Positions 1-64,000 of a stretch of DNA of 64,000 bases are shown piece by piece; positions within the stretch are counted from its first letter, which is position 1; every line of letters begins with the position of its first letter. Both the position numbers and the translations under genes were made by a program. Below the pieces are notes generated by a model. That model worked only from the letters and a program-made list of their open reading frames with translations, was not told where the DNA came from and made no database searches. Location: positions 24,253-88,252 of the forward strand of contig JBBTQX010000003.1 of NCBI GenBank assembly GCA_038065455.1, written 5' to 3'. This stretch comes from Patescibacteria group bacterium. GTDB taxonomy: Bacteria > Patescibacteriota > Minisyncoccia > UBA6257 > GWB1-50-10.

Positions 1-1157
1 TTAACGAGCTTATAGAGCCATACTCCGGCCGTTTTCTCCATCCGTTCCTCGTCGGTTCCATCGCCAGCAATTTCTCCATAACCGTCGAACAGGGATTCCT
101 GATTGTTGGTATTGCTTCCATTTTCCTCTTTTTCCTCATCAACGCCTTTCTTCTCAAAAAAGTTCTCCATTCATCCCCGCTCCTTTTTCCTCTCTTCCTC
201 ACGCCTTATTTTTTCAATACCCTGCGGGAGATATTCGAGCCGGACGCTTTTTACATCTTCCTCTCGGCTTTGTTTTTACTTTTTCTGTTTTACAAAATGG
301 AGCGTTCGGGGCTTCTGACTCTTTTTCTGCTTCTGCTTTCGAGGGAAACGACGGCGATTCTGGGCCTAATGTATGCCGGAATGGCCTGGTTTCTGTCGAA
401 GAAAAAATTGCTGGCGATAGCGATTATCGCCGTTATGGGAGTTTCCTTCTATCTTACGGGCATTATGAAGAGTATCGGCCGGCCGAACATCCATAATTTG
501 AGCGGTTCTGCCTATATGGTCTCCAAACTCTCGTACAACTTCCTCACGAACGTGGCGGGCGTGAAGCCCTGGATAAACACGACGAATATTTGCGAGCCGG
601 TTTTCAAAATATCCCTGCCGGCGAATAAATCCCTGGGAAACGTCCGGGAAATCGGTTTCTGCGGCTTTGATTTGTCGTTCCCCTTAAAAGCTCTAATTAC
701 TCTGCTCTCTATTTTCGGGATGGCTCCGCTAATCGTTTTTTACGTATTCCTGAAAAAAAGAAGGGAAATCTTCAAAAATTTTTCTTTCGGCATCCTTCTC
801 GCTTCCGGCTACGGCCTGGCCATTTATATTATCGGCATTTTCGCCGGCACTGGTATCGGAAGAATTGTGGGTTATGCCTGGCCTTTATTCCTGATTGCCG
901 GACCCGTCTGGCTTTCGGCTTTTTTCGAAACCGACCGGAAGTTCATCCTCAAACTTTCTTTGATTCAGCTTTTCACGGTCTGGCTGCCTTTTATTGTTTA
1001 TAAAATAAATGGCGATGCGATGAATTCGCTGATATTCATATTGGCTGTGGTTTTAACAATCTATTTTTACGCTTTCCGAATCATGAAGAATCAAACGATA
1101 AAACCGGAAACAAATCTCAAAGAATTGCCGAATTATGCCTTAAGCGATAGGATATAA
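1..1157 (+). CDS. Polytopic integral membrane protein, 5'-truncated at the window edge. Frame is open from nt 3. Possibly a Wzy-like polymerase or flippase-type protein.
   Basis: No stop codon in frame from nt 3 to 1157. Translation is dominated by hydrophobic helices. It sits at the head of the sugar-modification operon. Confidence 0.45.
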   Translation, partial: NELIEPYSGRFLHPFLVGSIASNFSITVEQGFLIVGIASIFLFFLINAFLLKKVLHSSPLLFPLFLTPYFFNTLREIFEPDAFYIFLSALFLLFLFYKMERSGLLTLFLLLLSRETTAILGLMYAGMAWFLSKKKLLAIAIIAVMGVSFYLTGIMKSIGRPNIHNLSGSAYMVSKLSYNFLTNVAGVKPWINTTNICEPVFKISLPANKSLGNVREIGFCGFDLSFPLKALITLLSIFGMAPLIVFYVFLKKRREIFKNFSFGILLASGYGLAIYIIGIFAGTGIGRIVGYAWPLFLIAGPVWLSAFFETDRKFILKLSLIQLFTVWLPFIVYKINGDAMNSLIFILAVVLTIYFYAFRIMKNQTIKPETNLKELPNYALSDRI

Positions 1158-1163
1158 GCACAA

Positions 1164-2972
1164 ATGATTGCCAATCCGAAAATTAAATTTGGTGTCCTTG
1201 GCTGTTCCCGCGTGGCTTTGAAAGGAATGCTGCCTGCCATAAACGATTCGGAATTTGCCGAACTCGAAATGGTCGGCTCGCGGAACCCGGAAAAATCGAA
1301 AGAAACGGGAACGCGATTCGGAGCCAAATCCTGGGGAAATTACGAGGATGTCCTTAAAAATAAAAATGTCCAAGCCGTCTACATATCGCTGCCGAACGCT
1401 CTCCATGAAGAATGGACGATAAAGGCGCTTGAAGCCGGAAAACACGTCATCTGCGAAAAACCGACCGCAATTTCCTACGGCGCCGCAAAAAGAATGGTTG
1501 AGGCGGCAAAAAAGAACAATGTCCGCCTTCTCGAAGGATTTATGTTCCGCTACCATCCCCAACATGCCAAAGTGAAGGAATTAATCGCGAACGGGATACT
1601 GGGAGAGCTCGTGAGATTCGAAGGATGCTTCAGCTATGCGATGCCCGATAGGAAGAGCAACGCGATGAATAAAGAACTGGCCGGCGGTTCCTTCAATGAC
1701 CAGGCGCCCTACTCGATCTACGCCAGCCGGATGCTCTTCAACGAGGAACCGGAAAGCGTTCTGTGCAATATGGCATACGATTCGGAAAGCGGCGTGACCG
1801 TTAAAACCGACATGGTCTTGCGCTATCCGAAAGACAAATATGCCTTCGCTTCATCCTCTTTCGGTTCGTATTTCCAATCGACCTACAGCATTTTGGGAAC
1901 CAAAGCGCACATCAGAATGAGCCGAGCTTACGCCGTTCCGCGCGAAACGGAAACGAAAATATTTTTGGATTCCGATGACGCCGTAAAGGAAATAAAAATA
2001 GAACCGGCTGACCAGTTCCGGCTGATGGTGAACGATTTCTGCCAGGAAATATCGAGCGGAAAAACCGCGAAGAATTACGAAAACGACCTGCTTGCCCAAG
2101 CCAAAGTACTCGAGGCCGCCCGGCGTTCCGATGCGGAAAAACGCATCGTTCCTTTATCCGAAATAGACGAGAATGTCGAAATCAGCGTCGCCTCAAACGC
2201 AAAATATGAACGGGTGCTTCTTACGGGCGCATCCGGAAATCTCGGCCAAGCGATAGTGCGATCCGGAAAGTTCTCCAAATTGATTATGCCTACGCACGAA
2301 GAAATGAATCTCACGGACGAAAAAGCTGTCGCCGAGTTTTTCAAAAAAGAAAAGCCGGATGCCGTCATCCACTGCGCCGCGATGGTCAAGATGGTCCAGC
2401 ATGAGAACGAACCGGAAAAAGCCATCGACACCAATATTGTGGGAACCTGCAATATAGTGAAAGAGGTTTTGCGGGCGGAAAGAACGGGAAAAAAGAAAAT
2501 AAGGTTTATTTACATATCCACCGACGGCGTCTATCCGGGAACAAGGGGGAATTATTCCGAAAAAGACGCTACTTTCCCCTATAACAAATACGGCTGGGAA
2601 AAACTCGCCGGCGAATGCGTCGTCAATCTGCTTTCCGATTTTTGCGTCATTCGGACAAGCTTCTTTGATTCGAATAACATCAGATATGATTCGGCCGCCA
2701 TCGACAAATATTCCTCCCGGGTGCCGATAAATTATCTGCCCAAAGCCATCGCTTTCATGCTTGAAAACAATTTCGTCGGCACGATAAATATCGGCGGAAA
2801 AAGAGAATCGGAGTACGATATTTACCGAAAATTCAAACCCTCGATCCAATCCTGCACCTACGAAGATATCGTGAGAGATCTCCCGATAAAATTGGCTAGG
2901 GACGCTTCATTGGATTCTTCTCTTTGGAATAAAATAAAAGGGGGCGTAAAAGAGCTTCAAATAGATGACTGA
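1164..2972 (+). CDS. Fusion protein. N-terminal Gfo/Idh/MocA-family NAD(P) oxidoreductase joined to a C-terminal RmlD-like (dTDP-4-dehydrorhamnose reductase family) sugar nucleotide reductase.
   Basis: N-terminus has the KIKFGVLGCSRVA Rossmann motif and the EGFMFRYHPQ motif typical of Gfo/Idh/MocA. The C-terminal half starts a second Rossmann motif, VLLTGASGNLGQ, with RmlD-like length and motifs. Single uninterrupted 602-aa ORF. Confidence 0.55.
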   Translation: MIANPKIKFGVLGCSRVALKGMLPAINDSEFAELEMVGSRNPEKSKETGTRFGAKSWGNYEDVLKNKNVQAVYISLPNALHEEWTIKALEAGKHVICEKPTAISYGAAKRMVEAAKKNNVRLLEGFMFRYHPQHAKVKELIANGILGELVRFEGCFSYAMPDRKSNAMNKELAGGSFNDQAPYSIYASRMLFNEEPESVLCNMAYDSESGVTVKTDMVLRYPKDKYAFASSSFGSYFQSTYSILGTKAHIRMSRAYAVPRETETKIFLDSDDAVKEIKIEPADQFRLMVNDFCQEISSGKTAKNYENDLLAQAKVLEAARRSDAEKRIVPLSEIDENVEISVASNAKYERVLLTGASGNLGQAIVRSGKFSKLIMPTHEEMNLTDEKAVAEFFKKEKPDAVIHCAAMVKMVQHENEPEKAIDTNIVGTCNIVKEVLRAERTGKKKIRFIYISTDGVYPGTRGNYSEKDATFPYNKYGWEKLAGECVVNLLSDFCVIRTSFFDSNNIRYDSAAIDKYSSRVPINYLPKAIAFMLENNFVGTINIGGKRESEYDIYRKFKPSIQSCTYEDIVRDLPIKLARDASLDSSLWNKIKGGVKELQIDD

Positions 2973-3711
2973 GCTGGATATTTTGATTCCCGTCTACAAC
3001 GAGGGCGAAAATATCGTTCCGACCCTTCGCGCCCTGAAAGACAAGGTTAAGACGCCGTTTCGAGTCCTTATCTGCTACGATTTCGACGGCGACGATACCT
3101 TGCCGGCGGCGGAACGAATGAAAAAAGAGCTCGGCCTTGAAATTGCCTTCGTGAAAAATCCCGGAACAGGCGTGCATCGCGCTGTTGTTGCCGGTTTTGA
3201 GGCAAACCAAGCGCCAGCCGTTCTGGTCTATCCCGCCGACGAAGTCTACAACATAGGCATAATCGATAAAATGCATCGGGAATTCAAAGAAGGCAGCGAA
3301 GTGGTTGTCGCGAGCCGATTTATGAAAGGCGGCGGGATGGAAGGCGGCCCTGTCATTAAATCAATCGTGGTAAGAGCCGCCTCTTTCGTTCTTCATTACA
3401 TAGTGGGCATACCGGCTTCGGACGCCAGTTACGGACTGAGATTATTCTCCAAAAAAATCCTTGATGTTGTTCAAATCGAATCCACCGAAGGTTTTACCTA
3501 TGCCGTGGAACTTCTGGTGAAATGCCATCGCCTCGGCTGGAAAGTTTCCGAAGTTCCCGCCAAATGGTATAGGAGAGAAAAGGGACAAAGCCGATTTAAT
3601 TTCAAAAAATGGCTGCCGCACTACTTCCTGTGGTTTATATACGCCTTTGAAACGACTTACTTGAGAAAATCGGCAAGCACGGTTAAACTGAGACCAGGCG
3701 CAAATATCTAA
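2965..3711 (+). CDS. Family 2 glycosyltransferase, polyprenyl-phosphate sugar transferase-like.
   Basis: N-terminal ILIPVYNEGENI motif and DxD region typical of GT2. The start overlaps the upstream stop by 8 nt. Confidence 0.65.
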   Translation: MTELDILIPVYNEGENIVPTLRALKDKVKTPFRVLICYDFDGDDTLPAAERMKKELGLEIAFVKNPGTGVHRAVVAGFEANQAPAVLVYPADEVYNIGIIDKMHREFKEGSEVVVASRFMKGGGMEGGPVIKSIVVRAASFVLHYIVGIPASDASYGLRLFSKKILDVVQIESTEGFTYAVELLVKCHRLGWKVSEVPAKWYRREKGQSRFNFKKWLPHYFLWFIYAFETTYLRKSASTVKLRPGANI

Positions 3712-3715
3712 TAAA

Positions 3716-4957
3716 ATGGAACAAAATTCAACAAGCAGAGTGGTAAAAGAATGCCAAATATGCGGCAGTTCCGATTTAAAATCGGTATTGTTTCTCGGCT
3801 ATCTGCCGCCGGTAAACGATTTTCATCCGATCGGCGAAAGGCCCAAGGAAGAACCGAGTTATCCCGCGGAGATACTTCATTGCGGAAAATGCCATCTCAT
3901 CCAATCCGGCTTTATTGTTGACCCGAAGATTATTTTCCCTCCTTCTTATCCCTACACTTCAAGCACCACCAAGGTATTGAGGGATAATTTCGCGGAGCTC
4001 TATCAAGAATGTTCGTCGATGTTCGAACTTAAGCCGGACGACCTGGTGGTGGACGTGGGCTCAAACGACGGAAATCTTCTGAATAATTTCAAGGGGCACC
4101 ACAAGGTGCTGGGCATCACTCCGGAAGATATCGGAAAGATAGCGATTGAAAACGGCATCCCGACTATTCTCGATTATTTCACGAAAGAAGTGGCTTTGCG
4201 CGTAAAAAAAGAATACGGGCCGGCGAGAATCGTAACCGCTACGAATGTTTTCGCCCATATCGATAACGTAAACGAAGTCGTGGAATCCGTTCTCGAAATG
4301 CTCGCGGAAAAAGGCGTATTTATAATAGAATCGCATTACGTTCTGCCGGTAATCCAAATGAACCAATTCGACACCATTTATCACGAACATCTGCGGCATT
4401 ATTCCATCCACAGCCTGAAATATCTTTTGGAAGCCCACGGCTTTGAAATAATCCATACAAAACCCATTCCGAGCCACGCCGGATCAATCAGGATTTACGC
4501 CGCGAGAAAAGGAGATTATCCGGTAAAAGACACGGTTGCCCAAATGATGGAAACGGAAAAAAACACTATTCTGAAAGACGGAACATTGGCCGAATTCAGA
4601 AAAAAAACCATTATCGCCAAATTGGAACTGATGGCGCTTCTTCGCGACATTAAAAAAAGCGGCGGGCGCATCTACGGCATAGGAGCTCCGTCGCGCGGGA
4701 CTACCCTCATAAATTACACGGGCATCGATGAAGGTATTGTCGACTGCATTCTTGAAATAAAGGGTTCGCATAAAATCGGCAAATACGTTCCGGGAACGCT
4801 TATCCCCGTGCTTGAGGAATCGAAATTATTCGAGGACCAGCCGGAATATGCCCTCTTATTTTCCTGGCAGATTACCGACGAACTGATACCCAAATTGAAA
4901 GAGAAAGGTTTTAAGGGAAAATTCATTATTCCTTTGCCTAGCCCTCATATCGTATAA
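3716..4957 (+). CDS. NDP-hexose C-methyltransferase family protein (TylCIII/NovU-like). Zn-ribbon, then SAM methyltransferase, then C-methyltransferase C-terminal domain.
   Basis: N-terminal CxxC...CxxC motif (CQICGS...CGKC). Central class I methyltransferase fold. Length about 410 aa. A paralog lies at 43920..45155. Confidence 0.6.
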   Translation: MEQNSTSRVVKECQICGSSDLKSVLFLGYLPPVNDFHPIGERPKEEPSYPAEILHCGKCHLIQSGFIVDPKIIFPPSYPYTSSTTKVLRDNFAELYQECSSMFELKPDDLVVDVGSNDGNLLNNFKGHHKVLGITPEDIGKIAIENGIPTILDYFTKEVALRVKKEYGPARIVTATNVFAHIDNVNEVVESVLEMLAEKGVFIIESHYVLPVIQMNQFDTIYHEHLRHYSIHSLKYLLEAHGFEIIHTKPIPSHAGSIRIYAARKGDYPVKDTVAQMMETEKNTILKDGTLAEFRKKTIIAKLELMALLRDIKKSGGRIYGIGAPSRGTTLINYTGIDEGIVDCILEIKGSHKIGKYVPGTLIPVLEESKLFEDQPEYALLFSWQITDELIPKLKEKGFKGKFIIPLPSPHIV

Positions 4958-4963
4958 CGAAAA

Positions 4964-4993
4964 CACCGCCCACAAGGGCGGCGTTCCTTTTTT
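4964..4993. terminator. Bidirectional rho-independent terminator between convergent genes.
   Basis: Stem ccgccc/gggcgg with loop acaa, followed by TTCCTTTTTT. Lies between the stop of 3716..4957 (+) and the stop of 4998..5390 (-). Confidence 0.5.
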
Positions 4994-4997
4994 AGAA

Positions 4998-5390
4998 TTA
5001 TTTCTTTTCCAAACCGAAATCCTCGTGAATAATAGGCTTTTCGCAATCGTCCCATTTCTTGGTTAGGAAAGTGACGTATCGGATATCCGTAATCGCATAG
5101 GTAATGTGGGGCACGTTCTGCGGAATGTGAACGCAATCCCCTGCGCTCACATAAAGGAATTCTTCCTTGGTTCCGTCATCCGATTTGGTGACCACCGCCC
5201 CATGACCGGCGGTAAAAAGGTAATATTCGTCGAACTCCGGATGATAATGGCTTCCTCGTATCGTATTTTTGTTAATGAACTGGAAATTAAATTCCACTAT
5301 CGGCTTATCGGGATAGAAGGTGAAAATACCGCCCCGGCCGTCCCGGACGGTATTTAAATTGCACGAAGGGTCTACTTTTTTTATTTTCAT
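4998..5390 (-). CDS. Small cupin-fold protein, WxcM/FdtA-like sugar 3,4-ketoisomerase family.
   Basis: 130 aa. Has the His-rich cupin motif GSHYHPEFDEYYLFTAGHG. Size and context match FdtA-type ketoisomerases. Confidence 0.4.
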   Translation of the reverse strand: MKIKKVDPSCNLNTVRDGRGGIFTFYPDKPIVEFNFQFINKNTIRGSHYHPEFDEYYLFTAGHGAVVTKSDDGTKEEFLYVSAGDCVHIPQNVPHITYAITDIRYVTFLTKKWDDCEKPIIHEDFGLEKK

Positions 5391-5405
5391 ATTATCGGAA
5401 TTCTA

Positions 5406-6638
5406 TCAAAAAGCCGCGATTTTTTCAATTTCTCGGGCTGCAAGGGCGGCGTTCAGATTCTTTTCGGCGAAGAGCCGGCCGTTTTCGCCCAGCTTCGCAA
5501 TACTTTTCCTGTCCCGATACATCTTTCTCGCCAATTCCTCGGCTTTGCCGATATCGGTTGAACCGGCGACGAAGCCGCACTTCGCTTCTTCAATAAGCGT
5601 GGAGCGGAGACTTTCCTTATTCACAAAAGCGAGCACAGGAACGCCGGCCGCCATATAGGCCGGAATCTTGGCCGGAAAAATCGGCGTCGTATTGCGCGAA
5701 GTCAGAGACACCAATCCGACATCGGCATCTTTCAAAAGAAATGGGAATTTCTCTTTCAAAACCAGGGGTTTGAAAATCACGTTTCCCAGATTTTTTTCTT
5801 TCGCGATTTTCATAAGTTTTTCTTTTTCCGTCCCGTCGCCGACGAAAAGAAAAACCGCATCCGGCAAATCTTTTACTCGCTCGGCGACTTGAAGCACAAA
5901 TTCCAAGCTTTGCGACGGTCCCAGAATGCCGCCGAAAAAGAAGATGAGTTTGTCTTTCGAAATGCCGAATTTTTCCCTGAAACGGTTTGTCCGCTTCGCC
6001 TCTTCGAATTGGCGCATATCCACCCAATGAGGCACCGAACTCACCTTCTCCGACGGAACGCCGCGCATCCGTTCCAAAAATTCCTTATGCCCAATCGAAG
6101 GAACGATAATCACATCGGCTTCCCGGTAAACATACGATTCCATTTTTTCGAAAAACCATTTTAAAACGGCGGCCGAAAAAGGCAGAAAAGGAACCTTGAG
6201 AATGCCGAGATCCACCGCATTCTGCGGAAAGATATCATGGACATTCAAAACAAAGCGCGCCTTGAAACGGCGCTTCAACGCCACGGCGGCGAGTGCTAAA
6301 GGAAGCGGCGGGGTATGGATAAATATCGCGTCCGTCGGTCCCGCCAAGCGCTTTGCGGCCCGGAAGAACGTAATAGGCATAAAAAGCTGGGAGAAGCCCC
6401 TAAAAATGAAGTTTACTTTGTGATGAGGCAGGGTCTTTATGCGGATAACCCGGATACCGGCTTCGTTCTCGACTTCCGAAAGCGACACGTTCCCATCCGC
6501 CAGATTATAGGCCGGATAGGAAGCGAGAACGGTAATTTCGTGGCCGAGCTTTTTCAAATTCTCTGCAAGTTCGGCCATTAAATGGGATGCCGAGCGCACT
6601 TCCGGCGGGTAAGAGTCGGTAATGACAAGAATCCTCAT
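5406..6638 (-). CDS. Family 4 glycosyltransferase (glycosyl transferase group 1).
   Basis: MRILVITDSYPPE N-terminus. GT-B architecture with C-terminal E-x7-E region. Confidence 0.7.
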   Translation of the reverse strand: MRILVITDSYPPEVRSASHLMAELAENLKKLGHEITVLASYPAYNLADGNVSLSEVENEAGIRVIRIKTLPHHKVNFIFRGFSQLFMPITFFRAAKRLAGPTDAIFIHTPPLPLALAAVALKRRFKARFVLNVHDIFPQNAVDLGILKVPFLPFSAAVLKWFFEKMESYVYREADVIIVPSIGHKEFLERMRGVPSEKVSSVPHWVDMRQFEEAKRTNRFREKFGISKDKLIFFFGGILGPSQSLEFVLQVAERVKDLPDAVFLFVGDGTEKEKLMKIAKEKNLGNVIFKPLVLKEKFPFLLKDADVGLVSLTSRNTTPIFPAKIPAYMAAGVPVLAFVNKESLRSTLIEEAKCGFVAGSTDIGKAEELARKMYRDRKSIAKLGENGRLFAEKNLNAALAAREIEKIAAF

Positions 6639-8264
6639 TTATTTGAAATGACGATAGAACTCCTTTTTGGCCAATTCATACCGGTTGCCCCAGCCTTTCA
6701 TCTTTTGAAGCTTTTCCTCCAAATCAAGCATAATCTTCGCCGAAATAAGGATGGATTCGATGGAATCGCCTTCTTCGTTCCGGGCAATCTTCGCGCCGAT
6801 TGTCCGGTACATGTCCCGATAGCTCTGGGTTTTGAATATCCTCTTTTTCCTGATTATCCGGTGGTTGTCTTCGGATTGGTACTTGATGGCGTCGGTTATC
6901 CGAATGTTTTTTCCGTGTACCTTCAACTCCACGATATCCCGCGGACCGACCCTTGATGTGCCTTTTTCGCTGAAAGTCGTCGTGAAAGACGCGCCATTTT
7001 CCAATTCTATCCAGACCTCAACAGCGTGGTCGTGGAGAAGTTTGATATCAAAATCTTTCGGCTTGCTGAAATTATTCAGATGAAGGAAGTGATCGATTTG
7101 GTGGCAGCCGTTCGCGAAAAAAGTACTCCGCGAAACCGGCCAGTTGTACCAGAAAAATTCCGGCTGGATGAGCTCGTAAACGATGGAGTGATAGGAAATC
7201 GGATCGCCGCACTTCACGCCCAAATCCTTGAGGGCGAATTTGTTGAATATTCCGTAGCGCTTATGGAAGCCGATGAAAACTTTCCGGCCCGCCTGACGCA
7301 GGGCTTTTTCCAATTCGGCCAGTTCCTCATAGTCGTTTACGACCGGCTTTTCCACCACGGCGTAGGCGCCCCGCTTCAAGGCGTGGAGAGTGATGGGAAC
7401 GTGGGTGTGGTTGTAGCTCGCAACGAAATACACGTCGCCTTTTTCATCCGTTTCGGGAAAAGGCGCGGAGCTCCATTTTTCCACTCGCCGCTCGATAGAA
7501 ATCTGCGTCGGGTCTATTTCATGGACCGTCCGGATATCCACGAACGGCTTCATATAAGGAAGAATATTTATTTTGGCGTAGTTGCCGAAGCCGAAAAGAA
7601 TCCCGGTCTTCGGAGAGTTCGCCTCTATTTTCGATATCTCATCTTTGATCTCTGATACCGGACTCGCATTCCGCGCATCGACATGTTCCGCTTTGGACCA
7701 GTCGGTATTTTTTATTTCTTCCCGAAATCCTTTTTCCAGCCTTCCGCGCATTTCTTCCGAAACTTTTTCTCCCGAATACACGCTCCAAGCTTTCATTTCG
7801 CTCCACCATTGGTTTTGCTTTCCGCTGTTCCGCAAAGGATAGTAAAGAATTTCATTGTCTTTTCCATCAAAGGCGGACCCGCCTTGGGCGGGGAAAATAA
7901 ACTCTTCGGACAAGACAATCCGTTCGGCGAGCGCCGGATGCCAAGGAGCCAAAAAACCGACGGTATCGCCCTCGTGGAAATTTCCGCCCTCCGGCTTCTC
8001 CAAGATTTTTCCGATGCCGCAGGCGATATACTTGTCGTTGCGCCGCTCTTCCCGAAGGCGCGACCAGGTTTTCGTGAACATTCCGACCGGCCCCACGACC
8101 GGGAAATAATTCAAAAGCAGGCGCAGGCTTTTGGGCCGCGTATGATAGACGTTTTCGAGTTTTTCGAGGTTTTTCCAGGCCAGAACGCGGACCCGATATC
8201 CGCTCTTATTCCGAAAATAGTCCAAAAAGCCGCCCCTCCATTTTTTGCCGGCAAGTATCCTCAT
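6639..8264 (-). CDS. Gfo/Idh/MocA-family oxidoreductase carrying an uncharacterised N-terminal domain of about 200 aa.
   Basis: The C-terminal two thirds carry the Gfo/Idh/MocA Rossmann and alpha/beta domain (GILFGFGNY...VEKPVV...FIGFHKRY). The N-terminal 200 aa has no recognisable family. Confidence 0.5.
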   Translation of the reverse strand: MRILAGKKWRGGFLDYFRNKSGYRVRVLAWKNLEKLENVYHTRPKSLRLLLNYFPVVGPVGMFTKTWSRLREERRNDKYIACGIGKILEKPEGGNFHEGDTVGFLAPWHPALAERIVLSEEFIFPAQGGSAFDGKDNEILYYPLRNSGKQNQWWSEMKAWSVYSGEKVSEEMRGRLEKGFREEIKNTDWSKAEHVDARNASPVSEIKDEISKIEANSPKTGILFGFGNYAKINILPYMKPFVDIRTVHEIDPTQISIERRVEKWSSAPFPETDEKGDVYFVASYNHTHVPITLHALKRGAYAVVEKPVVNDYEELAELEKALRQAGRKVFIGFHKRYGIFNKFALKDLGVKCGDPISYHSIVYELIQPEFFWYNWPVSRSTFFANGCHQIDHFLHLNNFSKPKDFDIKLLHDHAVEVWIELENGASFTTTFSEKGTSRVGPRDIVELKVHGKNIRITDAIKYQSEDNHRIIRKKRIFKTQSYRDMYRTIGAKIARNEEGDSIESILISAKIMLDLEEKLQKMKGWGNRYELAKKEFYRHFK

Positions 8265-8382
8265 CCCGTTAGAGACAAGATGCGCTTTTTAAGCGCATCT
8301 GTTTGTTATGCGGACTTTTTGATTTTTCGAACCGAATGTAATTGTTTCTTTTCATATATCTATCTTGAACGTCTCTAACGGG
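8265..8382. repeat. Copy 1 of a 118-bp inverted-repeat element with 12-bp TIRs CCCGTTAGAGAC/GTCTCTAACGGG and an internal 8-bp hairpin (GATGCGCT...AGCGCATC). It abuts the ATG of the 6639..8264 gene.
   Basis: Read directly from the sequence. A second copy lies at 10391..10511 in the same orientation. The interior is AT-rich. Confidence 0.6.
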
Positions 8383-8429
8383 ACTCATATTCGATATAAT
8401 ATAACCAACTTTTATAGATATCAAATCGG

Positions 8430-9605
8430 CTAAAAGAAATTGTTAAGCGCTTCCGTTATTTTTTCCGCGGCGAAGCCGTCGCCGAAGGCGCCGTGTTTTT
8501 TGGCCATGGACGCGTAATGCGCCGGCTCGTCCAATAGCCAGAAAGTTTCACGGATAATGGCGCTTTTTTCGGCGCCGACAAGCATGGCGTTTCCGGCCGC
8601 GACGGCCTCGGGCCGCTCCGTCGTTTTGCGGAGCACCAGAATCGGCTTACCCATCAAAGAAACTTCCTCCTGAATGCCGCCCGAGTCCGATAGGATAATA
8701 TGTGCCTTGCCCATTAAAAAGAGAAATGGTTTGTAATCCAGCGGTTCGGTAAGCAGAATACCCGGCGCGCCGCGGAGCATCTTGAAAACCGTTTCCCGGA
8801 CATTCGGATTGGGATGCACCGGATAAACAAACAGGATATCCGGCCTCTTTTTTGAAATTTCAATAAGCGCTTCACAAATGTTTTTAAGCCCCTCCTCGAA
8901 ATTCTCCCGCCGATGGGCGGTGACGAGGATTATTTTCTTTTCCCCGGAAAATTCCATTCCGTATTTTTCGTTGAAATAATTTTCCCACTTCGCGCCGAAA
9001 TCTTTTCCGGCGGAAACGAGGCGCACGGCGTCCAGCGCCGTATTTCCCGTGACGAATATCCAGCTCTCCGGAATGTTTTCTTTCAGAAGATTTTTCTTGG
9101 CATCTTCGGTCGAAGCGAAATGAATATCGACCAAAGGCGCGATAAGCCGGCGATGCGCTTCTTCGGGAAAAGGATCGGACTTATTCCAAGTGCGCAGGCC
9201 AGCCTCAACATGAGCGATTCTGATTTTGAGATAGAACCCTATAAGCGCGGCGAGAAAAGCGGTAAAGGTATCACCCTGAACCGCGAGAAGATCGGGCTTT
9301 TCTTTTTTTATTATCCTCACGAAAGACAAAAGCCCCCAGGCGCTTTTTACCCCGCTCCAGCCTTTCCTAAAAATCCCCGCTCCGAAAAATTCCCGGTCAT
9401 TCAGGGATATTTTTAAATCAAAATCCGGCTTCAAACCGAAGGCAGAGAGCGCCTGGTCCAGCATCGCGCCATGCTGGCGGAAGACACAAGCGAGTACCCT
9501 GAATTTTCCGGAAGCTCGGAGCGAAAGGATGATCGGCGCAAGTTTGATTGCTTCGGGTCGGGTGCCGAAAACCACGAGAACCGTTTTTAATTTCGACCCT
9601 GTCAT
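8430..9605 (-). CDS. wecB: UDP-N-acetylglucosamine 2-epimerase, non-hydrolysing.
   Basis: VLVVFGTRPEAIKLAPI N-terminus. Conserved His/Glu epimerase_2 family motifs. 391 aa. Confidence 0.8.
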   Translation of the reverse strand: MTGSKLKTVLVVFGTRPEAIKLAPIILSLRASGKFRVLACVFRQHGAMLDQALSAFGLKPDFDLKISLNDREFFGAGIFRKGWSGVKSAWGLLSFVRIIKKEKPDLLAVQGDTFTAFLAALIGFYLKIRIAHVEAGLRTWNKSDPFPEEAHRRLIAPLVDIHFASTEDAKKNLLKENIPESWIFVTGNTALDAVRLVSAGKDFGAKWENYFNEKYGMEFSGEKKIILVTAHRRENFEEGLKNICEALIEISKKRPDILFVYPVHPNPNVRETVFKMLRGAPGILLTEPLDYKPFLFLMGKAHIILSDSGGIQEEVSLMGKPILVLRKTTERPEAVAAGNAMLVGAEKSAIIRETFWLLDEPAHYASMAKKHGAFGDGFAAEKITEALNNFF

Positions 9606-10390
9606 TTTCCTTTCAGTCTTGCCTTAAAAATCTTTATATCCACCAAAAATCTGTACCAAAATCCCTGGAGAGAGTGGAAAATCAGCCCTTCTTTTCCGTC
9701 CAAAAAGCCGAGCCGGATGAAAAAACGGTAGAAAAAATAAAGGCACGGCCGTAAAAATGGCGGCAAGCGGTAATAAAAAGAGCGTTTCGGATCATTCGCG
9801 GCTCCGCCGTTCAGGATATCCTTCACTTCCCTGTCCGAATATTTTTTGTGGCGCTCTATCCATTCTTTCAATCCTTTCCGGTTATCGTCCACAAAATCGT
9901 TTTTCAGGCGGCCGGACTCGCCTTCGAGCAATATCATATGCTCATCCATCTCTTTGTCTTCGGAACGGCCCATACCTTTCCGCCACAGCCTTAAAAACCA
10001 AATCGGATAATAGCCGCCGTGTTTTATCCAGCGTCCCATAAAATAAACGCGGCGCTTCATATAATATCCGTTGACTGCGGACCCGGAACCAATGACATTT
10101 TTTATTTCCTCCGCGAGTTCGGGAGTGAGATACTCATCGGCATCCAACTTCAAAATCCATTCGCCTTTTATTTCCAAATAATCCAGCGCCCAATTGAACT
10201 GTTCCGCCTGATTTTTGAAAGAATGGGTAAATGTTTCGGCGCCGAGTTTTTTTGCCAATTCAACCGTTCCATCCGTACTGCCAGAATCAACTACGATTAT
10301 CTGGGACGCGAGACTGCCGACGCTTTTAAGGCATCTTTCAAGATGTACGGCTTCGTCTTTGGTAAGAACTATAAGAGTAAGGTTATTCAT
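9602..10390 (-). CDS. Family 2 glycosyltransferase.
   Basis: LIVLTKDEAVHLERCL...VVDSGSTDGT GT2 signature. ATGA overlap with wecB. Confidence 0.7.
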   Translation of the reverse strand: MNNLTLIVLTKDEAVHLERCLKSVGSLASQIIVVDSGSTDGTVELAKKLGAETFTHSFKNQAEQFNWALDYLEIKGEWILKLDADEYLTPELAEEIKNVIGSGSAVNGYYMKRRVYFMGRWIKHGGYYPIWFLRLWRKGMGRSEDKEMDEHMILLEGESGRLKNDFVDDNRKGLKEWIERHKKYSDREVKDILNGGAANDPKRSFYYRLPPFLRPCLYFFYRFFIRLGFLDGKEGLIFHSLQGFWYRFLVDIKIFKARLKGK

Positions 10391-10511
10391 CCCGTTAGAG
10401 ACAGGATGCGCTCAAAAAGCGCATCCGTGATAGATTAGTTAACTCAACTTTATTGGATTTCATTGATTGTTTGATGATTATATTTTTCATAAGGTTTATG
10501 TCTCTAACGGG
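10391..10511. repeat. Copy 2 of the inverted-repeat element (121 bp). It has the same 12-bp TIRs. The hairpin GGATGCGCT...AGCGCATCC carries compensatory changes. It abuts the ATG of the 9602..10390 gene.
   Basis: Read directly from the sequence. Ends are homologous to copy 1 and the interior has diverged. Confidence 0.6.
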
Positions 10512-10512
10512 A

Positions 10513-11694
10513 TCAATTTTTCAGTATTTTATTATATTCGGCGAGCATCGCCTCCGCCACCTTATCCATTGAAAATTCTTTTTGAATCATTTCTCTGCCT
10601 TTTGCCTTAAATTGTTTTTTTAGATCTGGGTTTTTTAAAACCTTTAATATCGCTTCCGCAAACTTTTTCTCGTCTTTTTCAATAACCATGCCGGCCCCGT
10701 ATTTTTCAACATAGGGGCTTATTCCGACTTCGGGTGTAATCACAACCGCTGTTCCATATGCTCCTTCCATGGCAGCCATGCCGAAATTTTCCGAATAGGA
10801 CGGCAAAACAAAAACTGAAGAATCGCCGAAAGCAGCTGTTTTTTCGCCATCCGCAAGCATCCCTGTAAATACGACGTCTTTTCCATTTTTCAAATCATTC
10901 TTCGCTATAAAACCCCGAATTTGTTTCTCATAATTGTCTTCATCGCCGCCCGCTATGACCAGGATTGCTTTCGGCTCCTCCGCCAAGACCCGCTTGAATG
11001 CCGGAATCAAGGTATCAAAACCCTTCTTCCAATTCAAACGGCCGAGAGAGAGAATAATCTTTCTGTCGGGCGATATCCCGAATTTCTCCCTGGAAAATTT
11101 CGGAGCGGATTTTCCGCCAAATTCATCCAACTCAATTCCGTTTGGAATTATGAATGAACTTTTGAGCGGCAAGCCGGCCGCCAAGTACTCTTTCTTTTCG
11201 GCCTCGGCTGTAAAGTGGATTGCGGCTGCGCCGGCCAAATTTTTCTTCTCCACCAAATTCAGGTAAAGCCATTTTTTAAAATTGCTTTTTCTGGCCAGCG
11301 GCTCTTTCATTAAGCTTCCCCGGGGAGAAATAATATACGGCTTTTTGGATTTATTCGCATAACAGGCGCCCAAAGCGGAAGCCGCAAGAAAAACCGAAGT
11401 TATATGCACCATATCAAACTCTTTGATATTTTCTTCCAGAGCTTTGCGCAATGCGCGCGAATAAATCCAAAATCGTGGAAACGAAACGGGAAAATAAAAA
11501 ACTTTTACTCCGTCTACCGGTATCTCCCGCCCCAACGGAACGTCCAGTGTTTCGCGCCCATTTATATTCGTGGTGTAGACCGTCACATCCGCTCCTTTTT
11601 TCACAAGCCATTTATTCAAAGAATGGACGCTCTGAATCGGCCCGCCGTAGCCGTATGCGGGCAGATAGCTGGGAACGATATGGAGAATTTTCAT
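10513..11694 (-). CDS. Family 4 glycosyltransferase.
   Basis: MKILHIVPSYLPAYGYGGP N-terminus. C-terminal GT-B nucleotide-sugar binding region. Confidence 0.7.
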   Translation of the reverse strand: MKILHIVPSYLPAYGYGGPIQSVHSLNKWLVKKGADVTVYTTNINGRETLDVPLGREIPVDGVKVFYFPVSFPRFWIYSRALRKALEENIKEFDMVHITSVFLAASALGACYANKSKKPYIISPRGSLMKEPLARKSNFKKWLYLNLVEKKNLAGAAAIHFTAEAEKKEYLAAGLPLKSSFIIPNGIELDEFGGKSAPKFSREKFGISPDRKIILSLGRLNWKKGFDTLIPAFKRVLAEEPKAILVIAGGDEDNYEKQIRGFIAKNDLKNGKDVVFTGMLADGEKTAAFGDSSVFVLPSYSENFGMAAMEGAYGTAVVITPEVGISPYVEKYGAGMVIEKDEKKFAEAILKVLKNPDLKKQFKAKGREMIQKEFSMDKVAEAMLAEYNKILKN

Positions 11695-12615
11695 TTATTT
11701 CCGCTCCGAGGCGTGCTTCAGATCGCCCCAAAAACCCTCCCATTCGCCGACGCACCTCGCCAATTCCTGGATGAAATAAACCCAAAGAAAAGGGAAAAAA
11801 TCCTTCAGCTTGTTCTGGGAACGAAGGCTGATTTTTCCGACACGCAAAGTTGCGGGAATTATCAAAATAAATCTCAATACGAAAACAGCGTCCTTCGCGA
11901 GCAATTTAATAAAAAGGTAAAACAAAGAACGCTTATCCATAAAATACTGCTGGAGGGGGCCGAAGCGCCCGCGCGCCTTCCTTACATACCAGAACTCGCT
12001 GAAATTGTCCGGCTGGGGATGCTGAACCACAATCGACGGGTCATAAACTTTTTTATACCCGCCTTCGGTCAGCTTTTTCCCCAAAAGCCAGTCCCGGCAG
12101 AATCGGACGGGATAGCTCGGACCGAACATCCCCAATTTTATCGCCAAATCCTTCCGGACCGAAAACGCCTCGGTATAATACATATCATCGCGCCCTTCAT
12201 GTTCAAAGATGTGCAGTGCCCCGATAAACCGGGAAAAAACGCTTTCGGTGCGGGGATTCCGGCAATCCACCAGGACCCAATCGGCGCCCGCGTCGTATTT
12301 TTCCTTGAGCCGCTCCAAAAAATCGCGGGGCGGACGCACGTCGGCGTCGGCTTGGACTATCACGTCCCCCGTCGCCTGCTCTATTCCCAAATTAACCGCT
12401 TCGCAGCATCCTTTTCTCGGCCCGTTTATGAGACGCACGCCTCTTGAGGCGTATTCCTTGATTATTTCCGCCGTCTGGTCGGTTGAATCGTCCACAACCA
12501 GGATTTCCTTGTTCGGATAAGACAATCCGATGAAATTTTCCAATGTTTCGCGAATATCCTTCTCCTCGTTGAAAGAAGGGGTAATAATGCTGAACTTAAG
12601 GTCGTTTTTGCCCAT
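11695..12615 (-). CDS. Family 2 glycosyltransferase.
   Basis: FSIITPSFNEEKDI...VVDDSTDQT motifs. Confidence 0.7.
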   Translation of the reverse strand: MGKNDLKFSIITPSFNEEKDIRETLENFIGLSYPNKEILVVDDSTDQTAEIIKEYASRGVRLINGPRKGCCEAVNLGIEQATGDVIVQADADVRPPRDFLERLKEKYDAGADWVLVDCRNPRTESVFSRFIGALHIFEHEGRDDMYYTEAFSVRKDLAIKLGMFGPSYPVRFCRDWLLGKKLTEGGYKKVYDPSIVVQHPQPDNFSEFWYVRKARGRFGPLQQYFMDKRSLFYLFIKLLAKDAVFVLRFILIIPATLRVGKISLRSQNKLKDFFPFLWVYFIQELARCVGEWEGFWGDLKHASERK

Positions 12616-13450
12616 TAGGAACCGCTAAAATGTTATGCGACGTTCTTATGGTAGGTTCTTCCGTTATTGGCGTCAAATTATTGTCGCCTATGAGATACAA
12701 AACATAACCGACTCCGTCAAAAAAACTTTTCGCGTTGCTCCAATTAAATCCGGCCTCATTCCAATTATCCCGATTGTATTCAAAAATTACGGCGGGTTTG
12801 AATTTTTTTATGCTTTCGGCCGCGCCTTTGATAATCGGAAAATCGCTTCCCCGCGTGTCTATTTTGACGAGATCCAAGCGGCTCAATTTTTCCTCCGCCG
12901 CCAATTTATCCAAAGTCGATACCTGAACCTCAAAAGATTTTTCCAAATTATTCAGTTCATATAAGCTGGAAGTTCCTTTATCCAGCATCCGATCGCTGTA
13001 GGAAAAAAGATTCGTCTTTCCTTCTTTGTCGGACAAAGCCGATCCGAAAACTTTTATGTTATTGAAACCATTGAGCCCGATATTATCCGCCAATTTCCCG
13101 CGGATATCCGGATGCGGTTCAAAAGCAAGGACTCTTCCTTTTTCGCCGGCCAATTTGGCCATCGGAAGCGTGTGGGTGCCGATGTAAGCTCCCGCGTCAA
13201 TCGCGACAAAACCTTCTTTGATGAATTTTTTGAAAATATCGATGACTTTTTTCTCATACTGTCCGCGAAAAAAAATATCCCACTCCACATACGAGGAGGT
13301 ATCGATATTGACCAGTAATCCGTCGCCGTATCTTATCGTTCCTTTAAAACGGAATTTTTCGGGGTTGAATAGCGCCCTCAATATCCTCTGGGTTCCCCGC
13401 GGATGGAATTTCCGGGTAACGGCCGCGAGAATTCTAGCGAATATTTCCAT
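12596..13450 (-). CDS. FkbM-family SAM-dependent methyltransferase.
   Basis: DAGAYIGTHTL...VLAFEP motif typical of the FkbM domain. Confidence 0.6.
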   Translation of the reverse strand: MEIFARILAAVTRKFHPRGTQRILRALFNPEKFRFKGTIRYGDGLLVNIDTSSYVEWDIFFRGQYEKKVIDIFKKFIKEGFVAIDAGAYIGTHTLPMAKLAGEKGRVLAFEPHPDIRGKLADNIGLNGFNNIKVFGSALSDKEGKTNLFSYSDRMLDKGTSSLYELNNLEKSFEVQVSTLDKLAAEEKLSRLDLVKIDTRGSDFPIIKGAAESIKKFKPAVIFEYNRDNWNEAGFNWSNAKSFFDGVGYVLYLIGDNNLTPITEEPTIRTSHNILAVPNGQKRP

Positions 13451-14555
13451 AAATTTCTTTCAGGGATGATACGACATAGTTAAGCTCTTCTTCTGACATA
13501 ATGGGGCCGCTCGGCAGATAAAAGCCGTTCTTGCCCGTCCGATTCGCCGCCGGGCAATCGCCTTCTTTAGTCCAGCCCTGTTTTATGAAAATTTCTTGCA
13601 TATTAGCCGGAATGAACGCTTCGCGCGTCTCAATACCTTTATCTTTCAACGCTTCCATTACCTCTTTACGCTTGCCTTCCAACTTTCCTTTTAATTCCAC
13701 GTGAAACATCCAATAAACGTTTTTCGCGTAGGACTTTTCAATAGGCAGCCGGATATCGGCCAAATCTTTCAGATTTTTCAGATAAAAATCGGCTATTTCC
13801 CTCTTCTTCCGAATAACCGTTTCGATATTCTTCAACTGGGCGCAACCCAAAGCCGCCTGAATATTGGTCAGGCGGTAATTGAAGCCCACTTCGGCGTGCA
13901 TGAATTTATTCCCGCTTCCGTAAGCCAGCGATTTCAGCGACCTCGCGCGGTCCGCATATTCTTTCTTATTCGTTATGAGCATTCCCCCTTCGCCGGTCGT
14001 GATTATCTTGTTCGCATAAAAACTGAAGACGCCGATATCGCCGAGAGAGCCGGCTTTCTTTCCATTGTATTCCGCGCCGTGAGCTTCGGCCGCGTCTTCA
14101 ATGACGAAAAGATTGTGTTTTTTGGCAATGGCCAATATCGGGTCCATATCCGCCGGATGGCCATAAATATGCACCGCCATAATGGCTTTGGTCCGAGAAT
14201 TAACCTTCGCTTCAATAAGCAACGGATCCAAATTCCAGGTGTCGGGCTCAATATCTATCGGCACCGGTTTCGCGCCCGTATACAGAACCGCGAAGAAGCT
14301 CGCCATATTGGTAAACGTGGAAACCAAAACTTCGTCGCCGGGACCGATTTTTAGGGTCGCAAGCGCCAAATGGAGCGCTGTCGTGCCATTTGAAGCGGTT
14401 ACCCCGTAAGAGCAGCCGGAATACCCGGCGAATCCGTTTTCAAATTCGCCGATGAATTTTCCGAAATTGCCGGAAATTTCCCCGGAATCGAGGGCTGCCA
14501 TCACCGATTTTTTCTCTTCCTCGCCGATTAGCGGCCTAGAAACTGGTATATGCAT
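13434..14555 (-). CDS. DegT/DnrJ/EryC1/StrS-family PLP-dependent sugar aminotransferase.
   Basis: N-terminal IPVSRPLIGEEEKKSV...SGEISGNFGKF. Conserved Lys region FSFYANKIITTGEGG. 373 aa. Confidence 0.8.
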   Translation of the reverse strand: MHIPVSRPLIGEEEKKSVMAALDSGEISGNFGKFIGEFENGFAGYSGCSYGVTASNGTTALHLALATLKIGPGDEVLVSTFTNMASFFAVLYTGAKPVPIDIEPDTWNLDPLLIEAKVNSRTKAIMAVHIYGHPADMDPILAIAKKHNLFVIEDAAEAHGAEYNGKKAGSLGDIGVFSFYANKIITTGEGGMLITNKKEYADRARSLKSLAYGSGNKFMHAEVGFNYRLTNIQAALGCAQLKNIETVIRKKREIADFYLKNLKDLADIRLPIEKSYAKNVYWMFHVELKGKLEGKRKEVMEALKDKGIETREAFIPANMQEIFIKQGWTKEGDCPAANRTGKNGFYLPSGPIMSEEELNYVVSSLKEIYGNIR

Positions 14556-14577
14556 CGCTTCTGATTATACCTCAATA

Positions 14578-16359
14578 TCACTTGGATACCACATAATTTC
14601 CCAAAACCAAAATATCGATTTCGCTTCTCCTGAAAGTCGAGTAAGCGTCTGCCGGCGTATTCACTATCGGTTCGCCTTTCAGATTGAACGACGTGTTGAG
14701 AATCAAAGGCACGCCGGTTTTTTCATAAAACGCTTTTATTAATTTGTGATAGCGGGGCGATTCTTCCGCAAATACGGTCTGCGGCCGGGCTGTTCCATCC
14801 ACGTGCGTGATTGCCGGAATTATCGATTGCTTTTCCTTCCTGACATTCACGACATAAAGCATAAACCGGGCCGGCAGATGGGTTTCCGCTTCGGGCAGTT
14901 CAAAAAAATCATTCGCCTTATCTCCGAGAACCGAGGGAGCGAATGGTCGGTATGGTTCGCGGAATTTTATCTTGGTGTTCACGATATCTTTCATATCCGC
15001 CCGCCGGGGGTCGGCGATAATCGAACGGCTGCCGAGCGCGCGCGGACCCCATTCGAAACGGCCGTTAAACCAGCCGACGACTTTGCCTTCGGTAATGGCG
15101 CCCACGACGGCGCCGATCAGTTCGTTTTCATTATTGAAATAGCGATGAGCGATTTTTTCTCCGTCCAAAAAACCTTTAATCTCGGCATCGGAGTACTCGG
15201 CGCCGAAATAAGCGTGCCTCATCACGTATTTCCTGGGAGCGCCGAAAATTTGGTGTTCAACGAGCAAAGCCGAACCCAGGGCGCCGCCGGCATCGCCGGC
15301 CGCAGGCTGGATGAACATGTTTTTGAAAGGAGATTGCTTCAGCATCTTCCAATTCGCCACCGAATTCAGCCCGACACCGCCGGCCAGGCAAAGATAATCG
15401 CAGCCGGTCAATTTATGCGCCTCATTCGCGAGCCTTATGACCGCTTCCTCGTGGATTGCCTGAAGCGATGCGGCAACATCGGCATAATATTCCTGTTCCA
15501 AGGCGATTTTTTCGTATTCTTCCCCTTCCGGCTTGGGCCCGAAATAGGAAGGCCAGCCGGTTTCACGGGTAAAAAATTTTGATTTTGGGTCGCGCGGCTT
15601 TCCGAAAAGCCCGGTGAATTTATCGGAATAACTCCGACTAAGCGAGTGATGGAAGCTGAAATAACTTAAATCGAGTTCATACGAACCGTCGTCAAAAAAT
15701 TTTATCATTTTTCTAACCTTATCCGCGTATTTTGGCTTGCCGTAAGGCGCCATACCCATCACTTTGTATTCGCCTTCGTTGACCTCAAAACCGAGAAAGG
15801 CGGTAAAGGCCGAGTAAAGGAGGCCGAGCGAGTGGGGAAAGCGAATCTCCTTCAATATCCTGATCTTGGTGCCCTCTCCGATTCCAATCGTGGTCACCGC
15901 CCATTCGCCGACTCCGTCTATCGTGATAACAGCCGCCTTTTCATAAGGCGAGGAAAAGAAGGCCGATGCGCCGTGAGCCAAATGATGTTCGGCAAAGAGA
16001 ATTTTTTCGGGAGCGACATCCAGCTCTTTGGCAATAAGACTGCGAACCCACAACTTGCTCAAAAAAAGATGTTTTATGGATTCTTTGAAGACAAGGGGGG
16101 CGAACGGGAAAGTTGCCAGATTGTTTTTGAATATCCTTTCGAACTTCAAGAAGGGCTTTTCGTAGAAAATCACGTAATCCAAGTCGCGGACGTCCAGATT
16201 TCCCTCTTTAAGGACGAATTTGATGGCTTCCTTGGGAAAAGCGGAATCGTTTTTCTTCCTTGAAAAGCGCTCTTCCTCGGCCATTGCGACCGGCCGGCCG
16301 TCAACCAAAAGGACGGCGGCGGAATCGTGGTAAAAGAAGGATAATCCGAGGACTTTCAT
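14578..16359 (-). CDS. NodU/CmcH-family O-carbamoyltransferase.
   Basis: MKVLGLSFFYHDSAAVLLVDG...AEEERFSRKK N-terminal signature. 593 aa. C-terminal YrdC-like region. Confidence 0.8.
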   Translation of the reverse strand: MKVLGLSFFYHDSAAVLLVDGRPVAMAEEERFSRKKNDSAFPKEAIKFVLKEGNLDVRDLDYVIFYEKPFLKFERIFKNNLATFPFAPLVFKESIKHLFLSKLWVRSLIAKELDVAPEKILFAEHHLAHGASAFFSSPYEKAAVITIDGVGEWAVTTIGIGEGTKIRILKEIRFPHSLGLLYSAFTAFLGFEVNEGEYKVMGMAPYGKPKYADKVRKMIKFFDDGSYELDLSYFSFHHSLSRSYSDKFTGLFGKPRDPKSKFFTRETGWPSYFGPKPEGEEYEKIALEQEYYADVAASLQAIHEEAVIRLANEAHKLTGCDYLCLAGGVGLNSVANWKMLKQSPFKNMFIQPAAGDAGGALGSALLVEHQIFGAPRKYVMRHAYFGAEYSDAEIKGFLDGEKIAHRYFNNENELIGAVVGAITEGKVVGWFNGRFEWGPRALGSRSIIADPRRADMKDIVNTKIKFREPYRPFAPSVLGDKANDFFELPEAETHLPARFMLYVVNVRKEKQSIIPAITHVDGTARPQTVFAEESPRYHKLIKAFYEKTGVPLILNTSFNLKGEPIVNTPADAYSTFRRSEIDILVLGNYVVSK

Positions 16360-16365
16360 GGTTGG

Positions 16366-16602
16366 TTAAAATTCATTCTCAAAATCCTTGAGAATGGTGG
16401 GGGTTTTTTCTTTCTTTATCCAATTGGATGTTTTGGATTGGACAGCCAGCGGATTTTTACCGAAGAGCCTGAAGGGCAAGGCAAAAAGGGCAAAAATCGT
16501 GAAATAAAAAAAAACCAATACTACGCCAGAAACGAAGTTCCCGATAATCAGGCCGAACTTCATCCAACCGTCAAAAATCTTCTTGAAAATCCCGCGATTC
16601 AT
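16366..16602 (-). CDS. Small membrane protein, SxtJ-like. It is the usual partner of carbamoyltransferase genes.
   Basis: 78 aa with one hydrophobic helix. Lies immediately downstream of the carbamoyltransferase, a syntenic position known from saxitoxin-type and many other clusters. Confidence 0.4.
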   Translation of the reverse strand: MNRGIFKKIFDGWMKFGLIIGNFVSGVVLVFFYFTIFALFALPFRLFGKNPLAVQSKTSNWIKKEKTPTILKDFENEF

Positions 16603-16603
16603 C

Positions 16604-16813
16604 TCAGAAAATAGTGTAGATGAACGGCCCGAGAGGCGAACTCTGCGCGAAGATTATAATAAGGAAAAAGACGACAATAAGCGCAACCATGGGAATCAGC
16701 CACCACATCTTGTTCTGCCAAAGAAATTGGAAAAGCCGGCCCACAATCCCGAAACGGATGGAAATCGTCCGCCGGATACCCGATAACTTTTCAGAGATAT
16801 TCATGATTTCCAT
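16604..16813 (-). CDS. Small membrane protein of the DUF5989/SxtK-like type.
   Basis: 69 aa. Has the WWLIPMVALIVVFF helix and a C-terminal SPLGPFIYTIF signature. Confidence 0.5.
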   Translation of the reverse strand: MEIMNISEKLSGIRRTISIRFGIVGRLFQFLWQNKMWWLIPMVALIVVFFLIIIFAQSSPLGPFIYTIF

Positions 16814-18009
16814 TATAACCCCGATTTGGGACCGTTGAAAAGCCGCTCGACTTCTTCGGCAATCGATTCAGCCATGGCCTCGTAGCCGATAGCGAACGGA
16901 TGACTGTCCAAATAATTATTGAAAATCGGATTCTTTTTATCCCCAATCTTTTCGACCATAGAAGATCTAACATCAACTGTCGGCACATTCAATTGTTTGA
17001 AAAAATCCGTAAACATTTTTTGCACCTCTTCGTGGAAGGCGATATTCCGTTTGTAATTCTCGGGAATCGCATATCCTTTTGAAACCAGATAATCTTCCAA
17101 AACATCCGGCTTATCAGGAATGAAGACTATCAGCAGCTCCGCGCCGGCCGCTTTTATCTTTTTGGCCGTCTCACCCAAGAAATACTTCGCTAATTCGGCG
17201 CCTCTTTTTATGTTCGGCGAATCGAAGCCAATCTTCGCACCCGGTTCTCCAATGGAAAAGATTGTATTTATCACGCCATTGTTAACCACAAAAAACTCAT
17301 TCGGACTTTCTTCCGCCCATTTCAAATCCCGTCTGTGGGAAATGAAATTACTAACGGCGGGCACCTGTTTTAAAAGCATCAGAAAGCTGGAATCCCTCGC
17401 CGAATCCCTCAATCGTTCCAATAAATTTCTCTTCGGAACAATGGAATTCGGCGGAAGTAAAACATCCAGACTCTTCAGGCAATCTTCCACATCCAACCCT
17501 TTTTCCTTCGCGAAATTTTTCCAATAATCCAGCGCGAACATCCGACAGGCATCGCTCATGTCGTTTGCGGCGTAAAAGCCGAGAATGACGAGCTTGGGAC
17601 GCATTGAGAGGGCTTTATCCGCCAGGTAATAGTATTGGACTGGTCCGTAGCCGCCCATACCCATATTGTAGACCGAGCGCCCCGTCAGCTTTTCCAGTTT
17701 ACTGGGCCAGGAATCAGCGCTCAAAGCGTTAAAGCCGTAAGTTTGAGAATCGCCTAGAGTCACGATATCGGCACTTTCGGGAACACCTGGATTCCGGAAG
17801 CCGTTCGCATCCGTATCTTCGAAACTATGGGGCGGAAGCGCGTATCCGAGAATGTCGTGGTAGACGCCGTTCGGCGACATCGTCCGGTAAGCCGGAATGA
17901 TTTTCAGCCGGACCGCCGCGGTCGTCAAAAATTCCAAAAACAAAAAACCGACGGCTAAGCCGACGATAAGCAGAATTATTTTTGCCCCGAACGTTTTCAA
18001 ATTGCCCAC
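16813..18009 (-). CDS. Membrane-anchored SGNH/GDSL-family hydrolase (esterase or O-acyl transfer type).
   Basis: N-terminal TM helix. TLGDSQTYGF Ser block I. Starts at GTG. Confidence 0.5.
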   Translation of the reverse strand: MGNLKTFGAKIILLIVGLAVGFLFLEFLTTAAVRLKIIPAYRTMSPNGVYHDILGYALPPHSFEDTDANGFRNPGVPESADIVTLGDSQTYGFNALSADSWPSKLEKLTGRSVYNMGMGGYGPVQYYYLADKALSMRPKLVILGFYAANDMSDACRMFALDYWKNFAKEKGLDVEDCLKSLDVLLPPNSIVPKRNLLERLRDSARDSSFLMLLKQVPAVSNFISHRRDLKWAEESPNEFFVVNNGVINTIFSIGEPGAKIGFDSPNIKRGAELAKYFLGETAKKIKAAGAELLIVFIPDKPDVLEDYLVSKGYAIPENYKRNIAFHEEVQKMFTDFFKQLNVPTVDVRSSMVEKIGDKKNPIFNNYLDSHPFAIGYEAMAESIAEEVERLFNGPKSGL

Positions 18010-18017
18010 GGAAAAAT

Positions 18018-18671
18018 CTATTTTCTACCGACTATAATGACATTCTGAGTAAAAATTCCGGCCGAGCTGCCCGTTTCAATCAAGCGATAGAGTTTCAATC
18101 CAATTTCAATTATCCGCCAGAGGCAATGACGGATGAAGGATTTCATCCCGTGGACCACCGGCCGAACCGGATAAGCCCCCGGCTCGCGGAAACCGATTCC
18201 CGAAAGAGCGGTCTTAATGCTCTGTTCCGTAATATCCACTCTCTCCCCGAAGTGCGCGTTCCTCAGCCGACCCACCGGACTTTCGGCATTGACGCCGCGA
18301 ATAACCACGATACCGTCCTTCTTCAGCGATTTGAAAATTTCTTCCAAAAGATTGAGAGTTTCTTCTTTCGTCAAATAATCCAAAACATCTACCAAAAAAA
18401 CTCGGTCATAGTAATCGTTCTTATTTTTGAGAAAACTCAGAGCATCTCCGTGATGGATATTTTTAACACCCAAGCCGGTACCTTCGTCTATTTTTTCCCG
18501 ATTAATATCGATGCCTTCCGTATTTGAATAACCCTTATTTTGAAGCCAATTAACCATTCCTCCGCGGCCGCAACCCGCGTCTAATATTATTGCCGACTTA
18601 TCTTTCGGCAGAAATCGGCCGTACCAACCGTGCCAAACCGGAAATTGATTTTTAATATCCTTTAGATTCAT
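18018..18671 (-). CDS. Class I SAM-dependent methyltransferase.
   Basis: ILDAGCGRGGMVNWL motif I. Confidence 0.6.
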   Translation of the reverse strand: MNLKDIKNQFPVWHGWYGRFLPKDKSAIILDAGCGRGGMVNWLQNKGYSNTEGIDINREKIDEGTGLGVKNIHHGDALSFLKNKNDYYDRVFLVDVLDYLTKEETLNLLEEIFKSLKKDGIVVIRGVNAESPVGRLRNAHFGERVDITEQSIKTALSGIGFREPGAYPVRPVVHGMKSFIRHCLWRIIEIGLKLYRLIETGSSAGIFTQNVIIVGRK

Positions 18672-18713
18672 ATGTAAAATGTATACATCAACTTTTCCAT
18701 CCGGTCAAATACC

Positions 18714-18741
18714 TTGAAAAAATAATTAAAAGGCTTACAAT
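18714..18741 (+). promoter_or_regulatory. Candidate sigma70-type promoter TTGAAA-16-TACAAT, about 10 nt upstream of the ATG at 18752 (near-leaderless).
   Basis: Hexamers read from the sequence in the divergent intergenic region. Confidence 0.4.
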
Positions 18742-18751
18742 CAAAAATAAT

Positions 18752-19708
18752 ATGAATGAGGAAATTAGAGGGAAAAAGGTCTGTGTTATCGGGGGCGCCG
18801 GTTTTTTGGGCAGTCATCTCGTGGATCATCTCGTGGACGAAAAGAACTGCGAAGTGCTGGTCTTGGACAATCTCATCTCGGGACTCAAAAAATATATCAA
18901 CAAAAAGGCGGAGTTCGCCTGGTATGACATCCGCGACGACGAACACGAGCTTATCGGAATTTTGAAAAGCCATCAAATCGAGTACGTTTTCAATTATGCC
19001 GCGGAACCCTACATCCCGGAGGGTTTCGAACGGCCGAAGCATTTCTTCATCATCAATGCGCTCGCCGTCCTCAATGTCTTGAATGCCTGCCAAAAAGCCG
19101 GCGTGAAAAAAGTTTTACAGGTAAGTTCCGCCGAGATCTACGGCGATATGAAGGGTAAAATCAAGGAAAGTGATATGGTGGTCGCCCACTCCACCTACGG
19201 TGTTTCAAAAATGGCGGCGGACGGCCTGGTGCAGGTGCGCTGGCGCGAAGCCCAAGTGCCGGGGATCGCAATGCGCCAATTCAATTGCGTGGGCGAACGG
19301 GAAACGCACGAATACGTGATTCCCGAAATAATCAGCCAACTGGCCCAGGGCCCCATAGTCCATTTGGGCAACAACAGCTTCCGCGACTTCCAATACGCCG
19401 GCGACGCCGTCCGAATGGCCGTGGAACTCCTTGAAAAAGGCGAACCCGGCGAAGTTTACAATATGGGCTCGGAAGAAGGCATTCAAATATACGACTTGGC
19501 GCATTTGATAGGAAAACTGATGGGCCACGAAAAAATCGAGATTGTAACCGAACAAAAAAGAGTGAGACCGTGGGAAATTTGGCATCTTCAATCGGACAAC
19601 ACAAAACTTTATTCCATTATTTCCTACCGCCCGAAAGTGAAGCTTGAACAGGCACTCGAAAAGACCATTAAATATTTCCGCGAAAACGGAAAGAAATGGG
19701 ATTTCTAA
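18752..19708 (+). CDS. NAD-dependent epimerase/dehydratase (extended SDR).
   Basis: KVCVIGGAGFLGSHLVDHL Rossmann motif. YxxxK region present. Confidence 0.7.
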   Translation: MNEEIRGKKVCVIGGAGFLGSHLVDHLVDEKNCEVLVLDNLISGLKKYINKKAEFAWYDIRDDEHELIGILKSHQIEYVFNYAAEPYIPEGFERPKHFFIINALAVLNVLNACQKAGVKKVLQVSSAEIYGDMKGKIKESDMVVAHSTYGVSKMAADGLVQVRWREAQVPGIAMRQFNCVGERETHEYVIPEIISQLAQGPIVHLGNNSFRDFQYAGDAVRMAVELLEKGEPGEVYNMGSEEGIQIYDLAHLIGKLMGHEKIEIVTEQKRVRPWEIWHLQSDNTKLYSIISYRPKVKLEQALEKTIKYFRENGKKWDF

Positions 19709-19715
19709 CCGTTCA

Positions 19716-20897
19716 CTAACCGAGCCAATTCTCTTTTTCAAAAAAATCCATCCAACGATCGGTAAATTTGTCCACCGAGTATTCTTTTACCGTGCCGGCG
19801 GCCTGAACGCCCATCTGCCCGATTAAAGCCATATTTTTGGCACAATAGAGCAATTTTTCGGCGAGCGCTTCGCTATTATAAGGCGGAATAATAAAGCCAT
19901 TCACTCCCTCTTCGATAATGTCAGGACCCCCGCTGTGCGTCGTCGCAATGACCGGCAAACCATGGCTCATCGCTTCGAACATCACTTGGCCGAAGCCGTC
20001 ATCCAGCGTGGGAAATACGAAAACCGAAGATTTTTGATAGTATTCCCCCAAAAGATGGTGACGCACCGCGCCGGCATATTCAAATATGCCATCGTATTTT
20101 CCTAAGAATTTTTTTATTTCCGGGTCAACCGGCCCGACGACCGTAAGTCTGACGTTGTCTCCGCTCTCTTTCTTTATTTTTTTTATCGCCTCCAAAAGAT
20201 AAAGCGCGCCCTTCATTATCGAAAGAGAACCGACATATAAGACTTCCAGCGGACCATTTTTATTCTTCTCCGATATTCCGGCGCCGGAAATTACAAGATC
20301 CTCCGCCGCGCTCAGGGGGAAGTGAATGATTTTTTCTTCGGGAACGCCGCGCTCCGCGTAGGTTTTGGCGGCAAATGACGAGGGGGTGAAGAGCACATCG
20401 CATAATTCGTATTCCTCGAGCTCTCTTTTTATCTTGTTCGGGCTGTTCAGGGATCGAGAGGTTATGCCAAGCTTTCGATATTCTCTTTCTCTTTCTTCCT
20501 TCTGGAACTCTATATGCGAAGAACCGCGATACATCACGGTCTTTGCTCCCATCCGTTTGGCCGCCTCCATCGTCTTCAAGGCGCACATGGAACGGGTGAT
20601 GACAATATCGCTGCTCCCGATATGTTTTGAAGCCCAGGCGTCAAAGAAAACCTGCTCATAATAAGAAAAATCTTTAATGAGCCTCCGGGCCACGATGTCA
20701 AATATCCGGGCGAGGAAGAAAAGTCTTACCTTTTCTTTGGGGATTTTTTCCGCGTCTTTTCGCCGCCATTCCAAAAAAGGCATCTTCGGACTGTAAAAAT
20801 CGGTCAGAACCCGGTAAAGCAAACCGCGCTTTTCGAAACCCTCGGCCCATCGAAAAAGGTCAAATTTCCCGTAAGTGGAGATGGTTATTTTTTTCAT
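19716..20897 (-). CDS. Family 4 glycosyltransferase.
   Basis: GT-B C-terminal motif HSGGPDIIEEGVNGF. Confidence 0.7.
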   Translation of the reverse strand: MKKITISTYGKFDLFRWAEGFEKRGLLYRVLTDFYSPKMPFLEWRRKDAEKIPKEKVRLFFLARIFDIVARRLIKDFSYYEQVFFDAWASKHIGSSDIVITRSMCALKTMEAAKRMGAKTVMYRGSSHIEFQKEEREREYRKLGITSRSLNSPNKIKRELEEYELCDVLFTPSSFAAKTYAERGVPEEKIIHFPLSAAEDLVISGAGISEKNKNGPLEVLYVGSLSIMKGALYLLEAIKKIKKESGDNVRLTVVGPVDPEIKKFLGKYDGIFEYAGAVRHHLLGEYYQKSSVFVFPTLDDGFGQVMFEAMSHGLPVIATTHSGGPDIIEEGVNGFIIPPYNSEALAEKLLYCAKNMALIGQMGVQAAGTVKEYSVDKFTDRWMDFFEKENWLG

Positions 20898-21965
20898 TTA
20901 TTTATTCGAAAGCCCCAAAAGCTTCGCGATCGCTTCCGACGCCATTTGATGACCTTTTTCGTTGATGTGCCCGTCTTTCGGGAAATACAGATCTTTCCCT
21001 GCAATGACCGTCGGCGTCAGATCAACGAAAGGAATACCGTTATTCTTGAGGATAGAACCCATTTTTTCGCCTATTTGCCTTTCAAGTAAGTTAAACCGGA
21101 TGTTTCTGGACGGGATAAGAATGGCAGCGACAGTTTTGCCCGGCAAGAGCTCCTTTGTCTTCTTGATGATTTCATTAAAAATGGCGAACTTATCGCTGTA
21201 GTCGTCGACGGTCTTCACCAAACCGAGTCGGCTCAAAAATCCGTAGAGATATTCCTTGGCGAGAGTTTTTGTGAGAGAAAGGGTTTTGAGGTCGAAGAGC
21301 CACTTGGTCATATTATAAACCGTCTGATTTTTGACGCGATAGTCGGCCTTAGGCGCCGCGGCTTCGGCGGCGCTCTCCTCCGGAACACTGCTTAACACAA
21401 GAGAGTTATTTCCCAAGCTGAATATGGGTTTGGGACCGGAATTGGAGCCGACATTGATCTCATTAATATCATTCAGGAAATAAAAACCAAAAACTACGAT
21501 ATCGGGATTATATTTTATGCCCTCCATTTTGAGGGCGATATAATACTGCCCCGCGTCGTATCCGGGAACGCCAAAATTCAAAACCTCCGCGCCGGTATTC
21601 TTTTGGAGCAGTTTGCCAAAAGTATTTTCTATGGCGATGCCCTGGCCGAAGGTGTGGGAATCGCCTAAGATTACGATCCTTTTCTTCGCGGGATCTTTGG
21701 CATATGAATGCTCCTCGTCATCCCTAAATCCCTTGCCGTTTGTCTTGTATTCGACATCATACTCAACGGTTTTTTGCCGACAGGATTCGTTGGGCACCAA
21801 TCGCCAGCCGATCGTCGAATCATGCGCATAGAGCTTGTCGGCGCAATCATAAAAATTCACGGCTTGCTCACGGGACTGCTCAAGATGGTCCCACATCCGT
21901 AATCCAATCTCCGAGACCGCGAGACCCACCGCCAGACCCAATAAAATAAGAATTACTTTTCGCAT
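20898..21965 (-). CDS. Membrane-anchored SGNH/GDSL hydrolase.
   Basis: N-terminal TM helix. ILGDSHTFGQG block I. Confidence 0.5.
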   Translation of the reverse strand: MRKVILILLGLAVGLAVSEIGLRMWDHLEQSREQAVNFYDCADKLYAHDSTIGWRLVPNESCRQKTVEYDVEYKTNGKGFRDDEEHSYAKDPAKKRIVILGDSHTFGQGIAIENTFGKLLQKNTGAEVLNFGVPGYDAGQYYIALKMEGIKYNPDIVVFGFYFLNDINEINVGSNSGPKPIFSLGNNSLVLSSVPEESAAEAAAPKADYRVKNQTVYNMTKWLFDLKTLSLTKTLAKEYLYGFLSRLGLVKTVDDYSDKFAIFNEIIKKTKELLPGKTVAAILIPSRNIRFNLLERQIGEKMGSILKNNGIPFVDLTPTVIAGKDLYFPKDGHINEKGHQMASEAIAKLLGLSNK

Positions 21966-23285
21966 TTAAATATTGCCGTTTAATTCAATGACATATATCT
22001 GCCGAGAACCTTCGTGGACGGAATCGATGCAAATCTGGGTGCCATCGCGGTTAAAACGAGGATGGAGATCCGCCCTCAAATTACTCAAATCCCAATCGTC
22101 CTTCGTTCCATATTTTTCGTCCGGCAGGGAATAGAATTTTCCGACCTCCGTCAATTTTCCCGATTCGGGAACGAATATTTGAAGAACCCGCCAATGCTCC
22201 CTTTCCGGATAAGTATCCGTCATGAGCCGTTTTCCGTCCGGCGAAAAAGAACAGTGGCCGTCTTCTTTAAGAATCCCCCGCCCGATTGCCTCCGGTTTTA
22301 CGGCAAAATCTTTCGGTTCGCCGTTCAAATTGAAAAGCAAAAAGGCATCGCCGCTGATCTTCTGCCTCAACGCCGGCGAAGACTTGAAGATTTTATGGTA
22401 AATCGGCACAAGCAACTTGCGGGCGAATCCGGTTTTGCCGACCGAGGCGGACGTTCCGGCCGGCCGCGCCCAAATCAAAAGTTCGTCATTGTTTTTCCAA
22501 GCGAAGTGCGATGCCATGCCGCTGTCCAAGAGAATCTTCGGTTTCATGGTTCCGAGGTCCGCAACATAAAGCCGGCTGTGCATTCCTCCGTTCTTCGTCT
22601 GCCATCGGTGGAGAAAGGCGAATCTCGTGCCGTCGAAATTGAGGGTCGGCTGGTCCGCCCAATGTTTTCCTTCATTCATAGAATCGACGAAGTATTCTTT
22701 GCAAAGCTGGGCCAGGGAAATTTTCAAGGCCGCCGTTCCATTTTCCAAATCAACCGAATAAATTCCGTCGCTTTCCAGCTTTCCTTCCGCAAGAGAATAG
22801 TCCTCGACGCCTTTGTAACCATAGCCCTCCCGTACGGCATCCAGCCGGGAGAAATTCATAGAAACGGCGTATTTTCCGCCGAGATGAACGTCATAAACCG
22901 GGAACGGAATGACTTTCTCTTCTTTGCCAGAAAGAACGTTCAATATCACCGAAACGAATTTTCCGTCCCGAAAATCATTGAATATTACGCGAGTGTTGAA
23001 ATCCGGTCCAAGCCACTGAAGCCGGCACCCCTGCTGCCAGTTCCAGGCGCGGGTTTCGGCTATTTTACTGAATACCCGATTACCCTCAAGGTCTATGATT
23101 CCGATATCCGCTTTGTCTTTTCCGTTCGGTAATCTTTCCAAAAAATCCGTTTCGAGCGCCAATAAAAATCTTCCATCCTTACTCCAGGGGCATTTATCGT
23201 AGTAACCGAAAAAATGGTGCTTGCATTCGGTATTGAAACTTATCCGGACTGCTTCGTCCAAAAAATATTTATTTTCTTCTTTCAT
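21966..23285 (-). CDS. Beta-propeller protein, TolB/oligogalacturonate-lyase-like. Function unknown.
   Basis: Repeated SPDG/FxxDG-type blades (FSPDGKRL, HPRFNRDGTQI). No signal peptide is obvious. Confidence 0.3.
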   Translation of the reverse strand: MKEENKYFLDEAVRISFNTECKHHFFGYYDKCPWSKDGRFLLALETDFLERLPNGKDKADIGIIDLEGNRVFSKIAETRAWNWQQGCRLQWLGPDFNTRVIFNDFRDGKFVSVILNVLSGKEEKVIPFPVYDVHLGGKYAVSMNFSRLDAVREGYGYKGVEDYSLAEGKLESDGIYSVDLENGTAALKISLAQLCKEYFVDSMNEGKHWADQPTLNFDGTRFAFLHRWQTKNGGMHSRLYVADLGTMKPKILLDSGMASHFAWKNNDELLIWARPAGTSASVGKTGFARKLLVPIYHKIFKSSPALRQKISGDAFLLFNLNGEPKDFAVKPEAIGRGILKEDGHCSFSPDGKRLMTDTYPEREHWRVLQIFVPESGKLTEVGKFYSLPDEKYGTKDDWDLSNLRADLHPRFNRDGTQICIDSVHEGSRQIYVIELNGNI

Positions 23286-24474
23286 ATGGTACTTGGGAAT
23301 TTAAAGATTGGAGCGCTTCAATAATCCCGTCTGCATCTTTTTTATAGCTCCAATTTTTGACCGTCCGCAAAGAATTTTCTTTGAACATCTTAAGAAGCGC
23401 GCGGTCCGAAACGAGCTTTTCCATGTGGCCCGAGAGCGCATTCACATCTCCGAATTTGTATATAAAGCCGCAGCCGCCATCCTTAATAAGGTCGGGGGCG
23501 GTGCCGACTCTATCCGAAACAATAAACGCCATTCCGAAGTTCATCGCCTCGTTCACCTGCTTGGGCGACGGGTCAAACTCCGACGGCAGAAGAAGGATAT
23601 CCGAAACGGCGCAGAAAAGCGGAATTTCGGACTGATTCCTGAAACCGAAAAAATAGAAGTTCTCGAGATTATTCTCGCGAACGCCGTCTTCAAGCGCCTT
23701 TCTATCCTCCCCGTCGCCCACGAAGAGAACATTGAATTCAACCTTCCCCTTCAAGAGCACGCAAGCTTTCAGAATATCGAAGACTTTTTTTCTCTTCATA
23801 ATCTTGCCGATAAAAACGAGTGTTGGCACTTTGATATTCTTGATGCCCAGAGACTTCTTTATTTCGTCTCTCTTAGGCTCTAACTCTCCAGCTTTCTTTC
23901 CCCAAAAATCATTATCCACGGCACATGGGAAGAAAAAAAGTTTCTCTTCCGGCACATCAAAGTGCCGAAAAAATTCCTTATTGAGCTGATAACTGTATAA
24001 AAAGGTTGGGATAGTCTTGAACAGATTTTTCAAAACCAATGATTTGACCAGATTTTTCAGAGCGCCGTTTTGCTTCCCCATATCCGCTTCGCCCCGCAGT
24101 ATGACTTTCGCGCCGGTATACCATCTCGTGAGATATATGAACCACGAAGTCATTGTGACATAACCCTGGATAAGAACACCGTCGAATTTTTTTTCTTTCA
24201 GCTCCCGGACAATGGACGGATTGATTTGGCCGAAAAAAGACGGGGCGGGCTTGAAACTCCAATTCTTCAAAAGCACATAACGATATCCGTCCAAAAGAGG
24301 AATGTCCCATTTGACCTTCACGCCCAATTCCTTGTCAAAACCGGCTTCGGATATGCCGAAATCCCAGCAGTAATAGACCGTCACATCGAGCCGGGGATCT
24401 TGAGCCAATGCCCGAAAAAGCGGCGCCTGGTATTGGATGGGATGGGAAGCGACTATGGCAAGCCGGTATTTCAT
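23269..24474 (-). CDS. Family 4 glycosyltransferase.
   Basis: MKYRLAIVASHPIQYQAPLFRAL N-terminus typical of a GT4 subgroup. C-terminal GT-B fold. Confidence 0.6.
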   Translation of the reverse strand: MKYRLAIVASHPIQYQAPLFRALAQDPRLDVTVYYCWDFGISEAGFDKELGVKVKWDIPLLDGYRYVLLKNWSFKPAPSFFGQINPSIVRELKEKKFDGVLIQGYVTMTSWFIYLTRWYTGAKVILRGEADMGKQNGALKNLVKSLVLKNLFKTIPTFLYSYQLNKEFFRHFDVPEEKLFFFPCAVDNDFWGKKAGELEPKRDEIKKSLGIKNIKVPTLVFIGKIMKRKKVFDILKACVLLKGKVEFNVLFVGDGEDRKALEDGVRENNLENFYFFGFRNQSEIPLFCAVSDILLLPSEFDPSPKQVNEAMNFGMAFIVSDRVGTAPDLIKDGGCGFIYKFGDVNALSGHMEKLVSDRALLKMFKENSLRTVKNWSYKKDADGIIEALQSLNSQVPYERRK

Positions 24475-25388
24475 TTCTTTCTTAAAATTGACACCAAAAA
24501 CGAGCCCATTCTCAAGTTATGCGCCAAAAATCTGTTCAGCCAATTGGGGAATATCCGGGAAACGGCCGCCTTGATTCTTCCGCCCGGAAGGAGAAGGATA
24601 TCCGTCTTGGGGCCGAAAACTTCGATTTTTTCAACCTCAAAAAGACTTTGAACGGCCTTTCGCCATCCCAAAAAAGCGTAATAGCGGGCAATTGCCCCGT
24701 CCGTATGAACCTGGACGCTTCTATGAAGAGACTTGGTTTTAAAAAGATTGCCCGAAATTATCCCATATAATGTTTCCGTAACATAGTAATTCCACCAGCC
24801 CCGATGATAAACCATAATGACGGCTCGTCCGCCCGGCCGCAAAACTCTGCGAATCTCGCTCAAAATTTTCTCCGTGCTCGAAGAATGGTGGATTACGCCC
24901 CAACTCCAGACGAAATCAAAATTGGCATCGGGAAATTCCAAACGCTCGGCATCCATTTTTTTGATCGTCCCTTTGATGCCGAAAACCTCAAAACGCTTTT
25001 GCGTGCTCTTCACCGCGTAGTCCGTCAAATCGATGCCAGTGAAAGACCGGGCATGGCGCGCCAAAAGCGCGGCATGACTGCCGTTCCCGACGCCGATTTC
25101 CAAAACATCCTTGTCGTTCAACTCGTTAAAATGAACGAGTTCGTCAAAAGGAGTTTTGGCGCGCTTGAGATACTCGGCCGCATTTCCGAAAAAACGGCCG
25201 TCTATCCTTTCGTAGAACTCCCGGCTGAATTCCGGCACGCCCAACTTGTCTTCCCAGTCATAGCGCATTGGATGCCCTTCCCACCAGGAATAATTCGCGG
25301 ACTGCCACTCACCCGCCTCTTCTTTAGAACGGGGCAGTTCCGTCGGAGCGCCGAATCCTTTCGGCAAATCTTTTTTGAATTCGCTCAT
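24471..25388 (-). CDS. Class I SAM-dependent methyltransferase.
   Basis: VLEIGVGNGSHAALLA motif I. Methyltransf_11-like. Confidence 0.6.
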   Translation of the reverse strand: MSEFKKDLPKGFGAPTELPRSKEEAGEWQSANYSWWEGHPMRYDWEDKLGVPEFSREFYERIDGRFFGNAAEYLKRAKTPFDELVHFNELNDKDVLEIGVGNGSHAALLARHARSFTGIDLTDYAVKSTQKRFEVFGIKGTIKKMDAERLEFPDANFDFVWSWGVIHHSSSTEKILSEIRRVLRPGGRAVIMVYHRGWWNYYVTETLYGIISGNLFKTKSLHRSVQVHTDGAIARYYAFLGWRKAVQSLFEVEKIEVFGPKTDILLLPGGRIKAAVSRIFPNWLNRFLAHNLRMGSFLVSILRKK

Positions 25389-25424
25389 AAATTAAATGAT
25401 AAAGCATTTGAATAATTTCTGAAA

Positions 25425-26423
25425 CTATTTCTCCGGATGCGCGGCGTACCAATCGTATGTCATCTTCAATCCTTCCTTGAGCGGAATTTCCGGCTTCCAA
25501 CCGGTCAGAGCCTGCAACTTGCTCACGTCGGCCAGCCGCCTTTTTACGCTTCCGGGCGGACCATTTTTTATATCCAACGATTTCGGACGCCAACCGGTCA
25601 CTTCAAACAGCTTCTCCGCCAATCCCTTCATATCAATCTCTTCAAAATCTCCGATATGGACGGTTTCAATAGGCTGACCGTCGGTCTTCGGGGATTCCAT
25701 CAAAAGCCTCATCGCCCGAACGGCATCCGAAATATAACAGAAAGTTCGCGTATCATCCGCGCCGTAGATAGGGAAAGGGTCAACGTGAGCCGCGATTCGT
25801 TCCGAGAAATCGGGTATTACATGGCCTTTATATCCAGCCCTCGGTCCATAGAAATTATGAGGTCGAACTACCAAGGCCCGGAAGTTGAACATCTTGGCAT
25901 AATGGATGACAAAAAGCTCCCCTATGAGCTTCGTCGAGGCGTAAGACCAGCGCGGATTATAAGGGTCTTCTATCACGAGCGGAACCTTTTCCGGCGTCGG
26001 TATCGGTAAAACGCCGAAAGCATTCAATCCGCCGGCATAAGCTTCATTTGAAGAAGTAAAACAGAATTTGCCTTCGTGATTGAATTTCGCGAACCAATCA
26101 AGCATATAAATCAAAGTCAGAGTGTTGATTCTCAATACTTCATGCGGAATTTCATAAAAATATTTGGTTCCGTTCACCGCCGCGAGGTGGTAGACGTGGT
26201 CGTAGCCGCTTCCCAGCTTTTCATATGAAGCGAGGTCGGTAAGGTCCAAAATCAATAATTTTACTCTCGGGTTTTTTAGGAGTCTCTCAAAATCCTCATC
26301 TATCTTCCCTTTCCGCATGTTATCAACCAAAACTATTTCCGCTTCGGTATTCTCAAGCAGATGATTCGCCAAGTGTAATCCTATGAATCCCGAACCGCCG
26401 GTTATTAAAATTTTCTTTGCCAT
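25425..26423 (-). CDS. NAD-dependent epimerase/dehydratase.
   Basis: KILITGGSGFIGLHLANHL Rossmann motif. Confidence 0.7.
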   Translation of the reverse strand: MAKKILITGGSGFIGLHLANHLLENTEAEIVLVDNMRKGKIDEDFERLLKNPRVKLLILDLTDLASYEKLGSGYDHVYHLAAVNGTKYFYEIPHEVLRINTLTLIYMLDWFAKFNHEGKFCFTSSNEAYAGGLNAFGVLPIPTPEKVPLVIEDPYNPRWSYASTKLIGELFVIHYAKMFNFRALVVRPHNFYGPRAGYKGHVIPDFSERIAAHVDPFPIYGADDTRTFCYISDAVRAMRLLMESPKTDGQPIETVHIGDFEEIDMKGLAEKLFEVTGWRPKSLDIKNGPPGSVKRRLADVSKLQALTGWKPEIPLKEGLKMTYDWYAAHPEK

Positions 26424-26431
26424 AAAATTTC

Positions 26432-27676
26432 TTATATTTCCCGCAAAAGATTCCAGACATCCACGAATTTCTTACCCGGATGATTCTTGGGATTTATTTC
26501 CAAATACCTCTTGTGCGGCGTTGCCAGTATCAAAATGTCGGATTTTGCCAAAGCGACTTTGAGCGAAACGAATTCCGGATTCTTAATATGTTCATCCGTG
26601 CACAGAACATCTTTGCATTCCATCTGAGCAAGCTTTCGAAGTTTGTAAGAAAGGGAAGAACGGGGGTCATCCACCTCCGGCTTGAAGGCCATACCCAGGA
26701 TACCGATGGTCTTGTTCTTGAGTTCGTGCGAATGCTCTTTTTTCAATTCGTCTATAACGTGCTTCGCCAAGCCTTCGTTCACGAGCATTGCCGCGTGGCC
26801 AATCCAAAAATTGTTGTTGGCGAAAGCCGCAAGCTGCATCGTATCCTTGAACAAACAGGGACCCGCCGCGAATCCTGGAGACGGCAAGTCGCGATTCCTG
26901 GGATAATCCCTGTTCATCGCCTCGTGAATCTTGTGGTAATTGAGGCCATGGCCCTGCGCAATCATATAAAACTGGTTTGCCACGGCGAACCGGATATAGC
27001 GCCAGGAATTCGTGAAAAGCTTTCCGAGTTCCGCTTCAATAGGCTCAATGGGTATCAAATCCGCCTGGGTAATATTCCGGAAAAGCGCGGTCACTTCCTT
27101 TATGGTCTCGTCGTCAAAGCCCGAGATGAGCTGGGGCCAGATCTTTAATTCCTCTATCGCGTTTCCCTGCATAATCCGCTCCGGACAAAAAGCGAGCTTT
27201 ACATTCTTCCCTTTCTTCAAGAAATGACTCTGGAGTTTTTCGGTCGTTCCCGGGAAAACCGTGCTTCGAAGAATGATGATCTGCCCATCTCTGAAGTATT
27301 CAATGCTCTTATCAATCAGCCGGATGATGCCGCCAAAATCCGGACTTAGATACTCGTCCACGGGCGTACCCACGATAATGACGATAAATTTAGACTCGCT
27401 GATTGCTTTCGGGTCGTCGGTCGTCGAGAGATTATTTTTTTGGAGAGCCGATTGGAGCGCCTCATCTCCTCCCTTTTCCTTGAATGGGAATTGGCCCGAT
27501 TCAATCTTCTTGAGGGCCTCTTTGTTTATGTCGAGAAGGACTGTTTTTACGCCTGCATCGGCAAAGACCACCCCCAATGGCAGACCAACGTGGCCGGCTC
27601 CGCCAATGATACAAAGGTCGTATTTCATACCGTTTTCCATTGAGATTAATATATTATCTTTTGATGTCTTCGTCAA
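26432..27676 (-). CDS. Nucleotide-sugar dehydrogenase (UDP-glucose/GDP-mannose dehydrogenase family, WecC/UDP-ManNAc dehydrogenase-like).
   Basis: N-terminal LCIIGGAGHVGLPLGV Rossmann motif. Catalytic Cys region GFAAGPCL. 414 aa. Confidence 0.7.
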   Translation of the reverse strand: MTKTSKDNILISMENGMKYDLCIIGGAGHVGLPLGVVFADAGVKTVLLDINKEALKKIESGQFPFKEKGGDEALQSALQKNNLSTTDDPKAISESKFIVIIVGTPVDEYLSPDFGGIIRLIDKSIEYFRDGQIIILRSTVFPGTTEKLQSHFLKKGKNVKLAFCPERIMQGNAIEELKIWPQLISGFDDETIKEVTALFRNITQADLIPIEPIEAELGKLFTNSWRYIRFAVANQFYMIAQGHGLNYHKIHEAMNRDYPRNRDLPSPGFAAGPCLFKDTMQLAAFANNNFWIGHAAMLVNEGLAKHVIDELKKEHSHELKNKTIGILGMAFKPEVDDPRSSLSYKLRKLAQMECKDVLCTDEHIKNPEFVSLKVALAKSDILILATPHKRYLEINPKNHPGKKFVDVWNLLREI

Positions 27677-29150
27677 TTGCGCATTTGTAGACGGCGTAGT
27701 TATAACCCGGCGCGGTATTGCCGAGTTTTATGCCGAGGAATTTCGGCGCCTCTCCGGAAAACTTATCGTCGGAAATATCGCACCCGGAAATTTCTGGAGG
27801 AAAAATCATCCCGCTGTATTTTTGCTGAAAGAAAATGAACGCAGTGTTTTCTTTGGGTTTTTCCGGCCAGGGATACACGTACATCCTGCCGTAGTCCTCG
27901 GACAAGGACCAAAAACTGCCGGTAACGCCGAATTTTAAATTGTCGTTTTTATGCTCCCCGCTCTTTTTTGCGAAAACTTCGCGGACCTGGGCGAAGGTTG
28001 GTTCTTCCTTTAAAAACGACGGAAATAAAATAATCGTTCTTAGGAAAGCGGTGGACACTAGCGCCAAGGTCATAAACACCGCCATTTTCGAAAAGTTTCC
28101 GGCTTCGGAAAAATAACAGAGGAAACCGAGAAAAATTATCGGGGCGAAAATCAAAAGATAAAAGATATGCCCAACCGAATAAATCATGCTCGCGAGCATT
28201 ATGAGAAGACCTACCGCGCATAAAGCAAAAAGCCTCGGCGAAGATATTTGTGGCCGATATTTTTTATAAAAAAACCAGCCGGACACAAGCAACAAAATTA
28301 CCACGAAAGCATAGAACGGAGTTACCGGGGATAGGAAATAATATTGGATGAATTTGGATAAGGTGAACCATTCGGAAAGCTGGGCGGTATAACCGGCACT
28401 GACCGCAAGAGCATTTTTGACCGTGCCCGAAAGCGTTTCCCATATACCGAATGGGCCCAATTTAATTGTGAGGAATAGAGTGAGGATACCGAGAATCAAA
28501 GCGCCAAAAATTCTCCCAAAAAATTCTTTCGGCTTATGTCTCGCCGCGAAGACCGTGCCCAAGACAAGGAGTGCGATGATGCCGCCCACAAGATGAGTGG
28601 CGAGCATAAGCCCCAAAAGTATTCCATATAAGCTCCAATCGTATTTTTTACCGGCATAAAAATAGGCCAGAATGCCCAATACTGCCCACAAACTCCCGAG
28701 AATCTCGGGACGGCCGCTTCCGCCAACCAGACCCGAAGCAAGCGCCAAAAGACCGAGGATAACGGCAAAAACTTTCGACCAGCCTAATTCTCCGTCTTTT
28801 TTCGTCGCTCTGAAAAAAATCCATGCGCTTAGCCAAATAACCAAAATGTTCAAAATCGCGATGGTTAGAAAAATATCCAATGGCGCCGCCCCAGTCATTC
28901 CGTGATTCAAAATAAGCGGAAATAACGGCGGATATATCAAAAATCTTTTCATCCCCGACGGGTCTATCGAATCTATGCTTTGCTCGTCCGAAAACAGAGG
29001 GTTCGTAAGAATTCCTTCGTTGGAAAACTGAAGCGCCGGCACCAGAAAAAATTCCGAATCCCCGCCCGGTACGGGATAGGCATTCTTGGCAAAGACCAGA
29101 AAGAGCGCCGCTATGGCCAGACAAACCAGGACCAAGGCGGCCTTTTTCAT
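27654..29150 (-). CDS. Large polytopic membrane protein, possibly a GT-C-like glycosyltransferase or polymerase. The likely start is the internal Met at 29150, not 29213.
   Basis: At least 12 predicted hydrophobic helices. The MKKAAL start gives an ATGA overlap with the upstream gene. Confidence 0.35.
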   Translation of the reverse strand: MKKAALVLVCLAIAALFLVFAKNAYPVPGGDSEFFLVPALQFSNEGILTNPLFSDEQSIDSIDPSGMKRFLIYPPLFPLILNHGMTGAAPLDIFLTIAILNILVIWLSAWIFFRATKKDGELGWSKVFAVILGLLALASGLVGGSGRPEILGSLWAVLGILAYFYAGKKYDWSLYGILLGLMLATHLVGGIIALLVLGTVFAARHKPKEFFGRIFGALILGILTLFLTIKLGPFGIWETLSGTVKNALAVSAGYTAQLSEWFTLSKFIQYYFLSPVTPFYAFVVILLLVSGWFFYKKYRPQISSPRLFALCAVGLLIMLASMIYSVGHIFYLLIFAPIIFLGFLCYFSEAGNFSKMAVFMTLALVSTAFLRTIILFPSFLKEEPTFAQVREVFAKKSGEHKNDNLKFGVTGSFWSLSEDYGRMYVYPWPEKPKENTAFIFFQQKYSGMIFPPEISGCDISDDKFSGEAPKFLGIKLGNTAPGYNYAVYKCAIDEDIKR

Positions 29151-29959
29151 GAATGAGGCTCGAATCTCCCTTTGTTGAAATCGGCCTGGTCGAAAACCTC
29201 CATTTTCTGGCAAATCAAGGTCGTGAACACCCCGTTATTCAACCAACCGGCAACACTCCGGAAAACACGGAAAGGCAGGGAAAGCTGGCGGCTCAAAAAG
29301 AATTCCAATTTCCAAAACGGCGGGAGCGCGGCCCCATAAAACGTTCGTCCCGACAGAACGAAGAAGAAAAAGTTCAGAATAAAGAGTAGAAAATTCGCGA
29401 TCGGGGCGTAGACGAAAAGATTGGGATATTCGAAGGCCTGGTCCACGGAAAAACCGGCCACCTTGAGGAGCCGCCGGATGGATTCCCGGCTATAGATGTG
29501 CATATGGGTTATCTCCCAATCGTTGTAAAAAGGGATACCAATTACGAAAATGCCGTCGTCCTTGAGGATGCGCCGGATGTTCTTCAAGGCGGCATAATCG
29601 TCGTTCACATGCTCGATAATCGCCGATGCCACAATGACGTCGAAGGATTTGTCCGGAATCTTGGTATCTTCCACGTTCCCAATGATTACTTTTCCTAGTT
29701 CATCATCCGGAAAAAGATCCAAGCCAACGACGTCATATCCGGCCGTCTTGAAATAAAGGTAATCCCGCCCGCCATGGACTCCGACAATGAGCACTTTCTT
29801 TTTATCCTTGGGTATCGTCCGCTCAAGCAGATAATGCCAATCGCTCGCGGCCCCGACGCAGACGAACTGCGACCAATACTTCTCGGGCAAAAGCGCGGAC
29901 TTTTCGCCCAAATAGCTTTTTTTCATCTCCCGATAGATGTTTTTTATTTTTTTCATCAT
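29147..29959 (-). CDS. Class I SAM-dependent methyltransferase.
   Basis: VLIVGVHGGRDYLYF motif I. Methyltransf_11-like acidic motifs. Confidence 0.55.
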   Translation of the reverse strand: MMKKIKNIYREMKKSYLGEKSALLPEKYWSQFVCVGAASDWHYLLERTIPKDKKKVLIVGVHGGRDYLYFKTAGYDVVGLDLFPDDELGKVIIGNVEDTKIPDKSFDVIVASAIIEHVNDDYAALKNIRRILKDDGIFVIGIPFYNDWEITHMHIYSRESIRRLLKVAGFSVDQAFEYPNLFVYAPIANFLLFILNFFFFVLSGRTFYGAALPPFWKLEFFLSRQLSLPFRVFRSVAGWLNNGVFTTLICQKMEVFDQADFNKGRFEPHS

Positions 29960-29968
29960 ATTCTTGAA

Positions 29969-31066
29969 TCAATCGGCTTTGAATTTTAAATCTTCAGTCA
30001 AAAAATAATTCGGATCGGGCGAAAATGACCGCTTTCCTCGGAATATTCCCGAAAAACGCCCGACAATCTTCAGAAACGCGTACGGTACGATGCTTATCAT
30101 GATAAGCCATTTTTCTTTCTTTGAATAATCTTTGAAATATTCCTTCACCTTTTCAAAATAGCCGCCGGCATCCGCTCCTCCAAAACGGCTGGAGAAAAAA
30201 ATTAAAATGGCGTTTGAGATAATCGTCAGCCCGCCGAAAAATCGCAGCCGATTGTGATGCTTTTCGAATCCGTGGCTCCCGTAAAAAGATTCGTAAGCCC
30301 GGCGAAGCGCGATTGTATAGCGGAGCTGGCCCTCCCGAGTTTCAAAGGATTCTCCCTCAAGGCCCACGTGATCCTTGCCGTGGACGGTCTTTACGTAAGC
30401 GGCTTTCTTCGTGACAAAAATAGCCGGGTACTTGGCGAGAATTTCAAGAAATATGGGCATATCAAACGGCTCCCGTCTCTCTCCTCTTTGAAACATGTTC
30501 ACGGGATTATCCAAAACTTTCTTCAATCCGACAATGGAATCCTCCCGGCGCAAAAAAGAGATGAATCCGGCACCGCCCGCCTTGCCCAAATAGATATTGC
30601 TGAAAAACCAATCCGCCGAATACTTGCCCGGCCTCATCAGCACCTCGTCCGAAAATTCCAATTTGCCGCTCTCTTTATCCAGTTCGAATGTGATTATGTT
30701 GGTGATTATGGCGGCCGCATCCGGATGCAATACAAAGCTTTTCACGCCTTCCTCCACATAATTCTTCGAAAGCCAATCATCGCTCCCCAATGCCTGCATA
30801 TAAAAACCCGAGGCATATTCGGCGCACTTCAAAAAATTATTTCCGCTTCCGATATTCGTTTCATTCCGGAAATACTTCACGCGCGGGTCCCGCTTCGCGT
30901 ATTTCATAACCACTTCGCGCGTATCATCCGTTGAGGCATTATCAACCACGATTATCTCTATATTCCCGTAAGTTTGGTGGATGGCGCTCTCTATCGTACG
31001 CCAAACCGAATGAGCGCGATTGAAAGTCGGTATGCAGATACTTACCAAAGGGTTCTTTTCGTCCAT
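29969..31066 (-). CDS. Family 2 glycosyltransferase.
   Basis: VSICIPTFNRAHSV...VVDNASTDDT. Confidence 0.7.
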   Translation of the reverse strand: MDEKNPLVSICIPTFNRAHSVWRTIESAIHQTYGNIEIIVVDNASTDDTREVVMKYAKRDPRVKYFRNETNIGSGNNFLKCAEYASGFYMQALGSDDWLSKNYVEEGVKSFVLHPDAAAIITNIITFELDKESGKLEFSDEVLMRPGKYSADWFFSNIYLGKAGGAGFISFLRREDSIVGLKKVLDNPVNMFQRGERREPFDMPIFLEILAKYPAIFVTKKAAYVKTVHGKDHVGLEGESFETREGQLRYTIALRRAYESFYGSHGFEKHHNRLRFFGGLTIISNAILIFFSSRFGGADAGGYFEKVKEYFKDYSKKEKWLIMISIVPYAFLKIVGRFSGIFRGKRSFSPDPNYFLTEDLKFKAD

Positions 31067-31069
31067 TTT

Positions 31070-31813
31070 CTATCTGATTCTTTTTAAGAATCCGTCATAA
31101 GCCACCGTAATGGCCAATTTGTTTTCCATGCTTTTATCGGGAATGAAGTTCTTGTGCATGCGCAAAAATTCCCGGGCCGCCGTCCACGGACTATTTCCCT
31201 TTCCCCAAGGGCGGTTTTTGATTATCCCTTTCGGCAGGAATTCGGCAATAGTATCAAAGGCCACAATATAACTTCCCTTGGTCACAAGAGGAGAATAAAG
31301 TTCCAGTTCCTTGAGAACGTGGGCGTGGGAGTGATTGGAATCCAAAAATACGATAATTTTCCTCTTGCCTCGAGCGAATTTTTTAACCTTATTCAAAATA
31401 ACAGGGTCTACCGACGAGCCCTCAAGCATTGAAATCCGCTTGAACATCCTATGAGCTTCTATTTTTTGGCGGTTGTGTTCGCGAATATCGGTATCTATCC
31501 CCAAAACCTCTCCCTTGCCGCCGATGAGTTCCAATATGGAAGCGGAAAGAATGAGCGAGCCGCCGCGCGCGATACCCGTTTCAATCACCAAATCCGGCTT
31601 CACGTTCCAGATAAGCTCTTGGATGGCCATAATATCCTCCGGATATTGGATTATCGGCCTCCCCAGCCAATCAAAATTATAAGGATACCTGTCTTTCATT
31701 GCCTGGCTCGCGAAATCAAGCGCGAGTTTTTTGAGCCGCTTGTCGGACCCGAGACGCTTGATATTGGCTTCCCGTTCTTTGGCAAATTCTTTTTCGTCAT
31801 TTTTGAATTTCAC
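31070..31813 (-). CDS. CmcI-family SAM methyltransferase (cephalosporin hydroxylase / rhamnosyl O-methyltransferase family). The probable start is GTG at 31813, giving a GTGA overlap with the upstream stop.
   Basis: YPYNFDWLGRPIIQYPEDIMAIQELIWNVKPDLVIETG matches the CmcI family core. The 31885 TTG start in the ORF track is less likely. Confidence 0.55.
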   Translation of the reverse strand: MKFKNDEKEFAKEREANIKRLGSDKRLKKLALDFASQAMKDRYPYNFDWLGRPIIQYPEDIMAIQELIWNVKPDLVIETGIARGGSLILSASILELIGGKGEVLGIDTDIREHNRQKIEAHRMFKRISMLEGSSVDPVILNKVKKFARGKRKIIVFLDSNHSHAHVLKELELYSPLVTKGSYIVAFDTIAEFLPKGIIKNRPWGKGNSPWTAAREFLRMHKNFIPDKSMENKLAITVAYDGFLKRIR

Positions 31814-32763
31814 TTTTGTTTTTTCAGCATATCTATGACCTTTCCCTCGTCTATTTCGAAAATATCCGACACGGGCCGGAGCCAATCCTCGTTGGCAAGC
31901 TCCCGCCTTATCACCATCTTATTTTCAAGATTAACATTACCGCAGATTTCGGCAAGCAGGGAATCAGCCGGAATATTGGCGCTCTTGCTGTCATCTACAA
32001 CAACTATCTTTTTGGTTTTTTTTACGCTTTCGACTATCGGAGACCAGTCGGTCGCGAGCGCCGAATTCACGTTGAAATGCGCGGCGTTTATCCCTTGTTC
32101 CTTAAGCACCGAATTCAATTTGTGTGTTTGGGGAAAAGAAAAGTTAAAAGATACCAGGGTTGCATCGTTGCCTTCCGAGTATTGGAATATCGTTCCATCG
32201 CCGAATATTTTGAGCGGCTCTCCAGGCTCGATAATATCCATCTTTCCCAATCTCTGGCTTACGCCGATAATCCGGAAACCGGGCTGAACAAGATGTTTGG
32301 AAAAAATGAAATCCGCATCGGCTTTGCTGGTAACCGCAAATCCCGGAATTCTCGCGATGGAGCAAAAATCCGCGAAATTATTCAAGCTGGACTGAGGACC
32401 CTCATAGCCGCTATCGACGACCGTCGCCACTATCGTGAATGAACCGCCCTTCAACTGATGTTTCATGCTTCGAATGATATTATAGGTATTCGCAAGCTGG
32501 TCGATGCCCAACAGCAAGAAATCCATTTGTTTCATAAAAAATACGCCGGAGACGCCGTTCAGCATCAGGCCAAAACCGAAACCAACCAAACTATTCTCGG
32601 CATTCGTGGAATTGAAAATCCGGCCGCCGGGGTTAACCTTCATTCCCCGCGTGAGCCCTCCCAGACAGGAACCGGCATTGATATTCTGCCCAAAAAGCAC
32701 CGCGTGTTCGGGCTTGGCAACTTCTTCCTTGATTAAGTTGTTCAAATATTCAACGTATTTCAT
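31810..32763 (-). CDS. TPP-dependent 2-oxoacid dehydrogenase E1 beta-like subunit (transketolase C-terminal-like).
   Basis: PEHAVLFGQNI...GGLTRGM pyrimidine-binding region. 317 aa. Paired with an alpha-like subunit upstream. Confidence 0.6.
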   Translation of the reverse strand: MKYVEYLNNLIKEEVAKPEHAVLFGQNINAGSCLGGLTRGMKVNPGGRIFNSTNAENSLVGFGFGLMLNGVSGVFFMKQMDFLLLGIDQLANTYNIIRSMKHQLKGGSFTIVATVVDSGYEGPQSSLNNFADFCSIARIPGFAVTSKADADFIFSKHLVQPGFRIIGVSQRLGKMDIIEPGEPLKIFGDGTIFQYSEGNDATLVSFNFSFPQTHKLNSVLKEQGINAAHFNVNSALATDWSPIVESVKKTKKIVVVDDSKSANIPADSLLAEICGNVNLENKMVIRRELANEDWLRPVSDIFEIDEGKVIDMLKKQK

Positions 32764-33658
32764 TTTGCAGTTCTTTCGTTATTTTTTCGGAAAGTTCGGC
32801 GAATTTTTCCCGGCCCATCTCTTCGCGCACGACGAAAACCGGGTCGTTTTCGTTTTCCTGGATGATTACCTTGGTCATGTCCACGGTCGGAGCCGGACCG
32901 GCATGATAATTGATGAATCTTCCGTCATCGGCTCTCCGGTCGCCCAATGTCTTCACTGTCGCCTCAATGCATACAGGGCCGCCGCCCCTCAACGCTTCAT
33001 TTTTCGCGCCTTGAAGCGTTTCAATATATTTATGGGCATGATTTCCCTCCATTTTAACATACGGAATATTGACCGAGCCGGCCATCTGCTTCAAATCGAT
33101 AACGCATCTTCTTTCCGAAATACTGGTTCCCAAAGACCATTCGTTGTTTTCTATCACAAAAATCAGATTCAACCCCAATGTTTTTGCTAAAACCAGGCTT
33201 TCGTAAAAGCTTCCTTCTTCCATGGAACCATCCCCGCCCAAAACAAAAACAGTGCTGTTTTTTCCTTTCACCTTGTCGGCCATACTGATGCCGGCGGAAA
33301 CAGGAAAATTATTTCCCAAAATACTTGAGCTGTAAACGATTCCGCGCTCCGGATTAATGACATTCATCGAACCGAGTTTCCCTTCCGCGAGACCCGTCGG
33401 CAAGAGGAGATATTCGTCCAGTATCGGACGCAATTTTCCGAGCCGAGCCAGATTATAAGCCGCGTTCCGATGGGGTAATATCAGTTTGTCCCCGTCTTCA
33501 AGAACGTGATTCATAGCAACCGCGATTGCTTCGTGCCCCAAAGCCAAATGAACCGGGATTTTGAATTTCCCGGCTTTATATTCCTCGTTTACGAGAAGTT
33601 GGCTGAGCCGCAGCCGCAAAATCTCCTCGGCTATTTTTTCATCGTTCGTTTCCATCAT
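32750..33658 (-). CDS. TPP-dependent E1 alpha-like subunit.
   Basis: FVLGGDGSMEEGSFYESL...FVIENNEWSLGTS matches the TPP-binding GDG...NN motif of E1 alpha. Confidence 0.6.
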   Translation of the reverse strand: MMETNDEKIAEEILRLRLSQLLVNEEYKAGKFKIPVHLALGHEAIAVAMNHVLEDGDKLILPHRNAAYNLARLGKLRPILDEYLLLPTGLAEGKLGSMNVINPERGIVYSSSILGNNFPVSAGISMADKVKGKNSTVFVLGGDGSMEEGSFYESLVLAKTLGLNLIFVIENNEWSLGTSISERRCVIDLKQMAGSVNIPYVKMEGNHAHKYIETLQGAKNEALRGGGPVCIEATVKTLGDRRADDGRFINYHAGPAPTVDMTKVIIQENENDPVFVVREEMGREKFAELSEKITKELQNEIR

Positions 33659-34536
33659 ATGAATGGAAGCAGCATTTTAAGCCCCGTTTCCAAATCTATC
33701 TGAGGTTCCCATCCGATAAGCTCCTTCGCCCGCCTATTGGAAGGATTGCGCACGCTGACCTGCGCCGGATTGCTTTCGATAATATTAACCTTTTTTCCGA
33801 AAATCCGTTCGGCTGTTTCAATGACTTCCCTAAGGGTAACGACTTTATTTCCGGAAAGATTGATGATATTGAAACCCGCAAGACCGATGGATTTTATTAT
33901 TCCCCGGCAGATATCCGAGATATGGACGTAGCGCCGGCCGTTTTTCAAAGATCCGACCGTCACTTCCGGCTGGTTTTTGACCGCGCTTGAAATAGACTCT
34001 ACCGCTCCCCAATTCGCTTTGCGTGGACCGTAAATGATTCCGAAACGAAGAATGGTTGTTGCCAAAAATCCCTGGCTGTAGCGCTGACGCAGGTTCGCCT
34101 CGGTGACAAGCTTCGAGAGGGCGTACTCCGAGGTGTGATTCACAATGTTTATAAGCGCGTCTTCATCCTTCTCCTCATCCCCCTCAAAACGGTCATAAAC
34201 CCACTCGCTCGAAGAGAAGATAAGTTGCTTGGCGTTTTTTTTGACGGCTGCGTTCATCACATTCAGGCTTCCCATCACGTTGGCATCGAAACATTCGTAG
34301 GCCCGGCCGCGGCAGTCCGGATCGCGAGAAAGGGCCGCCAAATGGACGATTGCGTCGACGCCCTCTGGCAGTTCGTCGGCGAATTGCGGCGTGCGGACGT
34401 CCGCCCGATGGAACTCATAATCAGTCGAGGGTTTTTCTACCAGATCGAATCCGACAATTTCCGCCCCCGCCTGGCGCAATTGAGCGATGAGCTCACGGCC
34501 GATGAAACTTTCCGAACCGGTTATAACAATTTTCAT
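33655..34536 (-). CDS. NAD-dependent epimerase/dehydratase.
   Basis: MKIVITGSESFIGRELIAQL. Confidence 0.6.
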   Translation of the reverse strand: MKIVITGSESFIGRELIAQLRQAGAEIVGFDLVEKPSTDYEFHRADVRTPQFADELPEGVDAIVHLAALSRDPDCRGRAYECFDANVMGSLNVMNAAVKKNAKQLIFSSSEWVYDRFEGDEEKDEDALINIVNHTSEYALSKLVTEANLRQRYSQGFLATTILRFGIIYGPRKANWGAVESISSAVKNQPEVTVGSLKNGRRYVHISDICRGIIKSIGLAGFNIINLSGNKVVTLREVIETAERIFGKKVNIIESNPAQVSVRNPSNRRAKELIGWEPQIDLETGLKMLLPFI

Positions 34537-35435
34537 ATCTGTTTTTTACTGAAATACTCGACGGTTTTCTTCACTCCTTCGGAAATTCCTGTTTTAGGCT
34601 TCCAGCCGAGCTCTTTTTTTATTTTTGAGATATTAGCATAGAAACCCCGCGAACGCACTTTTTTAACGCTCCACTTCGGCGCGGGCAAATTTAAATTCTC
34701 ATAAACCTCTTTCACTACTTCTGCCACGCTTGTGAGCCGGCCGGAACCGACGTTGTAGATTACGCTCGGTTTTTTGCTCTTTTCCAAAATTTTTACGAGT
34801 GCTTCGACGACGTCGTCAATATAGACGAAATCATTGGCGCCGGATTTATTCTTCACTTCCGGCATAACTCCGTTCCCGAAGCTCCGCACCAAATGAGCGA
34901 TAAGCGTCCGGGATTTTTGGCCGGGACCATAGGCGAAGAATAATCTGGGCCACAAGAACTGCATTTTATTCTGGAGAGCAATCTGCTCCCCCATCGCCTG
35001 AATCGTCCTTTTCGCGATGACAAAATCCAGAACATGGGCTGGCGGCAAAAGCGAAGCCGATTCTTTCAAAGAGCCTTTGCCATCGCCATATTCCCAACAA
35101 CTCCCGACTGAAAGGAATTTTTTGCACCCAAGCTCGGCCGCCACAGAAATCAAATTCAAACTATTCATCATATTTCCCAAGCTCACGCCAGCGGAAAAAT
35201 CGTAATTCTCCAGCCCTTCCCAAGCCAAATGAATCACGGCGTCCGGCCGGAATTTTTTCAGCTTGTTTTTCCAACCGTTGATATTTTTCAAATCCCCTTT
35301 GATGGAAGAGGGCGACTTGCCGACCCTTCCGGACCTTTTTCTCGAAAGCAGAAGCAATTTATGCTTGCGCGTCAAAAGCTTCGGCACCAGATGCGAACCG
35401 ATGAAACCGCTTCCGCCGGTGATGAAAATTTTCAT
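34533..35435 (-). CDS. NAD-dependent epimerase/dehydratase.
   Basis: MKIFITGGSGFIGSHLVPKL. Confidence 0.65.
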   Translation of the reverse strand: MKIFITGGSGFIGSHLVPKLLTRKHKLLLLSRKRSGRVGKSPSSIKGDLKNINGWKNKLKKFRPDAVIHLAWEGLENYDFSAGVSLGNMMNSLNLISVAAELGCKKFLSVGSCWEYGDGKGSLKESASLLPPAHVLDFVIAKRTIQAMGEQIALQNKMQFLWPRLFFAYGPGQKSRTLIAHLVRSFGNGVMPEVKNKSGANDFVYIDDVVEALVKILEKSKKPSVIYNVGSGRLTSVAEVVKEVYENLNLPAPKWSVKKVRSRGFYANISKIKKELGWKPKTGISEGVKKTVEYFSKKQI

Positions 35436-36640
35436 GAATTCAATAATGATTTTACTGCGGTTTCCAATATCTCTCCAGTTTTCAAAATAATCGTTTTACA
35501 TTCCGCCGCTTCGCCCGCCAGCCTGTCGCTTTCGGTATCCCCGATAAAGACGGATTTTGTCAGATTAAGCTTGTGTTCCCGGGCGGCTTGGAAAAACATT
35601 CCCGGCTTCGGCTTCCGACAAAGGCAATTATCGTCGTTTCCGTGAAAACAATGGTAAATTCCCGCAATCTGTCCGCCGTGTTTTTCAATTTCGGCAGTCA
35701 TTCTTATATGAATATCCTTCAAATCATCTTCCGTCATCAGCCCGCGCGATATTCCCCGCTGGTTAGTAATGATATAAATTTCATAACCCGCTTTCGTAAG
35801 TGCCGTAAACGCATCCAATACTCCGGGCAAAAACTCAAATTCCTCCCATTTTTTCACGTAATCATGCGGAGGCATCTGTTTGTTTATCACTCCGTCACGG
35901 TCAAGAAAAATGACTTTTTTGGATTTGAAAAATTCTTCAACGACCGGTATCTGCCCCACTGTCGTAATCGCGTAATAAGGATGGTCGGTTACATAAGCCG
36001 CAAGGCTATTGTTTTGGATGAGTTTCGGAAGAATCGTGTGTTCAAAAGAAAAATTATCTTTCGGCATCATATCGATGATGTTTTTTTTCATCAAGAAAAA
36101 TCCAATATCCACCGCATTCAAATTGGGGTCTTTGCTGAACGGGCCGTAATAAGCAACATGCTCATCTTCTTGAACCCGAACATTGTTCTCCCGGCCATGT
36201 TCGGCATCACCGTTCACGTTGGAATAAGCCACGAGACTTCCAACAACATTTTTCTCGCTATAAAATTCAACCAATTTTTTGAGATTTAACGGCCAATAAT
36301 TATCGCTGTATAGGAGAAGAAATTCGTCCGCGAGAAGCGGTGCGGCGTTTCTAACCCGAGTACCGGTAAGATCATCCACGCTCCCGATGGAATATTTGAT
36401 TGAAACACCAAATTTTTTGCCGTCGCTGAAATATTCCGTTATCTTCTCCGGCATATATCCCAAAAGTAGAACCACCTCTTTGATTCCATTCTCTTTCAAT
36501 AGATTTATCAGATGTTCCAAAAACGGCTTACCATTAATCAATATCATCGGCTTCGGCCGATCGTTTGTAAGTGGTCTTAATCGTTCACCTTTTCCGCCGG
36601 CCAAAATAACGGCCTGAGTAATCGGTTTTATTTCACCCAT
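35432..36640 (-). CDS. Bifunctional D-glycero-D-manno-heptose 1-phosphate nucleotidyltransferase (HddC-like) fused to D,D-heptose 1,7-bisphosphate phosphatase (GmhB-like).
   Basis: N-terminal ILAGGKGERLRPLT nucleotidyltransferase motif. C-terminal HAD FLDRDGVIN motif plus CFHGNDDNCLCRKPKPGM Zn motif of GmhB. Confidence 0.65.
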   Translation of the reverse strand: MGEIKPITQAVILAGGKGERLRPLTNDRPKPMILINGKPFLEHLINLLKENGIKEVVLLLGYMPEKITEYFSDGKKFGVSIKYSIGSVDDLTGTRVRNAAPLLADEFLLLYSDNYWPLNLKKLVEFYSEKNVVGSLVAYSNVNGDAEHGRENNVRVQEDEHVAYYGPFSKDPNLNAVDIGFFLMKKNIIDMMPKDNFSFEHTILPKLIQNNSLAAYVTDHPYYAITTVGQIPVVEEFFKSKKVIFLDRDGVINKQMPPHDYVKKWEEFEFLPGVLDAFTALTKAGYEIYIITNQRGISRGLMTEDDLKDIHIRMTAEIEKHGGQIAGIYHCFHGNDDNCLCRKPKPGMFFQAAREHKLNLTKSVFIGDTESDRLAGEAAECKTIILKTGEILETAVKSLLNS

Positions 36641-37662
36641 CTCAATCGTTCGTCAATCTCCTTTTTTTCCTGGAGGTATTGAATCTGTTTCAGCCGGTTG
36701 CACTCCCTCCCCCGGAAACGCTCTTCCGTGAAATTTATCTTTTTGAAAAACTCCGTCAATTCCTTGCCTCCCCTATCCAAATCCCATTCCGGCTTGTAGT
36801 AGTCCTTAAGCTCCGAGAGAATCCGCTTAAATGAAACGCGATAGGTTCGCGAGTCCTTGCCGTGCTCGCCGGTAAATGTGAGCGCGCTTCCGGGTACGGA
36901 ACGCTGGGCGGCTTCGGCCAGATCGCGGACGGTATAGTTACCGTTCAGCACACCGACATTGAAAGATCGGCCGGCTACCAATTCCTTGGGCGCTTCCAAG
37001 CCCACTATGAACGCGCTGGAAACGTCCCTTACGTGCACCACTGGGCGCCAAGGCGTGCCGTCGCTCTTTACCTCCACCTTGCCGGTCGTATAGGCGGAGG
37101 CGACAAGATTATTGAAGACGATATCGCACCGGAGGCGCGGGCTCGCGCCGAAGACCGTGGAGGGCCGGAAACAGACGATCATAAAACCATCCGAATTCAT
37201 CTTCTTTAAGGCCACTTCGGCATCCCACTTGGTCCGCGCATAGGCCGTAACACCGAATGGCCCCGCTTCGTCTTCCGCAAGTTCGTGGCTCGTATCCGCC
37301 ACGCCATACATACTCTGCGAGGAGGCGTAAACGAAACGCTTCACGCCGGCGCGCTTGGCGCACTCCGCCAGTTTGAGCGTTCCCTCCAAATTTATCTCCT
37401 CCGTAATCCCAGGCGTGAGTTCACCCAACGGGTCGTTTGAGAGCGCCGCAAGGTGAATCACGGCATCAATACCGGCCAAATCTTCATCGGTAACATCGCG
37501 AGTATCCTTCGTTATTTGGCGTGCCAGGTTCTGAACCGAAACCAATGCATTATCTTTGTAAAAGCCGGTATCGTAGCCAACGACATCATATCCTCGCTCG
37601 CAGAGGACTTCCGTTAGCACCGTTCCTATATACCCCCTGTTCCCTGTTACGAGAATTGTCAT
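36628..37662 (-). CDS. NAD-dependent epimerase/dehydratase.
   Basis: MTILVTGNRGYIGTVLTEVL Rossmann motif. 344 aa. Confidence 0.65.
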   Translation of the reverse strand: MTILVTGNRGYIGTVLTEVLCERGYDVVGYDTGFYKDNALVSVQNLARQITKDTRDVTDEDLAGIDAVIHLAALSNDPLGELTPGITEEINLEGTLKLAECAKRAGVKRFVYASSQSMYGVADTSHELAEDEAGPFGVTAYARTKWDAEVALKKMNSDGFMIVCFRPSTVFGASPRLRCDIVFNNLVASAYTTGKVEVKSDGTPWRPVVHVRDVSSAFIVGLEAPKELVAGRSFNVGVLNGNYTVRDLAEAAQRSVPGSALTFTGEHGKDSRTYRVSFKRILSELKDYYKPEWDLDRGGKELTEFFKKINFTEERFRGRECNRLKQIQYLQEKKEIDERLRWVK

Positions 37663-37717
37663 TTTATAAGATTAAAACTATTTAAGTTTAACCGATAAAA
37701 GTTAGAATGATAAGTGT

Positions 37718-37745
37718 TTGACATAAATCATATATATGCTATTAT
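37718..37745 (+). promoter_or_regulatory. Consensus sigma70 promoter TTGACA-16-TATTAT upstream of the SemiSWEET gene.
   Basis: Read from the sequence. A homologous copy lies at 38934. Confidence 0.45.
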
Positions 37746-37803
37746 ACTTTTCAGTTATTTAACAAAAAAGTATATTATCCAACAATGATAAGGAGACTTA
37801 GTT

Positions 37804-38073
37804 ATGGAAAAAGAGGAAAAATGGAAATTAGCGGGATTTTTAGGAACATGGATAAGTATCATATCTTTTACCCCTCAAGTTTATTCCGTTTGGGTAAATC
37901 TGCCTAAACCAGCGACAGATATATCGCTCGGAATGTATATGATGCTCAGCCTTAGTAGTATTCTTTGGCTAATGTATGGATTAAAAAACAGGATAAAGCC
38001 AATCTGGCTTTCAAATTTATTCGTCCTCGTGTTTTCTCTGTCGATTATAATTTATAAAACTATCTTCGGATAA
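37804..38073 (+). CDS. SemiSWEET (PQ-loop) sugar transporter, 3-TM.
   Basis: 89 aa. FTPQVY PQ motif in TM1. TDISLGMYMM...LWLMYG...PIWLSN pattern matches bacterial SemiSWEETs. AAGGAG SD lies 8 nt upstream. Confidence 0.7.
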   Translation: MEKEEKWKLAGFLGTWISIISFTPQVYSVWVNLPKPATDISLGMYMMLSLSSILWLMYGLKNRIKPIWLSNLFVLVFSLSIIIYKTIFG

Positions 38074-38197
38074 AATCAAATTCCCCATCTAAATAATTTA
38101 GATGGGAAATTTTTATTGCGGAATATCGCATCTTTCCAAAATACTCCGCGGGGAGATACGGAATTTTTATCAAAGATGGTATTTAAGAATCGAGATA

Positions 38198-38872
38198 TCA
38201 ATACCGAGCCACTCTCTTATCTCGTTCATCCATGTATTTCAGAACCTCCGCTGCCGAAATGAGGTCGCCATTTTTATAATATTTTTCTATTTTTGCCAAT
38301 TCGTTAGCCAGAAGCTCGCTCCGAGTCCCTTTCAAAATCCCCTGCGAGTGGGTGATGTGTTCTTCCCAGCTTTGGGGGATGCCAGGGAAACTATAGACTA
38401 ATAAATTCGATTTTGATTTCACGACCGCGCTCACGACCGAGACGAAGGCCCTCAATTGATGGAGAGGTGGAGCGATGATAAAAACGCTTTTCCATCCATT
38501 ATTCTTCGCATAGTCTACCAGTCCCCAAGCTTCGGCATCCGTACTCGGAGGAAACTTATCCGACGGCGGTACGCTGTAGATATCTTCTTTTTTCACGCCC
38601 ATTTCCACCAGCTCGTTTCGCCAATTTTTGAAACCCGGATACCCGAAACCCTCGGGCATCCCGCACAATCCCAGTTTTTTAACCGGGCCCAAGCTATACA
38701 AGAAACCGGCCGCTTTCAAGACCGATGACTGATTATCTTTTGTCTCGCCAAAGAGATAGGCGGCTTCAACCCTGCCGGATGTTGCTGAATCGCAAAGCAC
38801 TCGGGTAATTAACTCGTCTAATTCCAGATAGGAGGATGTGATTGATTTGAAAATTTTTTTCTTTTTATCCAT
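38198..38872 (-). CDS. DUF218/YdcF-SanA-like domain protein.
   Basis: 224 aa. IIAPPLHQLRAF resembles the DUF218 vtsxyHmxRA motif. Assignment is tentative. Confidence 0.35.
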   Translation of the reverse strand: MDKKKKIFKSITSSYLELDELITRVLCDSATSGRVEAAYLFGETKDNQSSVLKAAGFLYSLGPVKKLGLCGMPEGFGYPGFKNWRNELVEMGVKKEDIYSVPPSDKFPPSTDAEAWGLVDYAKNNGWKSVFIIAPPLHQLRAFVSVVSAVVKSKSNLLVYSFPGIPQSWEEHITHSQGILKGTRSELLANELAKIEKYYKNGDLISAAEVLKYMDERDKRVARY

Positions 38873-38933
38873 AAAAGCTTATTTATTCATAATATCATTA
38901 TTATCTTGAACAGGACACTGTTTTAACGAGTGT

Positions 38934-38962
38934 TTGACAGAATAACTATTTAGTGCTATTCT
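38934..38962 (+). promoter_or_regulatory. Second copy of the TTGACA-17-TATTCT promoter module upstream of the small ORF.
   Basis: AGTGTTTGACA...GCTATT.TTATAC is shared with the 37714 region. Confidence 0.4.
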
Positions 38963-39024
38963 TATACAAGATCTTACAAAAATTAAATAAAACCTCAAAC
39001 CAAACACAGAAAGGAAAAGAAGCT

Positions 39025-39282
39025 ATGAACCAAACAATTCACGAATTCGATGAGTTCGGGTGCACTAATGGGCCAGATTGCGAACAGTGCAAACAGTTGG
39101 ATATTGAGATATTAAGGTGGGAACAACGACATCCCACGAGAACAAAGCTGTTCAACGCACTGAAAATTATTGTTCCAGCCGTGGGGGTTACCTTTACATT
39201 CTTGTGCATGGCCGGGATGTACATATACGTAACCTGGTTATTAACATCCAAAACACTACAAATCCTAAGGGGTTTGTTCTAA
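39025..39282 (+). CDS. Small Cys-rich protein with a C-terminal TM helix. The likely start is 39025 with an AAGGA SD. The ORF track begins at 38953.
   Basis: CTNGPDCEQC N-terminal motif. Hydrophobic C-terminus. Followed by a terminator. Confidence 0.35.
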   Translation: MNQTIHEFDEFGCTNGPDCEQCKQLDIEILRWEQRHPTRTKLFNALKIIVPAVGVTFTFLCMAGMYIYVTWLLTSKTLQILRGLF

Positions 39283-39305
39283 TTCAATTTCTTTTGGGTT
39301 ACTAG

Positions 39306-39336
39306 GGACTGGAAAACACTTCCAGTCCTATTTTTT
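39306..39336 (+). terminator. Rho-independent terminator (GGACTGGAA / TTCCAGTCC stem followed by a T run).
   Basis: 9-bp perfect stem, 5-nt loop, TATTTTTT tail. Confidence 0.55.
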
Positions 39337-39356
39337 ATAGTTATTTTCGGGTATTC

Positions 39357-39602
39357 CTAGTTAATTGGCACAAGAGATAACGACTTTTTAAGATAGTATC
39401 TAGGGTTTTCAAACAATTTTTGGTATGGGAGCTTCATGCTCTTGAGCCAGGTGTGGGAGAGAAGGGAAAAGCGGATCCGACAACTGCGGCAATGATATCT
39501 TCCTTGTCTGGCGACGACCTTTCTCGTACTCCAACCCCGATATTTGACCAGACGAACCGCTTCCATCCGGAGCTTGGGCATATGATGATTCTTTGTATAC
39601 AT
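39357..39602 (-). mobile_element. Remnant of an IS1595-family transposase. Only the N-terminal zinc-ribbon part is present; there is no DDE domain.
   Basis: 81-aa ORF with YHCRSCRIRFS...KLPYQKLF, resembling the IS1595/ISXO2 N-terminal Zn-ribbon region. Truncated. Confidence 0.35.
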
Positions 39603-39748
39603 GCTTGGATTCTAATTCAATCAGGTGATTCCAAGCTATTGGGATATTACGTCAAATTTGACATAAATACTACAGTATGTTAAACTATTAAAAGTTAATT
39701 CACATTGTTAAAAACAAATAAACTGCGTAGAAACGCAAGGAGGTTCCC

Positions 39749-40410
39749 GTGTCATATTCATATGTATACGCTTCAGAAGAAAAATTGTTCGAGATCATCG
39801 CTCGTATTTTGTGCGATAATAGAAATAGACTCAAAAAACCCGTTGATTCTGTCTGTTTCTTCGGACAGACAACCGAGAATGACATGCCGATGATTAGAAG
39901 TGCGGCAAACATTCAAATGGGTGGTCTGGCTCGCCTCGTAGCCATAACAGGATTCGCCGGCGAGAAAAACGGCAGTTTTGAAGTACGTGGTTCCAAGTCT
40001 TTCGCGAACGAAATTATGAAACTCGGAGTTGCTTCAAAGAACATAGTTTCTTTTCCGCTCTCAAAAAATTCCCGCCTTGCACCGATGCCGAAGCAATTGG
40101 GGTCGTTGAGTTTGCGAAATCCCAGGGATGGAAATCCCTCATCGTGACGGTTCCTCCGCTTCACCAGGCCCGGGCTTTCATTTCGACTGTGAGCGCGGCA
40201 ATCAAATACTATCCGGAACTCAAGGTCTACAGTATACCGTCTGAGGCACTTCCTTGGACCGAGGAAGTGATTCACTCTCAGAGCGCACCCCGTGCGAAAC
40301 GGAGTGAACAGTTCGGCGGAGAATTGGCGAAACTCGCCAAATACTCCGGAAAAGGCGATCATGTGTCGCCCGACGAAATCCTCGCCTATCTCAACCGGCG
40401 AGATCAATGA
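39749..40410 (+). pseudogene. Frameshifted paralog of the DUF218-like gene. It is split into ORFs 39749..40147 and 40144..40410 by a -1 change in an A6 homopolymer at 40063..40068.
   Basis: Both halves align to 38198..38872 (PPLHQARAF, HSQSAPRAKRSE vs HSQGILKGTRSE). Restoring a seventh A gives a continuous LSKKFPP reading. GTG start with an AAGGAGG SD. Confidence 0.55.
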
Positions 40411-40483
40411 TAACTATTCGGTAAAAACCGAAATCCCGCAAGATATTTTTGCGGGATTTTTATTTTCCGCTGAAAATTCTTAC

Positions 40484-41080
40484 TTACCCGCGTTCGGCCA
40501 GATGATCGAAGTAGTCCACGAAGTAGCGAGTAATCATGTGCAAAATAACGCCGTGAACGCTCTCCACCGCCTCATACTCCCCCGGAGGAGTTTTGACCAA
40601 TATTTTAGCGGTCGCCAATTCATTCAATTTTCCGCCATCAAAACCCGAAAGGCCGATGATAGGAACTTTGTATTCTTTGGCGACTTCAACCGCTTTTATT
40701 ATATTCGGCGATTTTCCGGAACTGGAAATGGCGATAATGGCATCGGTGTCCTGGATATAATTTTTAAGAGGGCCAGCGAAAACCATATCATAGCCCACGT
40801 CGTTCGCCCAAGCGGTCAGCTCCGATTCGGTGGTGGGAAGCCGTATGGCTTGGAAACGGCGGGCATGCATATCGAGATGATGGCTGAAAACCGTTTTGTT
40901 GAAGTCGCTTACCCAGTGGGTAGCGAGAGCCAAAGAACCCCCATTCCCGAAGATATATATTCTTCCGTCGCGTTCATAGGTCGCCTGAAGGATATCAATC
41001 GCCTTCGCAATTTCTTCGTGGGGCAAGTTGCGGATAAGAGCAATGACCTTTTCCGAAAAATCTTTTATGTATTTTTCCAT
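40484..41080 (-). CDS. gmhA: Phosphoheptose isomerase (sedoheptulose-7-phosphate isomerase, SIS domain).
   Basis: RIYIFGNGGSLALATHWVSDF SIS motif. 198 aa. Confidence 0.75.
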   Translation of the reverse strand: MEKYIKDFSEKVIALIRNLPHEEIAKAIDILQATYERDGRIYIFGNGGSLALATHWVSDFNKTVFSHHLDMHARRFQAIRLPTTESELTAWANDVGYDMVFAGPLKNYIQDTDAIIAISSSGKSPNIIKAVEVAKEYKVPIIGLSGFDGGKLNELATAKILVKTPPGEYEAVESVHGVILHMITRYFVDYFDHLAERG

Positions 41081-41090
41081 CTCCTATAAA

Positions 41091-42116
41091 TTATACCTCT
41101 CTTACCTTAAAAGTATTGTCGTTGTTCATTAAAATTTCCCCGCCCGATTGGACAAAACTGAAGGGAATTTCGTTGAAATCCTGCAATTGATGGGTATTCG
41201 CCGATTTTTGCATTGCTTGGCGGATGGCCGGCTTCTTATCAAGCGGTGCGATAAACAAAACGCAGCCGCCTCCGCCCGCGCCCAGAATTTTCCCGCCCCA
41301 AGCACCGGCATTCAATCCCGCCGTATAAAGACTATCTATAATCGGATTAGAAACATTGGAAGCCAGTGTCTTTTTGAGCATCCAGCCCTCGTGAAGCATT
41401 CTTCCCAATCCTTCAAAATCCCCCGCTATGAGCTTGTCCCGGAATTCAAATACCGAATCGGACATCTTTTTTAAAACCTCGAATTTGTTTTCCGTATTCG
41501 CGCGCTGTTCCGTAAGCACGGATGAAGCATCGCGGGCAATGCCGGTGTAAAAAAGCATAAGATGGTCCTGAAACGCCGCTTTTTGCTTGAAATCCAACCG
41601 AACCGGAGAAACGTCTACCGAATGGTCCTGGTTGAACTGAAAAATATTCAACCCCCCGAAAGCGGAGGCATACTGGTCCTGTTTGCCGATCGGCTCTTTG
41701 ACCAGGTCAATTTCCAGATGCGATGCCAACTCGGCTATTTCTCCCCGCCCCATCTTCTTTCCCTGTGAAAGCGAAAGAGCCTTCATAAGCGCCACCGAAA
41801 AACTGGAAGAAGAACCCAAACCCGTCTTTACCGGCACGTCGGAAAACGTGGCCACATCAATGTTGTTATGGATGCCGAAATGAAGAAGCGCTTCGCGAAC
41901 CCGGTTATGCTTAAGTTCTTTCGGATGATTCACCAATTCGGATGTGACATACCGTACGGAAACCGTTTTAACGAGCGGCGGCCGGTTTATGGTCGCGTAG
42001 GCATATTTATCTATGGCAACGGAAATAACGCGGCCGGGATAACGCGTATAAAACTCTTTGAAGTCGGTGCCGCCCCCGACGAAACTTATCCGCATAGGCG
42101 CTCTCGCGATTATCAT
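41091..42116 (-). CDS. GHMP kinase, D-glycero-alpha-D-manno-heptose 7-phosphate kinase (HddA-like).
   Basis: MIIARAPMRISFVGGGTDF N-terminus. GLGSSSSFSVALMKAL GHMP motif. 341 aa. Confidence 0.65.
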   Translation of the reverse strand: MIIARAPMRISFVGGGTDFKEFYTRYPGRVISVAIDKYAYATINRPPLVKTVSVRYVTSELVNHPKELKHNRVREALLHFGIHNNIDVATFSDVPVKTGLGSSSSFSVALMKALSLSQGKKMGRGEIAELASHLEIDLVKEPIGKQDQYASAFGGLNIFQFNQDHSVDVSPVRLDFKQKAAFQDHLMLFYTGIARDASSVLTEQRANTENKFEVLKKMSDSVFEFRDKLIAGDFEGLGRMLHEGWMLKKTLASNVSNPIIDSLYTAGLNAGAWGGKILGAGGGGCVLFIAPLDKKPAIRQAMQKSANTHQLQDFNEIPFSFVQSGGEILMNNDNTFKVREV

Positions 42117-42160
42117 AACCTATTCACTTTATCCCAAAAAGACAACAAAAATCAAGTCCG

Positions 42161-43345
42161 TCAAGCCGTTATTTTTTTTATCAGCCGGTCGCAAGCTTTT
42201 TCCACCTCGTCCACGGTGATAAGCTCCATGCTTTTATGGACGCATTCCTTTTTCCGATAATCACATTCCAGAAAACGGTGCTGGATAACCTCGTGCCCGG
42301 CGCCGTAAGGAAACCAAAGCCCCGGAATATTCATCGTGGAAAAAAGGGAAACGGTCGGTTTTCCGAACGACGCCATAATATGCATCGGTCCGCTGTCGAT
42401 ACCGAGAAGAAAAGAACAATGCCTGATGAGAGCGGCGGATTCTATCACCATCAGTTTTCCGGCGGTTATCAGAATTTTGTCGGCCTTAAGGTTCCGGGCA
42501 ATCAATTCCGCTTCTTTAACATCTCCCGGGCCGCCGATGATTACGATGCGGGCATTATATTTATCGATTAAATATTCCAAAACCTCCGCGAATCTCTCGG
42601 GTAGCCAGCGTTTCTCCGGAAAATTGGCCTTGGTTGCGAATTGGAGAGCAATAAGGAGTTTCGGCGGCTCGGCGCCCCATTTTGTGGCGAGAATTTCTTT
42701 GACTTTCGCTTCGGCTTCAACCGGAATGGGCAAATCGAATTCCGCATCTCCGACTTTTACGCCCGCTTCCTTCAAAATATCAAGAAGAGTATCCGTTTCC
42801 TGGCGGGCCAGAGTCCAGTCAATCTGCGTTTTTTTGAATAAATTTATAATGACCCGGACCCGAAAACCGAAGGCCGATTTCACTCCCAGAAGGCGGGCAA
42901 AGACCATATTGCGAAAGAGAACCCGAAAACGAGCCCAGGAATCCGCCGGCAAGTTTATGAATATATCGTAATGTTCTTTTCTTAAGCCGCGGACTAGCCG
43001 CAAAATGCTTCCCCAGGAATCAAAATCGTTCACGTCGTATTTGATTATCCGGTCCAGATACCAGGCGCCATGGAGAAGCTCCGAAGCTCCCGGAATGCCT
43101 TTGACGCCCGGCGAAGTAAGAAGGGTGATTTCCGCTTCCGGGTAATTCTTCCGAATGGCGATAAACGACGGAATGGCGCAGATTATATCGCCGATATTTC
43201 CCACTTTGAAAACGAGTATCTTTTTCGGAGATTCGACTCTCCGAAAGAAAAAAACCGCTTCGCAAACCCTTAACGCGAGATTAAGGGAATTTTTGGACAG
43301 CCGGACGATTCCAAGTTCTATTTTCTGTTTGAAACCCGGTTCCAT
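42161..43345 (-). CDS. Family 9 glycosyltransferase (heptosyltransferase-like).
   Basis: KILVFKVGNIGDIICAIP N-terminal motif typical of GT9. C-terminal GIDSGPMHIMAS region. Confidence 0.7.
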   Translation of the reverse strand: MEPGFKQKIELGIVRLSKNSLNLALRVCEAVFFFRRVESPKKILVFKVGNIGDIICAIPSFIAIRKNYPEAEITLLTSPGVKGIPGASELLHGAWYLDRIIKYDVNDFDSWGSILRLVRGLRKEHYDIFINLPADSWARFRVLFRNMVFARLLGVKSAFGFRVRVIINLFKKTQIDWTLARQETDTLLDILKEAGVKVGDAEFDLPIPVEAEAKVKEILATKWGAEPPKLLIALQFATKANFPEKRWLPERFAEVLEYLIDKYNARIVIIGGPGDVKEAELIARNLKADKILITAGKLMVIESAALIRHCSFLLGIDSGPMHIMASFGKPTVSLFSTMNIPGLWFPYGAGHEVIQHRFLECDYRKKECVHKSMELITVDEVEKACDRLIKKITA

Positions 43346-43349
43346 TGGA

Positions 43350-43916
43350 TTAATCCGCCTCCAATCCTCCGGAAAGCTTCAGAAATTCTTTGAAGCTTTT
43401 TCCTTTCAAATCCCTCTCCGACAGTTCGCTGGGATTTTTAACGGGCCAGCCGATATTCAGGTCCGAATCGTTCCATAAAATCGCGTCTTGGGATTCCGGA
43501 TGATAATAATTGTCCATTTTATAAAGAAGGGTGCAGTCGTCGGAGAGAGTACAGAGGCCGTTCGCGAATCCCCGCGGCGTGTAAACCATATTCTTTTTTA
43601 GGGAGGAAAGCTCAATAGAGTCCCATTGTCCCAGAGTCGGCGAACCTTTCCTCAAATCAACCCAAACCAGAAACGCCTCGCCCGAAGAAACCCGCATAAG
43701 CTTGCCTTCCGAATGCGGCGGATATTGGAAATGCAGTCCGCGAACAACCCCTTTCTTTTTTGAAAATGATTCGTTCTCCTGCACCCACTCGCGCGCGATT
43801 CCCCGCTCTCCAAATACATTTTTATCGTAAGTCCGGACAAAAAATCCCCGCGCATCTTCATGGGGCTCGAGCGTTATTTCGAAAACGCCCTTCAATTTTC
43901 TTTCCTTGATAACCAT
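43350..43916 (-). CDS. RmlC-like cupin sugar-nucleotide 3,5-epimerase.
   Basis: VRGLHFQYPPHSEGKLMRVSSGEAFLVWVDLRKGSPTLGQW matches the RmlC core. Confidence 0.7.
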   Translation of the reverse strand: MVIKERKLKGVFEITLEPHEDARGFFVRTYDKNVFGERGIAREWVQENESFSKKKGVVRGLHFQYPPHSEGKLMRVSSGEAFLVWVDLRKGSPTLGQWDSIELSSLKKNMVYTPRGFANGLCTLSDDCTLLYKMDNYYHPESQDAILWNDSDLNIGWPVKNPSELSERDLKGKSFKEFLKLSGGLEAD

Positions 43917-43919
43917 GGC

Positions 43920-45155
43920 TTACGTTTTGATGATGCGCGGATCGTTCGGCAAGGGCACGATGTAAGTCCCCTTGAAACCGAAATCTTTCTCCAAATAATT
44001 CCTGATCTCTTCCTCGAAATTCCAGGCCAGAATGAAAACATGAGTGGGTTTTCGGGCCATTACCGCCTCCGGCTTCTCTATCGGAATGCGGGAACCGGCG
44101 GTATATCTTCCCTGTTTCAGGGGATTTTTATCGGCGATAACCGGCAGACGGCTCCTGTTTATGCCGCAGAAATTCAAAAGAGCCGAGCTCCGGGCCGAGG
44201 CGCCGTAGCCGACAACGAGTCCGTTCGGATCGGACTTTTTGGCCTCATCCAGCATTTCATTCAGCTTATCCCGATGGGAAATGGAACGGGCGGCGAATCC
44301 CTGCCAGGAAGCAAAGGAATTCAATCCGATTTTTTCTTCGTTGTCCCTATAGCTTTTAAGCAGAGCGCTTTCCTCGCCGCGGCTCTTTTTCGCGTAAACT
44401 ACCATCGAGCCGCCGCTGATGGGACTCGCCATAATATCGAAGACGAAAAGTCCGGAATCGTTAAGGAGCTTTTCCAGACTCTTGAGGGTGAAATAGCACA
44501 AATGCTCGTGGTAAATCGAGTCGTAATGGAGCCCTTCCAGGATTATCTTCGCATAGTGGGCTTCTATCGCAAGCGTTCCGTCGTCGCTCAACGCGCGAGC
44601 CAGCCCTTTTACAAAATCGACGGTGTTCGCCACGTGCGGCAAAACATTGCGGGCGAATATCGCCTTTGCCTTTCCCCGCTCCGAAACTAATTTTTCGGCT
44701 TCGGCTTCGCTCCAAAAAGCGCAAAGGGTCGGAGCGCCGGCCTTCTCCGCCATCTCCGCAATATTTTTGGCCGGATCAACGCCCAAAACCTTATACCCTT
44801 TTTCAATAAACGGGAATAGGAAAGTTCCGTCGTTCGAGGCAACTTCAAGAACATATCCGTCTTCTTTCGGCACGCGCGCGATAAGTTCATCGGCGAAAGT
44901 TTGAGAATATTTTTGCGCCACGCCCGAAGTGCCAGTCACCCAGACATATTCGTCGAAAAGAATCTTCGGGTCCGCCGTATAATCCAGCTGGACCAGGTTG
45001 CAATCGGCGCACCAGCTCAAGGAGAGCGGGTAATAATTTTCTTTTTCGTCGGGGCCGGCAGGCAGAGAATTAGCCAGCGGCTGAGAACCCAAATCGAAGA
45101 ACGGCTTCAGATTAGGGCTGTTGCAAACTCGACAATGGTCGATTAATCCCATCAT
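43920..45155 (-). CDS. NDP-hexose C-methyltransferase family protein (paralog of 3716..4957).
   Basis: CRVCNS...CADCNL Zn ribbon followed by a methyltransferase fold. 411 aa. Confidence 0.6.
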   Translation of the reverse strand: MMGLIDHCRVCNSPNLKPFFDLGSQPLANSLPAGPDEKENYYPLSLSWCADCNLVQLDYTADPKILFDEYVWVTGTSGVAQKYSQTFADELIARVPKEDGYVLEVASNDGTFLFPFIEKGYKVLGVDPAKNIAEMAEKAGAPTLCAFWSEAEAEKLVSERGKAKAIFARNVLPHVANTVDFVKGLARALSDDGTLAIEAHYAKIILEGLHYDSIYHEHLCYFTLKSLEKLLNDSGLFVFDIMASPISGGSMVVYAKKSRGEESALLKSYRDNEEKIGLNSFASWQGFAARSISHRDKLNEMLDEAKKSDPNGLVVGYGASARSSALLNFCGINRSRLPVIADKNPLKQGRYTAGSRIPIEKPEAVMARKPTHVFILAWNFEEEIRNYLEKDFGFKGTYIVPLPNDPRIIKT

Positions 45156-45182
45156 TGGATTAAATTTAGCAATAAAATGCGC

Positions 45183-45959
45183 TTACGGCAACTTGCGGAC
45201 AATAAGATGGCCGGTCTTCACGAAGAAACTTTTGAAAAGTCCGGGATAATTCAGAACTTCGCAGCGATGCGCCATAAACCAAAGAACGGCCGCGTGCGGG
45301 TCAATGGAATTGCAGGCGTCTGAATCGGCATCCCAAAACTTCTCGTAGTTCGCCTTCAATTTCCTGTAGTCGAGTTTTTCTTGGGATTTTTTATTGAGAA
45401 TGAATTTAACCGTCCGCCAAATTCTTTTGGGAACGATGAAAAGCAGGCGGAAAAGCAAATTATCCCGCCATAGAATGGAAAATTTTATGAGTTTGCCCCA
45501 AAGACCGAAATCGCAGTAGGGCCGAACCGAGTAGTTCTCCGCCGCCCACGGCCTCACCTGCCAAGCCGGTTTAAAAAGAAATATGCCGCCATTTTTCAAA
45601 ACGCGGAGCGATTCGTTTAGCGCCCGGTCAATTTCGGGAATATGCTCAAAAACGGAAATGCTGAGGATGACATCGAAAGTTTCGTCCTTAAACGGATAAC
45701 TCTCCCCCTCTTTATCGACAAAGAATGGTTTGTGGTAAAACTTCCTCAAATTCTCCGCTACATCGAAACCGGTATAATCCCGGACGATATCCTGAAACTG
45801 GCCGGCGGCGCTGCCGATCTCCAAAACTTTTTTGTCTCCGAGATTAAAATCGGTTACGAATTTTTTGAGTTCCGGGTAGAAATTATGCTCCTCCGGACGC
45901 GCGGCGGGATTGGTCGCTTTGGAATGGTATTCCTTGCTGTAAAATTCCTTAAATTCCAT
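45183..45959 (-). CDS. Class I SAM-dependent methyltransferase.
   Basis: VLEIGSAAGQF motif I. Confidence 0.55.
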   Translation of the reverse strand: MEFKEFYSKEYHSKATNPAARPEEHNFYPELKKFVTDFNLGDKKVLEIGSAAGQFQDIVRDYTGFDVAENLRKFYHKPFFVDKEGESYPFKDETFDVILSISVFEHIPEIDRALNESLRVLKNGGIFLFKPAWQVRPWAAENYSVRPYCDFGLWGKLIKFSILWRDNLLFRLLFIVPKRIWRTVKFILNKKSQEKLDYRKLKANYEKFWDADSDACNSIDPHAAVLWFMAHRCEVLNYPGLFKSFFVKTGHLIVRKLP

Positions 45960-46902
45960 GACTCTCTCGATACCAGGCCACGAGTTTCTTTACGCCGTCG
46001 GCATATTTGGTTTTCGGCTCCCAACCCAAAAGCCTTTTGGCCTTCTCAATATCGGCAAGGGTCTGGTCAACATCGCCGGGCGGCATAGGCATCTCGTTGA
46101 TTATCGCTTTCTTTCCGACCGCCTCTTCCAAAGTTGCAATCATCTGGTTCAAAGTGATGGCATCCGAACCGCCAAGATTGATTATTTCAAAACCGAAGCT
46201 CTTGTCCAAACAGGCCATGATTCCTTCAACGATATCGTCAACATACGTGTAGTCGCGCCTGGAACTTCCGTCTCCGTATTTTTTTATCGGCCGGCCGTTC
46301 ACAATATCGTTCACCATCGTAAAGTGGGCCATATCCGGCCGGTTATTGGGACCGTAGACCGAAAAAAACCTCAAACAAACCATATTGAGGTTATAAAGAT
46401 AATGGTAGTTAAAACAAAAGAGCTCGTTGGCTTTTTTGGTCGCGGCGTAAGGGCTGATCGGATAGTCAACATTATCCGTCTCGGAGAACGGAACTTTTTT
46501 GTTGTTTCCATAAACCGAGGAAGATGAAGCAAAGATGAAATTTTTCACCTTATAGCGCCTGCAGACCTCCAAAAGATGGAGGGTCCCGACTATGTTATTG
46601 ACGGTAAAACCTTCCGGATCGTCCAGAGAAGCGCGCACGCCGGCTTTGGCGGCGAGATGGATGACCGCGTCAATATGATTCTCGATAAAAACCTTCTCCA
46701 GAGCGTTGTGATTCACGATATCTTCAATGACGCAGGTAAAATTCGGATTATTCTGGAACGGAGTGATGTTCTGTTTTTTGATATCCGGCGAATAGTAGCT
46801 GTTAAAATTATCCAAGCAGATGACCTGATGGTTTTCCTTGAGCAAGCGTACGCAGAGATTGGAACCGATGAATCCGGCTCCGCCGGTAACGAGTATCTTC
46901 AT
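45949..46902 (-). CDS. NAD-dependent epimerase/dehydratase (UDP-glucuronate decarboxylase / 4-epimerase-like).
   Basis: MKILVTGGAGFIGSNLCVRLL. YxxxK present. Confidence 0.65.
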   Translation of the reverse strand: MKILVTGGAGFIGSNLCVRLLKENHQVICLDNFNSYYSPDIKKQNITPFQNNPNFTCVIEDIVNHNALEKVFIENHIDAVIHLAAKAGVRASLDDPEGFTVNNIVGTLHLLEVCRRYKVKNFIFASSSSVYGNNKKVPFSETDNVDYPISPYAATKKANELFCFNYHYLYNLNMVCLRFFSVYGPNNRPDMAHFTMVNDIVNGRPIKKYGDGSSRRDYTYVDDIVEGIMACLDKSFGFEIINLGGSDAITLNQMIATLEEAVGKKAIINEMPMPPGDVDQTLADIEKAKRLLGWEPKTKYADGVKKLVAWYRESHGI

Positions 46903-47465
46903 TTGCTTAAGATATCTTTTATCTTTTGGTCGTCGGGCCAGTATTTCAAAATAGTGTTCGCGATTTCTTTTAATTTTTCTCCTTCCCCTTTCGCCTGGTA
47001 GAGATCTAAAAGACTGTAAAGCACCGGCGGGAGCTTGGGGCCGATCGCGAGCGCCGCCCGATAAGCTTCTTCGGATTTAACAAAGTCTTCCTCCTGACGA
47101 TACTTCTGCCACAAAAGACTGTAAAGATTTCCGCGAATTATGAGATGCCGCACATCGTTTTTGAAAAGATACGGTTCAATAAAAGAAACCAGCTCCCGGG
47201 AAAGAGCTTCGGGATTATTCTGCGAAACCAGGCTTGTTATGGTATCGCTGCTGAAAAATTTCACGATTTCCTCCTGGCCGATCGGAGAATAGAACGAAAG
47301 CGCTCGGCCGAAAACATCCTTGAACTCCGGAAGCGTTTTTATCGAATTGAGCATATTGATAGCCCTCACGTAAGAACGCGATTTTTCGAACGGAAGATAG
47401 GAACCGAAAATAATAGCGAGAACCGCAAGAAGAATTCCGAAAAATATGAATATTTTCTTAATCAT
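46899..47465 (-). CDS. Membrane-anchored protein with TPR-like helical repeats. Function unknown.
   Basis: N-terminal TM helix. Helical repeat composition. Confidence 0.3.
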   Translation of the reverse strand: MIKKIFIFFGILLAVLAIIFGSYLPFEKSRSYVRAINMLNSIKTLPEFKDVFGRALSFYSPIGQEEIVKFFSSDTITSLVSQNNPEALSRELVSFIEPYLFKNDVRHLIIRGNLYSLLWQKYRQEEDFVKSEEAYRAALAIGPKLPPVLYSLLDLYQAKGEGEKLKEIANTILKYWPDDQKIKDILSK

Positions 47466-48796
47466 GGCTGTTTTGCCGCCGGCCGGCCGAATAGGTATGC
47501 CGCAAAAGCGAGAAAAGTGAAAACGTTGATATAAATAACGAGAACATCGAAAAGCACAATGCCCTGAATAAGGTAAGCGAGCGAAAGACCGAAGAGAAGC
47601 GCTTTAACAAAGGGGGATATGTTTCCCGATGATATCTCAGCCGAACGGAACAGTTGGCGGAAAAAAACGGCGAAAATTCCCAAAAACGAAAGAAGCCCGA
47701 GGAGACCGGTCTCCACCAGATAATCGAAATAAATACTGTGGGCCCGATCGAACCACGCCCCGAATCCCTCGCTTGGACGGAAATAATTCGTATTGAAGTG
47801 GCGGTCAAACACCTGAATGAAATTTTCCGGACCCCAGCCCAAAATCGGCCGTTCTTTGAATCCGTCCAAAGCGATTTTCCACATAATCGCCCTATCCTCG
47901 AAAGTTCTCGCCGAAAAAGAAATATTGAAAATCCGCGACCCCGGAATGGACTTGACGAAAGATGTGTCTTTGAAATAAACCAAAGAACCCACCAGAATCA
48001 CCAAGACGAAACCGATAATGAAAAGCCATTTGCGCATGGATGGGCGGGTATAGATAAAGTAAAAAAGACCGGCGATTACCGCCACGACCAAGCCCATAAA
48101 AGCGCCGCGGGTTCCGGCGGCGAAAAACATCGCGGCGAAAGCGGTTCCGATAAGGTAAAGCGCGAAAGCTTTCGCCGATTTCAGACGATCGGGATACAAA
48201 TCATGGAGAAGATATAAGACGTAGAAAATCATAAAAATCGAGAAAGCGGCAAGATAAGCCGGATTTCCGATGGAGCCGGAAAAACGGAAACCCGAATTGC
48301 CGAAGAGCTGACCGATGAATTTTGAAACACCTAAAGCGGCCAAAAAGCCGTAAATCCCCGAAAGAACTCCGCCTCCGATTGCCCAACCGAAAAGCCGGCG
48401 CCAATCGCGCTCTTCGTCAAAAAGCGCGACCAAAAGGACGAAAAATGCCCAAAGATGGAGCATCTGTAAGCCTCCCTCGCCACGTTCGAAATTGGACCAG
48501 AAAGAATTGGAAGGATTGATTCCGAAAAAACCGGCCAAGAGAAAGAATGTCGCGAAAACGGAAACCGCTATCACAAGCGGTTTGCGGAATATAGCCAATA
48601 ATTTTCGGCTCATAACCGAGGATTTGTCCTGAAAAAGAAGCCCGAGCAGGAAAAATATCACTGCTAAATCAACCGTTGTCCGAAACCAGGAATATTTGCC
48701 GACAATAAACGGAAAAAGCGTGGATATGGAAACAATCGCCACGGCAAGAACCGATAATTTGAGAAAATTCTTGGAAGTCTTGAAATAATCGAACAT
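47462..48796 (-). CDS. O-antigen ligase/polymerase-like (Wzy/WaaL superfamily) polytopic membrane protein.
   Basis: About 12 TM helices with a large periplasmic-type loop. Last gene of the glycan operon. Confidence 0.4.
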   Translation of the reverse strand: MFDYFKTSKNFLKLSVLAVAIVSISTLFPFIVGKYSWFRTTVDLAVIFFLLGLLFQDKSSVMSRKLLAIFRKPLVIAVSVFATFFLLAGFFGINPSNSFWSNFERGEGGLQMLHLWAFFVLLVALFDEERDWRRLFGWAIGGGVLSGIYGFLAALGVSKFIGQLFGNSGFRFSGSIGNPAYLAAFSIFMIFYVLYLLHDLYPDRLKSAKAFALYLIGTAFAAMFFAAGTRGAFMGLVVAVIAGLFYFIYTRPSMRKWLFIIGFVLVILVGSLVYFKDTSFVKSIPGSRIFNISFSARTFEDRAIMWKIALDGFKERPILGWGPENFIQVFDRHFNTNYFRPSEGFGAWFDRAHSIYFDYLVETGLLGLLSFLGIFAVFFRQLFRSAEISSGNISPFVKALLFGLSLAYLIQGIVLFDVLVIYINVFTFLAFAAYLFGRPAAKQP

Positions 48797-48844
48797 AAGA
48801 AACCGTCAATTAAGAGTATAGCAAACAAGTTCCGGAACATAAAC

Positions 48845-48869
48845 CCCGCCAGTCCAATGGACTGGCGGG
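48845..48869 (-). terminator. Terminator hairpin (11-bp perfect stem CCCGCCAGTCC/GGACTGGCGGG) after the 48900..49841 gene.
   Basis: Read from the sequence. A weak U tract follows on the minus strand. Confidence 0.45.
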
Positions 48870-48899
48870 ATTATTCAATCATGCATGCATGAGAAAAAT

Positions 48900-49841
48900 C
48901 TATCGTCCCTGAAGTTTCTCTTGAACTTGCGCCTGCAATATCTTCGTAAGTTCTTCGAGCAATTTCGCAAGCTGGTCTTGGAGCAATTGGATCTGGGCTT
49001 TTACCGCAATCGATTGTTCCTGAACCGGAGCACTCGCCGCCGAACCGGAAATCAATTGATTCAGTTTAGCGCGCGTATTGGGCCCCACTTCGCCATAGCC
49101 GATATCTCCCTTCTTCGCGATCTCATACTTTTCCTGAAACCGCTGAACGGCTTTCTGGGTAAGCGCGCCGAAGTATCCCGAAATTATACCTTCCGGATAT
49201 TCTCCGTTACGCGCCAGAAATCCCTGGAGCTGTTTTACGTCATTGTTCTCCGTGCCAACCTTGAGCCGGGCGATAAACCGCGATCCAGCCGAAGAACCGC
49301 CGGTGGCGGATTGGACAGCTGGAACGGATACCTGGGAAGTCGCGGCCGGTACGGCGGGAGCCGCGACAGTCGCAGCCGTTTGTGGAGCGGTTGTGGTCAC
49401 AACCGGCGCAGGAGCTGTATATCCCCCTCCTCCGCCACCTCCGCCGCCTCCCCCGCCACCCGCACTCGCAGCAGTACAAGTAGCGCTCGTAGGAGTAAGT
49501 GCAAGCGTTTCGGTTTGAGTCGAGGTTAGAGTTACCTCCGAAAGTCCGGGATAACAGGTGAATGTGCCTATGTCATTGCCCAACTGATTCATGCCGTAAG
49601 ACCTGACGATTATCGAGGAGCCGTTCATCATATTAAAACTCACCGAATTAGTCGTTACGGAAAAATCCTGAACGCTGCCGGCAGGCACGGTCAAATCGAT
49701 TCCCAGCGAATCAATATGGATAAGGGCATTCGTCGAAAAAACCACATCATTGAATGCCGCCAAAGCCGGAAGAGAAGCGCCGAAAATCAGCGCCAGAGCA
49801 AGAAGGAAAACCGTCGATGAATAAATTATTTTATTTTGCAT
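48900..49841 (-). CDS. Secreted protein with a beta-rich N-domain, a poly-Gly linker (14 G), a PG_binding_1 peptidoglycan-binding domain and a C-terminal coiled coil.
   Basis: Signal peptide present. GGGGGGGGGGGGGG run. LQGFLARNG...GYFGALTQKAVQRFQ PG-binding motif. Confidence 0.55.
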   Translation of the reverse strand: MQNKIIYSSTVFLLALALIFGASLPALAAFNDVVFSTNALIHIDSLGIDLTVPAGSVQDFSVTTNSVSFNMMNGSSIIVRSYGMNQLGNDIGTFTCYPGLSEVTLTSTQTETLALTPTSATCTAASAGGGGGGGGGGGGGYTAPAPVVTTTAPQTAATVAAPAVPAATSQVSVPAVQSATGGSSAGSRFIARLKVGTENNDVKQLQGFLARNGEYPEGIISGYFGALTQKAVQRFQEKYEIAKKGDIGYGEVGPNTRAKLNQLISGSAASAPVQEQSIAVKAQIQLLQDQLAKLLEELTKILQAQVQEKLQGR

Positions 49842-49861
49842 TATCTTGATTTAATTAACCT

Positions 49862-49923
49862 TTAAAAACAGCGAAGCGGCCGACCTTTCTAAGCGAACTT
49901 ATGAAGTGCCTCACTGTTTTTAA
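49862..49923. terminator. Long imperfect hairpin with 10-bp perfect terminal arms TTAAAAACAG/CTGTTTTTAA. Terminator for 49939..50958.
   Basis: Read from the sequence. T-runs on both strands. Confidence 0.4.
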
Positions 49924-49938
49924 AGTATTCCCTCCTTA

Positions 49939-50958
49939 CTACTCGTTCTTGATGCAGAAGTAATTCCACGCCATCGTGAGAGTCGTTGTGCCGTGAATTA
50001 CTCCGAAGTTCGTCGCGGTTGAAGTGGTATAAGTGCTTGTTGCCATCAATCCGGAATTGGCGTCAGCGGCGGAAATGAGACATACCGGCGCGGCGGTATA
50101 TGTCGCGGCAAACGTTACGGTCGACGAGACATGGCCGCTGTCTACGCTTGTGAAGGAACCGGCGGTATCCGTGGAAGCCGCGCTAACCGTTGCTGTCCCA
50201 CCACCTGCCGTCGGAGCGGTACCATTCGAAACAAGTTGCCCGTTAAAGGCGATTCTCGCCGTGCCCGCTTTAAGCACGAGCGACGAAGTTCCGTTCGTCG
50301 TTCCAATCGTGATGAGGTTAGGAACCCCGCCTGTTCCGATATTCACCAATTTGCCGTTCGTCGCGCCCGTCGCGATATTCACGGTCGTCTGGCCGGTACC
50401 AGTGCCGAAGTTTAGGGTATTCACACCCGAACTTTGACCGACAGTAAGTGCGCCCGTCTGGGCTTCACCGCCGATTGTAAACGTACCGGTCGTGGTCGAG
50501 GTGCCGATGGAGTAGGTAGCAGCCCCGGCGCCGCCAATCACAAAATTTCCCGTCCCGACATAAAAATTCAAGGACGATGTGCCGTTCGTCGTTCCAATTG
50601 TGATGAGATTGGGAACTGCGCCGGTTCCGATATTCACCAACTTGCCATTCGTCGCGCCCGTCGCGATATTCACAGTCGTCTGGCCGGTGCCGGTGCCGAT
50701 ACCCACCGTGTTCACGCCGGTACTCTGACCTACCGTAAGCAGGCCTGTTTGGGCCGCACCGCCGATCAGGATGACCCCGCTCGTCGTTGAGGTGCCGATG
50801 GAGAAAGTCGAGGTAGCTACTCCGTCTATGGAAATGTCGCCGCCCGTCGTCAACACTCCCAATCCCAATGTCAAAGCGGCTTGCACGGAAATAATTCCCA
50901 AGAGCAATCCGCCCAAGACAACTCCGCTCAAAATCGAATATTTTTTGATTGTTTTCAT
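49939..50958 (-). CDS. Secreted Gly/Thr-rich protein with an internal duplication of about 110 aa.
   Basis: Signal peptide present. Two near-identical blocks (...QTTVNIATGATNGKLVNIGTG.VPNLITIGTTNGTSSL...). Confidence 0.5.
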   Translation of the reverse strand: MKTIKKYSILSGVVLGGLLLGIISVQAALTLGLGVLTTGGDISIDGVATSTFSIGTSTTSGVILIGGAAQTGLLTVGQSTGVNTVGIGTGTGQTTVNIATGATNGKLVNIGTGAVPNLITIGTTNGTSSLNFYVGTGNFVIGGAGAATYSIGTSTTTGTFTIGGEAQTGALTVGQSSGVNTLNFGTGTGQTTVNIATGATNGKLVNIGTGGVPNLITIGTTNGTSSLVLKAGTARIAFNGQLVSNGTAPTAGGGTATVSAASTDTAGSFTSVDSGHVSSTVTFAATYTAAPVCLISAADANSGLMATSTYTTSTATNFGVIHGTTTLTMAWNYFCIKNE

Positions 50959-51132
50959 TGTTTTGTATTTAATCCTATTTCTAAATTACGACCTTTTATT
51001 TTATTGTTTATTTTTGTTTATATGATTTTCATGCGACCTTTAAAATCGAATCGGATCCCGATTTGAAATCGCGATTATCTTCATTTAATGATAACAAATT
51101 GCCGATATTATAATTGTGCATAACTAAAAAGA

Positions 51133-51165
51133 CCCTCTCCGCCAGCTGGCGGAGGGGCCTTTTTA
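51133..51165 (-). terminator. Rho-independent terminator downstream of the 1135-aa surface protein gene.
   Basis: CCCTCTCCGCCA/TGGCGGAGGGG stem with T runs on both strands. Confidence 0.5.
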
Positions 51166-51196
51166 TTCCAATTATGCGCTATTGGAAAACCGGATG

Positions 51197-54100
51197 CTAG
51201 TAACCCGTGTTGATCGTTCCCAGTGATGGCTTGCCATCTACGAAGAGGGCCTGCGCAATACCGGTAAGATCCGTCGGGGTAACAGTCGACTCATACGGAT
51301 CGGAGTCATAACCCAGCTGGGAGTTATCAGCCTGATAGAGCAAGGTTCCGAGACGATTGACCGAGAAATTCCAACGAGTTCCTCCTGCCGATGTCTCATG
51401 ATTCTTGATGGTCAGGTAACGATAACCGCCATTGCCCGTGATTTGACGATTCGCCGCCGTTGAGGTGGAAATGTCAAACGTCACGACACCACCCGAGATC
51501 GCCACACTGCCGGCCGAAAGGATCTGAGAGGAATCGCTCTGAGAGCCGTCCTGCGAGGAGATATAGAGATCATAGGTGCTGGTTGAAGCGCCCGATTCGC
51601 TGAATACGAAGGAGGTTGAGGTGCTCAAACGAATAGTCTTGGAACCATTGTTCGCAATCTTTAAGATTCCGAGAGTATTGTTCGCGCCGCAAGAGGCCGC
51701 CGCGGTTGAACCGCAAGTGGTCACCGCTCCAGCCGCCGGAGATACGCCTGTTATAACCACCTGTTGAGGAGTTACAACGTAGTTTCCCGCTGTCGCCGGA
51801 ACACCCGTCTTCGTCGCCGCAGTGGAACCAGTGTTGGAACCCTTGACCGAGATGTCCGCCGTAGAAGACGTCATCACGAATCTGAAGAAGTCGCCAAGTC
51901 TGGCACTGCCACCCGCACCAATATCAGCCTTTACAGTGATCGTCGTTCCGGAAACCGGCACCGGCGCTGCAAGGAGGTTATCGGAAGCGGTTACCGTATA
52001 TGTGCAAGAAGTGGAGGAAGAAACCGTACCCACGTTCAAACACCTCGGTTCGGCCGTCGCAAAATACGTTCCGTCCGCATAGAATTTCACGTTGCTGATG
52101 GTCGTCGTCGCCAACTTGTTTATGGAGGACGTCGCGTAGACCGTCAGTGCCGTGATTTTCTGCGTTTCATACTGCGAAGCCAACTGGAAGGCAAACACTA
52201 CCTGGCCGGTTGAACCCACAGTCACAGTCGTCGTCGTATTCGGAGCGCCAGCCGCATCCGAAAGGACGAGTCGGCCAGCCGCCACGTGCGCCTGACCCTG
52301 GCCGGAACCACTGAAAGTGATGTCCGAACCATTCGTGAGCGTATTGCCCGTTACCGCGCCAACCGCCGTCACCGCCGAAGTGGAAGACGCCACCTTAAAC
52401 GTGTGCGTGCCCGTTCCGGAAGACGCGTCCGCCTTGAAGTGCAAGGTGACCGGAGTCGTCTTACCTACGGTAAACGGAGTAGAGAAGTCAAAGGAGACCG
52501 TCGCGGCATTCGAGGCCGTCGAGGCGGTCGTCGTCAAAGGCGACGTATCGCTGTCCTTATAGAGATACAAATTCTGAACCTCCGTCAGGAGCGCGCCGTC
52601 GGAAGAGACGACAATTTTCGAGATCTTCACATCCTCGCCGCCCGTTGAGGCATCGAGTTTGATTGTCGCGTACTCGTACTGCGTCGTTCCCGCCACGATG
52701 CTGTTCGCGACCGGTGTCGAGAGCGTCGTTACGGAAAGAGCCGCGGCTTTGACCGAAATTGAATTCGCATCAGTCGCGCTCGTCGGATTAGTGATGAGAT
52801 CGTTCGTCGTCAAGCGCTTCGCGCTCGTGACTTGGAAGTCTTTCACCTGATAGTTATCAGATGCCGTCGCAGTGGAATTGATGGAACCCTCAATCGTGAT
52901 AAAGCTGTCCACGCCCGCGGTAAGCACCGGATAGGACGAGAGTGAGTACTCCGTCGCCGTTGTTACCGAGATGCTGGAGGCGGCCGCCGAATAGACAGTC
53001 GCACCATTCACCTTTACGTAGAACGTGCCATTGAGATTACGAACACCCGAGGAAGAAGTTACCCAGAACTTCACCGCGCGGAGCTCGTAGTTCTCGCCAA
53101 TCGGTTTCACTGTGTATTTAGCCAGAGAAACATTGGTGGAACCCGGGACCACGGCGGAACTCGGAGAATCCGAAGCCTTAATCTGGGTCAAAGAACCCGA
53201 ACCAATGGTCTGGATGTTGAATCCATTACCGATCGGGAAGGTGGTGTCGTTCGTGCCGACGCCCGGAATGACCGATACGCCAGTGCCGGAACCGCGGAGA
53301 TCGAGATCGTAGTTGTTATAAACCACGTAGTTAATCGTCCGGGCTGCGCCATCCACGATCTTCGCCTTAACGGTGAAGTCTTTCGTCTGGCCCTTATCGA
53401 TGAAGAACGGGGTCGCGAGAGTAAACGTCACATACTTGCCAACCTGCTGGGCCGTCGCGAGGACTGCTCCAGCCTGATTCAATAATTGGACATCTTTCAC
53501 ATCCGAATCCGCGCCGCTCCCATTGTTGTAGAGCATTACGGAATAGATATTCACTGCCTCGTTAGAGGAAGTTTCCTGAATGCGGAATTTGGTGATTTCC
53601 TGTGCGCTCACAGCATCAACGCTTAAGGTGGAAGAACCCGTGCCCGTCAACACGTCTAAGGTGGTGGAGGCCAAGGAGCTGCCGCCGTTCACGATGGTCA
53701 TCAAATTGCCGGAAATCGGGAAGGAACCCGAAATCGCAGTCGTGTTTCCAGTGATTGCCGAAGCGGCATCAATGCTGAAACCAACGTTGCCATTCAAGTT
53801 TCCGGAAAGGAGGTTAAACCTGACCGTGAAACTGGTGGACTGACCCGCCGCCACCGCAATCGGCGCGCTCGGGAAAGTTAAACCAATGGTATTGTCGGAA
53901 TTGATGGAGGTAACGACATTGCCATGCCGTACGCCCGACGCATCAACGACGTCAACGCCATTCAAATTGGTGTTCGCCACGAAGCCAGTCTTTTTCAAGG
54001 TGACTCCCGTAACATTCACTGCTTTGGAACCGGCAGTGAGGTTAACTTTCAACGCAGAGTTGAAAGCCGTACCGCTACCAATTGTCCTGGATGCCGGAGA

Positions 54101-54604
54101 ATCCGAAGCCAGGCTCACAACGAGATCTGTTCCCGCCGGAACCGTGACTACCGGAACCGCTGGGGTACCACCAGGGGGGGTAACAACCACGGAACCGCCG
54201 ATGGCCGCGCGAGACTTTGCGCCGAAGTAACCGACCGAAGGGGTAATCCCCTTAGAAGCCTGCCACTTGGCCAAAGCAGCCTTCGTCGCCGAACCAAAGT
54301 AAGCGGTCGGGGCGGAAACTGCCGTTAAATAACCGCCGTTAATCAGGATCTGCTGGAGAGCGCTAACATCGGTTCCTTTGCTGCCGAGAGTGAGGTTCTT
54401 GGTGAAAGAAGACGATGCCGGAACGCTGGCCGAGCCGCTCTGAAGAGCGGTTATTTGAGCCGTCAAAGCCGCGATCTGGGCCATAAGCTGGTCAATCGTG
54501 GACTGCGACGTCTGGGCAAAGGCCGGAATTACCGAACCGGCGAACCATGCCGCCGTGGTAAGAGAAAGGCCTACTGCCACTACTTTTCGACTTAAATTAC
54601 TCAT
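51197..54604 (-). CDS. Large (1135 aa) secreted cell-surface protein. Signal peptide, coiled coil and a PG_binding_1 domain sit at the N-terminus, followed by a long Ser/Thr/Gly/Ala-rich beta-rich region (S-layer-like or adhesin-like).
   Basis: N-terminal signal peptide. LGSKGTDVSALQQILINGGY...ATKAALAKWQ PG-binding motif. Low-complexity repetitive remainder. Confidence 0.55.
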   Translation of the reverse strand: MSNLSRKVVAVGLSLTTAAWFAGSVIPAFAQTSQSTIDQLMAQIAALTAQITALQSGSASVPASSSFTKNLTLGSKGTDVSALQQILINGGYLTAVSAPTAYFGSATKAALAKWQASKGITPSVGYFGAKSRAAIGGSVVVTPPGGTPAVPVVTVPAGTDLVVSLASDSPASRTIGSGTAFNSALKVNLTAGSKAVNVTGVTLKKTGFVANTNLNGVDVVDASGVRHGNVVTSINSDNTIGLTFPSAPIAVAAGQSTSFTVRFNLLSGNLNGNVGFSIDAASAITGNTTAISGSFPISGNLMTIVNGGSSLASTTLDVLTGTGSSTLSVDAVSAQEITKFRIQETSSNEAVNIYSVMLYNNGSGADSDVKDVQLLNQAGAVLATAQQVGKYVTFTLATPFFIDKGQTKDFTVKAKIVDGAARTINYVVYNNYDLDLRGSGTGVSVIPGVGTNDTTFPIGNGFNIQTIGSGSLTQIKASDSPSSAVVPGSTNVSLAKYTVKPIGENYELRAVKFWVTSSSGVRNLNGTFYVKVNGATVYSAAASSISVTTATEYSLSSYPVLTAGVDSFITIEGSINSTATASDNYQVKDFQVTSAKRLTTNDLITNPTSATDANSISVKAAALSVTTLSTPVANSIVAGTTQYEYATIKLDASTGGEDVKISKIVVSSDGALLTEVQNLYLYKDSDTSPLTTTASTASNAATVSFDFSTPFTVGKTTPVTLHFKADASSGTGTHTFKVASSTSAVTAVGAVTGNTLTNGSDITFSGSGQGQAHVAAGRLVLSDAAGAPNTTTTVTVGSTGQVVFAFQLASQYETQKITALTVYATSSINKLATTTISNVKFYADGTYFATAEPRCLNVGTVSSSTSCTYTVTASDNLLAAPVPVSGTTITVKADIGAGGSARLGDFFRFVMTSSTADISVKGSNTGSTAATKTGVPATAGNYVVTPQQVVITGVSPAAGAVTTCGSTAAASCGANNTLGILKIANNGSKTIRLSTSTSFVFSESGASTSTYDLYISSQDGSQSDSSQILSAGSVAISGGVVTFDISTSTAANRQITGNGGYRYLTIKNHETSAGGTRWNFSVNRLGTLLYQADNSQLGYDSDPYESTVTPTDLTGIAQALFVDGKPSLGTINTGY

Positions 54605-54857
54605 TTTTTACTGTAATTAACACAAATAATCAAAAACAAAAATAAGGTTCTCTTATAGGTGCTTTAATTATTTGATTTTTGAATTAAATTTAATGATTTT
54701 ACTGATTTTCGGACTTGAAAACGATTTTTCGTTCCAAGCCGCCGACCTTTTGAGTTTCAGGACACCATTATGCTCTGGTCTTTCGACCACCGCCTAAGTG
54801 AGGTAAGCGGCGGAGACTCTGGGAAATGGTGGGTTAATATCTTAAGTGAAGGAGCTA

Positions 54858-54885
54858 CAAAAAAGTCCCGCTTTGAAGCGAGACT
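54858..54885 (-). terminator. Rho-independent terminator for 55102..55932.
   Basis: Minus-strand stem AGUCUCGC/GCGGGACU (one G-U pair) followed by UUUUU. Confidence 0.45.
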
Positions 54886-55101
54886 ACTTTTGTGAATCGG
54901 TTGCGAAAATGTACGAATCCAAATTCGTAAATTTATAGCCGCACATGGCGGCTTTCGTAACTAAAACAGTACAAAAGCTTGGCCTCACTTCCAAGCAACT
55001 TTAGCTCTAATATAACAAACGTCGGAGAAAAATCAATCCACAGGCCATCCCCATATCATGTTTTTCCGCGTCCTATTTATAACGAAAATCGCCTATCTCC
55101 G

Positions 55102-55932
55102 TTACGGCAATATCCAGGTGACGGTGGCGAAGATCAAACTCAAAACCACGGCGAAAATAGTCAGTTCCCGCAAGACCAGGGTTAAGCCCAAAAAACCCTT
55201 TAAACTGGCCAAAATAGCATCTCTCCCGATAATCAGGAAGAGAGTAAGGAAGGCGGCGGCATTTATGAATCCTAGAGGCAAAAGGAGGGATAAAGCGGCT
55301 ATTTGGCAGGCCAAAAAACCCATAGACCAGCTTATCATTCGGAGGGTCCATCCGGCGGCTACTCCCTCAAAAACCAGGAATTCCCTCACAAGAAGCGTTG
55401 TTCCCGAAAAAACCGCCAAAAACCACAGAATATCGGGCAAAACGAAGCCGGCGGAGAATCCCGGCCAGCGGTAAAAAATAAGGATGGAAAAACAGGCAAT
55501 CAGGGCGATATTCAAAAGGCCATAGGCGATACTTCGGTTTTTAAAGAGTAGATTCACGAGTCCCAGTAAAAGAAAAATAAAACCGCCGAAAATCAGAACT
55601 AAAAGGACGCCAATCAATCCCTTTAGGGAAAATCCCGGGAAAGAAAGCACGGCCGAGGCCCCAAGAACGCTTCCGACGGAGACGAGCCAGTAGGATGCGC
55701 GGAACAATCGCCTGTCCGGCAACTCCGAAAAATAAACCACTCCCATAAAAACGAAAAACAATAATATCGGCCAAAAAGAAAATCCGGCCAGAATCAAAAG
55801 GCCGAAAACAATGGAGGCGCCGAGCGTCTTAGCGAGTAACCTCCACCCGGTTTGATTTATTAATGATGATATTAGCTTTTTGACCATCTTTGAGCAGTCC
55901 GCGAACAATCCGGTCGGCAAGGGCATCCACAA
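55102..55932 (-). CDS. Polytopic membrane protein of unknown function. The 5' end is uncertain because the ORF overlaps clpB by about 100 nt.
   Basis: About 8 hydrophobic helices. Confidence 0.35.
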
Positions 55933-58462
55933 TCGTCTTCTCGATGAGGCGTTTTACCGGCCGCGCTCCGAAATCCGGGTCAAAGCCATTTTCCACGAGA
56001 TATTTTTTCACCTCGGGCCGGATACTCAGCGCGACATTTTTCTCCGCGAGACGCTTTTTTACCTCTTCGAGTTGGATGTCGACTATTTTTTCGACCGATT
56101 TGGGCGTAAGCGAATTGAAAATAATCGTCTCGTCGAGCCGATTCAGGAATTCCGGCCGGAAATTTTCGCGGAGCGATTGCAGGACATTCTCGCGGAATTT
56201 TTCCTCCCTGGTTTGGAATTCCTTTTCGTTTCCGCCGGACTTGAAGCCCAAAGACGAAATTTCGCGGAAGTATTCGCTTCCCACGTTCGAGGTGAGAATA
56301 ATCACGGTGTTTTTGAAATTCACCACCTTGCCCTTCGAGTCGGTGAGCCGGCCGTTGTCGAGTACTTGGAGCAAAATATTGAAGACCTCCGGATGGGCTT
56401 TTTCGATTTCGTCGAAAAGAATCAGGCTGTAGGGCCGGTGGCGCACTGTTTCCGTCAATTGTCCCCCTTCGTCGTGGCCGATATAGCCCGGCGGAGAACC
56501 GATGAGGCGCGAGACGGCGTGGCGTTCCATATATTCCGACATATCGATGCGCACGAGCGCCTTGTCATCGTTGAACATAAACTCCGCCAGTGCCCTGGCA
56601 AGCTCCGTCTTTCCCACGCCCGTGGGCCCGAGAAAGATGAAAGAACCCGAAGGCCGATCCTCGTCCGCGAGGCCCGCCCGCGAACGCCGAAGCGCCCGGC
56701 CGACCGCTTGAATCGCTTCTTCCTGGCCGACAACGCGCTCCCCGAGCGCTTCCTCGATGCGGGAGAGTTTCGTCATTTCGGATTCGAGCATCCGCGACAT
56801 CGGAATGCCGGTCCAGCGCGTCACAACGGCGGCAATATCCTCCTCGTCCACCACCTCTTTTATAAAGTTGTCTTTATTTTCTTTTTTGGATTTGTTTTTA
56901 TTGTCGTGCTTCTTTTCCAAGTCGGCATAGTGCTTCTCCAGTTTGGGCAATTCGCCGTAGCGGATTTGCGCCACCCGGTCGAAATCGCCTTCGCGTTCGG
57001 CCACCTCGGCCACCCGCTTAAAATCCTCTATTTCCCGCCGGAGACCATGGAGATTTTCCACGCCGGTTTTTTCGCCCTGCCATTGAGAGGAAAGTTCTGC
57101 ATTATTTTCCTTGAGTTTTTTCAATTCCTTTTCCACTTGCTTCAAACGCAGGGATTTTTCTTTGGCGAGAGCGGATTTTTCCACTTCAAGGCGCGTGATT
57201 TCTTTCCTCATTACTTCGATGTCACGGGGCAGGCTGTCGGAATCGAGCCGGCGGGCCGCTGAAGCTTCGTCGATCAAGTCCACCGCTTTGTCGGGTAGAA
57301 AACGGTCGGTGATGTAACGGGCGCTCAAATTCACGGCGGCGATGATGGCATCATCGGTGATTTTCAAACTGTGATGCATTTCGTATTTTTCTTTGAGTCC
57401 GCGCAAAATCGAAATGGAGTCCTCCACCGACGGCTCTTCAACCAATATCGGCTGAAATCTGCGTTCCAGAGCCGCGTCTTTTTCGATGTGGCGCTGGTAT
57501 TCTTTGAGGGTGGTCGCGCCGATTGCGTGGAGCTCGCCGCGCGCGAGAGCGGGCTTCAAAAGATTCGAAGCATCGATTGCGCCCTCGGCCGCGCCCGCGC
57601 CCACGATCATATGGATTTCGTCGATGAACAGAATTATCTTCCCGTTGGAATTCTGGACTTCTTTCATAAAAGCCTTGAAGCGGTCCTCGAATTCCCCGCG
57701 AAATTTCGTGCCGGCGATAAGGGAGCCGATATCGAGCATCACCACCTCTTTGTTTTTGAGCGGTTCCGGCACTTCGCCCGCCACTATCTTCTGGGCCAAG
57801 CCCTCCACGATAGCCGTTTTTCCCACGCCCGGCTCGCCGATTAGAACCGGATTATTCTTTGTGCGCCGGGAAAGAATTTGCTGGAGACGGCGCAATTCTT
57901 CCTCCCGACCGATGACCGGGTCGAGCTTTCCTTCGCGCGCCTTCTGGGTCAAATTCACGGCGTATTTTTCCAAGACCTGGAATTTGCTCTCCGGCGTTTC
58001 GTCCGTCACGCGGGCCGAGCCGCGAAGCTGAATCAGCGTTTTTCCCAAGACTTCCTTCCTCGCGCCGAAACGCGCGAGCATTTCCTGAGCCGAAGAAGCC
58101 ACCTCCGCCACCGCCATCAGCAGATGTTCGCAGGAAATAAATTCATCTTTGAATTTCATTGCGACCTCCCCCGCCTTATCCAATATTTTCATCAATTCCT
58201 GGGAGAGGTAGAGCTGGCTCACGCCGCCGCCCGAAAATATTTTGGGCAATTCATTCAAAATGCTTTCCATTGCGCGTTCCAATTCCGAAACATTTACGTT
58301 CGAGCGCACCAAAAGCGGCCGCACGAGCGTCTGTTCGTCGGACAAGAGCGCCGACAGAAGATGGAGCGCTTTGAGCTCGCCGTGATTCTGGCGCGCCACC
58401 ATATCTTGGGCGTTCTGGAGCGCCTCCTGCGCTTTTATCGTGAAACGATTGAAATTCGGCAT
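55829..58462 (-). CDS. clpB: ATP-dependent chaperone ClpB.
   Basis: Two AAA+ modules ([16 protein letters not shown] and [15 protein letters not shown] Walker A). Long middle coiled-coil domain. 877 aa. Confidence 0.9.
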
Positions 58463-58478
58463 AGGTTTATTATATCCG

Positions 58479-58507
58479 ATAATAGGGAATTTTTATAACA
58501 TTGGCAA
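58479..58507 (-). promoter_or_regulatory. Candidate clpB promoter TTGCCA-17-TATTAT on the minus strand, giving a leader of about 10 nt.
   Basis: Read from the sequence. Confidence 0.35.
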
Positions 58508-58527
58508 GAACCAATATTGAGTGCTAA
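58501..58527 (-). promoter_or_regulatory. CIRCE-like element overlapping the -35. TTAGCACTC-N9-TCTTGCCAA has one perfect half-site. Possible HrcA operator.
   Basis: Exact 9-mer TTAGCACTC with correct 9-nt spacing to a 5/9 partner half. An adjacent 7-bp palindrome ATGCCAA-TT-TTGGCAT lies at 58527..58542. Confidence 0.3.
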
Positions 58528-58555
58528 TGCCAATTTTGGCATATCGCGTCTTTCT

Positions 58556-59869
58556 CTATTCCGCGGGGCGTTCGGTGAGGATGACGGATAAATCCAAAGT
58601 TTTTTCCACTCTTCTAATCTTCGCCGAAATAGTCTCGCCGATAGAATAGCGCTGAATGAGATTTCCGAGCGAATTTTGGTCATCCACTTTTATTCCGTTT
58701 ATTTCCAAAATGACGTCTTCCGCTTGTATGCCCGCCTTCGCGGCCGGAGAATCCTTCAGGACTGCCGGGCCATCGTTCGAGCCGCGCACGAGCGCGCCAT
58801 AATTTACGGCCAATTTTTCCTTCTTTGCCAACTCTTCCGTCACCGCCATATATCGCACGCCGAGATAGGAGATTTTTATCGTTCCGGTATTCCGCATGGA
58901 GTTGATATCGCGCTTCGCCTGGTTGATCGGGATTGTGAAGCCGATACTTTGCGCCCCCTCGGCCACAGCCGTGTTGATACCGATAACTTCGCCTTTCAGA
59001 TTCAAAAGCGGTCCGCCGGAATTTCCTGGGTTGATGGCCGCGTCCGTCTGAATGACATTTGAGATGGTTTCCGTTCCGACGCTCGCGCCCGAAGCGGTGA
59101 TGGTGCGGGAAAGACCGGAAATCACCCCGACCGAAACCGTATTCCGAAATTCTCCCAAAGAATTGCCGATTGCGATGGCCGTCTGGCCGAGTTTCAGCGT
59201 ATCCGAATCGCCCAGCGCCACAACCGGCAGACTGGCCGCTTCGATTTTCAAAACTGCCAAATCCTGCATCGGGTCGCGGGCCAAAACCTTGGCGTCGTAC
59301 TTCTTGCCGCTGTTCATAACGACGGTATATTCAGCCGCGGTGTCCGCTACTACGTGCTTGTTCGTCAAAATCAATCCGTCCGCCGAAATTATGAAACCAC
59401 TGCCGCCGCCTACATCCTGTTTCTGCTTTTTCCCGCTGTCGCAAGACTGGGAAAAACCGCCGAACTGCCCGCCAAAAAAATCGCGGAACTCCGGCGGAAT
59501 ATTTCCGAATGGATACGTCTGACATTGCTCAATTACGGGCAAATCTTTCGAGACTACGACCGAAACGACGGAGGGCGAAGCTTTTTCCACCGCTTTCATC
59601 ACCGCTTCTTCATAGTCTATTGTCGGAACATAGGGAATTGCCTCGGTTTTTTTGGCTTCAATGGTTGAGGTTGGAGAATTAGAAAGCGTTCCGCCTCTCA
59701 CGAAATTCCAAACATCGTCGAGAAAATTCGCCTGAGCGAAACGGGAGGCCGCGATCGACCCGAAAAATCCGCCCACCAAACCGGCCACAATTACGATTAT
59801 TATGAATTTTTTATTAATCATTTTTAATAATTTTAAATTATAAGTTCTAAATTTTAATTTAATATCCAA
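58556..59869 (-). CDS. htrA: HtrA/DegP-family serine protease (trypsin-like domain plus PDZ domain).
   Basis: N-terminal TM helix. TNKHVV...GNSGGPLLNLKGEVIGINTA catalytic motifs. C-terminal PDZ domain. Confidence 0.8.
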   Translation of the reverse strand: MDIKLKFRTYNLKLLKMINKKFIIIVIVAGLVGGFFGSIAASRFAQANFLDDVWNFVRGGTLSNSPTSTIEAKKTEAIPYVPTIDYEEAVMKAVEKASPSVVSVVVSKDLPVIEQCQTYPFGNIPPEFRDFFGGQFGGFSQSCDSGKKQKQDVGGGSGFIISADGLILTNKHVVADTAAEYTVVMNSGKKYDAKVLARDPMQDLAVLKIEAASLPVVALGDSDTLKLGQTAIAIGNSLGEFRNTVSVGVISGLSRTITASGASVGTETISNVIQTDAAINPGNSGGPLLNLKGEVIGINTAVAEGAQSIGFTIPINQAKRDINSMRNTGTIKISYLGVRYMAVTEELAKKEKLAVNYGALVRGSNDGPAVLKDSPAAKAGIQAEDVILEINGIKVDDQNSLGNLIQRYSIGETISAKIRRVEKTLDLSVILTERPAE

Positions 59870-59939
59870 ATGAACAAATTTTTAAATTTTTGAACAATTA
59901 AAATTAAATTGAAATTTGAAATTTAGAATTGGGAAATTA

Positions 59940-60719
59940 TCAACGTATCTCGTACCTCAAAGTTACGTTCACTTTCACATCTTCCGAACCGGCCTCGATT
60001 GCCGGAGCAATAGATGCGTCGGCATTTTTCATCATTGATTCGCCACCCATACCATAAGCATATGATGCGGGTGTCGCCGAATTTTCGTAAATCTCGAGGA
60101 GCCGCCCGATACCGAAACCGCCGGCCCTCGCCAATTCTTTCGCTTTTATTTTGGCCTTGTCTATCGCCTCGGCGCGCGCATCGGCTCGAGCAGAATCCGG
60201 ATCATCGATGGTAAATTGGAGCTGGGAAACCGTGTTCGCGCCGCTCGCCACGATACCGCCCAGAATATCGCCGATGCTAGAAAAATCCCGGACCTTCACA
60301 TCCACATTTTGGGAAACGGTATAACCCACGATTTCCGCGGGCGGGCAAGGCTGAACGCTCGACTCGAGCGGCCGGTAGCAATTATAGCTCTGATAGCGCG
60401 GCGAGATATTGTAGTTCTGCGTTTTAATATCCTTTGCCTCGATGCCTTTCGATTTCACGAAATCAATCGCCTTGTTCATCTTCGTCATATTCTCCGTCTG
60501 GAGCGCTCCCAAATCTTTGCCGCCTTCGGTCATCACGCTGAAATTGAACTCGGCTACATCCGGCACGACAACCGTCTTTCCTTCGCCCGAAACCGAAAAA
60601 CTCCGAAAAGAGGTCGGCTGAGAATTCGCATAAGCGGACGAATAAACCCACACCGAGTAGGCTCCGGCCAAAAGCATAATGATTATTGCGACATACAAAT
60701 ACTGTTTTGTTTTCTCCAT
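59940..60719 (-). CDS. SIMPL/DUF541 domain protein (YggE-like).
   Basis: N-terminal TM helix followed by the SIMPL-domain pattern. 259 aa. Confidence 0.55.
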   Translation of the reverse strand: MEKTKQYLYVAIIIMLLAGAYSVWVYSSAYANSQPTSFRSFSVSGEGKTVVVPDVAEFNFSVMTEGGKDLGALQTENMTKMNKAIDFVKSKGIEAKDIKTQNYNISPRYQSYNCYRPLESSVQPCPPAEIVGYTVSQNVDVKVRDFSSIGDILGGIVASGANTVSQLQFTIDDPDSARADARAEAIDKAKIKAKELARAGGFGIGRLLEIYENSATPASYAYGMGGESMMKNADASIAPAIEAGSEDVKVNVTLRYEIR

Positions 60720-60800
60720 TTTTTTGTTTATTGTTTTTTTTGTTCAGCCCTTCGACAAAAGGGCATATGTGGGAATTGTAAAAAATCTTCCCGTTTATGT

Positions 60801-62162
60801 CTAACGGAGGATTTTGCCGATTCGTTTCAGGGCTTCTTTTATTTCGCCTGTTCCAAGCGTTTTTCCGAAGCTGAAGCGCAGACTTCCCCGCACTCTTTCC
60901 TGGGGCAAGCCGAGTGCTTGAAGCACGGGCGAAGGAACGTAGGAGCGGGCGGAGCAAGCCGAACCAGCCGAAACCGCAATGCCGGCCATATCCAATTTAA
61001 CGAGCAGATCGCCCGCAAATTCCGTCGGGAAGTAAATATTCAGAATGTGCGGCGCATCGCTTTTGCCGTTGATTTCGGCTTGCGGATAGATTTTTTTGAG
61101 GCCCCGCCAAAATTCATCCCTAAGTGACTTTACTTCTTTCGTATTTTTGCTCCGGTCCTTTACCGCCAGTTCAACCGCTTTTCCGAAACCGATTATCGCC
61201 GGAATATTTTCCGTGCCGGAACGCAAACCAAACTCCTGCCCGCCACCCGTCACAATTGGTTTCACCAATTGCAAATTCGAATTTCTAAATCCTAAATCCG
61301 AAACACGGTTTTGAGTTTGGAATTTTGAATTTTGATTTTGTTTCGAATTTCGTGCTTCGAATTTCGTGCTTCGCATGTAAAGCGCTCCGACTCCCTTCGG
61401 GCCGTAAATTTTTTGGCCGGAAAGCGTCATTAAATCCACGCCAAGATTATCAACATCACAGTCAAAATAATTCAGAGCTTGGGCGGCATCAACGTGAAAA
61501 AGTGGGTACTTTTTCACCAAATCCGAATTTCTAAATCCTAAATCCGAAACACTTTTTTGAATTTGGTTTTTTGAATTTGGAATTTGTCCCGACCTTGTCG
61601 AGGATACTCGATGAAATCGGTATTTAGGATTTCGTGCTTCGGGCTTAGAATTTCTGAAATTGCGGATAATCTTTGCGATTTCGGCAATGGGCTGAATGCT
61701 CCCGATCTCGTTATTCACGTGCATCACGGAAACCAGGGCAGTCCGCTCATCCAATGCCTTTTCCAATTTTTTCAAATCCACAATGCCATTCTTGTCCACC
61801 GGGACATAAACTACTTCTATTCCCTCTTTCTCCAATTCGCGCGCCGTATCCAAAATGGATTCGTGTTCTATACAACCGACAATTATCTTTGGTAAAAAAA
61901 CTTTTACCGTCCCCCGCAGGGCAAGGTTATTCGCCTCCGTCGCCGAGCCGGTGAAAATAATATTCCGGAAATCCGCGCCCACGGCCTTAGCAACTGCGCC
62001 CCTAGCCTTATCCATCGCGCCCATTGCCTCCTGGCCGAAAGAATGAAGCGAGCCCGGATTACCGAACTTCTCCGCAAAATAGGGCATCATTACCTTCAAA
62101 ACTGCCGGCTCCACCGGAGTCGAAGCGGCATAATCCAAATAGATTCGGGATGGTTTGTTCAT
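60801..62162 (-). CDS. Cysteine desulfurase (class V aminotransferase, IscS/NifS-like) carrying two in-frame low-complexity insertions.
   Basis: YLDYAASTPV...SGQKIYGPKGVGALY...GGGQEFGLRSGTENIP conserved blocks. Insertions of about 45 and about 30 aa each contain VSDLGFRNS. Confidence 0.7.
   Translation of the reverse strand: MNKPSRIYLDYAASTPVEPAVLKVMMPYFAEKFGNPGSLHSFGQEAMGAMDKARGAVAKAVGADFRNIIFTGSATEANNLALRGTVKVFLPKIIVGCIEHESILDTARELEKEGIEVVYVPVDKNGIVDLKKLEKALDERTALVSVMHVNNEIGSIQPIAEIAKIIRNFRNSKPEARNPKYRFHRVSSTRSGQIPNSKNQIQKSVSDLGFRNSDLVKKYPLFHVDAAQALNYFDCDVDNLGVDLMTLSGQKIYGPKGVGALYMRSTKFEARNSKQNQNSKFQTQNRVSDLGFRNSNLQLVKPIVTGGGQEFGLRSGTENIPAIIGFGKAVELAVKDRSKNTKEVKSLRDEFWRGLKKIYPQAEINGKSDAPHILNIYFPTEFAGDLLVKLDMAGIAVSAGSACSARSYVPSPVLQALGLPQERVRGSLRFSFGKTLGTGEIKEALKRIGKILR
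61264..61376. repeat. Palindromic repeat element copy A, inserted in frame in the cysteine desulfurase gene.
   Basis: Shares CACCAA..GAATTTCTAAATCCTAAATCCGAAACAC...TTTCGTGCTTCG with copy B. Contains the AAATTCGAATTT palindrome. Confidence 0.5.
61514..61640. repeat. Palindromic repeat element copy B, inserted in frame in the same gene.
   Basis: Internal inverted repeat CTAAATCCTAAATCCGAAA ... TATTTAGGATTTCG. Homologous to copy A. Confidence 0.5.
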
Positions 62163-62815
62163 TATTGCTTCCCCATCAGGCTTTTCAGAATACTGTCCAC
62201 GATTTCTTTTCCTTTCGGATTCTCTTCGCAGGCGGCGAGGAGTTTAGTTAATTTTTTCCGGTGCCCCCAGGAGAGCGACGCGCCTTCGGAGCTTTTTGTT
62301 TTTCCGTTCGGCAATCCGTTCAAGGGGAAAAATTTCGCTTTTTCTATTGCCTCATCCCGCTCTTTGCCCGGAGCGGATTTCGGTTCGTCTTGGGCGACGA
62401 CGAGAAAAAACTTATCTTCGTGAAATTGCGCACCGGGCCGCTCTGAAGGTATTCGGATCGAAACCGAAAGTTCCGGATCAATGAGTTCTTTATCGAACGT
62501 GAGGCCGGCTTCTTCTTCAAATTCGCGATGCGCCGTAGCGACAAGATCGGAATCTTTTTGCGGATTAAAATGACCCATCGGCATCTTCCAGACTTTTTCT
62601 TCGACGAAAACGCCGCCGGTCTTCTGAGCGTTCTTCTCGCCCGGTTTCTGGAGAACTAAAAGGAGCTGCGGTTCGTTTTTTCCGAACTTTATATAGGCCA
62701 CGCCGGCCGAATAGCTAACTATTGGATCCATCGCTCTTGCCGTAAAAGCCGCCGATGTTCGCGCGACGGAAAATTTCGAGAATAACCGTGAGACCGATGC
62801 CGGAAATAACGGCAA
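62162..62815 (-). CDS. Nudix hydrolase.
   Basis: Nudix box GHFNPQKDSDLVATAHREFEEEAGL. The likely true start is an internal Met near 62731. Confidence 0.6.
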   Translation of the reverse strand: MPLFPASVSRLFSKFSVARTSAAFTARAMDPIVSYSAGVAYIKFGKNEPQLLLVLQKPGEKNAQKTGGVFVEEKVWKMPMGHFNPQKDSDLVATAHREFEEEAGLTFDKELIDPELSVSIRIPSERPGAQFHEDKFFLVVAQDEPKSAPGKERDEAIEKAKFFPLNGLPNGKTKSSEGASLSWGHRKKLTKLLAACEENPKGKEIVDSILKSLMGKQ

Positions 62816-63194
62816 AGGCGGTCAGACCGATACCGCAAAGTACGCCGATCGCGGCCACAAACCAGACGGTCGCGGCAGTCGTAAGTCCCCGCACGTGGAT
62901 GCCGTACTTCACGATAATGCCGGTACCGAGAAAACCGACGCCGATAATGATATTCGCGATAACGGTCAGAAATCCGCTATTCCGAGCAATAATCTCGGGC
63001 AGATTTTCGGGCGAGACGGCGACGAGATATGGCAACGAGAGGCCGGCAATCGTGAAAATCGCCGCGCCAGCCGCAACCATCATATCGGTGCGCAAGCCCG
63101 CTTCCTTGCCCGCAATTTCCCGTTCAAGACCGATTATAATTCCCAAAAGAACCGCCAACCCCAAGCGCAACAGCATTTGTTCCAAAGTAAGCAT
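62715..63194 (-). CDS. MgtC/SapB-family membrane protein.
   Basis: LAVLLGIIIGLEREIAGKEAGLRT matches the MgtC N-terminal motif. 159 aa. Confidence 0.65.
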   Translation of the reverse strand: MLTLEQMLLRLGLAVLLGIIIGLEREIAGKEAGLRTDMMVAAGAAIFTIAGLSLPYLVAVSPENLPEIIARNSGFLTVIANIIIGVGFLGTGIIVKYGIHVRGLTTAATVWFVAAIGVLCGIGLTAFAVISGIGLTVILEIFRRANIGGFYGKSDGSNS

Positions 63195-63205
63195 GATTTT
63201 TATAT

Positions 63206-63805
63206 TTAAACTAATTCCTCTTTTTCGCTGATATCTCCTCCGGCAGACTTATCTTTTAAATTGTCGACTTTTTCCTCTCCGGGAAATAGATTTTTGACCT
63301 CTTTCCTATACCAAGCTATGAGAGGCGCCACTTTCATGGCTACCTCGGTTCCATAGTCGTGGCTAATATTAGCAAAAAGAAAATCCATGGAACCTCCCGG
63401 GTCCGGCGCATTTTCGTCGGGAGAAGAAATTTGGGAACCGAAAAGGATTCCTAGACCATGACGCAGAACATCCAACATCGCACTCAATTCGGAATCGGTC
63501 CATCCGGTTTTTTCCTGTATCTCCACCTTCGCTTTCAAAGCTTTAGTTTTATTGGTTACTAATTCATTAAAATATTTCCTGGCTTCGTCCAATTCCTTGC
63601 GAGTGATTTCTTCTATTATTGTCTTCCCTTCTCCTAGAATCTCCTTTTCTCTTTCACTATCCACATTTTTCTCGAAAATATCTCCGGCAGAAATATCACC
63701 CGACAATATTTTATTGGCGATGCCGATATTTTCCTCCATTGTTTTTTGCTCTTCCGGATGAAGCATTTTTATCTCGTCTTCAGGCATATTGGCGTATTCT
63801 ATCAT
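63206..63805 (-). CDS. Hypothetical acidic protein.
   Basis: ORF only. No recognisable motif. Confidence 0.3.
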   Translation of the reverse strand: MIEYANMPEDEIKMLHPEEQKTMEENIGIANKILSGDISAGDIFEKNVDSEREKEILGEGKTIIEEITRKELDEARKYFNELVTNKTKALKAKVEIQEKTGWTDSELSAMLDVLRHGLGILFGSQISSPDENAPDPGGSMDFLFANISHDYGTEVAMKVAPLIAWYRKEVKNLFPGEEKVDNLKDKSAGGDISEKEELV

Positions 63806-63806
63806 T

Positions 63807-64000
63807 TTAATATTTCGGATTTTCCTCTTTTATTTTTTTCTTATAATTGGCGTACCGCGCAAGCGCAAAAAGAATGCTTGAAAGCCGATTCAGATATTGG
63901 AGCGTCTCCGCCGGCAATTTCTTCTTTTTATTGTTGAATCGCACAGCCGAGCGCTCCGCTCGCCGAGCGATGACCCGGGCGACATCTAATCGCGCCGAAA
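63807..64000 (-). CDS. Partial PduO-type ATP:cob(I)alamin adenosyltransferase. Only the C-terminal end is present; the gene continues beyond the window.
   Basis: Minus-strand frame reads ...RLDVARVIARRAER...LNRLSSILFALARYAN..., matching the PduO-type ATR C-terminus. The stop lies at 63807..63809. Confidence 0.45.
   Translation of the reverse strand, partial: SARLDVARVIARRAERSAVRFNNKKKKLPAETLQYLNRLSSILFALARYANYKKKIKEENPKY

What the first reader, a model, noticed from the sequence alone, without database searches (positions are those of the whole stretch)
61264..61640. Two homologous palindromic mini-elements inserted in frame inside a cysteine desulfurase gene
The IscS/NifS-like ORF (60801..62162) is about 60-70 aa longer than typical. 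The extra length is two insertions, each encoded by a copy of the same repeat. Copy A (61264..61376) and copy B (61514..61640) share CACCAA..GAATTTCTAAATCCTAAATCCGAAACAC...TTTGG..TTTTGAATTT...TTTCGTGCTTCG. Both have internal inverted repeats, and both translate as ...VSDLGFRNS(N/D)L.LVK... in the coding frame. They interrupt the enzyme between conserved blocks without breaking the reading frame. Insertion site 1 is after ...IAKIIRNF and insertion site 2 is after ...GALYMRSTKFE. This resembles the in-frame Rickettsia palindromic elements. To my knowledge it has not been described for this element family or for this lineage.
Basis: partly seen in the sequence, partly recalled or inferred. Interest (0 to 1): 0.7.

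Follow-up and report, generated by a model that had tools for sequence, protein, structure and literature searches.

The report
In-frame hairpin repeats inside desulfurase
A cysteine desulfurase gene of a groundwater Patescibacteria (CPR) bacterium carries two stop-free copies of a 7-base-periodic hairpin repeat in its reading frame, and that repeat family occurs between genes in many bacterial phyla and inside many housekeeping genes of CPR bacteria, much like the palindromic elements of Rickettsia.

Summary
The IscS/NifS-like ORF (60801..62162, minus strand, 453 aa) has two inserts absent from solved desulfurases and from insert-free orthologs (376-390 aa). Insert A is 61272..61370 (33 aa). 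Insert B is 61518..61652 (45 aa). They share 75 nt at 87% identity and an exact 28-mer.

They are not a local duplication. A 20-mer from them occurs in at least 120 genome contigs (Patescibacteria, Planctomycetota, Verrucomicrobiota and others). About half of the non-coding copies are full hairpins. 29 of 120 lie in frame in long ORFs (LeuRS, GatB, SecA, Pol I, TopA, UvrC and others), nearly all without the T-rich arm, which carries stops in every frame.

Units are degenerate heptamers (lag-7 identity 0.55-0.61 against 0.28 in shuffles). Copy B holds a nested 36-nt mini-palindrome that a 99%-identical sibling strain lacks. That mini-palindrome is itself a repeat family of at least 119 metagenome contigs.

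Across 85 orthologs, the same two loops are empty or filled by several different repeat types, almost at random on the tree. AlphaFold2 gives a confident core and low-confidence inserts.

Best reading: translated, truncated, Rickettsia-element-like selfish hairpin repeats in permissive loops. The insertion mechanism is unknown. No description was found in the literature.

The parts
60801..62162 (-). Cysteine desulfurase (IscS/NifS-like, class-V aminotransferase) ORF of 453 aa. It is intact, with the PLP lysine (SGQK, K251) and the catalytic cysteine loop (SAGSACSARS, C403).
   Evidence: ORF list. Pfam PF00266, E 2e-68. PDB phmmer hits to IscS/NFS1, E 1e-80 to 1e-85, in three stretches. AF2 model matches NFS1/IscS/NifS with target-normalised TM 0.83-0.90.
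61518..61652 (-). Insert B (loop site 1), aa N171-L215, 45 aa. It is an in-frame heptamer-periodic hairpin repeat lying between helix 159-172 and the strand that carries the PLP-binding Asp225.
   Evidence: Unaligned to solved structures. Absent from orthologs P0008, P0013, P0014, P0017, P0043 and P0067. nhmmer hit. pLDDT below 50 for residues 175-216.
61623..61652 (-). Insert B, outer 5' arm in coding orientation: AATTCTAAGCCCGAAGCACGAAATCCTAAA.
   Evidence: Inverted repeat I9/I4 with 61523-61543. Codon alignment.
61587..61622 (-). Nested 36-nt mini-palindrome TACCGATTTCATCGAGTATCCTCGACAAGGTCGGGA (aa Y181-G192). It is present here and absent from the sibling-strain gene.
   Evidence: The indel against P0001/L123 lies in a gene otherwise 99% identical at the nucleotide level. 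It belongs to a family found in at least 119 metagenome contigs. No target-site duplication beyond a 1-nt ambiguity (sequence).
61553..61586 (-). Insert B, inner A-rich heptamer run: CAAATTCCAAATTCAAAAAACCAAATTCAAAAAA. It has no stop codon in any frame.
   Evidence: Sequence. Lag-7 identity for copy B is 0.55 against 0.29 +/- 0.04 in shuffles.
61518..61552 (-). Insert B, outer 3' arm: GTGTTTCGGATTTAGGATTTAGAAATTCGGATTTG, read as VSDLGFRNSDL.
   Evidence: It contains the reverse complement of the 20-mer used for the genome scan.
61272..61370 (-). Insert A (loop site 2), aa S265-L297, 33 aa. It is a second in-frame copy of the same repeat, after the strand that follows the PLP lysine.
   Evidence: Unaligned to solved structures. 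Absent from insert-free orthologs. nhmmer E 2e-25. The AF2 low-confidence segment is 267-317, which also covers about 20 native residues after the insert.
61340..61373 (-). Insert A, outer 5' arm: CGAAGCACGAAATTCGAAGCACGAAATTCGAAAC, two 14-nt units. Its first codon is R264.
   Evidence: Direct-repeat family D1 and inverted repeat I2/I6.
61308..61339 (-). Insert A, inner A-rich heptamer run: AAAATCAAAATTCAAAATTCCAAACTCAAAAC.
   Evidence: Sequence. Lag-7 identity for copy A is 0.61 against 0.28 +/- 0.04 in shuffles.
61272..61306 (-). Insert A, outer 3' arm: GTGTTTCGGATTTAGGATTTAGAAATTCGAATTTG, read as VSDLGFRNSNL.
59834..59939 (.). Related AT-rich heptamer-periodic hairpin in the spacer between the SIMPL-domain gene and the HtrA-like protease gene. 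Apart from the two inserts it is the only heptamer-periodic segment in the 64-kb window.
   Evidence: Inverted repeats I1/I3, 28 nt at 82%. Fold. Sliding lag-7 scan of the whole window.

Best explanation
The two inserts are translated, truncated copies of a dispersed family of AT-rich hairpin repeats built from degenerate 7-nt units. I call the family H7 below.

A full H7 element has five parts in order: an outer 5' arm (...GAAGCAC/GAAATYC...GAAAC), an inner A-rich arm (AAATTCA/AAAATTC units), a loop, an inner T-rich arm (TTTTGAA units), and an outer 3' arm (GTTTCGGATTTAGGATTT...). Such elements sit between genes, often just after a gene end, in many phyla.

When H7 DNA lands in a coding region, only copies meeting three conditions can survive. 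They must sit in a tolerant surface loop. They must be in the single stop-free frame of the outer arms. They must lack the T-rich inner arm, whose 7-nt-spaced TGA triplets close all three frames within 21 nt.

Both copies here have exactly that form: outer 5' arm, A-rich run, outer 3' arm. They add 45 and 33 hydrophilic residues, probably disordered, to two loops of an otherwise complete IscS-type fold.

The loops are insertion hot spots with fast turnover. Other lineages carry other hairpin repeat types, decayed remnants, or nothing at the same positions. New palindromes can nest in old ones, as the 36-nt mini-palindrome in copy B does. Copies are kept similar by recent re-seeding or gene conversion rather than by selection on the peptide.

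What is shown: family membership, anatomy, in-frame status, the polymorphism, and the hot-spot pattern. What is inferred: that the inserts are translated, that they are neutral or selfish, and how they insert. The lack of a target-site duplication and the nesting inside hairpins point to a hairpin or single-strand-DNA route or a recombinational route rather than a cut-and-paste DDE transposase.
For: 1. It is a dispersed family. By my count of record titles these are about 44 Patescibacteria, 30 Planctomycetota, 7 other PVC-group bacteria, and the rest from other phyla or unclassified.
2. Arm content differs by context. 40 of 80 non-intragenic copies have both arms, against 1 of 28 intragenic copies (Fisher p = 3e-6).
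3. 29 of 120 copies lie in frame in long ORFs. 22 read as LNPKSET and 7 as VSDLGFR, and these are the only open frames. Pfam confirms LeuRS (several H7-like inserts), GatB, SecA, Pol I, TopA, a DinB-like polymerase, UvrC and PurL.
4. 7-nt periodicity. Lag-7 identity is 0.61 and 0.55 against 0.28 +/- 0.04 in shuffles. The family average is 0.42 against 0.26 in controls.
5. Signs of amplification and mobility. One MAG holds at least 9 near-identical copies of a roughly 232-nt MITE with terminal inverted repeats that carries the hairpin inside it. The nested 36-nt palindrome is present in the H41 strain and absent from the H51 sibling, which is 99% identical elsewhere. That palindrome occurs in at least 119 metagenome contigs. 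30 of 120 occurrences are in long ORFs, in all three forward frames. It often sits at the same junction inside H7 hairpins, for example in L131, L140, L153 and L157.
6. Hot-spot turnover across 85 orthologs. Site 1 is empty in 27, H7-like in 19 and another repeat type in 39. Site 2 is 31, 22 and 32. Fitch change counts are 29 and 33, against shuffled means of 37.5 and 39.7. P0002 has an unrelated (GGAATCA)n hairpin at site 2. P0003 has only a remnant at site 1.
7. Divergence is blind to codon position. Insert DNA between this gene and P0002 or P0003 is identical at 51 of 60 third positions. The flanks are identical at 61% of third positions (Fisher p = 1.5e-4). First- and second-position differences in the inserts are as frequent as third-position ones.
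8. Structure. The core has pLDDT above 90 and the inserts below 50, predicted as coil. The core fold is complete.
9. The polymorphic indel is 36 nt and each variant keeps the frame.
Against: - The 64-kb window holds only three family members, all within 1.9 kb, and two of them are in this one gene. In six ortholog loci the strong profile matches lie in the desulfurase genes; the only other matches are weaker ones (down to E 8e-07) in L129. That is not what a prolific random inserter would leave.
- H7 inserts in distant orthologs share the same boundaries (STKHEARN... to ...ISDLQQL), which suggests common descent or site specificity.
- No target-site duplication, transposase or other mobilising gene was identified.
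- Translation is not demonstrated.
- The third-position conservation could instead reflect a functional DNA or RNA constraint.
- The NJ tree used for the turnover estimate is rough, and my repeat-type classes are regex-based.
Confidence: 0.7

Rival explanations
1. Each loop acquired its insert once, early in this desulfurase clade. The inserts were inherited vertically and kept because the DNA or mRNA hairpin, or the peptide, has a function. Possible functions are a regulatory or pausing structure in the mRNA, or a docking loop.
For: - Related H7 inserts with the same boundaries occur at both sites in orthologs of 50-60% identity.
- Third positions in the inserts are more conserved than in the flanks.
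- In the window and in six ortholog loci the strong matches are in this gene, with only weaker matches elsewhere, in L129.
- Both copies keep foldable arms.
Against: - Occupancy of the two loops is almost random on the ortholog tree.
- Close relatives at 71% identity carry a different repeat type or only a remnant at the same site.
- About a third of orthologs have empty loops and are otherwise normal.
- The same DNA occurs in unrelated genes and in intergenic spacers of other phyla.
- There is no codon-position bias in insert divergence, so the peptide is not under purifying selection.
- AF2 gives low-confidence coil for the inserts.
Confidence: 0.15
2. The inserts are not translated. They would be removed from the mRNA or bypassed by the ribosome, like a mini-intron or a translational hop, so the protein is of normal length.
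For: Both inserts can form hairpins in the mRNA. No expression data are available.
Against: - Every intragenic copy examined is in the one stop-free frame and keeps the frame.
- The part of the element that carries stops in all frames is exactly what is missing from intragenic copies.
- The strain polymorphism is 36 nt, a multiple of three.
- None of this would be needed if the segment were removed.
- No Rfam intron or ribozyme match was found.
- At 99 and 135 nt the inserts are far too small for group I or II introns or inteins.
Confidence: 0.03
3. The second copy arose by a local duplication within the gene, with no wider repeat family.
For: The two copies are 246 nt apart and share an identical 28-mer. 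Within a genome, the 3' arms at the two sites are often more alike than orthologous arms are: 0.97, 0.84, 0.81 and 0.97, against a between-genome mean of 0.80.
Against: The core occurs in at least 120 unrelated genome contigs and in many other genes. Within-gene similarity is better explained by gene conversion between two family members.
Confidence: 0.02
4. The inserts are an assembly or binning artefact, with repeat-induced chimeric joining placing them in the gene.
For: Repeats do break and mis-join metagenome assemblies. Several copies of the MITE in CBDUPZ01 sit at contig ends. The 1.7-kb contig encoding P0007 looks mosaic.
Against: The identical 453-aa protein is encoded on independently assembled contigs from two samples. 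The 441-aa variant is found on four contigs. Dozens of orthologs from different studies have inserts at the same loops with an intact frame.
Confidence: 0.02

Closest known systems
Rickettsia palindromic elements (RPEs; Ogata et al. 2000, as summarised in the MITE review PMC10969869)
   Same: Both are short palindromic repeats found in intergenic DNA and inserted in frame into many unrelated housekeeping genes. Both leave the host protein apparently functional. In both, the added peptide sits outside the conserved core.
   Different: - The lineages are unrelated: many phyla here against one genus for RPEs.
- The sequences are AT-rich and built from degenerate heptamers.
- The full H7 element cannot be read through, so the coding copies are truncated or half elements.
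- The same loops are repeatedly occupied by different repeat types.
- Palindromes nest inside one another.
- Sequence homology to the RPE families was not tested.
Bacterial MITEs that create ORF fusions (QMITE1 of Coxiella, PMC5896051; intragenic ERIC and BOX elements and Anabaena MITEs, cited in PMC10969869 and PMC2229807)
   Same: Both are small, non-autonomous, hairpin-forming repeats that occur inside genes and can add or replace peptide segments. One MAG here has a bona fide MITE with terminal inverted repeats that carries the H7 hairpin. In 9 of 80 non-intragenic copies the element's TAA supplies the stop codon of an upstream ORF of at least 100 aa.
   Different: For the copies in this window, no target-site duplication, no terminal inverted repeats distinct from the hairpin itself, and no parent insertion sequence were found. 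The near-identical core across phyla is unusual for a MITE family.
Terminator-like mobile hairpins (SPRITE of Streptococcus pneumoniae, listed in PMC10969869) and REP/BIME elements
   Same: The intergenic H7 copies are long hairpins placed just after gene ends, with an A-rich 5' side and a T-rich 3' side.
   Different: Terminator activity was not tested. The simple terminator scan did not call them, because their stems are AT-rich. An association with a REP-associated tyrosine transposase (RAYT) was not examined.
Heptanucleotide repeat families (cyanobacterial STRR repeats, from my own knowledge; intergenic TAACTGA repeats of Beggiatoaceae, PMC4679880)
   Same: The unit length is 7 nt, the repeats are abundant in intergenic DNA, and related units are shared between distant lineages.
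   Different: Those are direct tandem arrays. H7 elements arrange degenerate heptamers as an inverted repeat and enter coding regions.
Coding palindromes in mitochondrial genes of Nematomorpha (PMC6649704)
   Same: Both are inverted repeats embedded in protein-coding sequence and read in frame.
   Different: In Nematomorpha both arms are translated and the system is mitochondrial. Here the stop-bearing arm is lost, and the repeats belong to a dispersed bacterial family.

Membership tests
Rickettsia palindromic elements (RPE) | Sequence homology to one of the described RPE families. | not tested
   No RPE reference sequences were available in the tools I used. The heptamer-based AT-rich composition gives no reason to expect homology.
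Rickettsia palindromic elements (RPE) | Host is Rickettsia or the Rickettsiales. | tested here: not met
   The source is a Hainich groundwater assembly. The closest homologs are named Patescibacteria, Minisyncoccia or Wolfebacteria.
Rickettsia palindromic elements (RPE) | Palindromic repeat inserted in frame into unrelated conserved genes, with intergenic copies as well. | tested here: met
   29 of 120 copies lie in long ORFs of many families, and the others are intergenic hairpins. This shows that it works like an RPE, not that it is one.
MITE (miniature inverted-repeat transposable element) | Small, multi-copy and non-coding as an autonomous unit. | tested here: met
   The elements are 99-135 nt here. 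At least 120 genome contigs share the core. One MAG has at least 9 near-identical copies. The window itself holds only three members.
MITE (miniature inverted-repeat transposable element) | Terminal inverted repeats. | tested here: inconclusive
   The outer arms are inverted repeats (21-24 nt, 75-81%), but they are the hairpin itself. Only the CBDUPZ01 element has separate terminal inverted repeats.
MITE (miniature inverted-repeat transposable element) | Target-site duplication. | tested here: not met
   The one clean filled-versus-empty comparison is the nested 36 nt in the window against L123. It shows only a 1-nt ambiguity. No consistent duplication flanks the CBDUPZ01 copies.
MITE (miniature inverted-repeat transposable element) | A related autonomous insertion sequence or transposase. 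| not tested
   No partner gene was searched for systematically.
REP/REPIN elements | Association with a RAYT (TnpA_REP) gene and a conserved GTAG-type motif. | not tested
   No RAYT search was done. No GTAG-type 5' motif is evident in the arms (sequence).
Intein, or group I/II intron | Splicing domain motifs or a ribozyme structure, and the corresponding size. | tested here: not met
   The inserts are 33 and 45 aa, or 99 and 135 nt. Rfam gave no match at gathering threshold. At relaxed threshold it gave only sub-threshold generic hairpin hits.
Class-V aminotransferase / IscS-NifS cysteine desulfurase (host gene) | PF00266 fold with the PLP lysine and the catalytic cysteine loop. | tested here: met
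   H100, D225, Q228 and K251 are invariant, and C403 nearly invariant, among 28 orthologs.

The most novel reading that the evidence does not exclude
H7 hairpins, the GGATCC-centred mini-palindrome and the other repeat types seen in these loops may be modules of one undescribed, cross-phylum system. In this reading an unknown sequence-specific mechanism actively writes hairpin DNA into genomes. It preferentially targets existing hairpins and a few tolerant protein loops. Candidate mechanisms are hairpin-targeted single-strand-DNA transposition or templated synthesis of heptamer repeats at breaks. If so, CPR (Patescibacteria) proteomes are pervasively and rapidly remodelled by translated repeat DNA. 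The near-identity of cores across phyla would then reflect the recognition requirements of that machinery.
Probability: 0.25. Interest if true: 0.85.

Novelty: new variant of a known kind. Interest (0 to 1): 0.62.

Why it matters
In-frame selfish palindromes have been treated largely as a peculiarity of Rickettsia, with scattered MITE examples elsewhere.

Here the same phenomenon appears in Patescibacteria, a very large uncultivated radiation with reduced genomes. It affects core enzymes: aminoacyl-tRNA synthetases, SecA, Pol I, TopA, GatB and IscS. The repeat family is also spread through intergenic DNA of many other phyla.

This has four consequences:
- It explains part of the puzzling length variation and low-complexity segments of CPR proteins.
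- It warns annotators and structure predictors that these segments are repeat DNA and not domains.
- It offers natural permissive-loop maps for protein engineering.
- It raises a testable question: what mobilises and homogenises a heptamer-periodic hairpin across phyla?

Tried and rejected
- Rfam at gathering threshold on the whole window, and at E <= 10 on 59700-61800. Nothing but sub-threshold generic hairpin (miRNA-precursor) hits.
- tRNA/tmRNA scan of the window: none found.
- Protein-level searches with the insert peptide. A 66-aa concatenation of both inserts found only 5 candidates and no hit. phmmer of the 33-aa insert A against 1.84 billion representatives gave 0 hits at E <= 0.001. 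Short low-complexity peptides are not retrievable this way, so breadth was taken from DNA scans instead.
- Viral contigs: only 1 of 2.9 million carries the 20-mer, as a short half-arm upstream of an ORF. There is no sign that phages are the vector.
- Simple promoter and terminator scan of 59500-62500: no enrichment, and nothing called inside the inserts.
- Seven literature searches by sequence string, by 'palindromic element / in-frame / Patescibacteria', by MITE/CPR, by RPE together with CPR phyla, by RPE and coding-palindrome phrases, by heptamer terms, and by intragenic/inverted repeat/CPR terms. They returned the RPE, MITE and heptamer-repeat papers cited here, but no description of this family or of in-frame repeats in CPR.
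- Local tandem duplication, intein or intron, and assembly artefact were all considered and rejected (see the rival explanations).
- The within-genome against between-genome arm comparison is only suggestive. Two of four genomes show clear within-genome similarity.
Full report
WHAT IS THERE

The window's minus strand carries an intact 453-aa ORF at 60801..62162. It matches Pfam Aminotran_5 with E 2e-68. It also matches solved IscS/NFS1/NifS desulfurases with E down to 3e-85, but only in three stretches. Residues 168-220 and 266-299 have no counterpart in those structures.

Insert-free orthologs are 376-390 aa long and join the flanking blocks directly. They read ...FRKER-AYPLFH... at the first site and ...LYxxNPK-LLSP... 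at the second.

At the DNA level, the two extra segments share 75 nt at 87% identity and an exact 28-mer. That 28-mer occurs nowhere else in the window and in none of 100 shuffles. Each segment has inverted-repeat arms and folds better than its shuffles, with z from -2.0 to -3.2.

The refined coordinates are:
- Insert A: 61272..61370, aa S265-L297.
- Insert B: 61518..61652, aa N171-L215.

The exact protein is encoded on contigs from two independent Hainich aquifer assemblies. The best homologs are named Patescibacteria, Minisyncoccia or Wolfebacteria.

IT IS A DISPERSED REPEAT, NOT A LOCAL DUPLICATION

By my count of record titles the hits are about 44 Patescibacteria, 30 Planctomycetota and 7 other PVC-group bacteria. 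The remainder are Desulfobacterota, Calditrichota, Bacteroidota and others, plus unclassified MAGs.

Aligning the flanks shows the full element, which I call H7. It has an outer 5' arm (...AAATCCGAAGCACTAAATCCTAAATCCGAAAC), an inner A-rich arm (AAATTCAAAATTCAAAAC) and a loop. The reverse complements of the two arms follow the loop.

The sequence is built from degenerate heptamers:
- Lag-7 identity is 0.61 for copy A and 0.55 for copy B, against 0.28 +/- 0.04 in shuffles.
- Across the family, the 50 nt next to the ascertained 20-mer give 0.42, against 0.26 in controls.
- A sliding scan finds only three heptamer-periodic segments in the 64 kb. They are the two inserts and an intergenic hairpin at 59834-59939.

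No Rfam family matches.

TWO CLASSES OF COPY

Of the hits that could be scored, 40 of 80 non-intragenic copies have both arms, against 1 of 28 intragenic copies (Fisher p = 3e-6).

29 of 120 hits lie in long ORFs with at least 30 codons on each side. All are in the single stop-free frame for their orientation: 22 read LNPKSET and 7 read VSDLGFR. Pfam confirms the hosts as LeuRS (several H7-like inserts), GatB, SecA, DNA polymerase I, topoisomerase I, a DinB-like polymerase, UvrC and PurL. About 24 of the 29 are in Patescibacteria.

The sequence itself explains this pattern:
- Each outer arm carries two TAA or TAG triplets 7 nt apart. These close two frames and leave one open.
- The A-rich arm is open in all frames.
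- The T-rich arm (TTTTGAA units) places a TGA in a new frame every 7 nt. Three units close all three frames.

A full hairpin therefore cannot be read through on either strand.

The two copies in this gene have exactly the permitted form: outer 5' arm, A-rich run, outer 3' arm.

In 9 of 80 non-intragenic copies, an upstream ORF of at least 100 aa ends at the element's own TAA.

EVIDENCE OF RECENT CHANGE

A sibling strain from another well (P0001/L123) has the same gene at 99% nucleotide identity. It lacks 36 nt inside copy B, TACCGATTTCATCGAGTATCCTCGACAAGGTCGGGA, at window 61587-61622. There is no target-site duplication.

That 36-mer is itself a small two-level palindrome. Of 120 occurrences, 30 are inside long ORFs, and all three forward frames are used. 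The three readings are SPDGKAIEDPRQSRD, SRWQSHRGSSTKSGQ and PSRILDKVGT.

The mini-palindrome often sits at the junction between the outer and inner arms of an H7 hairpin, as in L131, L140, L153 and L157. This is the same composite seen in copy B. An ortholog, P0099, has the composite at the other loop.

Separately, one MAG (CBDUPZ01) holds at least 9 near-identical copies of a roughly 232-nt MITE. It has its own terminal inverted repeats and carries the hairpin inside it.

THE TWO LOOPS ARE HOT SPOTS

Among 85 orthologs that could be parsed:
- Site 1 is empty in 27, H7-like in 19, and filled with other low-complexity, hairpin-type peptides in 39.
- Site 2 is empty in 31, H7-like in 22, and other in 32.

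The other repeat types include ESGIRN...IIHNSKF, RARPAPPLR...SLSLRGGAES and KKSVSE...ETPSFRE.

On a neighbour-joining tree built from the masked alignment, Fitch parsimony needs 29 and 33 changes. Shuffled states need 37.5 and 39.7 on average, so occupancy is close to random on the tree.

DNA from syntenic relatives makes this concrete:
- P0002 (71% identity) has the H7 element at site 1 but an unrelated (GGAATCA)n hairpin at site 2.
- P0003 has a short H7 at site 2 and only a remnant (GFGETGIPD) at site 1.
- More distant orthologs (P0010, P0027, P0030) have H7 at both sites, with the same architecture but different unit composition.

It does not undo the repeat origin. It shows recurrent colonisation, decay and replacement, possibly with allele exchange between lineages.

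HOW THE COPIES EVOLVE

Between this gene and P0002 or P0003, the flanks are 79% identical overall and 61% at third codon positions. The shared inserts are 83-85% identical overall and 83-88% at third positions (51 of 60; Fisher p = 1.5e-4).

Differences inside the inserts are spread evenly over codon positions: 19 of 120 at first and second positions and 9 of 60 at third positions. The peptide is therefore not under protein-level purifying selection. The DNA is either younger than the gene split, through re-seeding, conversion or exchange, or it is constrained as DNA or RNA.

Within-genome similarity of the 3' arms at the two sites is 0.97, 0.84, 0.81 and 0.97, against a between-genome mean of 0.80. 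This hints at conversion between the two copies.

STRUCTURE

AlphaFold2, run with the 28-sequence alignment, gives pLDDT above 90 for the core. Residues 175-216 and 267-317 fall below 50 and are predicted as coil. The model matches NFS1/IscS/NifS with target-normalised TM scores of 0.83-0.90.

Insert B lies between helix 159-172 and the strand carrying D225. Insert A follows the strand after the PLP lysine K251. That both are surface loops away from the active site is my inference from the fold. I did not measure it.

INTERPRETATION

The best-supported reading (confidence about 0.7) is that these are translated, truncated members of a selfish or neutral hairpin repeat family in permissive loops. 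They are functionally analogous to Rickettsia palindromic elements.

They are not members of that family. The host lineage criterion fails and homology was not tested.

Against a simple MITE, I found no target-site duplication and no partner transposase. The window also holds only three members, all within 1.9 kb.

The main rival (about 0.15) is an ancient, vertically inherited insert under functional constraint. Non-translation, local duplication and assembly artefact are each unlikely.

LITERATURE

A 2024 review of prokaryotic MITEs lists RPEs, BOX, ERIC, QMITE1 and Anabaena MITEs as cases of in-frame fusion. It does not mention Patescibacteria (PMC10969869). Heptamer direct repeats shared between distant lineages (PMC4679880) and coding palindromes in nematomorph mitochondria (PMC6649704) are partial analogues. 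None of seven searches found a description of this family or of in-frame repeats in CPR. Absence from this library is not proof of novelty.

VERDICT

The feature is real. It is a new variant of a known kind of system. Interest is moderate to high.

The mechanism of insertion and the reason for cross-phylum sequence conservation remain open. They are the most interesting part of the finding.

Noticed in passing
window 59834-59939: An AT-rich heptamer-periodic hairpin (28-nt arms, 82% complementary) lies in the spacer between the SIMPL-domain gene and the HtrA-like protease gene. The mechanical ORF 58556..59869 (TTG start, MDIKLKFRTYNLKLLKMINKK...) probably over-extends into this hairpin, and the real start is likely the MINKKF methionine.
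   Followed up: partly
window 61587-61622; L131-L210 and further loci: The nested 36-nt piece belongs to a very widespread mini-palindrome family, (G)TCCCGAT-N9-ATCGAGGATCCTCGACAAAGTCGGGAC, with a perfect TCGAGGATCCTCGA centre. It is found alone, inside H7 hairpins, and in frame in ORFs in all three forward frames.
   Followed up: partly
L010, L015, L028, L034, L051, L055 (plus contig ends L007, L111, L120), MAG CBDUPZ01: At least 9 near-identical copies of a roughly 232-nt MITE with terminal inverted repeats TATTGCTCTTTGG...AAATAAAC / GTTTATTT...CAATA, carrying an H7 hairpin internally. Three copies break contigs.
   Followed up: partly
L124:3021-4337 (P0002), site 2; orthologs P0004-6, P0024, P0044, P0046, P0063: A second heptamer hairpin family, (GGAATCA)n...ATTCATAATTCC, read as ...ESGIRN...IIHNSKF, occupies the same desulfurase loop in other lineages. 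Further repeat-like insert peptides (RARPAPPLR...SLSLRGGAES, KKSVSE...ETPSFRE, CKIARLQD...AISNLQS, TNNESFTNKRI...IRKFAANSIFAD) recur at both loops. Insert lengths also vary at two further positions: after LRGxV and after EINGxx.
   Followed up: partly
L126 (P0007, 1.7-kb contig JBGGHJ010040582.1): The identity profile to the window gene is mosaic. It is about 80% over most of the gene but 92-98% around site 2, where the insert is identical at 98 of 99 nt, and the 3' end is diverged. This is either recombination between lineages or a repeat-induced chimeric contig.
   Followed up: partly
L002 (Patescibacteria LeuRS, 935-aa ORF): A single leucyl-tRNA synthetase gene carries several separate in-frame H7-like inserts by eye: FEILNPKSETNSKSKIKNSK, EILNPKSEILNKSQISNSK, AQNSKFKVQNK and ALNSKSKIPNSKQSQ...NLNFKNSDLFRIWNLEF.
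   Followed up: no
L130:10001-11578 (P0010), site 2: An H7 element whose centre is replaced by other repeat-like DNA (...VVRHPEWSEGSLRGDSSFAGRRTQNNG...). This is another case of repeats nested within a repeat.
   Followed up: no
window 10385-10517: An intergenic 19-nt inverted repeat at 95% (ATTCATCCCGTTAGAGACA / TGTCTCTAACGGGATCAAT) flanks a 95-nt spacer that contains a GC-rich hairpin (GGATGCGCTCAAAAAGCGCATCC). It is unrelated to H7 and its nature was not determined.
   Followed up: no
window 62162: The desulfurase start codon region abuts the stop of the upstream NUDIX-family ORF (62162..62815). The gene order Cob_adeno_trans, hypothetical, MgtC, NUDIX, desulfurase, SIMPL, HtrA-like protease, ClpB is largely conserved in relatives L124, L125 and L130.
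   Followed up: partly
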